DNA of 45,072 nt from a virus (taxonomy: Duplodnaviria > Heunggongvirae > Uroviricota > Caudoviricetes), in IMG/VR virus record IMGVR_UViG_3300009514_000009; one strand, 5' to 3'. Shown one piece after another: positions 1 to 45,072 of the stretch; within the stretch, counting starts at the first letter, position 1, and every line of letters starts with the position of its first letter. Position numbers and translations under genes: made by a program. The notes beneath the pieces are model-generated. The model was not told the DNA's origin. It did no database searches and worked only from the letters and a program-made list of their open reading frames with translations.

Positions 1-2
1 CC

Positions 3-284
3 GACCTCCGCCGCCTGTTCGCCGAGATCGGGCGGACCGTCACCGAGTCCGAGGCCTACGGCGACAAGCCCTACGCCGGAGAGCGCACGCCGGTCAGCCG
101 CAGCACCTACGCCCCGGCCAAGTCGAGCGGCTGGAAGATCGGCGACAAGGTGGCCTTCGACGCCAAGGGTCGCACGGTCGTCGGCTTCGTCAAGCGGGTC
201 AACCAGAAGACCGTGAGCGTGCAGCCCCTCGGCGGCGGCACCCGTTACTGGCGGGTCAGCCCTCGCCTGCTCAAGGCCGCGTAG
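3..284 (+). CDS. partial hypothetical protein (5' end outside window), C-terminal SH3-like beta domain
   Basis: Open frame from base 3 to TAG 282-284: ...WKIGDKVAFDAKGRTVVGFVKRVNQKTVSVQPLGGGTRYWRVSPRLLKAA. Confidence 0.65.
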   Translation, partial: DLRRLFAEIGRTVTESEAYGDKPYAGERTPVSRSTYAPAKSSGWKIGDKVAFDAKGRTVVGFVKRVNQKTVSVQPLGGGTRYWRVSPRLLKAA

Positions 285-314
285 GGCTCAACATCACGGC
301 CACGCCAGTAGTAG
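284..314 (+). promoter_or_regulatory. conserved bipartite motif copy 1, putative phage promoter
   Basis: GGGCTCAA-N15-AGTAGTAG, upstream of RBS ACGGAGGA and ATG 339. Confidence 0.75.
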
Positions 315-338
315 AGGCACACCACGGAGGAACACCCC

Positions 339-755
339 ATGGCCCGCGTCAGCTTCATCCCCCACGATCAGGACCGAGAAGACCAGAAGCGTGAGGAAAA
401 GGCCGAGCGGCGGGCCATGCGGCATGTCCGCGTCGAGGTGCCCTACGAGCACGAACGCTTCGGGCGGCTCGACCCCAACGACCCGGAGTACGGGTCGGTC
501 GAGGATTTCGTCGAGTACCTCTACGACGACGACCGCGAGCAGTACGACCACCACGAGTTGTGCTGCCTCAACGCCCGCCTCGGCATCCGCGTCGGCTTGC
601 TCCGGCAGGAACTGGAAGGGTACGGGCTGACGCTCAAGCATCGTCCTATCGAACGTCAGGTACGAGGCTTCAGCGACAACCCGCACAACCGCTGGAGCGG
701 GAACCCGATGGCAGGTGGTGGCGGCGGGGCTTCCATCTATGGAATGGTGGACTGA
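339..755 (+). CDS. hypothetical protein, 138 aa
   Basis: RBS plus motif upstream; TGATG coupling to next gene. Confidence 0.8.
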   Translation: MARVSFIPHDQDREDQKREEKAERRAMRHVRVEVPYEHERFGRLDPNDPEYGSVEDFVEYLYDDDREQYDHHELCCLNARLGIRVGLLRQELEGYGLTLKHRPIERQVRGFSDNPHNRWSGNPMAGGGGGASIYGMVD

Positions 756-943
756 TGGAACTCCCCTTTGACTGGATGAGCCGTCTCGACGAACTCCGAC
801 GAGAACAGGACCCGAAGCAGTACGAGGATCAGCGCCCGAGCCTGCAACTGCCGGTGCCCTCGCGGGAGCCCCCTCCCGGCTGGACACCCCCTGTCGATGA
901 CGACGAGGAAAAGCCCTCCCGCGTCATCATCATCGACCTCTAG
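755..943 (+). CDS. small acidic/Pro-rich hypothetical protein, 62 aa
   Basis: ATG overlaps previous TGA; MELPFDW...RVIIIDL. Confidence 0.7.
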   Translation: MELPFDWMSRLDELRREQDPKQYEDQRPSLQLPVPSREPPPGWTPPVDDDEEKPSRVIIIDL

Positions 944-974
944 GGGCTCAAAACCGAAGACTGGTCAGTAGTAG
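944..974 (+). promoter_or_regulatory. conserved bipartite motif copy 2
   Basis: GGGCTCAA-N15-AGTAGTAG directly after TAG 941-943. Confidence 0.75.
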
Positions 975-1021
975 GGGAGACGACACAACGGGCGTAAGCC
1001 CCTGAAACGACGGAGCATTCC

Positions 1022-1270
1022 ATGAGCCAGTCCCGCACAGTCAGCTTCCCCTTCCAAAGCGCCCCGACCCAGAACACCATGGACGACGCCTACGCGAAGC
1101 TCTTTCAGCACTTGCACCCGAAGTCCAAGGCCTCGGGCCTGACCTTCGACCAGCAGTTCGAGGTGTTCGACCTCGCCGGGGGCTTCGGCTGGGAGAACGT
1201 GGTCAACGCCAGCGACACCGCGCTGATGCAGATGGCCGACCGCGTGGATTCCATGCTGGCCCTGCACTGA
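1022..1270 (+). CDS. hypothetical protein, 82 aa
   Basis: RBS ACGGAG, motif upstream, GC3-biased codons. Confidence 0.75.
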   Translation: MSQSRTVSFPFQSAPTQNTMDDAYAKLFQHLHPKSKASGLTFDQQFEVFDLAGGFGWENVVNASDTALMQMADRVDSMLALH

Positions 1271-1335
1271 GAGGGCGGGCTGGAGGAACCTCATGGCGGT
1301 CGATGCGCACGAGACGGTGCCCGGCTACAAGGAGT

Positions 1336-2109
1336 CTACGGGGCGATCTTGAACAGGCTGCGCAGCGCATCCGGGTCGATGCCGATCTTGGCGGCCTTGG
1401 CCAAACGGGAAGCCTGCGAACCGACCGCGATGTCGGCGACACGCTCGGGGTCCAGCCGGTACTGGCAGTAGAGTCCCACCGGCAGGCCCTCCTTGATCAG
1501 CTTCTTCGCCAGCGTCTTCGGCTTGCTGTTGGGACGCCACGGCCCGTTCGCCGCGGGCGTCACCAGCACCTCGCCGAGCTTCACCCCCTGCACGTAGATG
1601 GTCCCCGGCACCGGAGCACGCTCGACTTCAGGCCGAGCCGGGCCGGTGTAGATGCGGCTGCCCCGCACCTTCACCCCGCCGATCTCCAGCGGCTCCCACA
1701 CACCACCGAGCGGGGGCTCGGTCGGCCCGCTCTCCTCCCCAGCCAGCACCCGCCGGAACCACTCACGAATCTCTTGCAGGGCGTAGCATACGTCCTCGAC
1801 GATCGTGTCTTCGTGCTCTTCCAACGTGGCCCGGAGCAGTCGCTCGATGTAGCCGCCCTTGGCAAGCCTTTTGTCGAGCATCTTTTGCGACCGGGCTATC
1901 AAGGCGCGGTAGCTGAAGCCTGTCCAGATGAGTACCTGCACGGTGTCATCGCCGTAGATGACCTTGGCCCCGGCACTGCCACGGGCGTCGCCCATCTTGT
2001 GGACCCGAGCGGTGAACAAGGTGCCTTGGTCGAGGTCGAGCAGCTCGGCGAGGATGCTGGCGGTCTTCTGGTCGGTCGTGTTGGTCTGCATCGCAGTCGG
2101 GGTCATCAT
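1336..2109 (-). CDS. hypothetical protein, 257 aa
   Basis: RBS GGAGGTG before ATG 2109; globular-looking sequence. The longer ORF-track start at 2973 is antisense to the Rho-N gene. Confidence 0.75.
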   Translation of the reverse strand: MMTPTAMQTNTTDQKTASILAELLDLDQGTLFTARVHKMGDARGSAGAKVIYGDDTVQVLIWTGFSYRALIARSQKMLDKRLAKGGYIERLLRATLEEHEDTIVEDVCYALQEIREWFRRVLAGEESGPTEPPLGGVWEPLEIGGVKVRGSRIYTGPARPEVERAPVPGTIYVQGVKLGEVLVTPAANGPWRPNSKPKTLAKKLIKEGLPVGLYCQYRLDPERVADIAVGSQASRLAKAAKIGIDPDALRSLFKIAP

Positions 2110-2199
2110 GGGACACCTCCTGCTTCGTTTACTCGCGGGGGGCTCAAACCAACCCCCTTGCCGGGTAACATCCTCAGCCAAGGCCAACAGGAGATCCCC

Positions 2200-2808
2200 A
2201 TGCGTCCGCGTACCGCCCAGAAGATAGTCAACCGCGTCCAAGTGGGCACCGCCACCCATGCGTCGTACAATCGGCAGACGGTCCAGCAGGCATTCAAGCA
2301 GCTCAAGGTGGAGCTGACTGACGCCCTCCTGAAGCCGTGGACGGACCACGCTGAGGAGGTGGCTCGCCAGAAGGCACAGGCCGAGGCCAACCTCCCCACG
2401 GCTGCCGCCCGCCGCGAGGCGAAGGCCGCACGCATCCAAGCCCGCATCGTGCAAGCGGAAGCTCGTCGGGAGCGTGCCCGTGCCTTGCAGGCAGCCAAGG
2501 AAGCCACCGAGGGCTACAAGGCCGACCCGAATGACCCCCTGTGGGTCGGGCAGCAGCCGGGGGCCACGGTGGAGAACGTCGCGGTGGCCGCCGGGCGTGA
2601 AGCCTTCAGGCAGGCCATGGAGAACGAGATCGACAAGCTGCCCGAGGCCATCACGCTGGGGGACCCTCCGGCGGTGGACACCGAGGAGGCTCCCGATTAC
2701 GCTTCGATGAAGGTCGGCGACCTCAAGGCTCTCGCCAAGGACCGCGGCCTCACGGGGTACTCCGGCATGAAGAAGGACGACCTCATCAACCTCCTCTCCG
2801 GGCTCTAG
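2200..2808 (+). CDS. coiled-coil protein with C-terminal Rho-N/HeH-like domain
   Basis: RBS AGGAG, ATG 2200; C-terminus YASMKVGDLKALAKDRGLTGYSGMKKDDLINLL. Confidence 0.8.
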   Translation: MRPRTAQKIVNRVQVGTATHASYNRQTVQQAFKQLKVELTDALLKPWTDHAEEVARQKAQAEANLPTAAARREAKAARIQARIVQAEARRERARALQAAKEATEGYKADPNDPLWVGQQPGATVENVAVAAGREAFRQAMENEIDKLPEAITLGDPPAVDTEEAPDYASMKVGDLKALAKDRGLTGYSGMKKDDLINLLSGL

Positions 2809-2896
2809 CCCTCGTCGGAGCGGCCCTCGATGGACCTGATCGCCCAGCAGCACTTCACAACCGAGCGGGTAGCGCCCGCTCGACGTGGAGGTCTGC

Positions 2897-3247
2897 ATGG
2901 AACCCGAATCCCGTCGAGGTCGTCGGCGTCGTCTCACCGAGACGGTCGCCCAACGTCGCCGCTCTGACTTCATCCGCCAGTGGTACGGAGGGGAACTCCC
3001 CGAAGGCCACCGGGCGGAGAACTCACTCCACTACTGGGCTGGCACCATCGGGTGCTCATGTTCCAAGCGGCACAAGGGGGCTCCCCGCCGCGACAAGGGC
3101 ATGTGCAACATCGGTGGTCGGGACCGCATCTACCGGCTCCGCGCTCAAGCCCGTGAACTGAACCGGCTCGTCCTCCGAGGAGAGGACGTGCTCGGGGACG
3201 AGGTGGCGGTCCTGTCGCCCACCCGTCCCCAGAATGACCTGTGGTGA
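2897..3247 (+). CDS. basic hypothetical protein with Cys motif
   Basis: RBS GGAGG before ATG 2897; GCSCSKRH...GMCN. Confidence 0.6.
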   Translation: MEPESRRGRRRRLTETVAQRRRSDFIRQWYGGELPEGHRAENSLHYWAGTIGCSCSKRHKGAPRRDKGMCNIGGRDRIYRLRAQARELNRLVLRGEDVLGDEVAVLSPTRPQNDLW

Positions 3248-3254
3248 GGAAGCC

Positions 3255-3768
3255 ATGAAGACCATCATCGAGATTCGGGCCGCCGAGGGCGGCATGGACG
3301 CGAAGCTGCTCGTGCGCGAGCAGGTCGCCCTGTACGCGAAGTTCTGTCAACGGAGGCGGCTTTGACCTCGACATCGTGGACGATCAGCCCGCACAGGTGA
3401 CGCTCATCGCCTCGGGCAAGGGAGCTGACAAGGCTTTCCACAACGAGGCCGGAGGCCATCGCTGGCAGCGTGTGCCGCCCACCGAGATGCGGGGGCGAAT
3501 CCACACCTCGACCGTGACCGTCGCGGTGCTCCCAGTGCCCGAGGAACGTACCCTGCACATCGACCCTCGGGACCTCGACTGGAAGACCTGTCGGGGGGCC
3601 GCTGAAGTCGAAGCTGAACCTCACCGGGCCGCCTCGCCACGGCTGCCCGTCCGAGGGGATGCCATCGGGATGCCATCGAAGACACCCTGCACGGCAGAAG
3701 GAGCCGCCGCCACGATCACCTCATCGGCCAGCTTCTCGATGGCCTCGTCGAAGTCGGGCGTGCCATAG
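3255..3768 (+). pseudogene. RF1-like class I release factor homolog with +1 programmed frameshift, truncated before GGQ
   Basis: Frame 0: MKTIIEIRAAEGGMDAKLL...RRRL* (3255-3365). +1 frame: EAGGHRWQRVPPTEMRGRIHTSTVTVAVLP...LDWKTCRG; similarity ends at 3597 with no GGQ in any frame. Confidence 0.8.
3352..3366 (+). promoter_or_regulatory. prfB-type programmed +1 frameshift signal
   Basis: GGAGG-CGG-CTT-TGA-C: internal SD, 3-nt spacer, slippery CTT TGA C, the same layout as bacterial RF2 genes. Confidence 0.85.
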
Positions 3769-6029
3769 GGCTCCACCAGCCCCTCACCCTCGTTGTAGGA
3801 GTCGGGCACCTCGACATCGAACGTCCCGTCCGACCCGGTGTTCCAGACCGCACCGCCATGCTGCCGAACGAGCATGTCTGCGTCCGCCACGGCACCATCG
3901 TTCCAGCGGTCAGCCCATTTGGCCCCGCTGATGAGGTTCGCGAGCTGCTCCGGCGCGATGGCGTAGATGCTGGCCGTATCAGTGCCCACCTGCGCTCCGA
4001 GCCGGAGCAGGCACCTCGCCGTGAAGGCCCTCTGCTGCTGCCGTGCCTTGCGCTTGGCCCCCGCGGTAGCCGAGGCCATCCTGACCCCACCCTGTCGCTG
4101 CTGGAGCAGGTAGAGGTGCGTCTCGTGGTCGTTGACCATCGTGCGGAGGAAGTCGTCCATCCCGATGGAGAGCTGGCCGATGTCTTCCATCGCCTTGAGG
4201 CACTGCTCGATGTTCACCCGCAGCGTGTTCTCGACGTGGAGGCCCCGCTCAAACGGGCAGCCGATGTCCGCCCACTGCACGAGCGTGAACGCCATGAGCT
4301 TGGCTTGCTCCAAGGCGTCCACCGCCGCGATGCCGAACGTGCCCACCAGCTTCTCAGCAAGGGCATCCGTCTCCTCGACGGCCTTGGTGTACAGCCGCTC
4401 AAAGAGCAGGTGGTCGCCGTAGGAAGAATCACCGCCGATCTGCCAGTGGCTGGTCAGGTGGTTCCACTGCACGGCTCGGAGCATGGCCAGCAGGTTGCTG
4501 AAGACGACCTTGGCCGCGTTGAGGGCACCGGGCTGCCCCTCGGCGTACCCCTTCTTCCACAGGATCGCCCCTTGCTTGGACAGGCCCAGTGCCGCCTGCC
4601 CCTGCTTCGTAGCATACACGTCGATGTGGCCCTTCTCGCCGATGTCCACCGAGAACAGGCCCTTGCCGAATCGAGCATCGAGCTTCTTCTGCACCTCGCT
4701 GTGGAGGGGGCCAGCGTACTCTTCCTCCCAGCCTTCCGAGTCCCAGCCCTCGGGGTCATCATCGGGACCGGGGTTGTAGAAGCTGCCGACGTAGTGGTCG
4801 AGCCGCTGCCGGTAGCTGGGTTCCGCAGACCAGAAGGGGCTCTGGAACCCGTTCTTGCCGGGTGGGTAGAAGTCCACGTCCCGGTTCCGGCCACCGACCT
4901 TGGTGCTCATGTTCTTGAGGAAGCTCGTCACCTCGGAGGTGGTGATCTGGGGGGCAGCTTTCGACGGCACAGACGTGGGTGCGGCGGGAGCGTGTTTGAC
5001 GGCGTACCCCACCATGATGTCCCCAAGGAAGTGCTCGATAGAGGGGAACCGCATCGCCCGTGCGGGAAATTGGTACGCCTGTCGCCCACCCTTCGACATC
5101 AGGGTCAGGACCACCCCATATCGGGAGTCCGTGTCGAGGTTGGCAGTGATGCTCAGCCACTCCTGCCCTTTGGGTTTGATCATGACAGGACCACCCGTCC
5201 ACTTCAGGTTCTCGATGCGGGGGTCGTCACTGATGAACTTCCGCAGACCGTTCATGAACACAGCCCAGTGGCGTTGGGCCTCTGGCAATGAGTTCGTGGC
5301 GGCGGGAGCCGCCGTAGGTGCCCCCTTGACAATGTAAGGGGTGGAGCCTCCACCGTCAGTGAACAACTTGATCAGGTCGGGGTCCTTCCGAGGACGCCCA
5401 CGGACATCCTTGGGGTCGTACTTCTGACCGGACTTCAAAAGCTGAGCGTTCCAGCCGTTCGGCAGCCGTCGAGCGACCACCTCACTCATCTGCCCGGAGG
5501 AAGTGATGCGTACCCACTTCACCCAGATGGCGTCCTTGATGGTGTTCAGGTCCAGGCGGGGGACGGACACCCACTTGTCTGCCGCCAGCTTCCCGATGGG
5601 CGATTCCCACAGTTTTTCGGCGGAGATGCGGTCGGACTCCGGCTTGACTTTGTTCGCCAGGACCAGGGCTTTCTCGACGAAAAGCTGGTCATGGGGGCGC
5701 AACTTGACGGATGCGCTGACCCGCTTGCCCTTGTTCTTCACCTCGTGGACCCACCGCCAGAAAGCCCCAATGGGCATCGCGGTGTGCTCACCCTCGCGGT
5801 AGAAGCCGGGCCGGTCGTACTGCTTCTTGTACAGGCCGATGGCCTCCTCGACCGACTCGCAGCCGATAACCACCTTGTCCTCGTCGTACTTGCCGTCCCA
5901 CGGGTTGTGCTGGTGGATGACGACTACGAGGGACGAGTCGTGGTTGTCGCCGACGTACACGTCGAGCTTGTCGCCGTCCGTGCCCTCGGTCCCACGGATC
6001 TTTCCTTTGATCATTGTCGACTCCAACAA
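3621..6029 (-). CDS. multidomain (polyvalent-type) protein: C-half InPase-like domain, unknown domains, Dps/ferritin-like domain; N-terminus apparently truncated
   Basis: GKIRGTEGTDGDKLDVYVG...YDEDKVVIG at the N-end; HLTSHWQIGGDSSYGDHLLFERLY...DALAEKLVG...HETHLYLLQQR at about 4094-4520. Confidence 0.75.
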   Translation of the reverse strand: MLESTMIKGKIRGTEGTDGDKLDVYVGDNHDSSLVVVIHQHNPWDGKYDEDKVVIGCESVEEAIGLYKKQYDRPGFYREGEHTAMPIGAFWRWVHEVKNKGKRVSASVKLRPHDQLFVEKALVLANKVKPESDRISAEKLWESPIGKLAADKWVSVPRLDLNTIKDAIWVKWVRITSSGQMSEVVARRLPNGWNAQLLKSGQKYDPKDVRGRPRKDPDLIKLFTDGGGSTPYIVKGAPTAAPAATNSLPEAQRHWAVFMNGLRKFISDDPRIENLKWTGGPVMIKPKGQEWLSITANLDTDSRYGVVLTLMSKGGRQAYQFPARAMRFPSIEHFLGDIMVGYAVKHAPAAPTSVPSKAAPQITTSEVTSFLKNMSTKVGGRNRDVDFYPPGKNGFQSPFWSAEPSYRQRLDHYVGSFYNPGPDDDPEGWDSEGWEEEYAGPLHSEVQKKLDARFGKGLFSVDIGEKGHIDVYATKQGQAALGLSKQGAILWKKGYAEGQPGALNAAKVVFSNLLAMLRAVQWNHLTSHWQIGGDSSYGDHLLFERLYTKAVEETDALAEKLVGTFGIAAVDALEQAKLMAFTLVQWADIGCPFERGLHVENTLRVNIEQCLKAMEDIGQLSIGMDDFLRTMVNDHETHLYLLQQRQGGVRMASATAGAKRKARQQQRAFTARCLLRLGAQVGTDTASIYAIAPEQLANLISGAKWADRWNDGAVADADMLVRQHGGAVWNTGSDGTFDVEVPDSYNEGEGLVEPYGTPDFDEAIEKLADEVIVAAAPSAVQGVFDGIPMASPRTGSRGEAAR

Positions 6030-6052
6030 CCCACTACGGTAATCTTCGGGGC

Positions 6053-6832
6053 ATGGGAAACAAGACGCCCGAGGTCTACGGTTTCTGGATGGTACTTGGA
6101 AACGCCCCTTCTCGACGAGGTTCGGCTCGTGTTGAGGTCCGGTGCATCTGCGGAAAGGTACGGATACGGAACTTGTACGACCTCCGTGCGGGGCGGTCGA
6201 AGTCCTGTGGTTGCCGCCAGAAGGCTCGTGTTGTAGTGACCCCTGGAGATTCGTTCGGTGACCTTGTGGTGCTTCGTGACCTTTCCCGACAGGGTGATAA
6301 ACACCGCCGCATTGAGGTTCGATGTTCTTGCGGGGGTACGGCGGAGGTGCTGTTGGAAAACCTCACCTCGGGACGGCAGGGATCTTGCGGTTGCCAGAAG
6401 GGCAACACGACCCACGGGCTTTCGGGCTCCCCCGAGCACCAGACGTGGCGGTCGATGCTTTCCCGGTGCACCAACCCGAACGACGTGTCGTGGCCGAACT
6501 ACGGAGGCCGGGGGATCAAAATAGACCCCCGCTGGCAGAGTTTCGAGACGTTCTACAAGGACATGGGACCAAGGCCGCCGGGGCACACCATCGAGAGGGA
6601 TGACACGAATGGTCCTTACGACCCCACCAACTGCCGTTGGGCTACCATGCGTGAACAAGGAGCCAACAAGCGTGGCACCATCCGTTTGAAACTGGACGGG
6701 CGTGTCCAGACCGTCATGGAATGGGCAACCGAGATGAGCCTCCCCGCTCATGTGATCCGTCGCAGGATTCGTCGGGGCTGGGAACCGCATCGTGCCCTCA
6801 CCCAGCCCTACCAGATGAAAAACCGCCATTGA
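6053..6832 (+). CDS. free-standing HNH-like homing endonuclease with two N-terminal Cys (RCxCG...SCGC) repeats
   Basis: THGLSGSPEHQTWRSMLSRC...YGGRGI...TIERDDTNGPYDPTNCRWAT...QGANKR; opposite strand to neighbours. Confidence 0.85.
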   Translation: MGNKTPEVYGFWMVLGNAPSRRGSARVEVRCICGKVRIRNLYDLRAGRSKSCGCRQKARVVVTPGDSFGDLVVLRDLSRQGDKHRRIEVRCSCGGTAEVLLENLTSGRQGSCGCQKGNTTHGLSGSPEHQTWRSMLSRCTNPNDVSWPNYGGRGIKIDPRWQSFETFYKDMGPRPPGHTIERDDTNGPYDPTNCRWATMREQGANKRGTIRLKLDGRVQTVMEWATEMSLPAHVIRRRIRRGWEPHRALTQPYQMKNRH

Positions 6833-7871
6833 GTCGAGACACCTTTTTGCCTCGATTGTCTCGGTTCAAGCACCACCGTAGGAAACGCCCAATCGGCATG
6901 GACTTGTGGCTCTGGTAGAACCCCGCCGAGTTGTACTGCGCCTTGTACGCCTTGATGGCCTCATCCTCGGTGTCGAACCCCACCATCACCTTGTCCTCAT
7001 CGTACTCCTTGGTCTTGGGGTCCTGTTGCCGGACAACGACAACAAGAGGGCTGTCTCCGTTGGGGCCAACGTAGATGTCCACAGGATCATGGTCAACGCC
7101 TTCGGTTTGGTCCACCTCTCCATAGTGATGCTTCATCACCACCTTCCAAGGTGTCCCGTCCGGGTCTACTCCTTCTCGTGTCGAACCTTTCACATTCTCC
7201 ACATGGATGCCCAACCCCTGGAAGTCGATGAACCCCTCGAACGGGAACTCCTTGCGCTTCTTGCGTGGCGGCTCCACCACCACCTTCGAGGTACTGAAGG
7301 GCACATCGAAGCCTTTGGCTACCATGTACCTCCGGGCCACCCGTCGAACAGAGAAGGGCCAGTCACCCTCTGGCCCCTTGCCACGCCGAGTGCTGCCCTT
7401 GGCGTTCTCCACGTCGATCTTCAGGCCTTGGAAGTCGATGAAGCCCTCGAAAGGGAACTCCTTGCGCTTGGCCTGCGGGGGCTCCAACTTGACCGGGTGG
7501 AAGGTGTTGGGCACCTCGACGATCTTGGCGTTCGACTTGGCTGTCTTCTTGCCCTTGGTCGCCTGCTCCGCCACATCCTCGGCGAGCAAGAATCGGATGG
7601 CCAGCTCCTCCGCGGGGTCCAGCTTGGCCTTCTTGCCGACCTTCTCCTCGACCACCCAGTCGTCCACGTCGTCGTGCTTGTCGAGCTGCGGCCTGACCAG
7701 CTTGACGGCCTTGTTGTCGGCGTCACGGTCGTCGCGGGCGGTGAAGTCCTTCTTCCACAGCTCTTTGCCGTGATCGCTGAACAGGTAGACCGTGTACGTC
7801 TTCATCGCCGCCTTCTTCGCTTCGGGACCCGTCTTGAACTCGTAGTCCGGCTTCATCTTGTAGATGTCCAT
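6798..7871 (-). CDS. InPase-like domain protein (N-half of one copy fused to a complete second copy)
   Basis: KEFPFEGFIDFQGL-x-I-x-VEN-x-KGSTR occurs twice; the second copy continues MKHHYGEVDQTEGVDHDPVDIYVG...DEDKVMVGF. Confidence 0.75.
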   Translation of the reverse strand: MDIYKMKPDYEFKTGPEAKKAAMKTYTVYLFSDHGKELWKKDFTARDDRDADNKAVKLVRPQLDKHDDVDDWVVEEKVGKKAKLDPAEELAIRFLLAEDVAEQATKGKKTAKSNAKIVEVPNTFHPVKLEPPQAKRKEFPFEGFIDFQGLKIDVENAKGSTRRGKGPEGDWPFSVRRVARRYMVAKGFDVPFSTSKVVVEPPRKKRKEFPFEGFIDFQGLGIHVENVKGSTREGVDPDGTPWKVVMKHHYGEVDQTEGVDHDPVDIYVGPNGDSPLVVVVRQQDPKTKEYDEDKVMVGFDTEDEAIKAYKAQYNSAGFYQSHKSMPIGRFLRWCLNRDNRGKKVSRLNGGFSSGRAG

Positions 7872-7933
7872 GATGAGCGCGTAGACCTCCTGCGGTCAGG
7901 TGCAGGCTCTACCTCCCCCGTGGAATAGTCGAA

Positions 7934-8245
7934 CTACCGCCGGAAGCCGGGTGGCCACCCTCGGCTCATGTCGTGGATGATGCGCTTCATGCTGGTGGGC
8001 CGGTTCTGGCCGATGAGGCTCTCCATCCGCAGGCACCGCTGGATGGCGTCCCGGTACTCCTGCGGGGTGAACTCGTCGCTGCGGACGTGCTCGACGGTGG
8101 GGAGCTTGCGGCGGGGGTCGAGCACCCGGCTGTTGGGAAGCTGGTTGCTGAACTCCATCGAGTCGCCGGGCATCCAGTCGTGGGTGCTCTGCCGTTGCAG
8201 CCGCTCGATGCGGTGGGCGAGTTGTTCGCGATCCAAGGGGTTCAT
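7934..8245 (-). CDS. hypothetical protein, 103 aa
   Basis: RBS ACGGAGG, motif upstream. Confidence 0.75.
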   Translation of the reverse strand: MNPLDREQLAHRIERLQRQSTHDWMPGDSMEFSNQLPNSRVLDPRRKLPTVEHVRSDEFTPQEYRDAIQRCLRMESLIGQNRPTSMKRIIHDMSRGWPPGFRR

Positions 8246-8267
8246 GTTGTGCCTCCGTCGTTCACCC

Positions 8268-8298
8268 CTACTACTGGCGACGGCTGCCGCTTGAGCCC
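8268..8298 (-). promoter_or_regulatory. conserved bipartite motif copy 3
   Basis: Minus strand GGGCTCAA-N15-AGTAGTAG; first G is the G of the ARH TAG stop. Confidence 0.75.
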
Positions 8299-9332
8299 TA
8301 GTCGTCGTCGAACAGGAAGTCGAGCGGTCCCGACTCCTCGGGCTCGTCCGGCTCCGGGGCGGCTGGGGGCGAGGCCGCTACTGCCTTGGCGTCACGCTTG
8401 GCCTGCCGAGCAGCTTCCAGTGCAGCCTCTCGGTCAGAGGCCCTCGGGTACTTCGCCGCCAGCTTCTCGTCGATGTCGATGAGGTAGCTGCTGCCGTACT
8501 CGTCATCCTCCAACCCGTCGAGGAGCACCTGTGGGAACGTCTTGAGCGTCTCCTCACAAACGGCCGCCGCGGGCATGGCGATGGCCGCCACGGTGTCCAC
8601 GTCGCCCGTGAAGGCCACGGACAGCCGCAGGACGTGGGCAAGGTCGGTCCCCTGCATGAACGCGGTGAGGGCGGCTCGCACGGTGTCCACGCCGTTGGAA
8701 CCCACCTTGCCGGTCCACGCCTCCTCAAACTTCCAGCCGGGCAGCCAACGGTCGAGGAAGAACGGCAACTCAGCCTTCGGCCCGAGGCAGTGGTAGCGGT
8801 GATGGAACATCAAGGCCGCTGCCGCTGCCGCGACCATGCCCGTCTCCGTGGCGTGGGTCAGCGAGGCTTGGAGCATCGCGAGGTCGATGACCTCTTGGGT
8901 GTCGGTGAGGAAGCCCACGGGGAACGCCCGCATGGCCCCACCGTTCTTGTTCGATGTCGGGTTGAGGCGGGCGGCGAGCTGTGCTCCGACCCAGCCTCCC
9001 TTCTCCGCTTCGCACAAGAGGTCGTAAAAGCCGCCGGAGTAGCCGGTGCGATGGTCGCGGGTGAACGCCCCGAGCCAGCGACTCGCGAGGGCGATGATGT
9101 TCCACCTGCCGTCATCGAGCATGTGCTCAGCCAGACCGAGGGCCATCTGCGTGTCGTCCGTGTACTGGCCGGGTTGGATGCCTCCGGGCTCCTTCGACCA
9201 CTTCGGGTGCGGCTGGTAGCCCGACAAGTCGTTGCTTGCACGCACCTCCTTGGACGGGACGTACTCGAACCCCGCCCCGTAGGCGTCAGAAACAGCGCAG
9301 GCGAGAAGCGGTCCTATGGTGTCCTTGCTCAT
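8298..9332 (-). CDS. ADP-ribosylglycohydrolase (ARH/DraG family)
   Basis: AVSDAYG, YTDDTQMA, NGGAMR, LTH, GDVDTVAAI motifs. Confidence 0.9.
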   Translation of the reverse strand: MSKDTIGPLLACAVSDAYGAGFEYVPSKEVRASNDLSGYQPHPKWSKEPGGIQPGQYTDDTQMALGLAEHMLDDGRWNIIALASRWLGAFTRDHRTGYSGGFYDLLCEAEKGGWVGAQLAARLNPTSNKNGGAMRAFPVGFLTDTQEVIDLAMLQASLTHATETGMVAAAAAALMFHHRYHCLGPKAELPFFLDRWLPGWKFEEAWTGKVGSNGVDTVRAALTAFMQGTDLAHVLRLSVAFTGDVDTVAAIAMPAAAVCEETLKTFPQVLLDGLEDDEYGSSYLIDIDEKLAAKYPRASDREAALEAARQAKRDAKAVAASPPAAPEPDEPEESGPLDFLFDDD

Positions 9333-9336
9333 GCTC

Positions 9337-9367
9337 TCACTACTGCCGAGGCGGCAGATTTGAGCCC
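9337..9367 (-). promoter_or_regulatory. conserved bipartite motif copy 4
   Basis: GGGCTCAA-N15-AGTAGTGA, ending 4 nt before ATG 9332. Confidence 0.7.
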
Positions 9368-9371
9368 CACG

Positions 9372-10022
9372 CTACCCCGGCGGGGGCATCACCGCTGCGG
9401 CATGGATGTGGCGAATCAGACGGCACTGGCACAGAAGCAACAGCTTGAGGTTCTCGTAGGCCGGGTACTGCCGCGGGAACTTGCGGCGAGCATTGCGGAT
9501 GAGCGGGTGGAACCACTCGCCCACCTCTGTGACGTACTCGGCCTGCTTCTTGTAGTCGAACACGCCCTGCATCGTCTGGAGGTTGTGCGCCCGGTCAGCC
9601 AGTTTCACGATGCTCGCGATGGGGCACTCCGCCATGTCGGCGAAGTACCGGGAGTAGTCCTTCGTCAGACCACTGGTCTTCTTCGACAGACGCCACACCG
9701 CGTTGGTGATGCGCTCGCCAAACCGCTTCTCGACCATCTCGGTCGTCCACTTGTCGCCGTGGTCCTCCAGCAGGTCGTGCAGGAACGCCGCCGCGATGGT
9801 CTCCTCGGGGAACTTGAGGTGAGGGGCCAGCGTGGACAGCAAGCGGGCCACCGAGAGCTGGTGGTGGAATTTCGGCGTCTCCCCGTCTTTCCGGGTGCCC
9901 TGCTCCAGCCCCCGGACCAGCTCCAAGGCCTCCGCCCCGGTGTAGAAGCCCTTGCCCTCCAACCAGCCACGCATCACCGAGAGTTGCTTGCGGTGTCGAT
10001 CTGCTACGTTCTCACTGGTCAT
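9372..10022 (-). CDS. HD-domain phosphohydrolase, RelA/SpoT hydrolase (Mesh1/SAH)-like
   Basis: RKDGETPKFHH, AAAFLHDLLED, IVKLADRAHNL; RBS AGGAGG before ATG 10022. Confidence 0.85.
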   Translation of the reverse strand: MTSENVADRHRKQLSVMRGWLEGKGFYTGAEALELVRGLEQGTRKDGETPKFHHQLSVARLLSTLAPHLKFPEETIAAAFLHDLLEDHGDKWTTEMVEKRFGERITNAVWRLSKKTSGLTKDYSRYFADMAECPIASIVKLADRAHNLQTMQGVFDYKKQAEYVTEVGEWFHPLIRNARRKFPRQYPAYENLKLLLLCQCRLIRHIHAAAVMPPPG

Positions 10023-10042
10023 TGGTGGGCCTCCTACTGCCT

Positions 10043-10073
10043 CTACTACTGACCGTCGCCCCCTTCTGAGCCT
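10043..10073 (-). promoter_or_regulatory. conserved bipartite motif copy 5
   Basis: AGGCTCAG-N15-AGTAGTAG. Confidence 0.7.
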
Positions 10074-10495
10074 CCAACTGGGCCGGTCGCGTTCGCCCCG
10101 TAGACCTCGTAGAAGGCGTGCCACAGGGCCACCCGCTCTACGACCATCGGTCCGTAGATGGCCCAGTCGATGCTCATGTCGTCCCGCAAGGGAGCGCCGA
10201 CCGCTCGGTCCTCGATGTAGATGTGGCAGTGACACTTCGGCGAGTTCGTCCACGACCGTTGGTCCGGGTGGACCCCTGCCCCGGCGACCTTGACGCCTCG
10301 GGCCTCAAGCCAAGCTGCGGCTTCTGCAAGACTGCGGTCGCTGCGCATGGTGTTGAGCAGGAACACGACCGGGTAGTCCCGCTGGATCTCCAGCAGCCAC
10401 GGGATGGCCCCGAGGTCTTCGCCGTTCATGAAGGGGTAGCAGTGGCTGATGACCGTCGCGTCGATGTCCAGCCCGATGTACAGGGTCTTGCTCAC
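10046..10495 (-). CDS. HAD-superfamily hydrolase
   Basis: IGLDIDATV (DxD), LNTMR, YIEDR; GTG start overlapping upstream TGA. Confidence 0.75.
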   Translation of the reverse strand: MSKTLYIGLDIDATVISHCYPFMNGEDLGAIPWLLEIQRDYPVVFLLNTMRSDRSLAEAAAWLEARGVKVAGAGVHPDQRSWTNSPKCHCHIYIEDRAVGAPLRDDMSIDWAIYGPMVVERVALWHAFYEVYGANATGPVGGSEGGDGQ

Positions 10496-10848
10496 TCCCT
10501 CTCCTCGCCGCGCAGCTTGGACCACTCGTCGTCGGTCAGCTCACGCCACTTGCCGTCGAACTCCACGTCGTACTCCTCTGGGCCGTTGGGCGACGAAGGG
10601 TACGTCACCCCTCGGATGTACCCCTCCCACGCCCAGATGCCGTGGTCGGGGTTGTCGCCTTGGCCATGCTCAAACACATCGTTCGCCCCGAGCATCCCCT
10701 CGACGATCTCGCGGATGATCCACGGGCTGGCAGCAAGAATCGCCACCTCGGTCGTCACTGCGCTGAACGCGACGATGGCCGTCTGGAGAGACTGGGGCTC
10801 CGTTGCCTGCTTGTCGTCGAACAAGCGGGATAGGTCGATAGGGGCCAT
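10492..10848 (-). CDS. hypothetical protein, 118 aa
   Basis: Co-oriented in a tightly packed run; acidic C-terminus. Confidence 0.7.
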   Translation of the reverse strand: MAPIDLSRLFDDKQATEPQSLQTAIVAFSAVTTEVAILAASPWIIREIVEGMLGANDVFEHGQGDNPDHGIWAWEGYIRGVTYPSSPNGPEEYDVEFDGKWRELTDDEWSKLRGEERE

Positions 10849-10851
10849 GTG

Positions 10852-12024
10852 TCAGTCCTTGGCGGGCACGATGCAGCCGTGCCCTTCGATGTTGAAGCCG
10901 TTGCGCATGTCCTCGGTCAGCTCGCGCTGGTTGTCCCGCACTGTACCCGGCGGGGCGTAGGGCACGGTCGGGAGGCCAGGCACCTGCTCATGGAAGTGCA
11001 GCACAGGCGTGATGAGGTCGAGGAACTGCTGGGCGTACCGGATGAGCAGCACGGCATTCAGCGTCGGCTTGTTCCAGCCCTTCGGCACTGTGACCGTCCG
11101 CCGCTTGGGGTCCCACGCCGTCACCAGAGTGGAGTCCTCCGCGGTGAACACCGCCCCCTTCTCCCGAGGAGAGACGAGCCAGCCCACCCGGCCCCCGCTG
11201 ATGGTCGTCGGGATCGCCACGGCCCCGAACACCCGGTCGCCCTCAAAGGGCAGGAACCGGCTGCGATGCTGCTTGACGAGTCGGTCGAAGGTGCCCTTGG
11301 CGTTCCAGCAGTCCGCCAAGTACAGCATCCCCTCCCGCTCGTCATAGGTCGTCGAGTAGTGCTCGTCCTCGACCACCGCCCGCAGGGCGTCGAACAACCC
11401 GTCGAAGTCGTTGTCGTACTCGTGGACGCTGCGGTCCTTGTAGATGAGCAGCTTGCGCTTGAGCCCATGCCCCATGTCGTTGGCGAGGACCACGTTGCAG
11501 CGGCTCTTGAGCAGCACCCCGTAGGCCGCCTCCACCAGCTCCTCCTCCGTCGAGCCGATGAGCATCTTGCAGCCGATGAGCGTGAGCTTCGGGTTCTCCC
11601 GCTTCATCTCCTCGATCACCCGAGGGGCGAGGATGAACGGGACTTGGATCATGTCGCCGACGTGGTAGCCCGCGGTCGGCATCTTGCCGCAGTAGGGCAC
11701 CTTCGGAATCCAGTTCACCACGGCTGCCGCCATGATGGCGGCGTCCTGCCGCGGAGCCTCCGCCTTGCACAGCTCGCGGTAGCTGTCGAAGCCGTCGTGA
11801 CGAAGCAGCCGGATGGCGGGCATACGGATGCCCGGAGCAGGCCGATAGTCGCCGACATCGGGGTTCTTCCCCATCGTGTCGGGGATCAGCAGCGTGACTT
11901 GGTGCTCCAAGGAGGCCAAGTAGCCTGCGAGCTTGCAGGCCCAGATGCCTCGGACCCGGTTGCCCACGAGCTTGTTGTCGTCGAGGCGGCCATAGACCTG
12001 CCCCGCCGTGATGAGCACCTTCAT
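10852..12024 (-). CDS. CoaB-like (phosphopantothenate-cysteine ligase fold) protein with an extra C-terminal domain
   Basis: KVLITAG, D-x-x-x-x-x-GN, AIMAAAV, LIGCK, VVLAND motifs; ATGA coupling to SDR. Confidence 0.75.
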   Translation of the reverse strand: MKVLITAGQVYGRLDDNKLVGNRVRGIWACKLAGYLASLEHQVTLLIPDTMGKNPDVGDYRPAPGIRMPAIRLLRHDGFDSYRELCKAEAPRQDAAIMAAAVVNWIPKVPYCGKMPTAGYHVGDMIQVPFILAPRVIEEMKRENPKLTLIGCKMLIGSTEEELVEAAYGVLLKSRCNVVLANDMGHGLKRKLLIYKDRSVHEYDNDFDGLFDALRAVVEDEHYSTTYDEREGMLYLADCWNAKGTFDRLVKQHRSRFLPFEGDRVFGAVAIPTTISGGRVGWLVSPREKGAVFTAEDSTLVTAWDPKRRTVTVPKGWNKPTLNAVLLIRYAQQFLDLITPVLHFHEQVPGLPTVPYAPPGTVRDNQRELTEDMRNGFNIEGHGCIVPAKD

Positions 12025-12809
12025 TCCTTCACTCCTTCGATCAGCCGAATCCAAAGCCTTGCGCTGGTCGTCATCGCAGTCTTGGCCCACCACCGGGGGT
12101 GGTACTCCCCCTCGCGGGACACTGGCAGCAGACGAGCCCCCATGCCGGGATAGGACACCGGCCTACGGGCCGCGGCGTCCTTCAAGATGCCCGTGACGAA
12201 CCACTGCGGGCCGGGGCCGAACTGCACGAGAGGCTTGGACCAGCCCGTGCCGCCTGCCACCCGACCCCAGATGCCTGAGTAGATGAAGCCCATCGAGATC
12301 AGCATCAGGTTGATGCCGCTGAACGAGTAGACCTCCCGGCTCTCCCGCCACCACGCGACCATCTCCCGCTTGACCGTCTGGTAGACCCGCAGGCCGGGCA
12401 CGTCATCCATGCCCGCCGAGGCAGAGGTGACCACTGCCACGGTCCCACCGCTCATCCGCGGGCGGAGCCCCTCCAGCAGAGCCACCGGCCCTGTGAAGTC
12501 CGTCTGCCGCAACGCCTCCTCGTCCTCGACGCGGGACCCGAGGATGGCGTTGCCCGCCAGATGGAACACGTAGTCCACACGGGGTGGCAGCGCGGTCAGC
12601 ACCCACTTGATGTCTTCCGGGTCAGCGAAGTCGCAGCGGTAAGGCTGGGCTCCCCGGTTGCCGAGCTGCCGCAACTTGTCCCGGTTGCGGCCAAGGACAT
12701 GCACACTGGCCCCAAGGGACAGCAGCTCGTAGGCCACGGCCTCCCCGTTGCCTGAAGTCGCCCCAGTCACGACGCAGACGGCCCCCTCATACTCGCGTCG
12801 CAGGTTCAC
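12021..12809 (-). CDS. short-chain dehydrogenase/reductase
   Basis: VVTGATSGNG (TGxxxGxG), FHLAG, YQTVK (YxxxK). Confidence 0.85.
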   Translation of the reverse strand: MNLRREYEGAVCVVTGATSGNGEAVAYELLSLGASVHVLGRNRDKLRQLGNRGAQPYRCDFADPEDIKWVLTALPPRVDYVFHLAGNAILGSRVEDEEALRQTDFTGPVALLEGLRPRMSGGTVAVVTSASAGMDDVPGLRVYQTVKREMVAWWRESREVYSFSGINLMLISMGFIYSGIWGRVAGGTGWSKPLVQFGPGPQWFVTGILKDAAARRPVSYPGMGARLLPVSREGEYHPRWWAKTAMTTSARLWIRLIEGVKE

Positions 12810-13459
12810 TTCGCCCTCCGGGTGCAGGTCCACGTCGAGGATCTACCGCGGTAGATCACGTCAACGTCGAACCAGACGGCCAACTGGTCATGCAACTCGT
12901 GATGCTTGTGCCAGTGGAAGCGGGTCACGTCGTACCCGAGGCCGGGGCTCGCTTGCAGGTGGTACACCGTGCGCCCGAACCAGCCGGACGCCTCGATGAA
13001 TCGCCTGCCCTCGTACTTGTACGTCTTGAGCGACCAGCGGGGCTTCTCAAACAGGTTGAAGACCAGCTTGCCGCCGGGCTTCTTCAGCAGACCCCAGACC
13101 CAGTTGAGCATGAAGCGGTGCCACCCGAGGTAGGCCGCCGCCTGTCGGCAGATGATGAGGTCGAAGCTGCCGAGGATCTCGGGCTGTTGGTCGCCGAACG
13201 TCTGACCCAGATGGTTGGCGTCGCCCGCGTACTGCGTGATGCGCTCGTCCGGGCAGCGGGGGTTGAGGTCGAGCAGGGTGATCGTCGAAGGGTCCGCCCC
13301 TCGGCGGAGGCACTCCAGCGAGATCGCCCCCGTGCCACCACAGAGGTCGAGCACCTTCATGCCCGGCGTGTAGCCAGCATGGTCCAGCAGCTTGCCGGGA
13401 TTGTTCAGCCAGCGGGCGTACAGGGCATCGTACTTGTCGGTCGTGCAGCTTCTGTCCAC
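12806..13459 (-). CDS. class I SAM-dependent methyltransferase
   Basis: VLDLCGGTG, LLDLN, FDLIIC; GTG 13459 follows RBS GGAGG. Confidence 0.85.
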   Translation of the reverse strand: MDRSCTTDKYDALYARWLNNPGKLLDHAGYTPGMKVLDLCGGTGAISLECLRRGADPSTITLLDLNPRCPDERITQYAGDANHLGQTFGDQQPEILGSFDLIICRQAAAYLGWHRFMLNWVWGLLKKPGGKLVFNLFEKPRWSLKTYKYEGRRFIEASGWFGRTVYHLQASPGLGYDVTRFHWHKHHELHDQLAVWFDVDVIYRGRSSTWTCTRRAK

Positions 13460-13473
13460 TTGCACCTCCGACC

Positions 13474-13504
13474 CAACTACTCGCCACGTCCCCGGTTTGA
13501 GCCC
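13474..13504 (-). promoter_or_regulatory. conserved bipartite motif copy 6
   Basis: GGGCTCAA-N15-AGTAGTTG. Confidence 0.75.
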
Positions 13505-13545
13505 CGTGTTGGGCGGGTAGGGTGGGCAACCGATGGAGGTGACGC

Positions 13546-14487
13546 ATGACGCACTTGCAAGTCATCAAAGGTGGCGAAGTCATGGGCATGGGCCTCGCGG
13601 ACTACGTGTGGCTCGGCGATGACGGTGAGATCAACTTCAAGAAGAAGAGCATCCTGATCGCCAAGAACGAGAAGGGTGACCCCGCCCCGCTGGCCGACCG
13701 CTGGACCTTCGCCGACTGCGACTGCGACTGCGACTGCGGGGGCATCTGCTCCGGTGAGTCGAAGGCCCGCATCCTCGTGCCGTGCTTCTACCTGCCCGAC
13801 CCCACTCGCCCGCAGCCGAACTACATCGTGTTGTGCGAGGTGCGTGACGAGCAGGACCACTGCACTGGGACCAACGAAAGAGCCAAACTCCGCAAGGCCC
13901 TCAAGGACCGCGGCCCCACGGCCAACCTCGTCTGGTTCGGCTTTGAGCAGGACTACGAGCACAGCGAGGCCGGGGAGCAGGAGAGCGACGCCTTTGAAGC
14001 CCGCCGGTTCGGGGCCGCAGAGAGGCACATCGGGGCCTGCTTCGATGCCGGGCTCTTGTTCCACAGCGCGTGGAACCCGCCGGGCAACTCGACGTGGGAC
14101 TTCAAGGTCGGCTACCGGGGCTTCCCGCAAGACCTCGACCCGGACCCGCCCAACGCCCTGATCGTCGCGGATCACCTGATCATCGCCCGCTACCTCATGG
14201 AGAAGATCTGCGGCAGCCAAGGCCTGCGGCCCTTCTGGGCGGACCTCTCCGTGTTCCTCTCGACCCCCGCCTTGCGCGACCTCGACTCCGACCAGAAGGC
14301 GGAGTCGGAGCACATCGAATGGGCCGTGTCAGGGCTGGGCGACCCCCGGATTCTGCCCCATCCAACGCGGGGTGGATTCCAGTGCATCGAGGTCAGCCGG
14401 GAGGAGCCCGGCGACCCCTATCGTGTGGCTCTCGACGTGCTGGACGCCGTGTGGCCCTTGGAAGAACCTCGTACCTCAGAGGAGTAG
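13546..14487 (+). CDS. glutamine synthetase (GSII-like) fold protein, degenerate
   Basis: DYVWLG, YLPDP...IVLCEV, WFGFEQDY, HIGACFDAG, WDFKVG, ADHLIIARYLMEKI, DPY. Confidence 0.7.
   Translation: MTHLQVIKGGEVMGMGLADYVWLGDDGEINFKKKSILIAKNEKGDPAPLADRWTFADCDCDCDCGGICSGESKARILVPCFYLPDPTRPQPNYIVLCEVRDEQDHCTGTNERAKLRKALKDRGPTANLVWFGFEQDYEHSEAGEQESDAFEARRFGAAERHIGACFDAGLLFHSAWNPPGNSTWDFKVGYRGFPQDLDPDPPNALIVADHLIIARYLMEKICGSQGLRPFWADLSVFLSTPALRDLDSDQKAESEHIEWAVSGLGDPRILPHPTRGGFQCIEVSREEPGDPYRVALDVLDAVWPLEEPRTSEE
13714..13737 (+). repeat. hexamer tandem repeat (GACTGC)4 encoding DCDCDCDC
   Basis: Read directly from sequence. Confidence 0.95.
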
Positions 14488-14489
14488 CT

Positions 14490-15212
14490 GTGCCAAAACC
14501 ACGCCGCAAGGTCATCGTCGTCGAAGGGCTCATCGGATCGGGCAAGACCACCCTGAGCAGGGAACTGGGGATCGCCCTCGGCGAAAAGACCCTCACCCTG
14601 TTCGAGCCCGATGAGAAGGGCGAGGGGGGCGGGGGCAATCCCTACCTCGCGGACTACTACGCCGACCCCAAGCGGTGGAGCTTCGTGCTGCAAGTCCACC
14701 AGCTTCAGGCCCGCTACCGGATGCACCTCCAAGCCCAGTGGCACGCCATGCAGGGCTTCGGACATGCCGTCCTCGACCGCAGCTACTTCGGCGATACCGC
14801 CTTCGCCCGGCTCCAGCTCAAGGGCGGGTTGATGTCGGAACGAGAGTTCGCCACCTACTCCAGCATCTACCAAGCCATGACCGCCGGAGTCCTCCTCCCC
14901 TCGGTCTGCGTGCGGGTGCTCGCTCAGCCGGAGATCTGCGAGCGACGAGTTGCCAGCCGCATGGAGAAGGAGACGGGGCGGAAGTGCGAACAGGCCATCG
15001 ACCTCGACTACCTGCGTGGACTGGAGACAGAGATCGACCACATGGTCGCCGTGCTTCGCGGCATGGGCGTTTGCGTGATTGATATGGCTTGGGACGTGGA
15101 TCGGGACTCCCCCGAGATGCGGCGTAGTGCCGTCGAGGCCCTCGCCTCACGGATCGTCGCCCACACCCCGCCCGACTTCTTCCTCGACATGCACCGCCGA
15201 ACCCTCCCCTGA
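14490..15212 (+). CDS. deoxynucleoside kinase family protein
   Basis: VEGLIGSGKTT P-loop, FEP, YYADPKRWSF, LDRSYFGD; GTG start. Confidence 0.9.
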   Translation: MPKPRRKVIVVEGLIGSGKTTLSRELGIALGEKTLTLFEPDEKGEGGGGNPYLADYYADPKRWSFVLQVHQLQARYRMHLQAQWHAMQGFGHAVLDRSYFGDTAFARLQLKGGLMSEREFATYSSIYQAMTAGVLLPSVCVRVLAQPEICERRVASRMEKETGRKCEQAIDLDYLRGLETEIDHMVAVLRGMGVCVIDMAWDVDRDSPEMRRSAVEALASRIVAHTPPDFFLDMHRRTLP

Positions 15213-15637
15213 AACCCCCCGAGAAACTCACCGATTCTCCGTGAACCCGGAAAGCCCTTGCCCAGCATAGGTTTTCTGGACCCTGCGGGACATTTTCCCC
15301 CCTCGCTTTGGGTTCGGAGGGGGGAAACTGCCCCGCACCCGAGAATCTGGATTCCCGACCGGCAAGAAACTCCCCTTCTTGGCCCTTGGGATTCTCTTGA
15401 CGGTGCTCTAAGCGGTTTTTCGCAGCATAGAGGCCCACTTCAGCCGTTTCTTCCGGGTGCTTTTCAGATTCTCCGGGCGGGAGAATCTGGCAAGAATCAG
15501 GACGTGAGAACCGCGAGTTCAACCTGAGAGGGTCGGGGGCAACCACCCCCTTTCTCGGCCAAAGGGGGTCTACCCCCCCGAGAAATGCGGGGTAGAGGTC
15601 CGCACCCAACGCGAAGGCCCCGAGATTCGGGGTGAGA
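15213..15637. other. non-coding gap between convergent gene blocks with GAGAATC repeats
   Basis: GAGAATC/GATTCTC at 15233, 15341, 15390, 15467, 15481; A/T tracts and G/C runs; no credible ORF. Confidence 0.6.
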
Positions 15638-16066
15638 TCAGCGGGGGGTTTGAACGGTAGATGTGGCGAGCCGCATGTCATCCAACCCAGTGAGCAGGAG
15701 GATCGCGGTTCCGCTGGTCGGGTCGTAGGAGGCCTCGATGAACACCCCATCGCCGTACGCGGTGCCCTCTGGTTGGGGGCCTGCCAGCTCGGTCACGGTG
15801 GCCTCGTCCGGCCCCACGTTCACCCCGTGCTTGGTTAGCAGGGCCAGCAGATGGTCTGCGGCCTCCACCAGCATGGAAGGCGCAACGACCATCGTGACGT
15901 TGGGGATGCCCTTGCCCGTGACTGGGTCCGTCAGCATACAGCCCTCGTGAGGGCCACCGACCTTGGACACGCCGTCACCCGAATCGGTGGTGCGGAGGTT
16001 GTTGCTGTTGAGCAGCCGGACGACCTTGCGGATGCCGGGGTCGATCTCGTCGTAGGGGATGATCAT
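15638..16066 (-). CDS. hypothetical protein, 142 aa
   Basis: MIIPYDEIDPGIRKVVRLLN...; ATGA coupling. Confidence 0.7.
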   Translation of the reverse strand: MIIPYDEIDPGIRKVVRLLNSNNLRTTDSGDGVSKVGGPHEGCMLTDPVTGKGIPNVTMVVAPSMLVEAADHLLALLTKHGVNVGPDEATVTELAGPQPEGTAYGDGVFIEASYDPTSGTAILLLTGLDDMRLATSTVQTPR

Positions 16067-16587
16067 GTTCGCTTGTTCCCGTGGCGGTAGGCGCGGGTCA
16101 GGTTGTAGGCGTGCTTCTGCTCCATGATGGCCTGAAGGTCGATGCCAGCCCACTCGCAGAAGTCGAGGATGCGGATGATCACGTCCGCCAGCTCGGTGGG
16201 CACGCCCTCCGGCTTGTTCGGCTTCTCCGGGTCGAAGTACGTCTCGGTGACCTCGTGCCCGTTGCGGTACTCCTCGTAGGCCTCGGCGACCTCGGAGGTG
16301 AACAACATGAAGATGTCGCCGATGGCCCGCGGCTTGTCCCACCAGCCCTTGTCCTTGGCGTACTGGTGGATGGCCTTCGCCCACCCATTGATGGTCTGCG
16401 GGTGGATGGCCTTCGCCCACCCATTGATGGTCTGCGGGGGGCTGGCCGCCTCCGGCTCTGTTCCACCATCCGGCCAGATGTGGCCGTACTCGTTGTTGAT
16501 GGAGATGAGCAGGCGACGGAGCGGGTGGTCCTCCGCCATGTCGTCGCTGCGGGCGGCAAGTTCACGAGCTGCGTCAATGTCGATCAT
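16063..16587 (-). CDS. MazG-like all-alpha NTP pyrophosphohydrolase
   Basis: SEVAEAYEEYR, ELADVIIRILDF, KHAYNLTRAYRHG. Confidence 0.9.
   Translation of the reverse strand: MIDIDAARELAARSDDMAEDHPLRRLLISINNEYGHIWPDGGTEPEAASPPQTINGWAKAIHPQTINGWAKAIHQYAKDKGWWDKPRAIGDIFMLFTSEVAEAYEEYRNGHEVTETYFDPEKPNKPEGVPTELADVIIRILDFCEWAGIDLQAIMEQKHAYNLTRAYRHGNKRT
16365..16438. repeat. perfect 36-bp tandem duplication, in frame (PQTINGWAKAIH x2)
   Basis: Units 16366-16401 and 16402-16437 are identical. Confidence 0.95.
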
Positions 16588-16671
16588 GGGTCCTCACACC
16601 GGGTCCGGTTCATCTGCGGGATCATCGTCGTCGTACATGGAACCCATACCCGCCGAAGTCCGGGGATGGAC

Positions 16672-17211
16672 CTACCGTCCTACCTTCCAGCACCCCCGGC
16701 AGCGGGCCTCGTACTGCGACGCCCCCACCTCGACCTGCGACGCCTTGCCCGTGAGGTGGTAGCTCCGGCTGGCAGGCTCCCCGCACTGGATGCAGACCGC
16801 GGACAGCTTCGTGACCTCCTCCGCGATCACCATCAGGTGCGGGATGGGGCCAAATGGCTTGGCATCGGAGTCCTGATCGAGCCCAGCGACGATCACCCGG
16901 ACGCCGATGTTGGCCAAGTCCTCGCACAGCTCGACCAGACCGGGGTGGAAGAACTGCCCCTCGTCGATGCCCACGACTTCAAGCCCCCGAACGCGCTCAC
17001 GCAACTCGGCAACCGACCCTGCCGGGGTCGCGTCGAAAGTGGCCCCGGTGTGGCAGCCGATCTTCACCGTGTCGTAGCGGTCGTCTGAAGCGTGCTTGAA
17101 CGCCCGGACGGACTTCTTGCCGATCTTGGCCCGCCGGAGACGACGAACCAGCTCCTCCGACTTGCCGGAGAACATGCAGCCTGTGATGACCTCTATACGA
17201 CCGTGGGGCAT
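16672..17211 (-). CDS. tdk: thymidine kinase (TK1-like)
   Basis: GCMFSGKSEEL, GIDEGQFF, VAGLDQD, CIQCG...YEARCRGC. Confidence 0.95.
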   Translation of the reverse strand: MPHGRIEVITGCMFSGKSEELVRRLRRAKIGKKSVRAFKHASDDRYDTVKIGCHTGATFDATPAGSVAELRERVRGLEVVGIDEGQFFHPGLVELCEDLANIGVRVIVAGLDQDSDAKPFGPIPHLMVIAEEVTKLSAVCIQCGEPASRSYHLTGKASQVEVGASQYEARCRGCWKVGR

Positions 17212-17243
17212 GGCGACCTCGTGCAGCCGGGTGTCGCCCCAAG

Positions 17244-17717
17244 TTACCCGGCGGTCGCCACCCTTCGATGGGGGCACGGGGTCGTTGCAGCGATCCAACG
17301 TGAAGCGACGCGGGTTGCCGCGTCACGGGGGTCCGCCACAAGGGCGACCAGATTCTTGCGGATCGCCCGGACGCGCTGGGCAATCTCAGGCAGCGGCTTG
17401 CGGTCCTCGAAGTCCTCCAGCCAGTGGCGGGCGTACTCGGCCAGCCCTTCCGCCACGTCGTGGAACACGCCCACCTTGTCCAGAGTCGTCGCCTCCTCGG
17501 CGAACGCCTCGATGGTCATCAGGTGCTTGCGGATGCAGTCGGGGCAGTGCTTGTAGGGGTGCAGGAGGTGGTCCTCCAGCAGGAGCATCTGCTTGGCGAC
17601 CTCGCGCAGGTTGAACCGCGGGTGCATCAGGGACAGGCGCTCCCCGGCCCCCTCGCCGCAAGCCTGCTTGAACCGGCGGGCCGCTTGGCGGCGTCTGGTG
17701 AGTCGCTCGTTCATCAC
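17244..17717 (-). CDS. conserved hypothetical protein with FNLRE...LLEDHL...CPDCIRKH motif
   Basis: Helical protein with a CxxC/His cluster. Confidence 0.75.
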   Translation of the reverse strand: MMNERLTRRRQAARRFKQACGEGAGERLSLMHPRFNLREVAKQMLLLEDHLLHPYKHCPDCIRKHLMTIEAFAEEATTLDKVGVFHDVAEGLAEYARHWLEDFEDRKPLPEIAQRVRAIRKNLVALVADPRDAATRVASRWIAATTPCPHRRVATAG

Positions 17718-17746
17718 CTTCAGCGAGGCATAGGCGAACTAGCGAG

Positions 17747-18409
17747 TCAGTCGAGGTCAGGGGCCTTGTAGCCGTCCTTGGTCTTCTTGACTGCGTAGCC
17801 TGCCTTCTTCGTGGCCTTGACCACCTGCTGGACATCTTCAGCCCGGTTGGCCGCCTGTGCCGCCTCTAGCTCCGCCAACACCTTCTTCTGCTTGGCGGTG
17901 AGCTGCATGTTGCCCTCGGCGGTCATCTCCTTGGTGTCCTTGTCCTGTCGGCGGGATGTGAGGCCAATGGCCCCCGGCTTGAGGAGCTTCACGAGGCGGG
18001 GGTCCATGCTGTGGATGGCGATGTCCCACTGCATGTCGAGGAACATGCCCGCGCAGACGTTGACCGGCTTGCCGTTGTAGATGCTCGGCAGACGTTCGCG
18101 GCAGAGAGAGATGCCCGTGCGGGTCTGGAGTTCGAGGTCGAAGAACCAGACCGGCGTTGGAACCGCCGGGCGGTTGAACGACATCTTGAACTGCACCCCG
18201 ATGCGGTGGTCGCCAATCAGGAACCGGGGCTTCTCCAGTACCCCCCAGCCGTGGATGATGAGCCGAATGTCCTCGGCCTCGACGAGCCGGTGGATGACCT
18301 CCTGCTCATCCTCGGACATGGGCACATACAGCCCTCGGCGGTTGCCGCCGCCGAAGATGTTGGTCCCGCCATGCTTGCCGATCTTGCCGTTGCCTTTGCT
18401 CATCTGCAC
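17747..18409 (-). CDS. hypothetical protein, 220 aa
   Basis: Co-oriented, overlaps upstream gene. Confidence 0.75.
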   Translation of the reverse strand: MQMSKGNGKIGKHGGTNIFGGGNRRGLYVPMSEDEQEVIHRLVEAEDIRLIIHGWGVLEKPRFLIGDHRIGVQFKMSFNRPAVPTPVWFFDLELQTRTGISLCRERLPSIYNGKPVNVCAGMFLDMQWDIAIHSMDPRLVKLLKPGAIGLTSRRQDKDTKEMTAEGNMQLTAKQKKVLAELEAAQAANRAEDVQQVVKATKKAGYAVKKTKDGYKAPDLD

Positions 18410-18885
18410 ACCTTCACATGACAGGCGCGGGGGCGACCTTCCCGCAGTCCGGGGAAGAACACGACCTGACGCCCAGTCACCGGGAGCCTGCCATCGACGA
18501 CCTCACTCTCGTGCAGGTGGTAGCTGATGTGGTCACTTCCCATGGCGAAACCGTACCGACGTTGGGCGTCAAACGACTCAACCTCCCCTACGATCATGCG
18601 AGGCACCACCAACCGTACAACGGATTCGGCTCTGGGGGCCTTCCCGCCGGGTTCCCCCGCCTCACACGTCACCTCGACCTCCTCACCAAGAATCGGGGGC
18701 GGGGAGTCCACAGACAATGTGCATCGAGGTGGCCCCGGACACTTGCAACAACGAGTCACCTCGATGTCGTTGCCCGGCTGGAAGGTGGCTAGGTGGAAGA
18801 AGACCTCGAAGCCAGCGTCGTCACGGCAGAAGCCGTAGAGCTTCTCGGGGAGGTACTTCAGCACCCGCATCCTGAATGTGGGCAC
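18400..18885 (-). CDS. tandem cold-shock (OB-fold) domain protein
   Basis: KLYGFC...EVFFH and RRYGFA...YHLHES RNP1/RNP2-like motifs; Cys-rich insert. Confidence 0.8.
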   Translation of the reverse strand: MPTFRMRVLKYLPEKLYGFCRDDAGFEVFFHLATFQPGNDIEVTRCCKCPGPPRCTLSVDSPPPILGEEVEVTCEAGEPGGKAPRAESVVRLVVPRMIVGEVESFDAQRRYGFAMGSDHISYHLHESEVVDGRLPVTGRQVVFFPGLREGRPRACHVKVCR

Positions 18886-18904
18886 GGATGGCCTCCCAGA
18901 GTTG

Positions 18905-19354
18905 CTACTCGCCGAAGTGCTTGTCGAGTGCAGCGACGATCTTGGCCTTGGTCGCCAGCCCTCGGATCAACACGCCGTGCTCGTCCGCCAGAGCCTGAAG
19001 CTCCCGTTTCGTCATGTCCTTGCTATACTTGACCTTGGGCTCCTTGGCCTTGGGCTCCTCGGGCTCCTCGACCTCGGGCTCGGCGTGCTCATGCTCGTCG
19101 TCGTCCTTGTGACCTTCGATGCGCACGTCGTCATCGGGCGTGCCGAACTTCTTGTCCGGGCCGGGCTTGATGACCGCATCGACGGCACCGACCGGCACGC
19201 GGATCTCCTCGGCCACTTCCTCACCCGCATCTTGCGCCGCGGCGGCCTGCTGGATGGCCTCCTCGACGTTCTGCGGGAACCGGGAAGCGCGGGGAGGCGC
19301 ATTGGCCTTGATCTGGCGCATTCGGGATGCGGGGGGCTTGTACGACGTGCTCAT
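18905..19354 (-). CDS. acidic protein with C-terminal Rho-N/HeH-like domain
   Basis: MTKRELQALADEHGVLIRGLATKAKIVAAL; RBS GGAG. Confidence 0.7.
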   Translation of the reverse strand: MSTSYKPPASRMRQIKANAPPRASRFPQNVEEAIQQAAAAQDAGEEVAEEIRVPVGAVDAVIKPGPDKKFGTPDDDVRIEGHKDDDEHEHAEPEVEEPEEPKAKEPKVKYSKDMTKRELQALADEHGVLIRGLATKAKIVAALDKHFGE

Positions 19355-19368
19355 TGGAGGTCTCCTTG

Positions 19369-19755
19369 TCAGGCGCTGGTGATGAGGCCCTTGACCATCG
19401 CCGCGAAGATCTGCCCGAAGGCGTCCCCCACCTTGACGAAGAAGTCACGAGCGGCACTCTTGTCGTCCGCCTCCGCGTTTTGGAGCTTCGCCACGAAGTC
19501 CGATGCGGTGCGGGGGTTGGCCCAGTCGATGTTGGGCACTTCGTTCTCGAACAGGGCGTCGATGGCCTTGCGGGCCATCTCGATGCCAGCCATGCCGTGG
19601 GCGTCCACAGCGTCGGCGAGCAGCATCAGGCAGGTCTGCGCCCACGGCTGCTCCTGATCCCATGCCAAGTCCTTGAACGTGTCCTTGAGGGCATCGACGC
19701 CGACCTGCCCGAGGGTGGGGATGAGGCTGTTGAGCAGTTGCTGGAAGTTCATCAC
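19369..19755 (-). CDS. hypothetical helical protein
   Basis: RBS GGAGG; coupled to upstream gene. Confidence 0.7.
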   Translation of the reverse strand: MMNFQQLLNSLIPTLGQVGVDALKDTFKDLAWDQEQPWAQTCLMLLADAVDAHGMAGIEMARKAIDALFENEVPNIDWANPRTASDFVAKLQNAEADDKSAARDFFVKVGDAFGQIFAAMVKGLITSA

Positions 19756-20132
19756 TCACCTCCATTGGGGGCGGGCGGGGCCGGGCACAGCGAGCTGCTG
19801 GGCGGGATGACCGGCGGGTCCTTCGGCGGACGGTCCTCGGTGATGCCCGCGAGGAACAGGCTCATGGCCTTGTGCCACTCCGCTCGGGCCTCGATGGTCA
19901 GCACGAAGTCCGCCGCGTCTGCGCACGGCTTGGTTGTGAACTTCTGCTCGGCGTCGCAGGTGCAGTGCTCGGTCAAGAACCCCTTGAGCAACGCCGCCTG
20001 CTTGGTTGCCCAAGCATCGTACTGGTTCAGCTCGGTCTGGTAGACCGCCGTGTCGCGCACGACGTACTTCGTGCAGCCCGCCAAGGCCAGCACCAGCAGA
20101 AGGGTGGTGAGGATCAGGGAAAAGTGCTTCAC
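19752..20132 (-). CDS. putative lipoprotein
   Basis: MKHF plus hydrophobic stretch plus LAGC lipobox. Confidence 0.8.
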   Translation of the reverse strand: MKHFSLILTTLLLVLALAGCTKYVVRDTAVYQTELNQYDAWATKQAALLKGFLTEHCTCDAEQKFTTKPCADAADFVLTIEARAEWHKAMSLFLAGITEDRPPKDPPVIPPSSSLCPAPPAPNGGE

Positions 20133-20196
20133 GGTTCTCTCCTCCAGAGACTACGGGTCGCGCGTTTGATGCTACCCGTCATCCGATAAAGTCCCA

Positions 20197-21159
20197 TCAG
20201 ATTACGCATCCCATAGGCGAAGTACCGTGCTCACCCAACCCCAGCCGCCCACGCTTTCTACTGAAACGGGGTGCCGCCCACGCTAGAAGCGCCGGGATGC
20301 TTCTCTTTCTGACGTATAGGATCTCCAAGCCGGGGTTGGGGTTCCTGCGGGTGAACTCTATCCCCTGATCTTCAAGCACTCGGGCAAGAACATCGAATCC
20401 CCCATGAGGTCTCTGATAAAAGGTTACCTGTCCTGTTTTGCTCGCCGAGCCATCGGCATCCAGAAGACCCCCGACCCACGGTCCCCAATGAGCGGGGGTG
20501 CTGGGGAACATCCAGCGGGAGACCCCCCGACCCGACACCTTAAATCGCCTGATGTCTTCTGCAAGAACCTTTGAGTAGACATGGACCCCCAAACGGCTCT
20601 CCCCCACTCCGTCCACAACACCCACATCAGCCAAGGCTTGTAGAATTCGCTCCCGATTCTCAGGAGGTCTTGCAGAGAACGTGACTTCCCCGCCATCTGT
20701 AGGGCGGATGCGACTGGAGCCATCCCCGTGAAACACCCCCAACAGCCAGCACCATGTCGGGTCCTCTAGGTCCACGAGATACCTGTATTTGGTATGAGCG
20801 CAAGAGCGGCACATGGTGGAGTGGCCCGTTCGGAGATCCGTACCTGCGACAACAGATTCAGCCCCGCAAGCGCAACGAACGGCCCAGTGGGCAGCAGTGG
20901 CCGGTGAGGGGTGTCTCCGTAAGACACACCAAAGGCCAAAGGTTTGCCCCTCAATGTGCTTTACCTTGTCCACCCTGCTTCTGCCGCATTTCCGGCACGA
21001 GCTGCCACCGGGACCCCGGAGACGTTGGGATGGCACAACGTCTTCTTGACCGCAAGAACACCGAACGAGCCAATGAGCTTGCCTACCCGGACGCTGGACC
21101 TTTCGGAGAACTGTCCGAGTCCCGAACGTCTGACCTGTCAGATCGATCAGCCGAGGCAC
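20197..21159 (-). CDS. homing endonuclease: two N-terminal DLTGQxFG...VRCxCG repeats fused to LAGLIDADG motifs
   Basis: IDLTGQTFG, IEGQTFG; LLGVFHGDGS and VGGLLDADGS; codon usage differs from neighbours. Confidence 0.75.
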   Translation of the reverse strand: MPRLIDLTGQTFGTRTVLRKVQRPGRQAHWLVRCSCGQEDVVPSQRLRGPGGSSCRKCGRSRVDKVKHIEGQTFGLWCVLRRHPSPATAAHWAVRCACGAESVVAGTDLRTGHSTMCRSCAHTKYRYLVDLEDPTWCWLLGVFHGDGSSRIRPTDGGEVTFSARPPENRERILQALADVGVVDGVGESRLGVHVYSKVLAEDIRRFKVSGRGVSRWMFPSTPAHWGPWVGGLLDADGSASKTGQVTFYQRPHGGFDVLARVLEDQGIEFTRRNPNPGLEILYVRKRSIPALLAWAAPRFSRKRGRLGLGEHGTSPMGCVI

Positions 21160-21493
21160 CCGCGTTCTCCTGTGGGTGACCGGACGCCACCCCCTTCATC
21201 GAGAAGTTCTGGCCCGCACCTACAACAATACTAGCGATGCGGATATACTTGTCAAGTGCCGCCTGCCCACTCACGTATGTGATCTCGACCGCCCCAGCGA
21301 TGATGACGATGGCCAAGGCCAGTCCGCCGACGATGTGGTTGATGGTGCCGTTGTTCATGCCCATGATGAGGACGACGAGCAACGCCACCTTCCACGTCCC
21401 CTCTGCCACGAGGTAGGCGACGAACTTCTTGCTCTGCATCGGGGCCTTCCCGACCGCGCAGTTGCAAGGACCACTCTCCGTGTGTCCAGACAT
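21083..21493 (-). CDS. two-TM membrane protein (holin-like); C-terminus overlapped by the endonuclease gene
   Basis: SKKFVAYLVAEGTWKVALLVVLIMG...GGLALAIVIIAGAV. Confidence 0.6.
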   Translation of the reverse strand: MSGHTESGPCNCAVGKAPMQSKKFVAYLVAEGTWKVALLVVLIMGMNNGTINHIVGGLALAIVIIAGAVEITYVSGQAALDKYIRIASIVVGAGQNFSMKGVASGHPQENAGASADRSDRSDVRDSDSSPKGPASG

Positions 21494-21810
21494 CAGTTGC
21501 CTCCCCTGCGGGTGCCGCCGTAGCGACCCGTGGTGTGGACACCCGCCTTGTTCAAGGCGGACTGGAACCTGTCTTCGACCGCCTTGTAGTCGGGCGACAT
21601 GAACTGAGCAGAAGCCGCCAAGGCGACCAGCCGCTCCTGTTCCTCCTCCAGCATGTTCGGGACCAGCGAGTTGAACGAGGCACGGGCTGCGGGGATGGTG
21701 CGGAGGAACGCCAAGATGTACTCGTCCGTCAGACGAGGCGGGTTGTCCTCGTCACCCTCGACACCCTTCAGCAGGTTCAACCCGCTGTTGTTCAGCCACC
21801 ATTCGGCCAC
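21493..21810 (-). CDS. hypothetical protein, 105 aa
   Basis: TGATG coupling to next gene. Confidence 0.7.
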   Translation of the reverse strand: MAEWWLNNSGLNLLKGVEGDEDNPPRLTDEYILAFLRTIPAARASFNSLVPNMLEEEQERLVALAASAQFMSPDYKAVEDRFQSALNKAGVHTTGRYGGTRRGGN

Positions 21811-21879
21811 AAGAACCTCGCTGCGTAGAGCGCACCGCTCTACCTCGGGGTTCGTATAGGCTCCGTACCGCGGCGGGCT

Positions 21880-22800
21880 CTAGTCGTCTGTGGGGAGGGC
21901 GGGGGCGGGCTTGGCGAGGATCGCGTCGATGTCCACCTCGGTCTCCGCCCCCGAGGCGATGGCGGACAGGGAGCGCCCCTTGCGGGCCGGTTTGGCCGCA
22001 CCCTCCGAGGGAGTGCCCAGACGAGGCGGGCGGACCTTCGGCGACCGCTTGAGCACCGGCTCAGGGGGCTCGGGTTCCGAAGCTGGCTTCGGAGCCGGGG
22101 GGTCCGGCGGGCCAAACAGGGAAGCCACATCGTCATCGTCATCGTCGAGCGGGATCACCTTGCGACCGTCCAGCTTGACCACTTTCGGCGGGGTCACTGA
22201 AGGGGCGGTCTTGGTCCGCTTGGGTGGCTCTACGGGAGCAGGAGGGACCACCGCGGCCACGGGCTTGACGCCCTGCTCCTCAATGTCCGCGATGGTTTTG
22301 GCCTTCTTCACCGTTGTGGGGGTGACCCCCGCCTTGGCTGCGTCGATGGCCTCGATGAGCTTCGTCTTGTTCTTGCCGTAGGGCTCCGGGTCGAAGCCCA
22401 ACATCCGGGCCTCCTCCCGCAGGGTGCTGATCGGGGGGAGCTTGGACTTCCGCTGCTTCGGTTGCACCGGCAGGGGTACGGCTTCCCCGGCTGTCAGGTA
22501 GTGGACCTCCAGCATGGCTTCACCGTTGGAGTCCACCACCACGATGGGTGTGCCCCGCCTGCCAATCAGCCGAGCTGCGTGCTCAGCGATGATCTCCATC
22601 AGAGGGTTCTCAGCCAGCACCTCGTTCGCAGCCGCGACCGCCTCTGCCAGCGCGGCCCGAGCCGCCCCCAGCCGAGCCGCCACACTCACCGTGGGCTGGG
22701 GTTCCCCGTTGATGGTCCAGTTGAAGGGCACGTTCAGGAGAGCGGCTGCCAGATCCCCCGGCAGGGTTTCTCGATGAACGCGGGAGTTTTTCTTCGTCAT
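21880..22800 (-). CDS. low-complexity Pro/Lys-rich protein with central HeH-like segment
   Basis: ISTLREEARMLGFDPEPYGKNKTKLIEAI. Confidence 0.7.
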   Translation of the reverse strand: MTKKNSRVHRETLPGDLAAALLNVPFNWTINGEPQPTVSVAARLGAARAALAEAVAAANEVLAENPLMEIIAEHAARLIGRRGTPIVVVDSNGEAMLEVHYLTAGEAVPLPVQPKQRKSKLPPISTLREEARMLGFDPEPYGKNKTKLIEAIDAAKAGVTPTTVKKAKTIADIEEQGVKPVAAVVPPAPVEPPKRTKTAPSVTPPKVVKLDGRKVIPLDDDDDDVASLFGPPDPPAPKPASEPEPPEPVLKRSPKVRPPRLGTPSEGAAKPARKGRSLSAIASGAETEVDIDAILAKPAPALPTDD

Positions 22801-22863
22801 CGTTTGCGCCGTCCTGTGCTCAGAACGCCTACCCTACCCACTCCAAGGTGAACCCCCGACGCC

Positions 22864-22924
22864 GAGAATGGTTCTCGACGGGTGAGAATCCGTTCAGACG
22901 AGAATCGGCAGCGTCCCGAGAATC
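22864..22924. repeat. cluster of GAGAATC direct repeats
   Basis: GAGAATC at 22884, 22900, 22918; GAGAATG at 22864. Confidence 0.7.
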
Positions 22925-23582
22925 ATGCCTGCTCCGGTGCAGGCCATACGTTGGGCTTGCCCGCATCGAGCCACGCCCCCAACCGACCGGGGATGAGATG
23001 CGCCCATTCCGCCCGCAGGGCATCCGAGGCCCTAGCCAGTCGCTTCTCGACCTCCATCGCCATCCGCACGTCCGCAAGGGCCGTGTGGGCGTTCGTCACC
23101 GGGATGCCGAGGGCGACGCAGGTGGGCACCAGCGAGATGCTCGCCATCCACGGTCGCAGGTGCTCCAACGCGAGCGTGCAGGTGTCGTACAGATGGTAGT
23201 CCATCCGCGTCTTGATGCCGTGCCGCTTGAACGAGGCGTGGATGAACCCCACATCAAACCGCACGTTCTGCCCGGCGACGATGGCCTCGTCGAGGATGCC
23301 GCTGTCGGCAATCTTCTGCCACGCTTCAGCAGGCTCCAGCGCGTTGTTGGCCGCCCATCTCTCCGGCGTGTAACCGTTGACCTCCAGCGCCCTCGGGTGG
23401 GCGTTCTCAGGTCGCTCCATGTTGATGAACAGGTGCATCACCCACTCGGTATCGTCTTCGACCCGGATGATGGCGATCTCGATGATGTCGTTGTCTTCAG
23501 CGTCGAGGCCGGTGGTCTCGGTGTCCACCCAGACCAAGGGCTTGTCGTAGAGGGGGACGAACCTGCGGTCGCGGCGTGCCAT
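22923..23582 (-). CDS. DEDDh 3'-5' exonuclease (DnaQ-like)
   Basis: VDTETTGLD, AGQNVRFD, LYDT, AHTALADV. Confidence 0.9.
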   Translation of the reverse strand: MARRDRRFVPLYDKPLVWVDTETTGLDAEDNDIIEIAIIRVEDDTEWVMHLFINMERPENAHPRALEVNGYTPERWAANNALEPAEAWQKIADSGILDEAIVAGQNVRFDVGFIHASFKRHGIKTRMDYHLYDTCTLALEHLRPWMASISLVPTCVALGIPVTNAHTALADVRMAMEVEKRLARASDALRAEWAHLIPGRLGAWLDAGKPNVWPAPEQA

Positions 23583-23612
23583 GGAAGTGCTCCTTCGTCG
23601 TTTCAACCCCCC

Positions 23613-23643
23613 ACCCTACCCGCGGTCGGGTGGGGGTGGACCC
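23613..23643 (-). promoter_or_regulatory. variant of bipartite motif
   Basis: GGGTCCAC-N15-GGTAGGGT upstream of the exonuclease gene. Confidence 0.35.
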
Positions 23644-23655
23644 GTAGGGTGGACC

Positions 23656-24117
23656 CTACGGTTGGAACCGGCAGTTCATGCGACCGTTGTAAGTCTCGTG
23701 GTAGGTCACCTTGAGGTCACCGTTGTCCTGCGTGGTCAAGACCACGATGCGCACGATGTCGCCGTCGTAGGTGTCGAGCAGCTCGGCGGCGGCCACGACC
23801 AGAGCGTTCTCACGGTTGGTCGTCATCAGGCGGTCGCTCGGACCCTCGTAACGGTCGCCCGAACGCACGATGTAGAGGTCGCCTTCGGGTGTCTCGGCGA
23901 CGGTGCGGGCGGCGTCTGCCAGACGCTCTGCCGCGGCCCGCTGCTCAGCCCGCTCGGCGTCGGTCGCGGCGACCTCGGAGAGGCCCTCGTCGATGGCGTG
24001 GCGGCCAGCAGCGCGACGGCCAACCTTGGACGCGGCCTTGGCCTCGTTGCGGGTGCCGTGGAAGCCGCCGCCGTTCTTTGCGCCAGCGTGCTCGGTCTTG
24101 CCAGTCCAGTGTGCCAT
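23656..24117 (-). CDS. hypothetical protein, 153 aa
   Basis: RBS GGGAG, motif upstream. Confidence 0.75.
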   Translation of the reverse strand: MAHWTGKTEHAGAKNGGGFHGTRNEAKAASKVGRRAAGRHAIDEGLSEVAATDAERAEQRAAAERLADAARTVAETPEGDLYIVRSGDRYEGPSDRLMTTNRENALVVAAAELLDTYDGDIVRIVVLTTQDNGDLKVTYHETYNGRMNCRFQP

Positions 24118-24157
24118 CGTCGTCTCCCTCGTCTGTGGGCTCTCGCCGCGTTCGCCC

Positions 24158-24188
24158 CTACTACTGGCGTGTTTCGGATTTTGAGCCC
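24158..24188 (-). promoter_or_regulatory. conserved bipartite motif copy 7 (divergent pair A)
   Basis: GGGCTCAA-N15-AGTAGTAG. Confidence 0.8.
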
Positions 24189-24210
24189 GAAAAGCGAAAA
24201 ACTGGCGGGA

Positions 24211-24241
24211 GGGCTCAAAACGACGACGATGCCAGTAGTAG
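24211..24241 (+). promoter_or_regulatory. conserved bipartite motif copy 8 (divergent pair A)
   Basis: GGGCTCAA-N15-AGTAGTAG. Confidence 0.8.
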
Positions 24242-24272
24242 GTGCAGGACGTACAACGACGGAGCGAAGCAC

Positions 24273-24515
24273 ATGAGCGAACGATTGGAACTCGGACTGG
24301 TGGCCCTAGCCCTCATCATCTGCGGCATCCTCTGGTGGACGCAGTACGTGGCCCCCAAGCAGGACACCCTGCTGGCTGCACGCGAGTGCATGGTCGAGCA
24401 GGGCATCGACACCCGCGAGTTCCCCCACGCGGCAGTCGCAGACGAGTGGGAGGCCTGCCTCGTCGCGGCTGAAGCGAAGCACGGGTCCGCGGTGCTCGCT
24501 GTGGTGGGCTACTGA
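24273..24515 (+). CDS. small protein with N-terminal TM helix
   Basis: MSERLELGLVALALIICGILWWTQY; RBS ACGGAG. Confidence 0.75.
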   Translation: MSERLELGLVALALIICGILWWTQYVAPKQDTLLAARECMVEQGIDTREFPHAAVADEWEACLVAAEAKHGSAVLAVVGY

Positions 24516-24727
24516 TGGACCCCATCAAGGTCAGCCTGCACAGGGACTGGACCGGCTGGTGGCACGCCTGCCTTTGGGGCAAGTCGTCCCCAATCCTCCG
24601 ACCTGTGCAGGGCAACACGCACCCGGCCACCCGTGCCTCGTGGAGGACGGCAGCCGAGGCTGAGGCTGAACTGCCGGAGGTGGTCGGCCACCCCATCGAG
24701 GTCGTGCGGGTCTACGACGACCCCTGA
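24515..24727 (+). CDS. hypothetical protein, 70 aa
   Basis: TGATG coupling. Confidence 0.7.
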   Translation: MDPIKVSLHRDWTGWWHACLWGKSSPILRPVQGNTHPATRASWRTAAEAEAELPEVVGHPIEVVRVYDDP

Positions 24728-24731
24728 AGGC

Positions 24732-24765
24732 GAAAGGCCGCCCCCACGGATGAGGGCGACCTTTC
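24732..24765. terminator. stem-loop between convergent genes, putative terminator
   Basis: GAAAGGCCGCCC / GGGCGACCTTTC, 12-bp stem with one mismatch. Confidence 0.5.
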
Positions 24766-24812
24766 GGAAACACGTCAGGGTCCTTGTCGTAGATCGGCAG
24801 TGCGCGGGGGTA

Positions 24813-25739
24813 TCAGCCCCCGGCGGCCTCAGCCTGCTTGTCGAGCTGGGCCAGATCGTCCTTCCACTTGGCGGGCCGGTGACCGAGCACGCCCATGTAG
24901 AAGACCTGCCCGAACGACGGGTTGAAGCTCCGCGGGAAGAAGGTGTCCCCGGCGCAGGTCTTGCCCGGCACGGCCATCCGCTGCTGCGGGAAGCCCCGGA
25001 AGTAGTAGCCCTTGTCGCCCGTGGAGGCGAGGACGACGTGACCGGAGTAGTAGTTCGCCGACCGCTTCTCCTTCTTGCCGCCGCGCCCGATGTAGGCGTC
25101 CACGACGATCTTGGCGTCGCTGGTGGACTTGCCCCCGGCGAAGTAGAGCATCTCCATCCCGGCGGAGCCGGTGACGGTGTACGCCCCGGTGTATTTGTAC
25201 ACGCCGACGCCGCGAGCCTTCATGCCGTCCTTGAAGCGGATGGCGGCGGGCTCGCCCTTGATCGCCAGCAGGAGGTCGTCGCCATCCGAGCCGACGCAGG
25301 TGCCGATCTTGTTGTCGTAGAGCTTGTAGGTGCCGATGCCCTTGCCCTTCGCGCAGACGAGCACCTGATCGCCCTTCTGGAAGCGGGGGCCGCTGCGCTT
25401 CTTCTGCGGCGGGCTGGTCTTGATCCCCAGCGTCCGGCTCACGAAGGACTCGACCTCGCCGGGCGACATCGGGCTCTGCGTGGACATCACCCAGCGCACG
25501 AACTCCTCGGTGTCCTTGCCCGCGACCTTGAGGACCGCTTCCTTGTCGGCCTTGTCCTTGAACCCCTCCAGCACGTCGGCGGGCATCTTGTCGCCCTTCT
25601 TGGCGATCTTGCTCACGTCCACGCCCATCTTCGCCAGCACGGGGAGGATCTCCGCACGCTTCTCAGGGTTGTCATGCGCCAAGCGGATGAGCTTCTTCCG
25701 CAGGGCCTTCTTCGTCTCGGCTGCCGTTCGCTGAGTCAT
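24813..25739 (-). CDS. hypothetical protein with N-terminal LRKKLIRLAH motif (putative virion protein)
   Basis: RBS GGAG; 308 aa; motif recalled from giant-phage proteins. Confidence 0.75.
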   Translation of the reverse strand: MTQRTAAETKKALRKKLIRLAHDNPEKRAEILPVLAKMGVDVSKIAKKGDKMPADVLEGFKDKADKEAVLKVAGKDTEEFVRWVMSTQSPMSPGEVESFVSRTLGIKTSPPQKKRSGPRFQKGDQVLVCAKGKGIGTYKLYDNKIGTCVGSDGDDLLLAIKGEPAAIRFKDGMKARGVGVYKYTGAYTVTGSAGMEMLYFAGGKSTSDAKIVVDAYIGRGGKKEKRSANYYSGHVVLASTGDKGYYFRGFPQQRMAVPGKTCAGDTFFPRSFNPSFGQVFYMGVLGHRPAKWKDDLAQLDKQAEAAGG

Positions 25740-25843
25740 CGTGGTGTCTCCACAGGCTATGCGGGTGTCTCCCGCTGGTTTGGGCGAGGGTCCCTTGCAC
25801 TACCTGTCGCATCGTATAGATGAACTAGCGTGGCCGGGCGGGG

Positions 25844-26053
25844 CTAGTAGCCGTCCGCCGCCCAGCCACCACCCTTGAGGTGGAACGTGCCGCCGCTGAT
25901 GAGCTTCTTCGTCTCGCCGCCGCACTCCTTGGGCTCGTCGCCGTTCGTCGGCTGCTCTGGGCAGTGGGGGCAAGGAGGGTTGGGGTCGGACATCTTCATC
26001 ATGCGGTCGAAGTGGTGCCCGCAGACCTCGCATTTGTACTCGTAGATGGGCAT
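25844..26053 (-). CDS. FmdB-family zinc-ribbon protein
   Basis: MPIYEYKCEVCG...CPHC...KKLIS...LKGGGW. Confidence 0.9.
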   Translation of the reverse strand: MPIYEYKCEVCGHHFDRMMKMSDPNPPCPHCPEQPTNGDEPKECGGETKKLISGGTFHLKGGGWAADGY

Positions 26054-26323
26054 CTAGCTCTCCGAAGGAACAGGGCTTTTGCCGAGGCGTTGGTCGCGGA
26101 TGGCCAGCATCTCCGCGTCCTCAACCTCGGTGTGGCGTTCAACGCGAGCCCCGATGAGCGTGGTCACCATGCTCTCGACGCTCTCCGCCTCCTCCGCTGT
26201 ACCCACCATCTTCCAGATCGTCATCGATCCGTCGTGATCGAGCACCGGGCCGATCTTGTCCGTGAGTCCCAGTCGAAAGGGCTGGCCACCACGGATGATG
26301 AACGTCCAGACCTTGCGGTCCAT
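26054..26323 (-). CDS. hypothetical protein, about 89 aa
   Basis: TGATG-coupled ATG at 26323. Confidence 0.65.
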   Translation of the reverse strand: MDRKVWTFIIRGGQPFRLGLTDKIGPVLDHDGSMTIWKMVGTAEEAESVESMVTTLIGARVERHTEVEDAEMLAIRDQRLGKSPVPSES

Positions 26324-26646
26324 CACGCTGCTCGGCTGACTGTCCCCTGTGCTGCTGTCCGCCATCTCGCCATCTCCTTCGCCTGTGTGCTCTTGGTGGA
26401 ACCCCACCCGGCGAACATGACGCTGAACGGCTGACCCGCAGGCACGAACACCGTGTCTAGCGCCTGCGCCAAGGACACCTTGCCCCCATCGGGCAAGGCC
26501 AAGGTCCGCCCCCCGAAGGGGTGGCCGTTGGCTGCTGCCACCAAGGCCTTCTGAGCGGCCTTGTAGGACTCCGGCGGGACCACTACCACCAGCCACGCCT
26601 TGCGGCTGCGGGCGAAGTCACAGGCGTACATGAAGTCGGCAATCAT
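26323..26646 (-). CDS. hypothetical protein, 107 aa
   Basis: Co-oriented, coupled. Confidence 0.65.
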   Translation of the reverse strand: MIADFMYACDFARSRKAWLVVVVPPESYKAAQKALVAAANGHPFGGRTLALPDGGKVSLAQALDTVFVPAGQPFSVMFAGWGSTKSTQAKEMARWRTAAQGTVSRAA

Positions 26647-26653
26647 GCCCTAC

Positions 26654-27721
26654 CTACCCGCCAGCCGTGAGAGCTGCATCCCCCGCGAGCAGACGACCTG
26701 CCCAACCCACCGAACGGATGTCCACCGTGTTGACGGCGGTGACCTCCAAGGTCACCCGCCCCCGACGCTCGCCCATCAGGCGGGTCAGATTCTTGGCGAT
26801 GGCCGCCGCGGCGATGTCGATGAGGCTGAACGCCGCCTGCGTTGCACCGGGGCCGTCGATGCCGACCGACCACTCGTGTGCGGCCAAGACCCCTTTCGAC
26901 GTGGGGTCGAAGGGGCGGACGGTCACGTCGAACCCCTCGCCCTTGAGCTTCACCTCGATGAGCTGCTCCAGCCCGGACAAGGCGGACCGCCGACCCTGCG
27001 TCGTCGAGAGGAACGCCCACGCGCTCTGCTTGCGCTCCTCTGGGCTCAGGGCCAGCAGGGCAGACCCGGAAGGCTCCGTGACCCGCACGGGGGCAGGCAG
27101 GTGCCCTCTGCGGTACTCAGGGGCATCTGCTGCATCGGACTTGCCGTCGAACACCAGATCTCGTTCCTTGCGGACGGCCAGAGAGGTTCCCTGCTCCTCG
27201 ACGAGACTGAGCAAGGCCGCGTCGCCGATGAGCGCCTTGCGCTCCGGCTCTTTGGCCTCGATCTTCTTCGCCACCTCGTCAGAGGCCTGCCCAAGCATCA
27301 TCCCAAGGGCGACGGGGTTGCGCACGTCGGTGTCCACTGCGACCGCAGGCTTGACGCCGGGGGTCAGCCCGCCTGTGCGCAGCTCGGGGATGTCTCCGTC
27401 GAACTGTGCTCGCTCGATGAGGGCCGCCTCGACCAACGGATTGAGGCGGGGCAGGCCCCGCTCCTTGTGCAGGATGAGCCCATTGTGGTCGAGCGGTTGG
27501 GCGGCATCCTCTGGACGCAGCGGCGTCAGCGCCTGCATGGCGACCTGCTGGAACCGTTGGCTGAGGGCCGGGTTGGACAGCACCACCTCGGACAAGGCGT
27601 GCATGGCCTCGGTCTCGGAGAGGCGACCGTTCTTCGCTTGGTCGAGGATCTCACCCAGCTCGGGAAACTCGGCAGCGACCTGCTCGGTGAACCGCCGGAA
27701 GACCTCGTTTGGGTCAGTCAT
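26654..27721 (-). CDS. hypothetical protein, 355 aa
   Basis: ATG 27721 after RBS GGAGG. Confidence 0.75.
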   Translation of the reverse strand: MTDPNEVFRRFTEQVAAEFPELGEILDQAKNGRLSETEAMHALSEVVLSNPALSQRFQQVAMQALTPLRPEDAAQPLDHNGLILHKERGLPRLNPLVEAALIERAQFDGDIPELRTGGLTPGVKPAVAVDTDVRNPVALGMMLGQASDEVAKKIEAKEPERKALIGDAALLSLVEEQGTSLAVRKERDLVFDGKSDAADAPEYRRGHLPAPVRVTEPSGSALLALSPEERKQSAWAFLSTTQGRRSALSGLEQLIEVKLKGEGFDVTVRPFDPTSKGVLAAHEWSVGIDGPGATQAAFSLIDIAAAAIAKNLTRLMGERRGRVTLEVTAVNTVDIRSVGWAGRLLAGDAALTAGG

Positions 27722-28421
27722 TGTTCTTGCCTCCGAGCGTGATCGTCGCACCCACCTCCACCACCCGATGCTTCGGCTTCAGGGGTGGTGCCCATGGGTC
27801 TGCTTCAGGCCGAGGTGGCTCTCGACTGCTCGCCGCGGGAGCCCCGCCGATCATCACCTCACCACGGTCAGGGGTGTTGCCTGCTGCGGGTTGCGAAGTC
27901 GGCGGAGCCTTTTTTGGCGGCTCCGGTGAAAAAAGTTGCTGCTGGGGGGGTTCACTTTCCGCCGGAGGGGGATCGTCCTCTACTTCAGGCTCGGGCGTCT
28001 CCTCCGCAAGAAACTGCTCTTGTTCGTTGGGTGAGGTGCGAAGTCGCCGAACAGCCTCATCTACTTGGGTCGCGGTGTCCCCGGAGGCACGGACGATCCT
28101 GCCGTCCGTGATGGGCAGCTCGATGTCGGGCACCGACCAGTCCCCTCGTCGTGCGCTGATCTCCAGCTTCATCGCCTTCTGGAGCATGTTGGGGAAGTCC
28201 AGCGCGTTGATGCGGGCGAACTCGGGGACGGAGAGATCGGCGGCGTTGTCGCCGAAGAAACGCTCTCGCCAAGTCGCGTTGCGGATGGCCATGGGGTCGT
28301 TCTTGGCGAACCCGGCCCAGTCGCACTCGGGGCGAGAGCAGCGGACGCACCATGTCTCGCGGAAGGTCTTGGGGTCTATCCGCAGGTCACCGCTGTTGCA
28401 CTCGGAGAGGAAGTCACTCAT
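27714..28421 (-). CDS. hypothetical protein with Cys cluster and Pro-rich C-terminus
   Basis: MSDFLSECN...WCVRCSRPEC. Confidence 0.7.
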   Translation of the reverse strand: MSDFLSECNSGDLRIDPKTFRETWCVRCSRPECDWAGFAKNDPMAIRNATWRERFFGDNAADLSVPEFARINALDFPNMLQKAMKLEISARRGDWSVPDIELPITDGRIVRASGDTATQVDEAVRRLRTSPNEQEQFLAEETPEPEVEDDPPPAESEPPQQQLFSPEPPKKAPPTSQPAAGNTPDRGEVMIGGAPAASSREPPRPEADPWAPPLKPKHRVVEVGATITLGGKNND

Positions 28422-28827
28422 CCCCGCCCGGCTCGTCCTCGTGGACCCATGCCGCGGTTTGATGGGACCCCGCGGTGCCAGGCCTGCGGAAGATGCCCGC
28501 CATGTGGCGGTTGCGCGGGGAAGCCTCGCCCTGTGCCGCATCCACGACCGGGCTCTCGGTCCCGTCCGGGGCCAGCAGGTACGGACCCCGTGTCTTCCAG
28601 ATGACCTTTCGCCGATGCGGGCAGGCCAAGCACTTGGCCTCCTCCATCATCATCAGCCCGCAGATGTCCTGCCACGTCCGAAGACGAGCATACTGGGCCG
28701 TGTCGATGACCTCGTTGGCCCGCAGATTCTCGACATCGCCCCCAGCTCCGGGGGGCGGGAAGGTCTTCCAATGGACACAGATGAAGGTCTGTTGGTTGTC
28801 GCCTTCCCCGATCTTGAGCGCCCTCAT
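28414..28827 (-). CDS. hypothetical protein with CLACPH motif
   Basis: RBS GAGGTG; overlaps downstream gene. Confidence 0.7.
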   Translation of the reverse strand: MRALKIGEGDNQQTFICVHWKTFPPPGAGGDVENLRANEVIDTAQYARLRTWQDICGLMMMEEAKCLACPHRRKVIWKTRGPYLLAPDGTESPVVDAAQGEASPRNRHMAGIFRRPGTAGSHQTAAWVHEDEPGGDE

Positions 28828-28872
28828 CCTGTTACACCTCTTGTGGCCGGTTGGCTGCCCATCCTACCCGCG

Positions 28873-31800
28873 TCACAGCCCTTGATGGTGGGCAAGAACG
28901 TAGAACTGTGTGTCATTGACGAGGATCTCCTCATCGGTCCAGCCCTTCAACACCGTGCCATCCGGCAGACGCAGGCGGAGCTTCCGCGTGCCGCCGTTGC
29001 GGCACTCCTTGATGATACGCGCCAACTTCACGCAGGTGATCGTCGTGAGAGGCGAGCGCAGGACGAACTCGTAGGCCCCGCCCGCGGTGTTGCCCCGAGG
29101 CGGGTCGAACTTCGGCACGTCAGTGAGCTGCGGCGGCTGGAACTCGACCGTAGCCCTCTCAGCCACCAGAGGTTCGTCAGGGAAGGGTGCCCGCTCCGGC
29201 TCAACTTCAGCAGGTGGGGCCACCGGGGCGGGTGGTGCCTCCGAAGTCTCTGCCGGAGCAGGTGCCGGCTCTGGAGTGGTGGGTTCAGTAGCAGCATCAC
29301 CAGTCGCCCCGAGGTTCTTGAACACCCGCCGCAGGGTCAGCGGGAAGCTGTGGGGCATGGCCTCCCATGCCGCTTGCTTGGCCGGGTAGGCCGCGCTGTC
29401 CTCTTGGAATGCGGAAGGTGAGTCGTAGTCCCGCAGCTCAGGTTTGCGGGGCGGCTTGACCTTTTTGTCACCATCGAACCGGACCTCGCGGTTGAGCATA
29501 GAGCTGAGGTCCCAGTTGACCGTCCAGTCCTGCCCGATCTCCGTGTCCGTCGTGAGCGGAATGGGCCAACGCTTCGCCATGATGAACGGGTTGCTGGTCA
29601 TGATCGGCACGATGTCGGCGATGGCCTCCTCGATGAGGTCGTCGCGGATCTCGAAGACCAGCTCGTCGTGCATCGAGGCGATGAGCCTCACCGTGTCGAG
29701 CCAGCCCTTGTTCTTGCAGTGCCTGTAGACCAACGCCATCGCGATCTTCATCACGTCGGCACCGCTGTTGTGAACGATCACGCCATCGCAGACGAAAGCG
29801 TGTGCGCAATCACCCACCTCGATGTCGTACATCTCGACAGGAATGCCCGTGTCATCCACATCTGCGACCTGCTCGTAGTCGAACTGAAGCAGGCTGGTGA
29901 GGATGGCAGGCACCTCATCTGGAGGCATCTTGGCGAGATACCGCAAGCATTGTGGCTTGCTCCCGGAGCCAGCCTTGAGGCGGAGCACTGCGGACTTCTC
30001 CGCACGAGGCAGATCCACATAGATGCTGCTCTTGTAGAGCACATCCCCAATGCGCTCGATGAGGTCTGGAGGAAGGGTGTGCCATTGACCCGTCCAGGGG
30101 TTTGCCTCGATGGCCACCAAACGGTCGGACTTCTTTGGCACCAGGAACCCCACCCGATCACGGTACGCCACCCGGTCTTTGATGGACACCCGCTTACTGT
30201 CTAGCCGGACGGTGGACCGGATGCCGAGGCTGCGAAGGAGCTTGTGCGTGTCCATCAGCAAGTCGGGGTTCGTGCTTCGCACATCCACGGCTTCCGCCAC
30301 GTTCACGCACCCGTCAGCACTGAAATAGCCCCGCAAGAAGGCCGCTCGGTGTTGAGCCGATTGCCCCCAGACCGCCTCGGGCACCCGCTTGGTGTAGGTG
30401 TTCCAGTCGTCCAGGCCCAACGTGCGACAGAACTCCCGGAAAGCTGTATTCCAGAAACAGACCTGCCACATGGGTCGGCGGTCATCCTCCCCGTGGCGGA
30501 CCTTCTCCGTCACGGTAGCCGTCAGCCCCATGGTGGCAAAGCGGTCCGCGTAAAAGCGGGCCTGTTGAGCAGCACCAGGCCCCCCGACGTGGATGATGAC
30601 CCCATCGTCTCGAATCGACCCATCCCCGATAACAAGTCCCAGAAGCTCCCAAAGGGCTTCATGATTGCCCTTGAAATGGAACCCCTTCTTGTTGTGGGCC
30701 GCTGTCCCATCGTCCTCGTGGTGCAGCACCGCTTCTGGGAGGTCTACGCCCACTGCATCTGTGACGACCCACGACTCCGGGGTCAAATCCTCTTGCCGCA
30801 CCCAGACCAGCACCCCTTTCTCGTACACTCGGAACCGATGGTCTGGACTGGTACGAAGAGTGAGTCCCGAAGTCAGGGTGGTGTGTATCAGTCGCTTGGG
30901 ACCAGACGGGAACGCTCGACCCCGTACCCAGCGAGTGCCCGTCCACACGTCGAAGTTTTGCCCAGAAAGGTCTTCTATACGACGAACACCGAGACTGGTG
31001 GGCACCCTGCTGTCCCCGTGGAGGCAGCCCTGAATCGGTCCGTTGACGCTGTTGCGCTCGGCCTTGGACCGGAACCCGCCGTCCGCCGACCAGATGTCCG
31101 GCACGGGGTAGATGCGCCCGAAGCCGGTCAGCACGAAGCCGTGCTTGTTGGCGAACTTGTGCTGGCCCTGCCACCACTGCTTCAGCCCGGTGTACGTCCC
31201 GTCGAACTGGTTCTTGATCCGCCAGCCCTCGTTCTTGTCCACATTGCAGGCCCGGACGACTGCGTTGCCACCGCCGCCGTAGCACAGGGCGAAGTTGACG
31301 CCCTTGGCGTTGCCGCGAAGCTGTTTCCACTCCGGGCGGGTCAGGGCATCGTCGCCGTAGATGCTCAGCGCAGTCAGCGTGTGCAGGTCGCCGATCTTGT
31401 CGCTGCCGCAGTTGGGGCAGCGGGTCGGCGGCGGCTTGGGGGTCGTGCTGCCATCCCCTCGCGGGAAGGTGCGGGTGCAGCCCGAGCAGCGGAAGAACTC
31501 CTCCAGCCACTTGATCTCGCGACTCAGGTTGGTGACGAGTCGCAGCTCCTCCCCGGCGAAGTCGATGGCGACGATCTTGTAGCCGGGACGGGCCACGATG
31601 CACTCGCGCAGCCGGGTCATGCAGGCCGGGCGACGGGGATCGTAGGTGGCGGGCATCGACTGGAGGTTAATGGGCGGCCAGCCGGGGATGCGCTTGGTCT
31701 TGGCCGAGGCTAGCTCACGCTCCTTCGCTGGGGTGCTGAAGCGGCCCGTGTCCACCTTGTGCGCGTTGAAGTTGATGCGCATGGTGAAGTCGTTGGGGTC

Positions 31801-33129
31801 CACATCCTCCAACATCGGGAACAGGTAGCTGCTCAAGGCCTTGTTCGTCTCGCGGAACCGCTTGATGAGGCCCATGAACGGGAACCGGGCCTCCGCCGCC
31901 TTGATCACGCCTTCCAGCACATCCTTGCTGGTCTTCACCTGATTGGACTTCTCGGTGCGGACGAGGCCGGGGACGCCCATCTCGTCGAACATCATGCCGA
32001 GCTGGACCGGGGCATTCACGTCGTAGATGAGGGGCCACTTCTGCCCTCGCGTCTCGGCTTTGCCCACCGGGTTGGGGTAGAAGCGATCCTCGTGCGACTT
32101 GGCCACCGTGATCTGGTCCGGCAGCAGGTTGACCGGGTTGTCGTGCTCCCAGTTGTCCCGCAGCACCTTGTAGTAGCCCGGCATCACATCGCGACCAAGG
32201 ATCTCGGTCGCCGCCCGGTAGACCTCCATGATGGAGTCGAACCACTCCTGCTGGCCGAGCTTGATCAGCTCCATGACCTTCTCGGGGCTGGTCGGGATGA
32301 GGTTGCGCTCCATCCACCGACACGCGATCACGCAGCCCTTCTCGATGCGGTAGATCTGCTTCTGGCTGAACCCGTGCTTGGGGTTGGTGACCTCGGGCAA
32401 GAGCAGGTCGCAGAGCAGGTAGGTGCAGATGGCGTCGGAGCAGCCGTAGACCAATGGCCCCTTCTCCGAGGGGTCGAGCAACGAGTAGTCGTACTGCGTC
32501 TTCGGGTGGTCCGCCGGGAACAGGTCTTCCAGCTCCAACATCTTCATGCCGAGGCCGGGGCCACCACAGGCATGGGTGTTGTCCGCGTCCACCGGAGCCT
32601 CGGACAGGGCTTTCAGCCCCTTGCGACGTGACCGACTGTGCCGCAGGTAGGCGAGGATGAGGGTGTCCTCCCACCGCTTGGTGGCGTCCCACTTGCCGAA
32701 GGGCTCGCCGCCGTGGAACTCCAAGAACTCCATGTCGAACTTGCCGTTGTGGAAGATGGCGACGACCTGATCGGCGTCCACCGCGGCCATCAGGCGGCGG
32801 AACTCTGGCTCGAAGATCGACCACGGGACGTTGTGCTCGGCCCCCGCTTTGTGTCGAAGCGGGATGTACCAGCCCGTGATGCCGTCACCGGACAAGCAGA
32901 CCCCGACGATCTTGTCCTTGGTAGTCCCGGTGGACTTGTCCACCCGGTTGTCGATGCCCGTCGTCTCAAGGTCGAGGGCGAACCGCCCGTTGACCCCGTT
33001 GATGCAGGCGTCGATGCACTCGGTGATGTTATCCGGCGTGACGAGGACGAACTTGAACGCCCCCGACTCCATCCACGGCTGGTAGACGATTTCCTTCCAG
33101 TCGCTGAGGATGTCGAAAAGGTCAAGCAT
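28873..33129 (-). CDS. polA: family A DNA polymerase (3'-5' exonuclease plus polymerase) containing an intein
   Basis: ALDLETTG, FHNGKFD, YGCSD (exo); VDTGRFS, NLQSMP, AIDFAGEELR, RGNAKGVNFALCYG, NGPIQG|SGAD, MHDELVFE. Confidence 0.95.
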   Translation of the reverse strand: MLDLFDILSDWKEIVYQPWMESGAFKFVLVTPDNITECIDACINGVNGRFALDLETTGIDNRVDKSTGTTKDKIVGVCLSGDGITGWYIPLRHKAGAEHNVPWSIFEPEFRRLMAAVDADQVVAIFHNGKFDMEFLEFHGGEPFGKWDATKRWEDTLILAYLRHSRSRRKGLKALSEAPVDADNTHACGGPGLGMKMLELEDLFPADHPKTQYDYSLLDPSEKGPLVYGCSDAICTYLLCDLLLPEVTNPKHGFSQKQIYRIEKGCVIACRWMERNLIPTSPEKVMELIKLGQQEWFDSIMEVYRAATEILGRDVMPGYYKVLRDNWEHDNPVNLLPDQITVAKSHEDRFYPNPVGKAETRGQKWPLIYDVNAPVQLGMMFDEMGVPGLVRTEKSNQVKTSKDVLEGVIKAAEARFPFMGLIKRFRETNKALSSYLFPMLEDVDPNDFTMRINFNAHKVDTGRFSTPAKERELASAKTKRIPGWPPINLQSMPATYDPRRPACMTRLRECIVARPGYKIVAIDFAGEELRLVTNLSREIKWLEEFFRCSGCTRTFPRGDGSTTPKPPPTRCPNCGSDKIGDLHTLTALSIYGDDALTRPEWKQLRGNAKGVNFALCYGGGGNAVVRACNVDKNEGWRIKNQFDGTYTGLKQWWQGQHKFANKHGFVLTGFGRIYPVPDIWSADGGFRSKAERNSVNGPIQGCLHGDSRVPTSLGVRRIEDLSGQNFDVWTGTRWVRGRAFPSGPKRLIHTTLTSGLTLRTSPDHRFRVYEKGVLVWVRQEDLTPESWVVTDAVGVDLPEAVLHHEDDGTAAHNKKGFHFKGNHEALWELLGLVIGDGSIRDDGVIIHVGGPGAAQQARFYADRFATMGLTATVTEKVRHGEDDRRPMWQVCFWNTAFREFCRTLGLDDWNTYTKRVPEAVWGQSAQHRAAFLRGYFSADGCVNVAEAVDVRSTNPDLLMDTHKLLRSLGIRSTVRLDSKRVSIKDRVAYRDRVGFLVPKKSDRLVAIEANPWTGQWHTLPPDLIERIGDVLYKSSIYVDLPRAEKSAVLRLKAGSGSKPQCLRYLAKMPPDEVPAILTSLLQFDYEQVADVDDTGIPVEMYDIEVGDCAHAFVCDGVIVHNSGADVMKIAMALVYRHCKNKGWLDTVRLIASMHDELVFEIRDDLIEEAIADIVPIMTSNPFIMAKRWPIPLTTDTEIGQDWTVNWDLSSMLNREVRFDGDKKVKPPRKPELRDYDSPSAFQEDSAAYPAKQAAWEAMPHSFPLTLRRVFKNLGATGDAATEPTTPEPAPAPAETSEAPPAPVAPPAEVEPERAPFPDEPLVAERATVEFQPPQLTDVPKFDPPRGNTAGGAYEFVLRSPLTTITCVKLARIIKECRNGGTRKLRLRLPDGTVLKGWTDEEILVNDTQFYVLAHHQGL
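29767..31026 (-). mobile_element. LAGLIDADG-containing intein in the DNA polymerase (420 aa)
   Basis: Begins CLHGDSRV after PIQG; LLGLVIGDGS and FLRGYFSADG; ends VIVHN followed by Ser. Confidence 0.92.
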
Positions 33130-33149
33130 GATGCGCTCCGTCGTGCGTC

Positions 33150-33647
33150 CTACACTCCTACCCCGCCCACCACGAACTCGTCCCCCGCCACGATGACAAC
33201 GTACCGACCTTCTGCCCACGCAAGGGTCACGATGGACATCGCCCGGACCGCTCTGTCCTCGGGGGTGCTCTCGCCTGCTTCAGGGCTCCAGCACTCGGGC
33301 AGTTTCTTGCTCCGGGGCTGGCACCGCTTGGCGTCGTACATCACGCAGTCGCCTGCGACGGAGCACCTGTCGTGGGGGCTCGGGATGCGGATGAGCTGGT
33401 GCTTGGGTTCTGGTCCGATCTGCTCCATCAGCGGTCGCATGTGACCGTGCAGGGCGTGGCTGAACGCCTCCCCGGTCACGACCGGAAGGAGCGCGGCGAA
33501 CGCGGGCTCCTTCCGCAGGGGAGCCAGCTCGCCCCACGGGTCGATGATGAGGGTGTCGCCCTCCCGCCGCTCAGAGGGCACCGGGCGGAGGATCTGGATG
33601 ATCCCGCCCAAGGACCCCGCGTCGAGGTTGAACCGTTGGAGCTTCAC
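33150..33647 (-). CDS. hypothetical protein with Cys cluster
   Basis: GTGA coupling with upstream gene. Confidence 0.7.
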   Translation of the reverse strand: MKLQRFNLDAGSLGGIIQILRPVPSERREGDTLIIDPWGELAPLRKEPAFAALLPVVTGEAFSHALHGHMRPLMEQIGPEPKHQLIRIPSPHDRCSVAGDCVMYDAKRCQPRSKKLPECWSPEAGESTPEDRAVRAMSIVTLAWAEGRYVVIVAGDEFVVGGVGV

Positions 33648-34261
33648 GTCGAGTAGTGCTCCTTGACCTTCTCGGCGATGCGCTCCCGCAGACCGACAAG
33701 AATCGTCCGGCCCTTGTGCTCGGTCCAGACTCCGCCGTCCCCACGAGGTCCCCGGACGTGGAACACCGCCTTGTCGAAGGCTTCCCAGAAGGACAGCAGC
33801 CGGTCAAGAGGCAGGTCCCGATCTCGGGTCAGGCCGTCGAGCATGGCCCGCACCCGGCCCTCCTCATCGGCGAATGTCGTGTGGTGCTGAAGGTGGAGGC
33901 CCATCTCGGCCAGCGCGGCTTCACCCCGCTCATCTGAGCCGTAGTCCATTGGCAGTGGGTCGAGCCCCACCGCCTGCTCCAGCACCTTCACGGCCTCCCA
34001 GAAGCTCATGTTCTGCTTGGCTCGGAGCGTCTCGATGGGGTCGCGGGTCAGGCCGCAGCCGAAGCAGTACCACGAGTTGCTGTCAGGGTAGACGCGGGCA
34101 GAGGGCTTGTCGTCGTGACCCGAGCCGTGCAGGTCGCAGCGGAACTGCTGCTCGCGGTCCCCACCGTCTTCGCGCACGTCGAACCCGAGAGTCGCCAGCA
34201 CCCGGATGATGGGCACCTTCTCTCGGATGCGGTCAGCGGCAGCTCGGGCACGAGTGGTCAT
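33644..34261 (-). CDS. DnaG-type CHC2 zinc-finger protein (primase ZBD without TOPRIM)
   Basis: CDLHG...DDKPSARVY...WYCFGCG...D-x-I...SFWEAV. Confidence 0.85.
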   Translation of the reverse strand: MTTRARAAADRIREKVPIIRVLATLGFDVREDGGDREQQFRCDLHGSGHDDKPSARVYPDSNSWYCFGCGLTRDPIETLRAKQNMSFWEAVKVLEQAVGLDPLPMDYGSDERGEAALAEMGLHLQHHTTFADEEGRVRAMLDGLTRDRDLPLDRLLSFWEAFDKAVFHVRGPRGDGGVWTEHKGRTILVGLRERIAEKVKEHYST

Positions 34262-34286
34262 GCCCGAGCTTACCCGCTGAACGCGA

Positions 34287-34946
34287 TCAACCGACCGTGT
34301 GGACGATGCAGTGGCCCGCGCCGTTCACGAAGGTGATGCCACCCTCCACCGTGGTCTTGCCACCATCCTCGTGCGCGTGGCCGAAGAAGTGGTGGGTGAT
34401 GCCGTGCTCGCCGTAGAACAGCGGAGCCATCAGCGCGGTGATGCCGTAGCCGTCCGGGCCGTCGAGGATGCCGCACGGCGGGCCGTGGGTGACCAGCACG
34501 GTCGGGTTGCAGGCCATCGCCCGGTCGATGTGCAGGCGCAGGTCGTGGACCTCACCCTCCCACTCGCCCGCGATCCAGTTGACCTGCCGGAACCCTGCGA
34601 ACCGGATACCCTTGACCTCGACCATCGGGCACTCGTCGGTGATCTCGTAGACCTCGGCACCGTAGTGCCGCAGCCACCTGGAGTAGTTGATGAAGTCGTG
34701 GTTGCCACCGATGCAGACGACCGGGCGGCCCGCGAAGTCCACGGCCCACTTCTTCGCCTGCTTGCGGAACCAGCTCTGCTGGTACGTCCGCTCGTTGGCG
34801 GGGATGATGCCTTGGCCGTTCACCCGGCCACGGTTGTTCATGCAGTCGCCCGTGATCAGGATGATGTCCGCATCGAGGCCCGCCACCTGCCGAACGATGC
34901 TCGGTCGGTCGTGGGTGTCACTGATGTGCGCGATGCGGGTGCTCAT
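34287..34946 (-). CDS. calcineurin-like metallophosphoesterase
   Basis: SDTH, TGD, GNHD, THGPP, GHAH motifs. Confidence 0.9.
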   Translation of the reverse strand: MSTRIAHISDTHDRPSIVRQVAGLDADIILITGDCMNNRGRVNGQGIIPANERTYQQSWFRKQAKKWAVDFAGRPVVCIGGNHDFINYSRWLRHYGAEVYEITDECPMVEVKGIRFAGFRQVNWIAGEWEGEVHDLRLHIDRAMACNPTVLVTHGPPCGILDGPDGYGITALMAPLFYGEHGITHHFFGHAHEDGGKTTVEGGITFVNGAGHCIVHTVG

Positions 34947-34967
34947 GGGGTCCTCCGTTCGTCGTCC

Positions 34968-34998
34968 CTACTACTGACGACTTTCGGATTTTGAGCCC
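34968..34998 (-). promoter_or_regulatory. conserved bipartite motif copy 9
   Basis: GGGCTCAA-N15-AGTAGTAG; spacer largely identical to copy 7. Confidence 0.8.
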
Positions 34999-35015
34999 CC
35001 AAGTGCGACTTTCGA

Positions 35016-35225
35016 TCAGTACGCCTCGCGCATCCGCTTGGCGTAGGCGAGGCAGGCTTTGCCCAGCTTCTCAAGCTGAGCCGCGGTCATGTGGTGGTCC
35101 TTGCCCCTCGCGGTCAGCAAGGCCTGCACCGGCCTCTCCGTCGTCTCGGAAGGGGCGAGCAAGGTGAGCTGGATGAGCCCCTCGTCGAGCCCGCTGCCCG
35201 TCACGATGTCAGCGTTTCTTGCCAC
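35016..35225 (-). CDS. small hypothetical protein (start uncertain)
   Basis: Co-oriented ORF filling the gap. Confidence 0.5.
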   Translation of the reverse strand: MARNADIVTGSGLDEGLIQLTLLAPSETTERPVQALLTARGKDHHMTAAQLEKLGKACLAYAKRMREAY

Positions 35226-35385
35226 TGGAGGGCTCCTTCACCTTCTTGGACTTCTTGACCACCTCGTAGCCCGGAGGGCACGCCGCACGGGCGATCTCCA
35301 GCCGTTTCTTGGTGTCCATCCCCTTGTAGTCGTGTCCGCAGGTGCAGGGCGTGTCCCAGCACTCCGCGCAGTCGCTCATCGCCAT
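35209..35385 (-). CDS. small Cys-rich protein, 58 aa (not in ORF track)
   Basis: Hand translation: MAMSDCAECWDTPCTCGHDY...KKR*. Confidence 0.55.
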   Translation of the reverse strand: MAMSDCAECWDTPCTCGHDYKGMDTKKRLEIARAACPPGYEVVKKSKKVKEPSSGKKR

Positions 35386-35388
35386 GCC

Positions 35389-35676
35389 CTACCCCCTGAA
35401 CTCCTCCAGTACCTTTCGACCCATGTTGGTCAGGCTGATCCCGTGGCCTAAGTAGCGGGAGCCGTTGGGGTGCCTCTTCCAGCGAATGAGCCCCTTTGTC
35501 TCCAGCCGGAACAGTACCAGCCGGAGGCCGTGCAGCATCATTCCCCGGCGATGCCCATTGCCGCTGTTCAACTGCCGGTCGATACGGTGAGGGATGCCGT
35601 TGACCCACGCTGCGTCAGGCTCGTTCCATGCCGCCAGCACCTCCCGCTGTCGTGGGGTCAGTTTCACTTGCATCAC
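35389..35676 (-). CDS. small basic protein, possible winged helix
   Basis: LTPRQREVL...LETKGLI...LTNMG. Confidence 0.55.
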   Translation of the reverse strand: MMQVKLTPRQREVLAAWNEPDAAWVNGIPHRIDRQLNSGNGHRRGMMLHGLRLVLFRLETKGLIRWKRHPNGSRYLGHGISLTNMGRKVLEEFRG

Positions 35677-36138
35677 CTACTCCCCCAGCCACGCGGGCTT
35701 GCGCTTGAGAGCCTCGTCCCAGTACCAGCACGTCTCCTTGCCCACGATGCTGCCGACCTCCGCCTTCACGTAGTCGCAGAAGTCGAAGGCCACGTCGTTC
35801 AGCCCGCAGAAGCACAGGCTGCGAAGGACGCGGGTGATGCGCAGATGGTTGTGGTCCTTGGGACGACGCCACTGGGTCGTGCGGTCGAGGAACAGGATGA
35901 ACCGACCGAGGCTGGCCAGCATCCGCGCCTTGAGCACGGGGTCCATGCTGATCACGTCGTAGTCGCTGCCCGTCGCTATGGGGGACGAGGGCTGGGCCTT
36001 GCTCGCCTCGGGCAACGGAAAGATCCACTGGACCCAGATGTGCCCAGCCTCCAGCTCGGCATCGGTCAGGCCCAAGACCTCATGGAACGTCAGCCCCGGC
36101 CCTTTGGCTCCCTTGAAAAAATCTACGATCTGACTCAT
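35677..36138 (-). CDS. OGFr (opioid growth factor receptor) N-terminal domain-like protein
   Basis: LEAGHIWVQWIFP, DHNHLRITRVLRSL. Confidence 0.8.
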   Translation of the reverse strand: MSQIVDFFKGAKGPGLTFHEVLGLTDAELEAGHIWVQWIFPLPEASKAQPSSPIATGSDYDVISMDPVLKARMLASLGRFILFLDRTTQWRRPKDHNHLRITRVLRSLCFCGLNDVAFDFCDYVKAEVGSIVGKETCWYWDEALKRKPAWLGE

Positions 36139-36203
36139 CCCCGTCTCCAGTAAATCCCACATGCGGTATTGTGGCTATTCCCGCCAAGAGGCAGGAGGTG
36201 ATC

Positions 36204-36728
36204 ATGTCCAAAGCATCTCAGGAACGGTATCGAGCGGCGGGCCTCTGCATCTTCTGTGGACAACGGCCACCTCGCCCCAAGCTGCAAAGCTGCGAGGCTT
36301 GTGGTGAACGTCAGGCCCGCAACTTGAGACAGCGGAAAGCGAGGCGCTTGAAGTCGGGTGTGTGCTCCCGCTGCGGAAGCACCCCGCTTGTCACCAAGCA
36401 GCACTGTGAGCCGTGCCGGGAATACCACAACGCCATTACCCTTCGTCGCTACGAAGTCCTCAAGGACGAGGTGTTCACTGCCTACGGGGGCTATACCTGC
36501 GCCTGCTGCGGGGAGTCCGAACGGGCCTTTCTCTCCATCGACCACATCAATGAGGACGGGGCGAATCATCGTCGCGACATCGGCACCGACCTCTACCGAT
36601 GGCTGATCAGGCACCACTTCCCCGAAGGGTTCCAAGTGCTGTGCATGAACTGCCAGTGGGGCAAGCGCAAGCATGGCGTATGCCCACATCAACGCCACCA
36701 CTCGTCGTTGGCGAACTCGTCGAAGTAG
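36204..36728 (+). CDS. HNH-like (His-Me finger) endonuclease with N-terminal CxxC repeats
   Basis: CACCGE...LSIDHIN...HRR...WL...FPEGFQVLCMNC...CPH; RBS GGAGGTG; opposite strand to neighbours. Confidence 0.8.
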   Translation: MSKASQERYRAAGLCIFCGQRPPRPKLQSCEACGERQARNLRQRKARRLKSGVCSRCGSTPLVTKQHCEPCREYHNAITLRRYEVLKDEVFTAYGGYTCACCGESERAFLSIDHINEDGANHRRDIGTDLYRWLIRHHFPEGFQVLCMNCQWGKRKHGVCPHQRHHSSLANSSK

Positions 36729-36793
36729 TCCGCCAGCTTGCGGCCCTCGTTGTCCTCTCCCTCACCCTTGAGGAAGTCGATGATGACGCTCAT
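36689..36793 (-). pseudogene. 34-aa N-terminal remnant of a second OGFr-like gene
   Basis: MSVIIDFLKGEG...DEW parallels MSQIVDFFKGAKG of the downstream gene; ATGA-coupled start; runs into the HNH gene. Confidence 0.55.
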
Positions 36794-37131
36794 AGGACCA
36801 TGCCTCCCAGCAGATCTTTGAAGGGGTAGTAGCCGTTGCCCTTGCGCTGGTCCTTCTCCCCTTGCTGACACGATTCGGACTCGCGGATCGTGATGACGAG
36901 CAGCTCGTAGTCACGCTCCACGACCACCGCGGTCGCCTTGCCCTTCGGCCCGTCCACCGCGATCCACATCTCGCTCTCGTCGCCGGAGGACCGCTCGATG
37001 ATCTCGTCGCTGGGCCGGTACACCTTGCCGGTCCTCACAGCTTGCTCGATGCGCCGGGCCAGTCGTCGCAGAGGATGACCTGACCGCTCTGCGGCCCGCT
37101 CCTCTGCGTGCTTCGTCCAGTTGACCTTCAC
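36790..37131 (-). CDS. DUF4258/RelE-like small protein
   Basis: TKHAEERAAER...VVVERDYELLVITI. Confidence 0.55.
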   Translation of the reverse strand: MKVNWTKHAEERAAERSGHPLRRLARRIEQAVRTGKVYRPSDEIIERSSGDESEMWIAVDGPKGKATAVVVERDYELLVITIRESESCQQGEKDQRKGNGYYPFKDLLGGMVL

Positions 37132-37319
37132 GACGCCCACGCCTCCAGCACGCCGTAGCGGTCCGGGCGGCGGTCGATGAGCATCCGCACTTCAGCCCGA
37201 CTGAGCGGGTTCGGCCCGGTCTGGACCTCGTTGAACACTCGGCAGACCGCGAGTATCCGCCGGTCAGCGGCTCGCTGCATGTCCTTCTGCGGGACCGGGA
37301 GATTCGGGGGTGTCGGCAT
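37128..37319 (-). CDS. hypothetical protein, 63 aa
   Basis: RBS ACGGAGGA, motif upstream. Confidence 0.7.
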   Translation of the reverse strand: MPTPPNLPVPQKDMQRAADRRILAVCRVFNEVQTGPNPLSRAEVRMLIDRRPDRYGVLEAWAS

Positions 37320-37339
37320 GGGGTCCTCCGTTGTCTACC

Positions 37340-37370
37340 CAACTACTCGTCGGACGGGGGTTCTGAGCCC
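37340..37370 (-). promoter_or_regulatory. conserved bipartite motif copy 10 (divergent pair B)
   Basis: GGGCTCAG-N15-AGTAGTTG. Confidence 0.75.
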
Positions 37371-37391
37371 CTGCCGAAAACTTTCTCGCAG

Positions 37392-37422
37392 GGGCTCAGA
37401 ATGGCCACCTCACCAGTAGTAG
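37392..37422 (+). promoter_or_regulatory. conserved bipartite motif copy 11 (divergent pair B)
   Basis: GGGCTCAG-N15-AGTAGTAG. Confidence 0.75.
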
Positions 37423-37454
37423 GGGCAGACGGGAACGAAACGACGGAGGACCCG

Positions 37455-37718
37455 ATGAGCCGCAGCACCCAGCAAACCTTCAACCCGGTCAACTTCAACT
37501 TCCAGTGGACCGAGGACGGCTGGTACGAGTGGGACCGCAAGGCCGCCCACAGCGCAGCCCTCAAGGCCCGCAACGCCGAGGCGAAGCGGCTCGCGGCCAC
37601 GGGTCGCCGGGTGGTCAAGTCCTCCATGCGGGACCAGCTCATCACCCGCGGCGGCATCGGCTCGGGTCGCCCCGAGATCAGCCACTTCGTCACCGTCTAC
37701 ATGGTCGAGGCGTACTGA
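37455..37718 (+). CDS. hypothetical protein, 87 aa
   Basis: RBS ACGGAGGA. Confidence 0.75.
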   Translation: MSRSTQQTFNPVNFNFQWTEDGWYEWDRKAAHSAALKARNAEAKRLAATGRRVVKSSMRDQLITRGGIGSGRPEISHFVTVYMVEAY

Positions 37719-38005
37719 TGAACCCCAACGCTTGGCAGCAGGATGCAGAAGGGTTGGTCGCCGACCTGACCGATCTCCTGCGTGACTCTGGCAGAGCCCG
37801 CCTCACCATCCTCTTGCTCGCTGCCGCTGCCGAAAACAGCAGGCAAGCTGCGTGGGACGAAATCGCTGCTCCTGTGCTGGCCCGAGTGAGCCGCAAGTGT
37901 CCCGGTCAGACTCGGAGGGTCAATGCCCTTGCCCGGAGGCTCCGGGTGGTGCTTTTCAGTGGACCGGCGGCGGATGCCCCGGCACGTCTGCGAGGCTTGC
38001 TGTGA
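37718..38005 (+). CDS. hypothetical protein, 95 aa
   Basis: TGATG coupling. Confidence 0.55.
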   Translation: MNPNAWQQDAEGLVADLTDLLRDSGRARLTILLLAAAAENSRQAAWDEIAAPVLARVSRKCPGQTRRVNALARRLRVVLFSGPAADAPARLRGLL

Positions 38006-38238
38006 AGATCATCACCGACATGGGCGGCCCCGTCACGGCCACCGAGACGCTCTACGACGACGCCAACGAGGTCGTCAGTGAGAAGACCATCAACATCGGA
38101 CGGTACGGGGTCTGGGACGGGGGCAACGTCATCGCCACCGGAGACGACCTCGACGCGCTCCAGCAGGAGCACGGACCCGACCTGCGGGTTGTGCCCTATC
38201 AAGGGCTCAATCCCCGCTGCTGGCGAGTAGTCAAGTAG
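38002..38238 (+). CDS. hypothetical protein, 78 aa
   Basis: GTGA coupling. Confidence 0.55.
   Translation: MKIITDMGGPVTATETLYDDANEVVSEKTINIGRYGVWDGGNVIATGDDLDALQQEHGPDLRVVPYQGLNPRCWRVVK
38203..38233 (+). promoter_or_regulatory. conserved bipartite motif copy 12
   Basis: GGGCTCAA-N15-AGTAGTCA inside the 3' end of the upstream ORF. Confidence 0.65.
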
Positions 38239-38273
38239 TTGGACGCGATTCAAATCGCGTCGGAGGTTTCTGA

Positions 38274-38501
38274 ATGAATATGACGGCTACCGACGTGGCT
38301 CGGATGGTGATCATGCAATCCGACCACAAAGGCAAAGGAGCTGCTGGCCGTAGCTATTCGGCGATGCTCAACGTCAATCCGCTACCGGATAATACGTGGC
38401 GTGCTCTCGGCCCCGGCCTGTTCGAGTGCAGGAAGAACGGATCTTTGCTTGGCTGTAGTCCAGCGGGAGACCGCTGGACCGTCTGTATTAGGGGAAGATG
38501 A
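38274..38501 (+). CDS. possible small protein, 75 aa, or structured RNA
   Basis: RBS GGAGG 7 nt upstream, but atypical codon usage and several hairpins. Confidence 0.35.
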   Translation: MNMTATDVARMVIMQSDHKGKGAAGRSYSAMLNVNPLPDNTWRALGPGLFECRKNGSLLGCSPAGDRWTVCIRGR

Positions 38502-38512
38502 CGGAGGACACC

Positions 38513-39058
38513 ATGAGCTTGCGATCCCTGCGACACTGGATGAACGAGGCGACCAACAAGCGGTACGCCGGGCCGACCGAGGCAGCCGTGCTGCTCAAGG
38601 ACGGCACCCAGATCACCGCCATCGACCTGACCGACTGGCACGAGAGCTACGAGCGGCTCAACGCCATCGACGCCGATCAGGTGGCTGCCACCTTCTGCAA
38701 AGCCCCGAAGGGCGGCTGGGGCGGCACCGCTACGGTCCCCTGCGCGACTGGTGGGATGCAGCACCTCTACGTCTCGGGGCAGGGCGACGACCTCGCCGCC
38801 TGCGTCCTCAAGATGACGCTGAAGCTCGTGGGGCATCAGACGTACCTGCACCAGCTCGCCAACGACCCCGAGAGCCTGCTCGACCTACTCCTGCGGACTC
38901 ACGACTGGTTCGCCGCCTACTCGGATGCCCCCGGTGTCCTCGCCGCGAGCGACCGGCACTTCGACCGCGCCCGTGACTTGATGGCGGCACTGCCCGCCGA
39001 AAAGGTCCGAGCCATCTTCGCCAAGTACGCCCCCGAGGGGTGTGCCTGTCCGGTCTAG
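38513..39058 (+). CDS. hypothetical protein, 181 aa
   Basis: RBS ACGGAGGA. Confidence 0.75.
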   Translation: MSLRSLRHWMNEATNKRYAGPTEAAVLLKDGTQITAIDLTDWHESYERLNAIDADQVAATFCKAPKGGWGGTATVPCATGGMQHLYVSGQGDDLAACVLKMTLKLVGHQTYLHQLANDPESLLDLLLRTHDWFAAYSDAPGVLAASDRHFDRARDLMAALPAEKVRAIFAKYAPEGCACPV

Positions 39059-39069
39059 GAGGCCCCCCT

Positions 39070-39732
39070 GTGCCCAACGACGAAAGCCTACGCATCTTCC
39101 TCGACATCGACGGCGTGATGAACAGCTACGGGGGCGAGCACCAAGACTCCCTCGACCCCCAGAAGGTCCGGTGGCTGTCCAAGCTAATGGCCCACGGATG
39201 GGGCGGTCGTCACATCGAGGTCGTGTTCAACACGGCTTGGAACGTCCACGACCTCGACTACATGAAGAAGGCCTTCACCGAGGCAGGCTTCCGCTACCCG
39301 GACCAACTGACCGGCCAGACGAACAGTTGCGGAGGCGGGGGTGACCCCGTGCGGGACTACCTCATCGACAACGACCTCGTAGGCACCCCATTCATCATCA
39401 TCGACGACGGAACCAAGAACTACGGCGAGATGTGGTGTCGTCTCATCCGCTGCGACGGACACCGTGGGTTCCGCGAAGTCGAGTACAAGGCGGCGTCTGA
39501 TCTGACGTGGAAGGCCCGCAACCCCAACGAGCCCCGTGACCGACGCCTCGCCGTCGATCACCTCGTCGAGCACACCCATTGGCTGGCGACGAAAAACCCG
39601 TGGCTCGACGATGTGCAGCGGCGAGCCGCCGTCGCCGCCAACCTCGACCTCGTAGCCCACTGCCTGCTCGTGCCGGACTTCCTTGAAGCGGCACTGCTCG
39701 TGAAGCCACCCGAGGTCAAGCCGCCCGCCTGA
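39070..39732 (+). CDS. HAD-superfamily protein (Swiss Army Knife RNA repair-like HAD)
   Basis: FLDIDGVMNS, VFNTAW, FIIIDD. Confidence 0.8.
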   Translation: MPNDESLRIFLDIDGVMNSYGGEHQDSLDPQKVRWLSKLMAHGWGGRHIEVVFNTAWNVHDLDYMKKAFTEAGFRYPDQLTGQTNSCGGGGDPVRDYLIDNDLVGTPFIIIDDGTKNYGEMWCRLIRCDGHRGFREVEYKAASDLTWKARNPNEPRDRRLAVDHLVEHTHWLATKNPWLDDVQRRAAVAANLDLVAHCLLVPDFLEAALLVKPPEVKPPA

Positions 39733-39747
39733 CCTCGGGGGCTGCAC

Positions 39748-40896
39748 CTAACTGGGGAAGTTGAGCTTGTTGTCGCGGGCATTGTGGTTGATCGCCTCCT
39801 CGATCTTGTCCCGCAGGTAGGGCGCGGTGTGGTTCGTCGGGCTGATGCTGCTCTCCAGCCGCCCGAGGACCCGCATGAGGAACGGTAGACGCCGATACAC
39901 CGCATCCTCCGTGTTCGCCCGGACGAGGCTGATCAGGATGCGGATCATGGACATCGACCAGAAGCTCTGGAGGACCCTGCGCTGGGGGTTGTTCATCACC
40001 TGCACCCAGACGGCATCCTCTCGCTCGGCATCGAACTTCTGCATCCTGACCGCCAGGATCTTGCCGACATCGCTGAGGCGACCCCCGGTGCCGTTCAGAA
40101 CATCATGCGACAGGTGAGCAGCCATCTGGACCGCAGCTACCAGCCGTTCGACCTCTCGGAAAGCCGTGATGCTTTCCTCGGATTTGAACAACTTGACCAC
40201 CAGCCCGATGTTGTAGCCAGACGCCGAACAGGGCTGCCCCGTCTTCAGGCGCTCCTTGGCCGAGGGGACCCCGTTGCCACGGCTGCCCAGCAGCCACCCG
40301 GCCAGAATCTCGGTCCACGTCAGGCGCAGCGGCCCTTTGCCACCCTTCACCTTGTTGAAGACCGGCTTCAGCACATGCGAAGGCTCGTTCTGGGTCAACT
40401 GGTAGACCGGCGAGAGGTAGCGGTACAGCGCGATCTTGTCCTGTGCGGAGGTGTTGCGCCGGAAGGAGTGAAACTCGAACAGGGCCACCATCTGCTCCGC
40501 TGTGACCGCCGTGTAGGTCACCACGCGGAAGGTCTTGGACTGCTTATTGGGGTCCATGGTCAAGGCAAGAAGCCGCGTCTGACCATCGGGCACGTAGAAG
40601 TTCAGGGGGTCCTCCACCGGACGGACCCGAACCAGCTCCGAGGTGTGGTGCCCGGCGACCCGATCAAAGCTCTCCAAGAGCTTCACAGCGGCCTTCTTGT
40701 TGAGCAGGCGCTGCTGCTCCACTCCGATGATGTACTTGTCCACACACGGGTTCGGTCTGGGTCCATCCACGGAGAGAACATCGGACCCCGAGATGGTCAC
40801 CATGTCCGTAGACACGGCCTCCGGCGGGATGGTGTTCAGCACGGAAGCCCACTGCTGGATGTCCTTCGCGGGTTGTCTAGCTGTTATCGTACTCAT
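39748..40896 (-). CDS. DGQHR/ParB-superfamily-like protein
   Basis: FYVPDGQTRLLAL...FNxxR-like FHSFRR; RBS AGGAGG. Confidence 0.55.
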   Translation of the reverse strand: MSTITARQPAKDIQQWASVLNTIPPEAVSTDMVTISGSDVLSVDGPRPNPCVDKYIIGVEQQRLLNKKAAVKLLESFDRVAGHHTSELVRVRPVEDPLNFYVPDGQTRLLALTMDPNKQSKTFRVVTYTAVTAEQMVALFEFHSFRRNTSAQDKIALYRYLSPVYQLTQNEPSHVLKPVFNKVKGGKGPLRLTWTEILAGWLLGSRGNGVPSAKERLKTGQPCSASGYNIGLVVKLFKSEESITAFREVERLVAAVQMAAHLSHDVLNGTGGRLSDVGKILAVRMQKFDAEREDAVWVQVMNNPQRRVLQSFWSMSMIRILISLVRANTEDAVYRRLPFLMRVLGRLESSISPTNHTAPYLRDKIEEAINHNARDNKLNFPS

Positions 40897-40923
40897 GCTT
40901 CCTCCTGTCGTATGAAGCACAAG

Positions 40924-40954
40924 GTACTACTCGCCTCGTTTCCCTATTGAGCCC
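40924..40954 (-). promoter_or_regulatory. conserved bipartite motif copy 13
   Basis: GGGCTCAA-N15-AGTAGTAC. Confidence 0.75.
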
Positions 40955-41072
40955 CCACAACGAAATAGGCGCAGTCAAAGGCCCACCCCACACTGGGGAT
41001 CAGCCTGAAATCGGCACCTGCTTCGCCTGTTCGCAGAGGGCTGCCAGAGGAGTGGTGTGCGGTTTTCCTATC

Positions 41073-41921
41073 TCACCCGTGTGAGGTGGAAATAGGGTAT
41101 TCCTTGCGGCCAACGATGAAGGGTTCCCAACCGGGCTTGAGGGCCGTAGCCCAGCCGTCGAACTTGGTAGCTTCAGGCGTTGCAGGCCCCGTGGTGTCCC
41201 ACGACACCGAGGCCACGCTCCTCCCCGGCTGCGACCCCGAAAGTGTGCCGAAGCCCCCACCGCCGGGGTTTCCATAGTGGAAGGCGGCCCCAGCCTTCCC
41301 CCTGCCGGTCACAGGGCGCTCGCCTGCCTTGCCCAAGTGCTTGTCGATGGCCTTGCTCGTGTTCAGCGCCTTTGGGAACCCCGACCCGTAAGCCCACGCC
41401 TCAAGGCTGTGCTCCGGGTCGAGCAAGAATCCAGCTTCCTCCATCGCCGCGCACATCCGGTGGTTCATCCGCGTCGCCCCGAAGACCTTGAGGATGCCGC
41501 CCGCAGAGAGCACCCGGTAGCACTCGGTCAGCCAGAGCACGCACCACTGCTGGAACTTCTGCCGGTCGCTCACCGTCTGCTGGGCGGAATCGAACTCGGG
41601 CTCATCGCACTCGCACTTGCCCGGCCCACCCTTCCATGTCCTCTGCCGTAGCCCACAGGCCTGACAGGTCGGGTTGCGGCTCGACGTGAACGAGGGGGCC
41701 GGGTGGCGTTCCCCACCATCGGTGAAGCCGTGCTCCGCGAACCCATACTTCCACGGGGCGTCCCAGTCCTTGTTCATGAACTCCAAGCCTGATCAGCCGT
41801 AGGGCGGATCTGTGATGACCGCACCGACCGAGGCGTCTTCGAGTTCACGAAGAACCTCGGAGCTGTCGCCAAGCCGGAGGCGGATCACATGCGCCCTACG
41901 GCTGTGCTCTCCTTCACCCAT
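41073..41921 (-). pseudogene. N4/N6 DNA methyltransferase N-half (DPPY) with an in-frame TGA
   Basis: RBS AGGAG, ATG 41921; LRLGDS...VITDPPYG*SGLEFMNKDWD...WAYGSGFPK...GWATALKPGWEPFIVGRK; no FxGxG. Confidence 0.8.
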
Positions 41922-41981
41922 GAGGTGCTCCTGTGGTTGAACGTCAATGTCCCTCATGCGGGACGACCTACGAGGCAGACT

Positions 41982-42287
41982 CTACCCGCTGGGATGGCAA
42001 CGCGAACCGGGAGCCACCACAAGGGGCTCGGGGTCCTTGTCGTAGATCGGCAGAGCCCCGTCAGGGATCTGTTGAACAAGGAAGGTCTTGCGCCCCACTG
42101 CGGCGTAGTCCAACCGTGCCCGGAGGGGTGCGGCCATCGAGGCCGCGAGCTTCTGGCGTCCACCCGCAGAGTTCAGCAGGTTGGCAAGGGCTTGCCGAGG
42201 GTCTTCGACCGGCTCGGGTGGCGGCTGCGGCTTGACGTAGACGTGGACAACGGGGTCCTCGTCCCAAAACCATGCGGGAAGGGGCAC
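41982..42287 (-). CDS. small protein resembling the N-terminus of a giant-phage major capsid protein
   Basis: GRQKLAASMAAPLRARLDYAAVGRKTFLVQQIPDGALPIYDKDP; family recalled from memory, not searched. Confidence 0.55.
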   Translation of the reverse strand: MPLPAWFWDEDPVVHVYVKPQPPPEPVEDPRQALANLLNSAGGRQKLAASMAAPLRARLDYAAVGRKTFLVQQIPDGALPIYDKDPEPLVVAPGSRCHPSG

Positions 42288-42290
42288 GAG

Positions 42291-42584
42291 CTACCTCGGA
42301 TTGGTGCAGGCTGGAAGCTCGCTGCAAGCCCCCATCTGCATCACGCACGTCGGGTTGAGGGGGTGCCCACTCTGCTGGGTGTCTACGCAGAACTTCGTGC
42401 AGCTCGTCCCGTCCTCCAAGGGCTCACCCTCGGGGCAGCCAAGCTGGCGGAGCTTCACACAGGCAGCGTCGCACTTGTCCGTGTCGGAGGGCTCGATGAC
42501 GATGGGCGGGGGCCTCGTCTGGCAGGTCGCCCCCATCATCAGTGACATCACCACAAGGGCAAGAATCATGCGGAGGAACTTCAT
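42291..42584 (-). CDS. secreted Cys-rich protein or lipoprotein
   Basis: Signal peptide ending GATC; six further Cys. Confidence 0.75.
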   Translation of the reverse strand: MKFLRMILALVVMSLMMGATCQTRPPPIVIEPSDTDKCDAACVKLRQLGCPEGEPLEDGTSCTKFCVDTQQSGHPLNPTCVMQMGACSELPACTNPR

Positions 42585-43369
42585 GCGGTCTGCTCCTTGT
42601 ACGTCTCGAAGCCCGCTTGAGGGACCCAGAGATCCTTGCTCACCGGATGGGCGATGACCGACGGGTCCATCAGGTAGAACCCGTCATCACCCCAGCCGGT
42701 GCCCCACGAGTTCTCGCCGATGAACAGCCCGTCCTGCCAACCCACGAGCACCGTAGCGTGGCGGCCCGTGGCGTCATCATCGGGGACCACCTTGAGCGTC
42801 TGCCCCTTCTTGTAGCCGCTCCACGACTTGTCCACGTTGGTCCCGAACACCACCGGGTTGCCCGCTTGCAGGGCCTCGATGACCATCTCCACTCGGGACA
42901 GACCCGTCGCCCGGATCTTGTAGAAGCTCTTGATCTTCGACACGTAGGCCTTCCGCATGGCGTCCCAGCTCGGGGCCTCGTAGATGCGGGCGGTGTCCCA
43001 CGGATGATCCACCTCCGGCGGGACCCCGAATCGCCGCATCGCGTCGAAGGCGTGCGAGATGTACGTCCCGTCGTCCTTGTCCGTCTCCTTGGGGAACATC
43101 AGGTTGCGGGCCATCCAGTAGACGGCCAGCCGGGAGAGGTCGATGTGGGCCTCGTGGCCACGCTCTTGGATGCGCTTGATTTCCAGCGCCTTGACCGTGG
43201 CCTGCGCGACGCACGAGCTGGTGCTGCGCTGGTTGTGCCGTGGGCTGGTCAGTGGTCGAAGGTCCACATCCCCCGCGGAGATCTGCACCATCTTGGCCCG
43301 CAGCTTGTCCTCAAAGCCCCAGTGCCTCGGGCTGTCAGGTTCTTCGCGGAAGCCTTGGAGGTTGGGCAT
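42581..43369 (-). CDS. papain-like cysteine peptidase (C1A)
   Basis: NQRSTSSCVAQA (Gln/Cys), RHATVLVGW, ENSWGTGWGDDGF. Confidence 0.92.
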   Translation of the reverse strand: MPNLQGFREEPDSPRHWGFEDKLRAKMVQISAGDVDLRPLTSPRHNQRSTSSCVAQATVKALEIKRIQERGHEAHIDLSRLAVYWMARNLMFPKETDKDDGTYISHAFDAMRRFGVPPEVDHPWDTARIYEAPSWDAMRKAYVSKIKSFYKIRATGLSRVEMVIEALQAGNPVVFGTNVDKSWSGYKKGQTLKVVPDDDATGRHATVLVGWQDGLFIGENSWGTGWGDDGFYLMDPSVIAHPVSKDLWVPQAGFETYKEQTA

Positions 43370-43425
43370 CGTGGGCTCCTGTTGTTCGTCCTCTGCTACC
43401 GTACCCGCATAGCCCCACTACCGGA

Positions 43426-44247
43426 TCAGGGTTTCGTGCCAACGATGAAGGGCTCCCAACCGGGCTTGAGTGCAGTCGCCCAGCCGTCGAACCGAGCAGC
43501 CTCCTCACTCGCCGCCTCGGTTACACGGTAAGCATTGTCCCACCGCACACCATCCTGCTGGTAGCCAAAGTCACCACCGACTTTGGCTACGGTCTTGGCC
43601 TTGCCACCATCCGATGAATGGCGGTGCTCCCGGCTCGGGATGGCTTGCTGGATGTAGTCGTCGAAGCGGTTGTCGAGCTGGAGCACGCTCTTGAGCTTGG
43701 ACCATTCCTCCGGGGTGGGCAGGTACGCCTCAGAAGCTCGTTGCCCCCCTCGACCCTCGACCCATGAGTACCGGGTGGTGCCCCCGAACACTTGCCGGTC
43801 CACCGAAGCCTTGGACAGCCCCAAGGCTTCTCGTTGCTCCCGCAAGTGCGCCTGAATCTCGGCCTCGACTGCCGAATCGCACCCGAAGTGCTTGTCCACA
43901 GCCTTGGAAGTATTCAGGTACTTCGGAAACCCGCTCCCGTAGGCCCATGCCTCAAGGCTCTGCTCGGGGTCGAGGAAGAATCCGACCTCCTCCATCGCCG
44001 CTGCGAGGCGGTGGAACGTGCGTGTCGCCGAGAAGACCTTGATGATGCCGCCAGATGGGAGGACACCAAAGCACGCCTCCAGCCACTTGCGATGCCACTC
44101 AGCGTTCTCTCCACCCTCCCCTTCGGAGTCCCAAGTCTTGCCCATGAAGGAGATCAGGTATGGGGGGTCGCAGACCACCGCCCCAACACCCTCCAGCGTG
44201 GCGATGATCTCAAAGCTGTCACCCAGCCGGAGGGTGATGGTCGGCAT
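43426..44247 (-). CDS. N4/N6 DNA methyltransferase N-half (DPPY) with inserted HTH
   Basis: VVCDPPY...WAYGSGFPK...LREQREALGLSKASV...GWATALKPGWEPFIVGTKP*; no FxGxG. Confidence 0.8.
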   Translation of the reverse strand: MPTITLRLGDSFEIIATLEGVGAVVCDPPYLISFMGKTWDSEGEGGENAEWHRKWLEACFGVLPSGGIIKVFSATRTFHRLAAAMEEVGFFLDPEQSLEAWAYGSGFPKYLNTSKAVDKHFGCDSAVEAEIQAHLREQREALGLSKASVDRQVFGGTTRYSWVEGRGGQRASEAYLPTPEEWSKLKSVLQLDNRFDDYIQQAIPSREHRHSSDGGKAKTVAKVGGDFGYQQDGVRWDNAYRVTEAASEEAARFDGWATALKPGWEPFIVGTKP

Positions 44248-45072
44248 CAGTCGTCACCCAGCAGGTCGAACAGGCCCAACTCAGGTGCAGCTTCCACCTC
44301 GACCGGCTCCAGATCCGACACGATGTCCGCCCCCTGCCACCCGACGTGAGCCCGGTCCCAGTGACGGATGCGGGCCTCGGCGATGGGCAGGTACTCGGGG
44401 TCCCGCTCGATGCCCACGAAGTCGTGACCCGTCATCGTGCAGGCGATGCCCGTCGTCCCTGAGCCCATGAACGGGTCAAGCACCGGGCCTTGGTCCTTTG
44501 GCACGTCGGCGAGCAGCCGCTTCATCAGCTCAATGGGCTTCACGGTATTGTGGCTCATGCCCACAGCCGTCTGGAAGGTGGGATTCCCATTCACGGTGAG
44601 GTTCCACACGTCGCCCTTGTACGGGACCGCCTTGACGTTCTGAACGTAGGACAGGCGGTACACGACACCCTCGTGCTCCATCGTGACGGGCCGAGCGGGT
44701 TTCCGCTTCTGCTGGTTCATGTCCCGCTCGTAGAACCGAATCTGGTAGGACGGCAGGGTGCTCTTGAACTTGCGGGTGCCCACCTTGCCCGGAGCAGCTT
44801 CGTAGCGAAACAGGTTGGCCTTGGTGCCCAGAGCCTCCCCCAACAGTCTCATCTGAGAAGCCAGGTCAGGGGAGACGGTCTTGGCTTGCCGGTAGGTGCG
44901 GACCTTGCCCCCGTCCCCCGCCATGTAGCCGTCGAAGACCGCCTGCCAGACCAATCGGGTTCTCCACCAGATGATGTAGGGCAGCCTCTTGTTCGACGCC
45001 CCGCACGGGGAACCCTCTTGGAACTGCGACCCCACCTCCGGGTCGAAACCGATGATCTGCACCGCCTTGGAG
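44247..45072 (-). CDS. partial beta-class N4/N6 DNA methyltransferase (SAM-binding part) with intein; 5' end outside window
   Basis: HN|TVKPIELMKRLL...VLDPFMGSGTTG...FVGIERD; frame open to the window end. Confidence 0.85.
   Translation of the reverse strand, partial: SKAVQIIGFDPEVGSQFQEGSPCGASNKRLPYIIWWRTRLVWQAVFDGYMAGDGGKVRTYRQAKTVSPDLASQMRLLGEALGTKANLFRYEAAPGKVGTRKFKSTLPSYQIRFYERDMNQQKRKPARPVTMEHEGVVYRLSYVQNVKAVPYKGDVWNLTVNGNPTFQTAVGMSHNTVKPIELMKRLLADVPKDQGPVLDPFMGSGTTGIACTMTGHDFVGIERDPEYLPIAEARIRHWDRAHVGWQGADIVSDLEPVEVEAAPELGLFDLLGDD
44547..45072 (-). mobile_element. C-terminal part of an intein in the DNA methyltransferase
   Basis: FDGYMAGDG (LAGLIDADG-like), VWNLTV...GMSHN followed by Thr. 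Confidence 0.85.

Follow-up and report, generated by a model that had tools for sequence, protein, structure and literature searches.

A DNA methyltransferase that appears to be divided among separate genes of a large uncultured phage

The window analysed here, a 45,072-nt stretch of DNA from the Caudoviricetes record IMGVR_UViG_3300009514_000009, closes with minus-strand genes that each carry only a part of an amino-methyltransferase, and raises the question whether these are debris of once complete enzymes or the parts of a single one; to judge from their sequences, one DNA methyltransferase appears to be divided among separate genes of this large uncultured phage. A preliminary description of the locus had proposed a split and permuted methyltransferase composed of one SAM-binding part and two catalytic half-genes, and this proposal is upheld by conserved endpoints, selection, recurring gene sets, natural fusions in both orders and a fold model.

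Gene layout in the window

The outermost gene is open at its 5' end: the minus-strand ORF 44247-45071 comprises the end of an intein and a C-terminal methyltransferase segment (C'), and closes with ...GMSHN|TVKP...DPFMGSGTT. The intein portion (44547..45072; ~175 residues, LAGLIDADG-type, FDGYMAGDGG being seen in its translation) is cut by the window end; C' (44247..44546, TGA stop included) contains motif X (TVKP), motif I (DPFMGSGTT) and the remaining SAM-binding half. The upstream gene does end, as previously described, in a SAM-binding part, which matches PF01555 at profile positions 127-220 (E 7e-19), scores 125.7 bits against the Cprime HMM and shares 95% identity with the C-terminal end of the relative P0200, which has no intein. 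In translation, the intein terminates in ...VGMSHN, with His-Asn followed by Thr, interrupting the host motif HP|TVKP, which P0200 reads uninterrupted as HPTVKP; the C-terminal signature of class 1 inteins (His-Asn plus a Ser/Thr/Cys nucleophile in a conserved host motif) is thus found at SHN|TVKP. The intein-bearing relatives P0121-P0130 (56-82% identity) read HP|CLHP...SHN|TVKP and carry PF14528, PF13403 or PF14890; in such relatives the N-terminal Cys of the intein (HP|CLHPDA...) is seen together with Hint or intein Pfam domains, a region that the window lacks.

The C gene of the window is known only up to base 45072, and its 5' part, lying outside the window, may encode a DPPY half of its own. 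DPPY is absent from the intein-bearing relatives P0125, P0129, P0142 and others (56-82% identity), and relatives of the C gene (56-95% identity) have the catalytic half only as a degenerate copy that lacks DPPY (N'); in the closest ones (P0121-P0124, P0200), a recognition module (M) is fused at the 5' end of the gene, a region again outside the window. An exact 53-nt pattern for the missing 5' part was absent from viral contigs, megablast against cultured phages gave no match, and the window's own full-length C protein was not among the longer related proteins searched.

The TGA of the C gene overlaps the ATG of the next gene, so that the reported TGATG coupling is confirmed. This gene, N1 (43426..44247, minus strand, 273 aa), is a stand-alone catalytic half with DPPY, motifs V-VIII and a variable insert of ~110 aa; indeed, it encodes an N-half only, from DPPY to ...ALKPGWEPFIVGTKP-stop, a GTKP end which is common to its homologues, and it matches PF01555 solely at profile positions 3-74, scoring 277.5 bits against the Nhalf HMM. 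Motif I is missing from N1 and from the second half, N2, both of which end ...VGxK(P), and is located in the upstream gene instead; they belong to the PF01555 superfamily but fall outside its standard architecture.

N2 (41073-41957, minus strand) lies 1.5 kb downstream of N1, where a second N-half paralog had been noted; its presence is confirmed, but it is not a single ORF, since an in-frame TGA splits DPPYG from LEFM. ORF-a (41796..41957, minus strand; Nhalf HMM positions 4-37) consists of the N-terminal strand and motif IV and ends ...AVITDPPYG, while ORF-b (41073..41786, minus strand; positions 37-199, 198.9 bits) comprises LEFMNKDWD, a Cys4 (zinc-ribbon-like) insert, motifs V-VIII and a short variable region, and finishes with ALKPGWEPFIVGRK plus nine residues before the stop. 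Motif IV has a strand-4 context in both halves (VVCDPPY in N1, VITDPPYG in N2 ORF-a), and the halves do differ in their variable regions, N2 carrying the Cys4 insert after DPPY and N1 the ~110-aa one. The high nucleotide identity that had been remarked upon is real (50/54, or 93%, between 41110-41163 and 43439-43492), but is no higher than the shared amino acids and codon bias would lead one to expect: identical residues of N1 and N2 use the same codon in 15/20 cases within the 54-nt stretch and in 57/99 elsewhere, and gene conversion was rejected because codon identity in the stretch is not above background.

The TGA of N2 (41793-41795) belongs to a 9-nt insert, TGATCAGGC (41787..41795, minus strand; TGA TCA GGC), separating ...DPPYG from LEFMNKDWD. 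The last codon of ORF-a, GGC (41796-41798), is repeated by the final codon of the gap, the window reading GGC TGA TCA GGC TTG. ORF-a and a stop-led gap after DPPYG are kept in six diverged relatives, with gap lengths of 8, 14 or 15 nt at the same site, where the uninterrupted relatives L113/L114 read DPPYGLEFMGKEWD; in the seven sequences (the window and six distinct relatives) the codon before the resume site is GGC, GGT, GGT, GGA, AGT, AGC and AGC, and the resume residues LEF/ISF are maintained via synonymous Leu codons. N2 shows the arrangement expected of translational bypassing, with a stop behind the take-off codon and, ahead of conserved resume codons, a landing codon that matches it; no RNA fold at the gap beats shuffled sequence (z from -1.1 to +2.1), and no conserved hairpin was found there. 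Simple stop readthrough or reassignment was rejected, because the gaps of the relatives are out-of-frame (8, 14 nt) and contain up to three stops, and because there are no tRNA genes in the window. Recurring as it does in six diverged relatives, the gap suggests either that ribosomes hop over it or that the half is split once more; termination and re-initiation may yield two polypeptides, and for N2 to function, recoding would be needed, or else the assembly of two polypeptides.

Gene sets, natural fusions and predicted fold

Nine related phage or metagenome loci combine one SAM-binding protein with one to six catalytic halves. The 205-kb phage record G001 (locus L002) has one C, two N and three M genes, and at L025 one C gene is followed by six N and at least six M genes; the Mmod HMM has no match anywhere in the 45-kb window. 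Adjacency of C and N genes on the same strand is found in the window (TGATG), in L002 and L025, and in L024, L036, L104, L109, L111 and L114, in the last six of which N genes adjoin the C-protein gene; in the relatives, the C-to-N spacing is 8-800 nt, or M genes lie between. Natural fusions occur both in the order N-N'C' (P0063, P0362, P0377, P0147) and in the order of the window, N'C'-N (P0361, P0363, P0367, P0383, P0365, P0191). At L104, the N gene is cut by antisense nuclease genes and a truncated extra copy of ORF-a is left behind.

The structural argument is drawn from the predicted model of one fused relative, not from the window proteins or a multimer: the permuted fusion P0363, whose row placement in the alignment was checked and which is ~50% identical to N1, was modelled with AlphaFold2 (pLDDT 87.9, pTM 0.86). 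Its residues ~113-395, corresponding to C' and N, superpose on Trm14 (3tm5_A) with Z 19.2 and an rmsd of 2.2 Å over 173 residues, and on Trm11 (6zxv_B) with Z 19.1, so that according to this confident model the C-half and the N-half are predicted to form a single standard methyltransferase domain. The C-protein modelled alone (pTM 0.64) gives no complete methyltransferase match, its best match (Z 7.9) being limited to residues 1-111; a sequence search among solved structures matched only C'.

Proposed assembly in trans and alternative explanations

We consider it probable, with a probability of roughly 0.65, that a modular, split amino-methyltransferase of a large phage is contained in part in the window, C' being completed in trans by N1, with N2 as the alternative. 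The intein-bearing gene would be the cofactor-binding subunit, splicing at HP|...HN|TVKP yielding motif X and strands 1-3 with FxGxG (C'), preceded, if close relatives are a guide, by N' and often by one to three M modules. N1, translated through the TGATG coupling, would contribute strands 4-7 with DPPY, and by docking on C' would complete a single seven-stranded Rossmann methyltransferase domain; since the C' gene precedes the N gene, the pair has motif I ahead of motif IV, which is the ordinary order and, relative to that of the beta class, a circularly permuted one. The preliminary description had pointed to active sites built across subunits; the completion of one fold in trans is a likelier mechanism than active sites shared between whole subunits. 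N2, with its different inserts, would be an interchangeable catalytic half conferring another specificity on the same core, in which case the marking of phage DNA would extend beyond a single motif, most probably as a means of evading restriction. A more far-reaching version is tentative, and rather doubtful as a whole: a combinatorial methyltransferase, with a fold assembled in trans on one SAM scaffold, whose DPPY halves (two in the window, as many as six in relatives) would be interchangeable and, together with free recognition modules, would give many specificities. Its N'C'+N layout would be a stage, still extant, on the way to circular permutation by duplication and loss, and its N2-class halves would be made only via a ribosome hop over the 8-15-nt stop-led gap exactly after DPPYG, possibly a homing-endonuclease-blocking scar.

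The half-genes might instead be what is left, in decay, of full-length methylases that an intein or a homing endonuclease had cut short, with only a full-length enzyme encoded elsewhere being functional; selfish elements are abundant nearby, an intein sits in the C gene, N2 has its in-frame stop, and the disrupted N gene and residual ORF-a copy of L104 illustrate such damage. This is nevertheless very improbable. The relaxed selection and variable endpoints which the preliminary description held to speak against functional halves were not seen: in 74/108 homologues without motif I the endpoint falls 0-1 residue past ...WEPxxVGxKP, and dN/dS of N2-type genes against relatives is 0.11-0.42, with dS saturated. 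The search for conserved half-genes in relatives that it proposed did find them, as about 90 stand-alone N-half homologues keeping DPPY, and 38 aligned N-halves share 25 invariant columns, DPPY included. Moreover, sets of one C-protein and several N-halves recur, the parts are linked in natural fusions, and a full-length methylase copy is absent both from the window and from the 205-kb relative; judged by these comparisons, the half-genes are not debris.

It is unlikely, too, that the C-protein (N'C') suffices on its own as a SAM-binding protein or enzyme, with the N-halves acting as regulators, competitors or DNA-binding factors, even though N' is a homologue of N (hhalign probability 92.6%, E 4.5e-7), has many invariant residues and, being fused to C', could in principle occupy the place of N, and even though pairs of an active and an eroded chain are known, e.g., MettL3-MettL14 (PMC7544214). 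About 70 stand-alone C-proteins (255-300 aa; 30 invariant residues) are all DPPY-less, motif IV is missing in 57/57 aligned members, and the model of the C-protein, unlike that of C'+N, has no complete methyltransferase domain; the invariance of DPPY in the N-halves is sensible only if these catalyse. Hardly to be expected, finally, is a joining of the parts into one chain during expression, by frameshift at TGATG or by protein trans-splicing, in the manner of the N'C'-N fusions (P0361, P0363, P0191): the phage lineage apparently recodes elsewhere, as at the stop-led gap of N2, yet TGATG is an ordinary stop/start coupling overlap without a slippery sequence, the C and N genes of relatives are 8-800 nt apart or separated by M genes, the second N-half is 2.3 kb away, and the intein is contiguous, not split.

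Known systems and significance

Among the papers searched for split or two-subunit amino-methyltransferases, no description of this layout was found. When 185,579 species genomes were scanned with the C-protein alignment, only the C' of ordinary methylases was met and no N'C' protein. The nearest phage enzymes are the single-chain PF01555 orphan methylases of actinophages, some of them intein-bearing (the Dorothy gp75/PopTart gp63 family), in whose description no split methylase figures, the word "split" referring only to datasets (Gosselin et al. 2023, PMC9957025). They have in common with the window genes the superfamily and motifs (DPPY ... ALKPxWEP ... HPTVKP ... DPFxGSG), a LAGLIDADG intein in a conserved motif, patchy insertions and a presumed role as anti-restriction orphans, and N1 aligns over its full length to mycobacteriophage methylases with about 36% identity. 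In the actinophage methylases, however, one polypeptide holds the parts in the order N-M-C'. Here the order is permuted and N and C' each have a gene of their own, as does M in relatives; the C gene of relatives includes a dead copy of N, and there are several N genes per C gene.

The C5-cytosine methyltransferases M.AquI and M.EcoHK31I likewise have a catalytic domain divided over two genes whose products must assemble, the break lying close to the variable region that separates motifs VIII and IX; to our knowledge, each has one partner, without multiplicity, degenerate copy or permutation. The window genes have only amino-methyltransferase motifs (DPPY, FxGxG) and lack those of C5 enzymes (PCQ, ENV), so that the likeness is one of working principle, not of membership. 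In the multispecific C5 methyltransferases of Bacillus phages SPR and phi3T, tandem TRDs lie within one chain, and in Type I HsdM/HsdS recognition resides in the separate specificity subunit HsdS; there, as in the system proposed here, one catalytic core covers several motifs through several target-recognition modules, but here the catalytic half is multiplied too. The heterodimeric beta-class enzymes MettL3-MettL14 and ciliate MTA1-MTA9 pair an active DPPW/DPPY chain with a chain of eroded motif IV (PMC7544214). N' is similarly an eroded copy, but their subunits are each a complete fold, whereas here the catalytic fold itself is apparently divided at the strand 1/strand 4 switch point. In structure, the modelled C'+N unit is matched best by the (D/N)PPY RNA methyltransferases Trm11, Trm14 and TrmN (3tm5, 6zxv, 3tma; Z 17.7-19.2), in which motif I likewise precedes motif IV, but these are single-chain tRNA enzymes which resemble the phage proteins in fold only (17-21% identity).

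As precedents for the N2 gap, T4 gene 60 shows programmed bypassing, and for the terminase of Streptomyces phage Hau3 short gaps of 7-10 nt have been proposed (PMC10732093; bioRxiv 10.1101/2022.08.31.505936). As in these, a Gly take-off codon precedes the stop, a matching or near-matching codon stands just before the resume codon, and the gap is short and situated in a phage gene amid homing endonucleases; the candidate gaps differ in their length of 8-15 nt and in having no significant stem-loop. Natural examples of bypassing are very few, and the stop-led gap that is conserved behind DPPYG would supply a family of candidate short bypass sites.

Should the predicted assembly take place, the phage would possess a natural amino-methyltransferase divided at the strand 1/strand 4 switch point and used as a kit, in which a single enzyme core may mark several DNA sequences. 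Circular permutation is a long-standing model of methyltransferase evolution, for which the family would provide direct material, since it includes either order of the genes, fusions in either order and a duplicate that has degenerated; the halves would, in addition, be naturally evolved split-methyltransferase components for targeted-methylation tools. For the large phages themselves, the arrangement would suggest how many restriction systems could be covered cheaply.

Gene anatomy and conservation of the catalytic halves

The window is phage DNA, its large ORFs having PHROG matches (DNA polymerase, head proteins), and the methyltransferase genes lie at its right end, on the minus strand; one of the proteins it encodes is listed for a 109,072-bp contig. 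The 5'-open ORF at 44247-45071, which ends ...VGMSHN/TVKPIELMKRLL...DPFMGSGTTGIA..., matches PF01555 at profile positions 127-220 only (Pfam), and its stop overlaps, as TGATG, the start of N1, an ORF of 273 aa (43426-44247, minus strand) running from ...VVCDPPYLISFMGK... to ...ALKPGWEPFIVGTKP-stop and matching PF01555 at positions 3-74 only; the preliminary description, an upstream gene ending in the beta-class C-terminal part (the SAM-binding half, C') and coupled to a gene encoding the N-half alone, is thus borne out. Three unrelated small genes, one of them a papain-like peptidase, separate N1 from N2 (41073-41957), all on the minus strand. N2 had been taken for a second N-half paralog: the DPPY half is there, and 50/54 nucleotides are identical between 41110-41163 and 43439-43492, but an in-frame stop means that it is not one ORF. 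Amino-acid conservation and codon bias suffice to account for this identity, since N1 and N2 use the same codon at 15/20 identical residues inside the 54-nt stretches and at 57/99 elsewhere.

About 90 stand-alone proteins of 160-345 aa in which DPPY is kept and motif I is absent were retrieved with N1 as query; the stop falls 0-1 residue after ...TALKPxWEPxxVGxKP in 74 of the 108 homologues that lack motif I, and an alignment of 38 N-halves contains 25 invariant columns, D-P-P-Y among them. In N2-type genes from seven sources dN/dS is 0.11-0.42, with synonymous sites saturated. Judged from these alignments, the half-genes are a conserved family, and neither the variable endpoints nor the relaxed selection that the preliminary description had set against its own reading was seen. 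In two matches of the N1 search, P0056 and P0082, the catalytic half does not end at ...VGxKP and is joined to a GIY-YIG nuclease domain of the Eco29kI type (PF09517). Another protein, P0020 (from a 354,807-bp contig), is a chimera: over its first ~118 residues it is nearly identical to N1, after which it continues with the short variable region of the N2 type, a structure that points to exchange of cassettes among catalytic halves.

Of the other genes on the window's minus strand, one of 390 aa with a PDGQTR motif lies directly downstream of N2 (39748-40920), and neither Pfam nor PHROG gave a match to it at the thresholds applied; a DNA polymerase of 1448 aa (28873-33219) has PHROG matches at residues 62-731 and 1148-1238 only, and its ~400 unmatched residues might be another intein; the neighbouring ORFs at 3621-6029 and 6798-7871 both match one segment of large virion-protein families (phrog_30335, phrog_4660; residues 9-100 and 212-339) and may represent a domain that has been duplicated or split.

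Partner C-proteins, natural fusions and predicted fold

Proteins related to the intein-plus-C' fragment at 56-82% identity have 611-850 aa and the layout [M]-N'-HP/intein/TVKP-C', and DPPY is absent from all the close ones; P0200, 95% identical to the fragment over the matched part (the C-extein), is intein-free and reads M-N'-C'. About 70 stand-alone C-proteins without intein (255-300 aa) have 30 invariant residues in common. By hhalign (probability 92.6%, E 4.5e-7), their N-terminal region, N', is homologous to the part of N that spans motifs V-VIII; motif IV is missing from N'. The recognition module M is the RKPL..GTVA.N.L.HGTG.LNID...RWPAN...ASRFF region, which lies between N and C' when a phage methylase is of the ordinary single-chain kind.

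With P0063 as query, an exhaustive search that used no profile found single-chain fusions both in forward order (N-N'C' or N-M-N'C': P0063, P0362, P0377, P0379 and P0147) and in the window's gene order, N'C'-N (P0361, P0363, P0367, P0383 and P0365, and P0191 with an intein); because fusions occur in both orders, these sequences argue that the N and N'C' parts work jointly. One of them, the 395-aa P0363, was modelled with AlphaFold2 (pLDDT 87.9, pTM 0.86), the underlying alignment having been checked to place C-proteins and N-halves each on their own part. In the model, residues ~113-395 (C' then N) can be superposed as a single domain on (D/N)PPY methyltransferases of ordinary order, namely Trm14 (3tm5_A; Z 19.2, rmsd 2.2 A over 173 residues), Trm11 (6zxv_B; Z 19.1) and TrmN (3tma; Z 17.7), and Foldseek agrees with this one-domain match. 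The C-protein modelled alone reached a pTM of 0.64 and a best Z of 7.9, its matches being confined to residues 1-111, that is, to N'; a complete methyltransferase match was not found for this model. On the most economical reading of the models, C', with motif X and strands 1-3, and N, with strands 4-7, would together complete one methyltransferase fold, split at the switch point between strand 1 and strand 4, given in the literature as the natural permutation point (PMC7544214). Relative to the beta-class order, C' then N is circularly permuted, and the N'-C'-N layout is what tandem duplication, then loss, would leave.

The closest described proteins are the actinophage PF01555 methylases, some of them intein-bearing, which differ in being one chain; no split methyltransferase is described in that paper (PMC9957025), and the split layout is unmentioned in reviews and one classification preprint on amino-methyltransferases. 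Two-gene C5 methylases and the MettL3-MettL14-type heterodimer offer analogies to the kit of separate N, M and N'C' genes, and are not its architectural relatives.

The stop-led gap in N2

N2 reads ...GAT CCG CCC TAC GGC TGA TCA GGC TTG GAG TTC ATG..., that is, DPPYG-stop-S-G-LEFMNKDWD; compared with uninterrupted relatives at L113/L114 (DPPYGLEFMGKEWD) it carries a nine-base insert, TGATCAGGC, the gap with its preceding Gly codon occupying 41787-41798 (minus strand) between DPPYG and LEFM. At exactly this site, metagenome relatives of N2 at 40-80% identity also have a gap that opens with a stop and is 8, 14 or 15 nt long: TGACTATACCAGGT (L104:7972-8010), TGACCATAATAGGT (L106:506-545), TGACCATACCTGGA (L110:1501-1540), TAGTATACCATAGT (L108:1836-1875), TGACTAGC (L107:1089-1125) and TAGCCCAAAACAAGC (L109:1040-1080). 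Across them the upstream ORF-a (...LGD..E.L......AVITDPPYG) is kept, and purifying selection acts on the downstream ORF-b; directly after the gap come three codons for LEF (ISF once), with five different Leu codons in use, and the codon preceding them is always [GA]G[CTA], like the Gly codon before the stop (GGC...GGC in the window).

Conservation of both ORFs, retention of LEF and the Gly/Ser-like codon before resumption are what a ribosomal hop would be expected to leave, and the gap is a candidate for such a short translational hop; alternatively, the gene may be split once more here. For the terminase of Streptomyces phage Hau3, short gaps of 7-10 nt are a proposal that has some experimental support (PMC10732093). 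What speaks against a hop is that CTGA/TTGA overlaps could provide start/stop coupling, which would yield two polypeptides, and that the 14-nt gaps translate in the downstream frame as L-T-I-P/I-G, with changes mostly at third positions; in L108 and L109, however, a start codon is absent before the ATG. Significant RNA structure was looked for at the N2-type gap and not found.

At L104:6930-9587 the catalytic-half gene is broken up by two antisense nuclease genes, one Zn-finger plus Vsr/DUF559-like (7061-7852) and one Zn-finger plus HNH (8449-9276), and an extra truncated copy of ORF-a is present (6930-7142); because of this arrangement, the N2-type gap may have to do with the traffic of homing endonucleases. 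L104 also encodes a C-protein with two inteins (3323-6880).

Gene sets in related DNA

Related loci were scanned with HMMs made for N, N', C' and M. The largest kit among them, L025:7998-16700, comprises one N'C', six catalytic halves and at least six M, arranged on one strand as separate, tightly packed ORFs in the order N'C' then N,N,M,N,M,M,N,N,N,M,M,M. L002 reads N'C', N, M, thymidine kinase, M, and belongs to a 205-kb IMG/VR record with one C-protein, two N and three M in all; L024 has N, N, then a fused N-M-N'C'; L036 has N, then M-N'-intein-C', then M; in L104/L105, L109, L110/L111 and L114 a C-protein is followed by N and M genes. As a rule, one C-protein comes with several catalytic halves in this group; the window, with one C and two N, fits this pattern.

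No N'C' protein was found in a scan of 185,579 species genomes, and the kit therefore looks restricted to phages. The preliminary observation is largely real and its reading is supported, with corrections; we infer that the C and N parts assemble, are active and confer distinct specificities.
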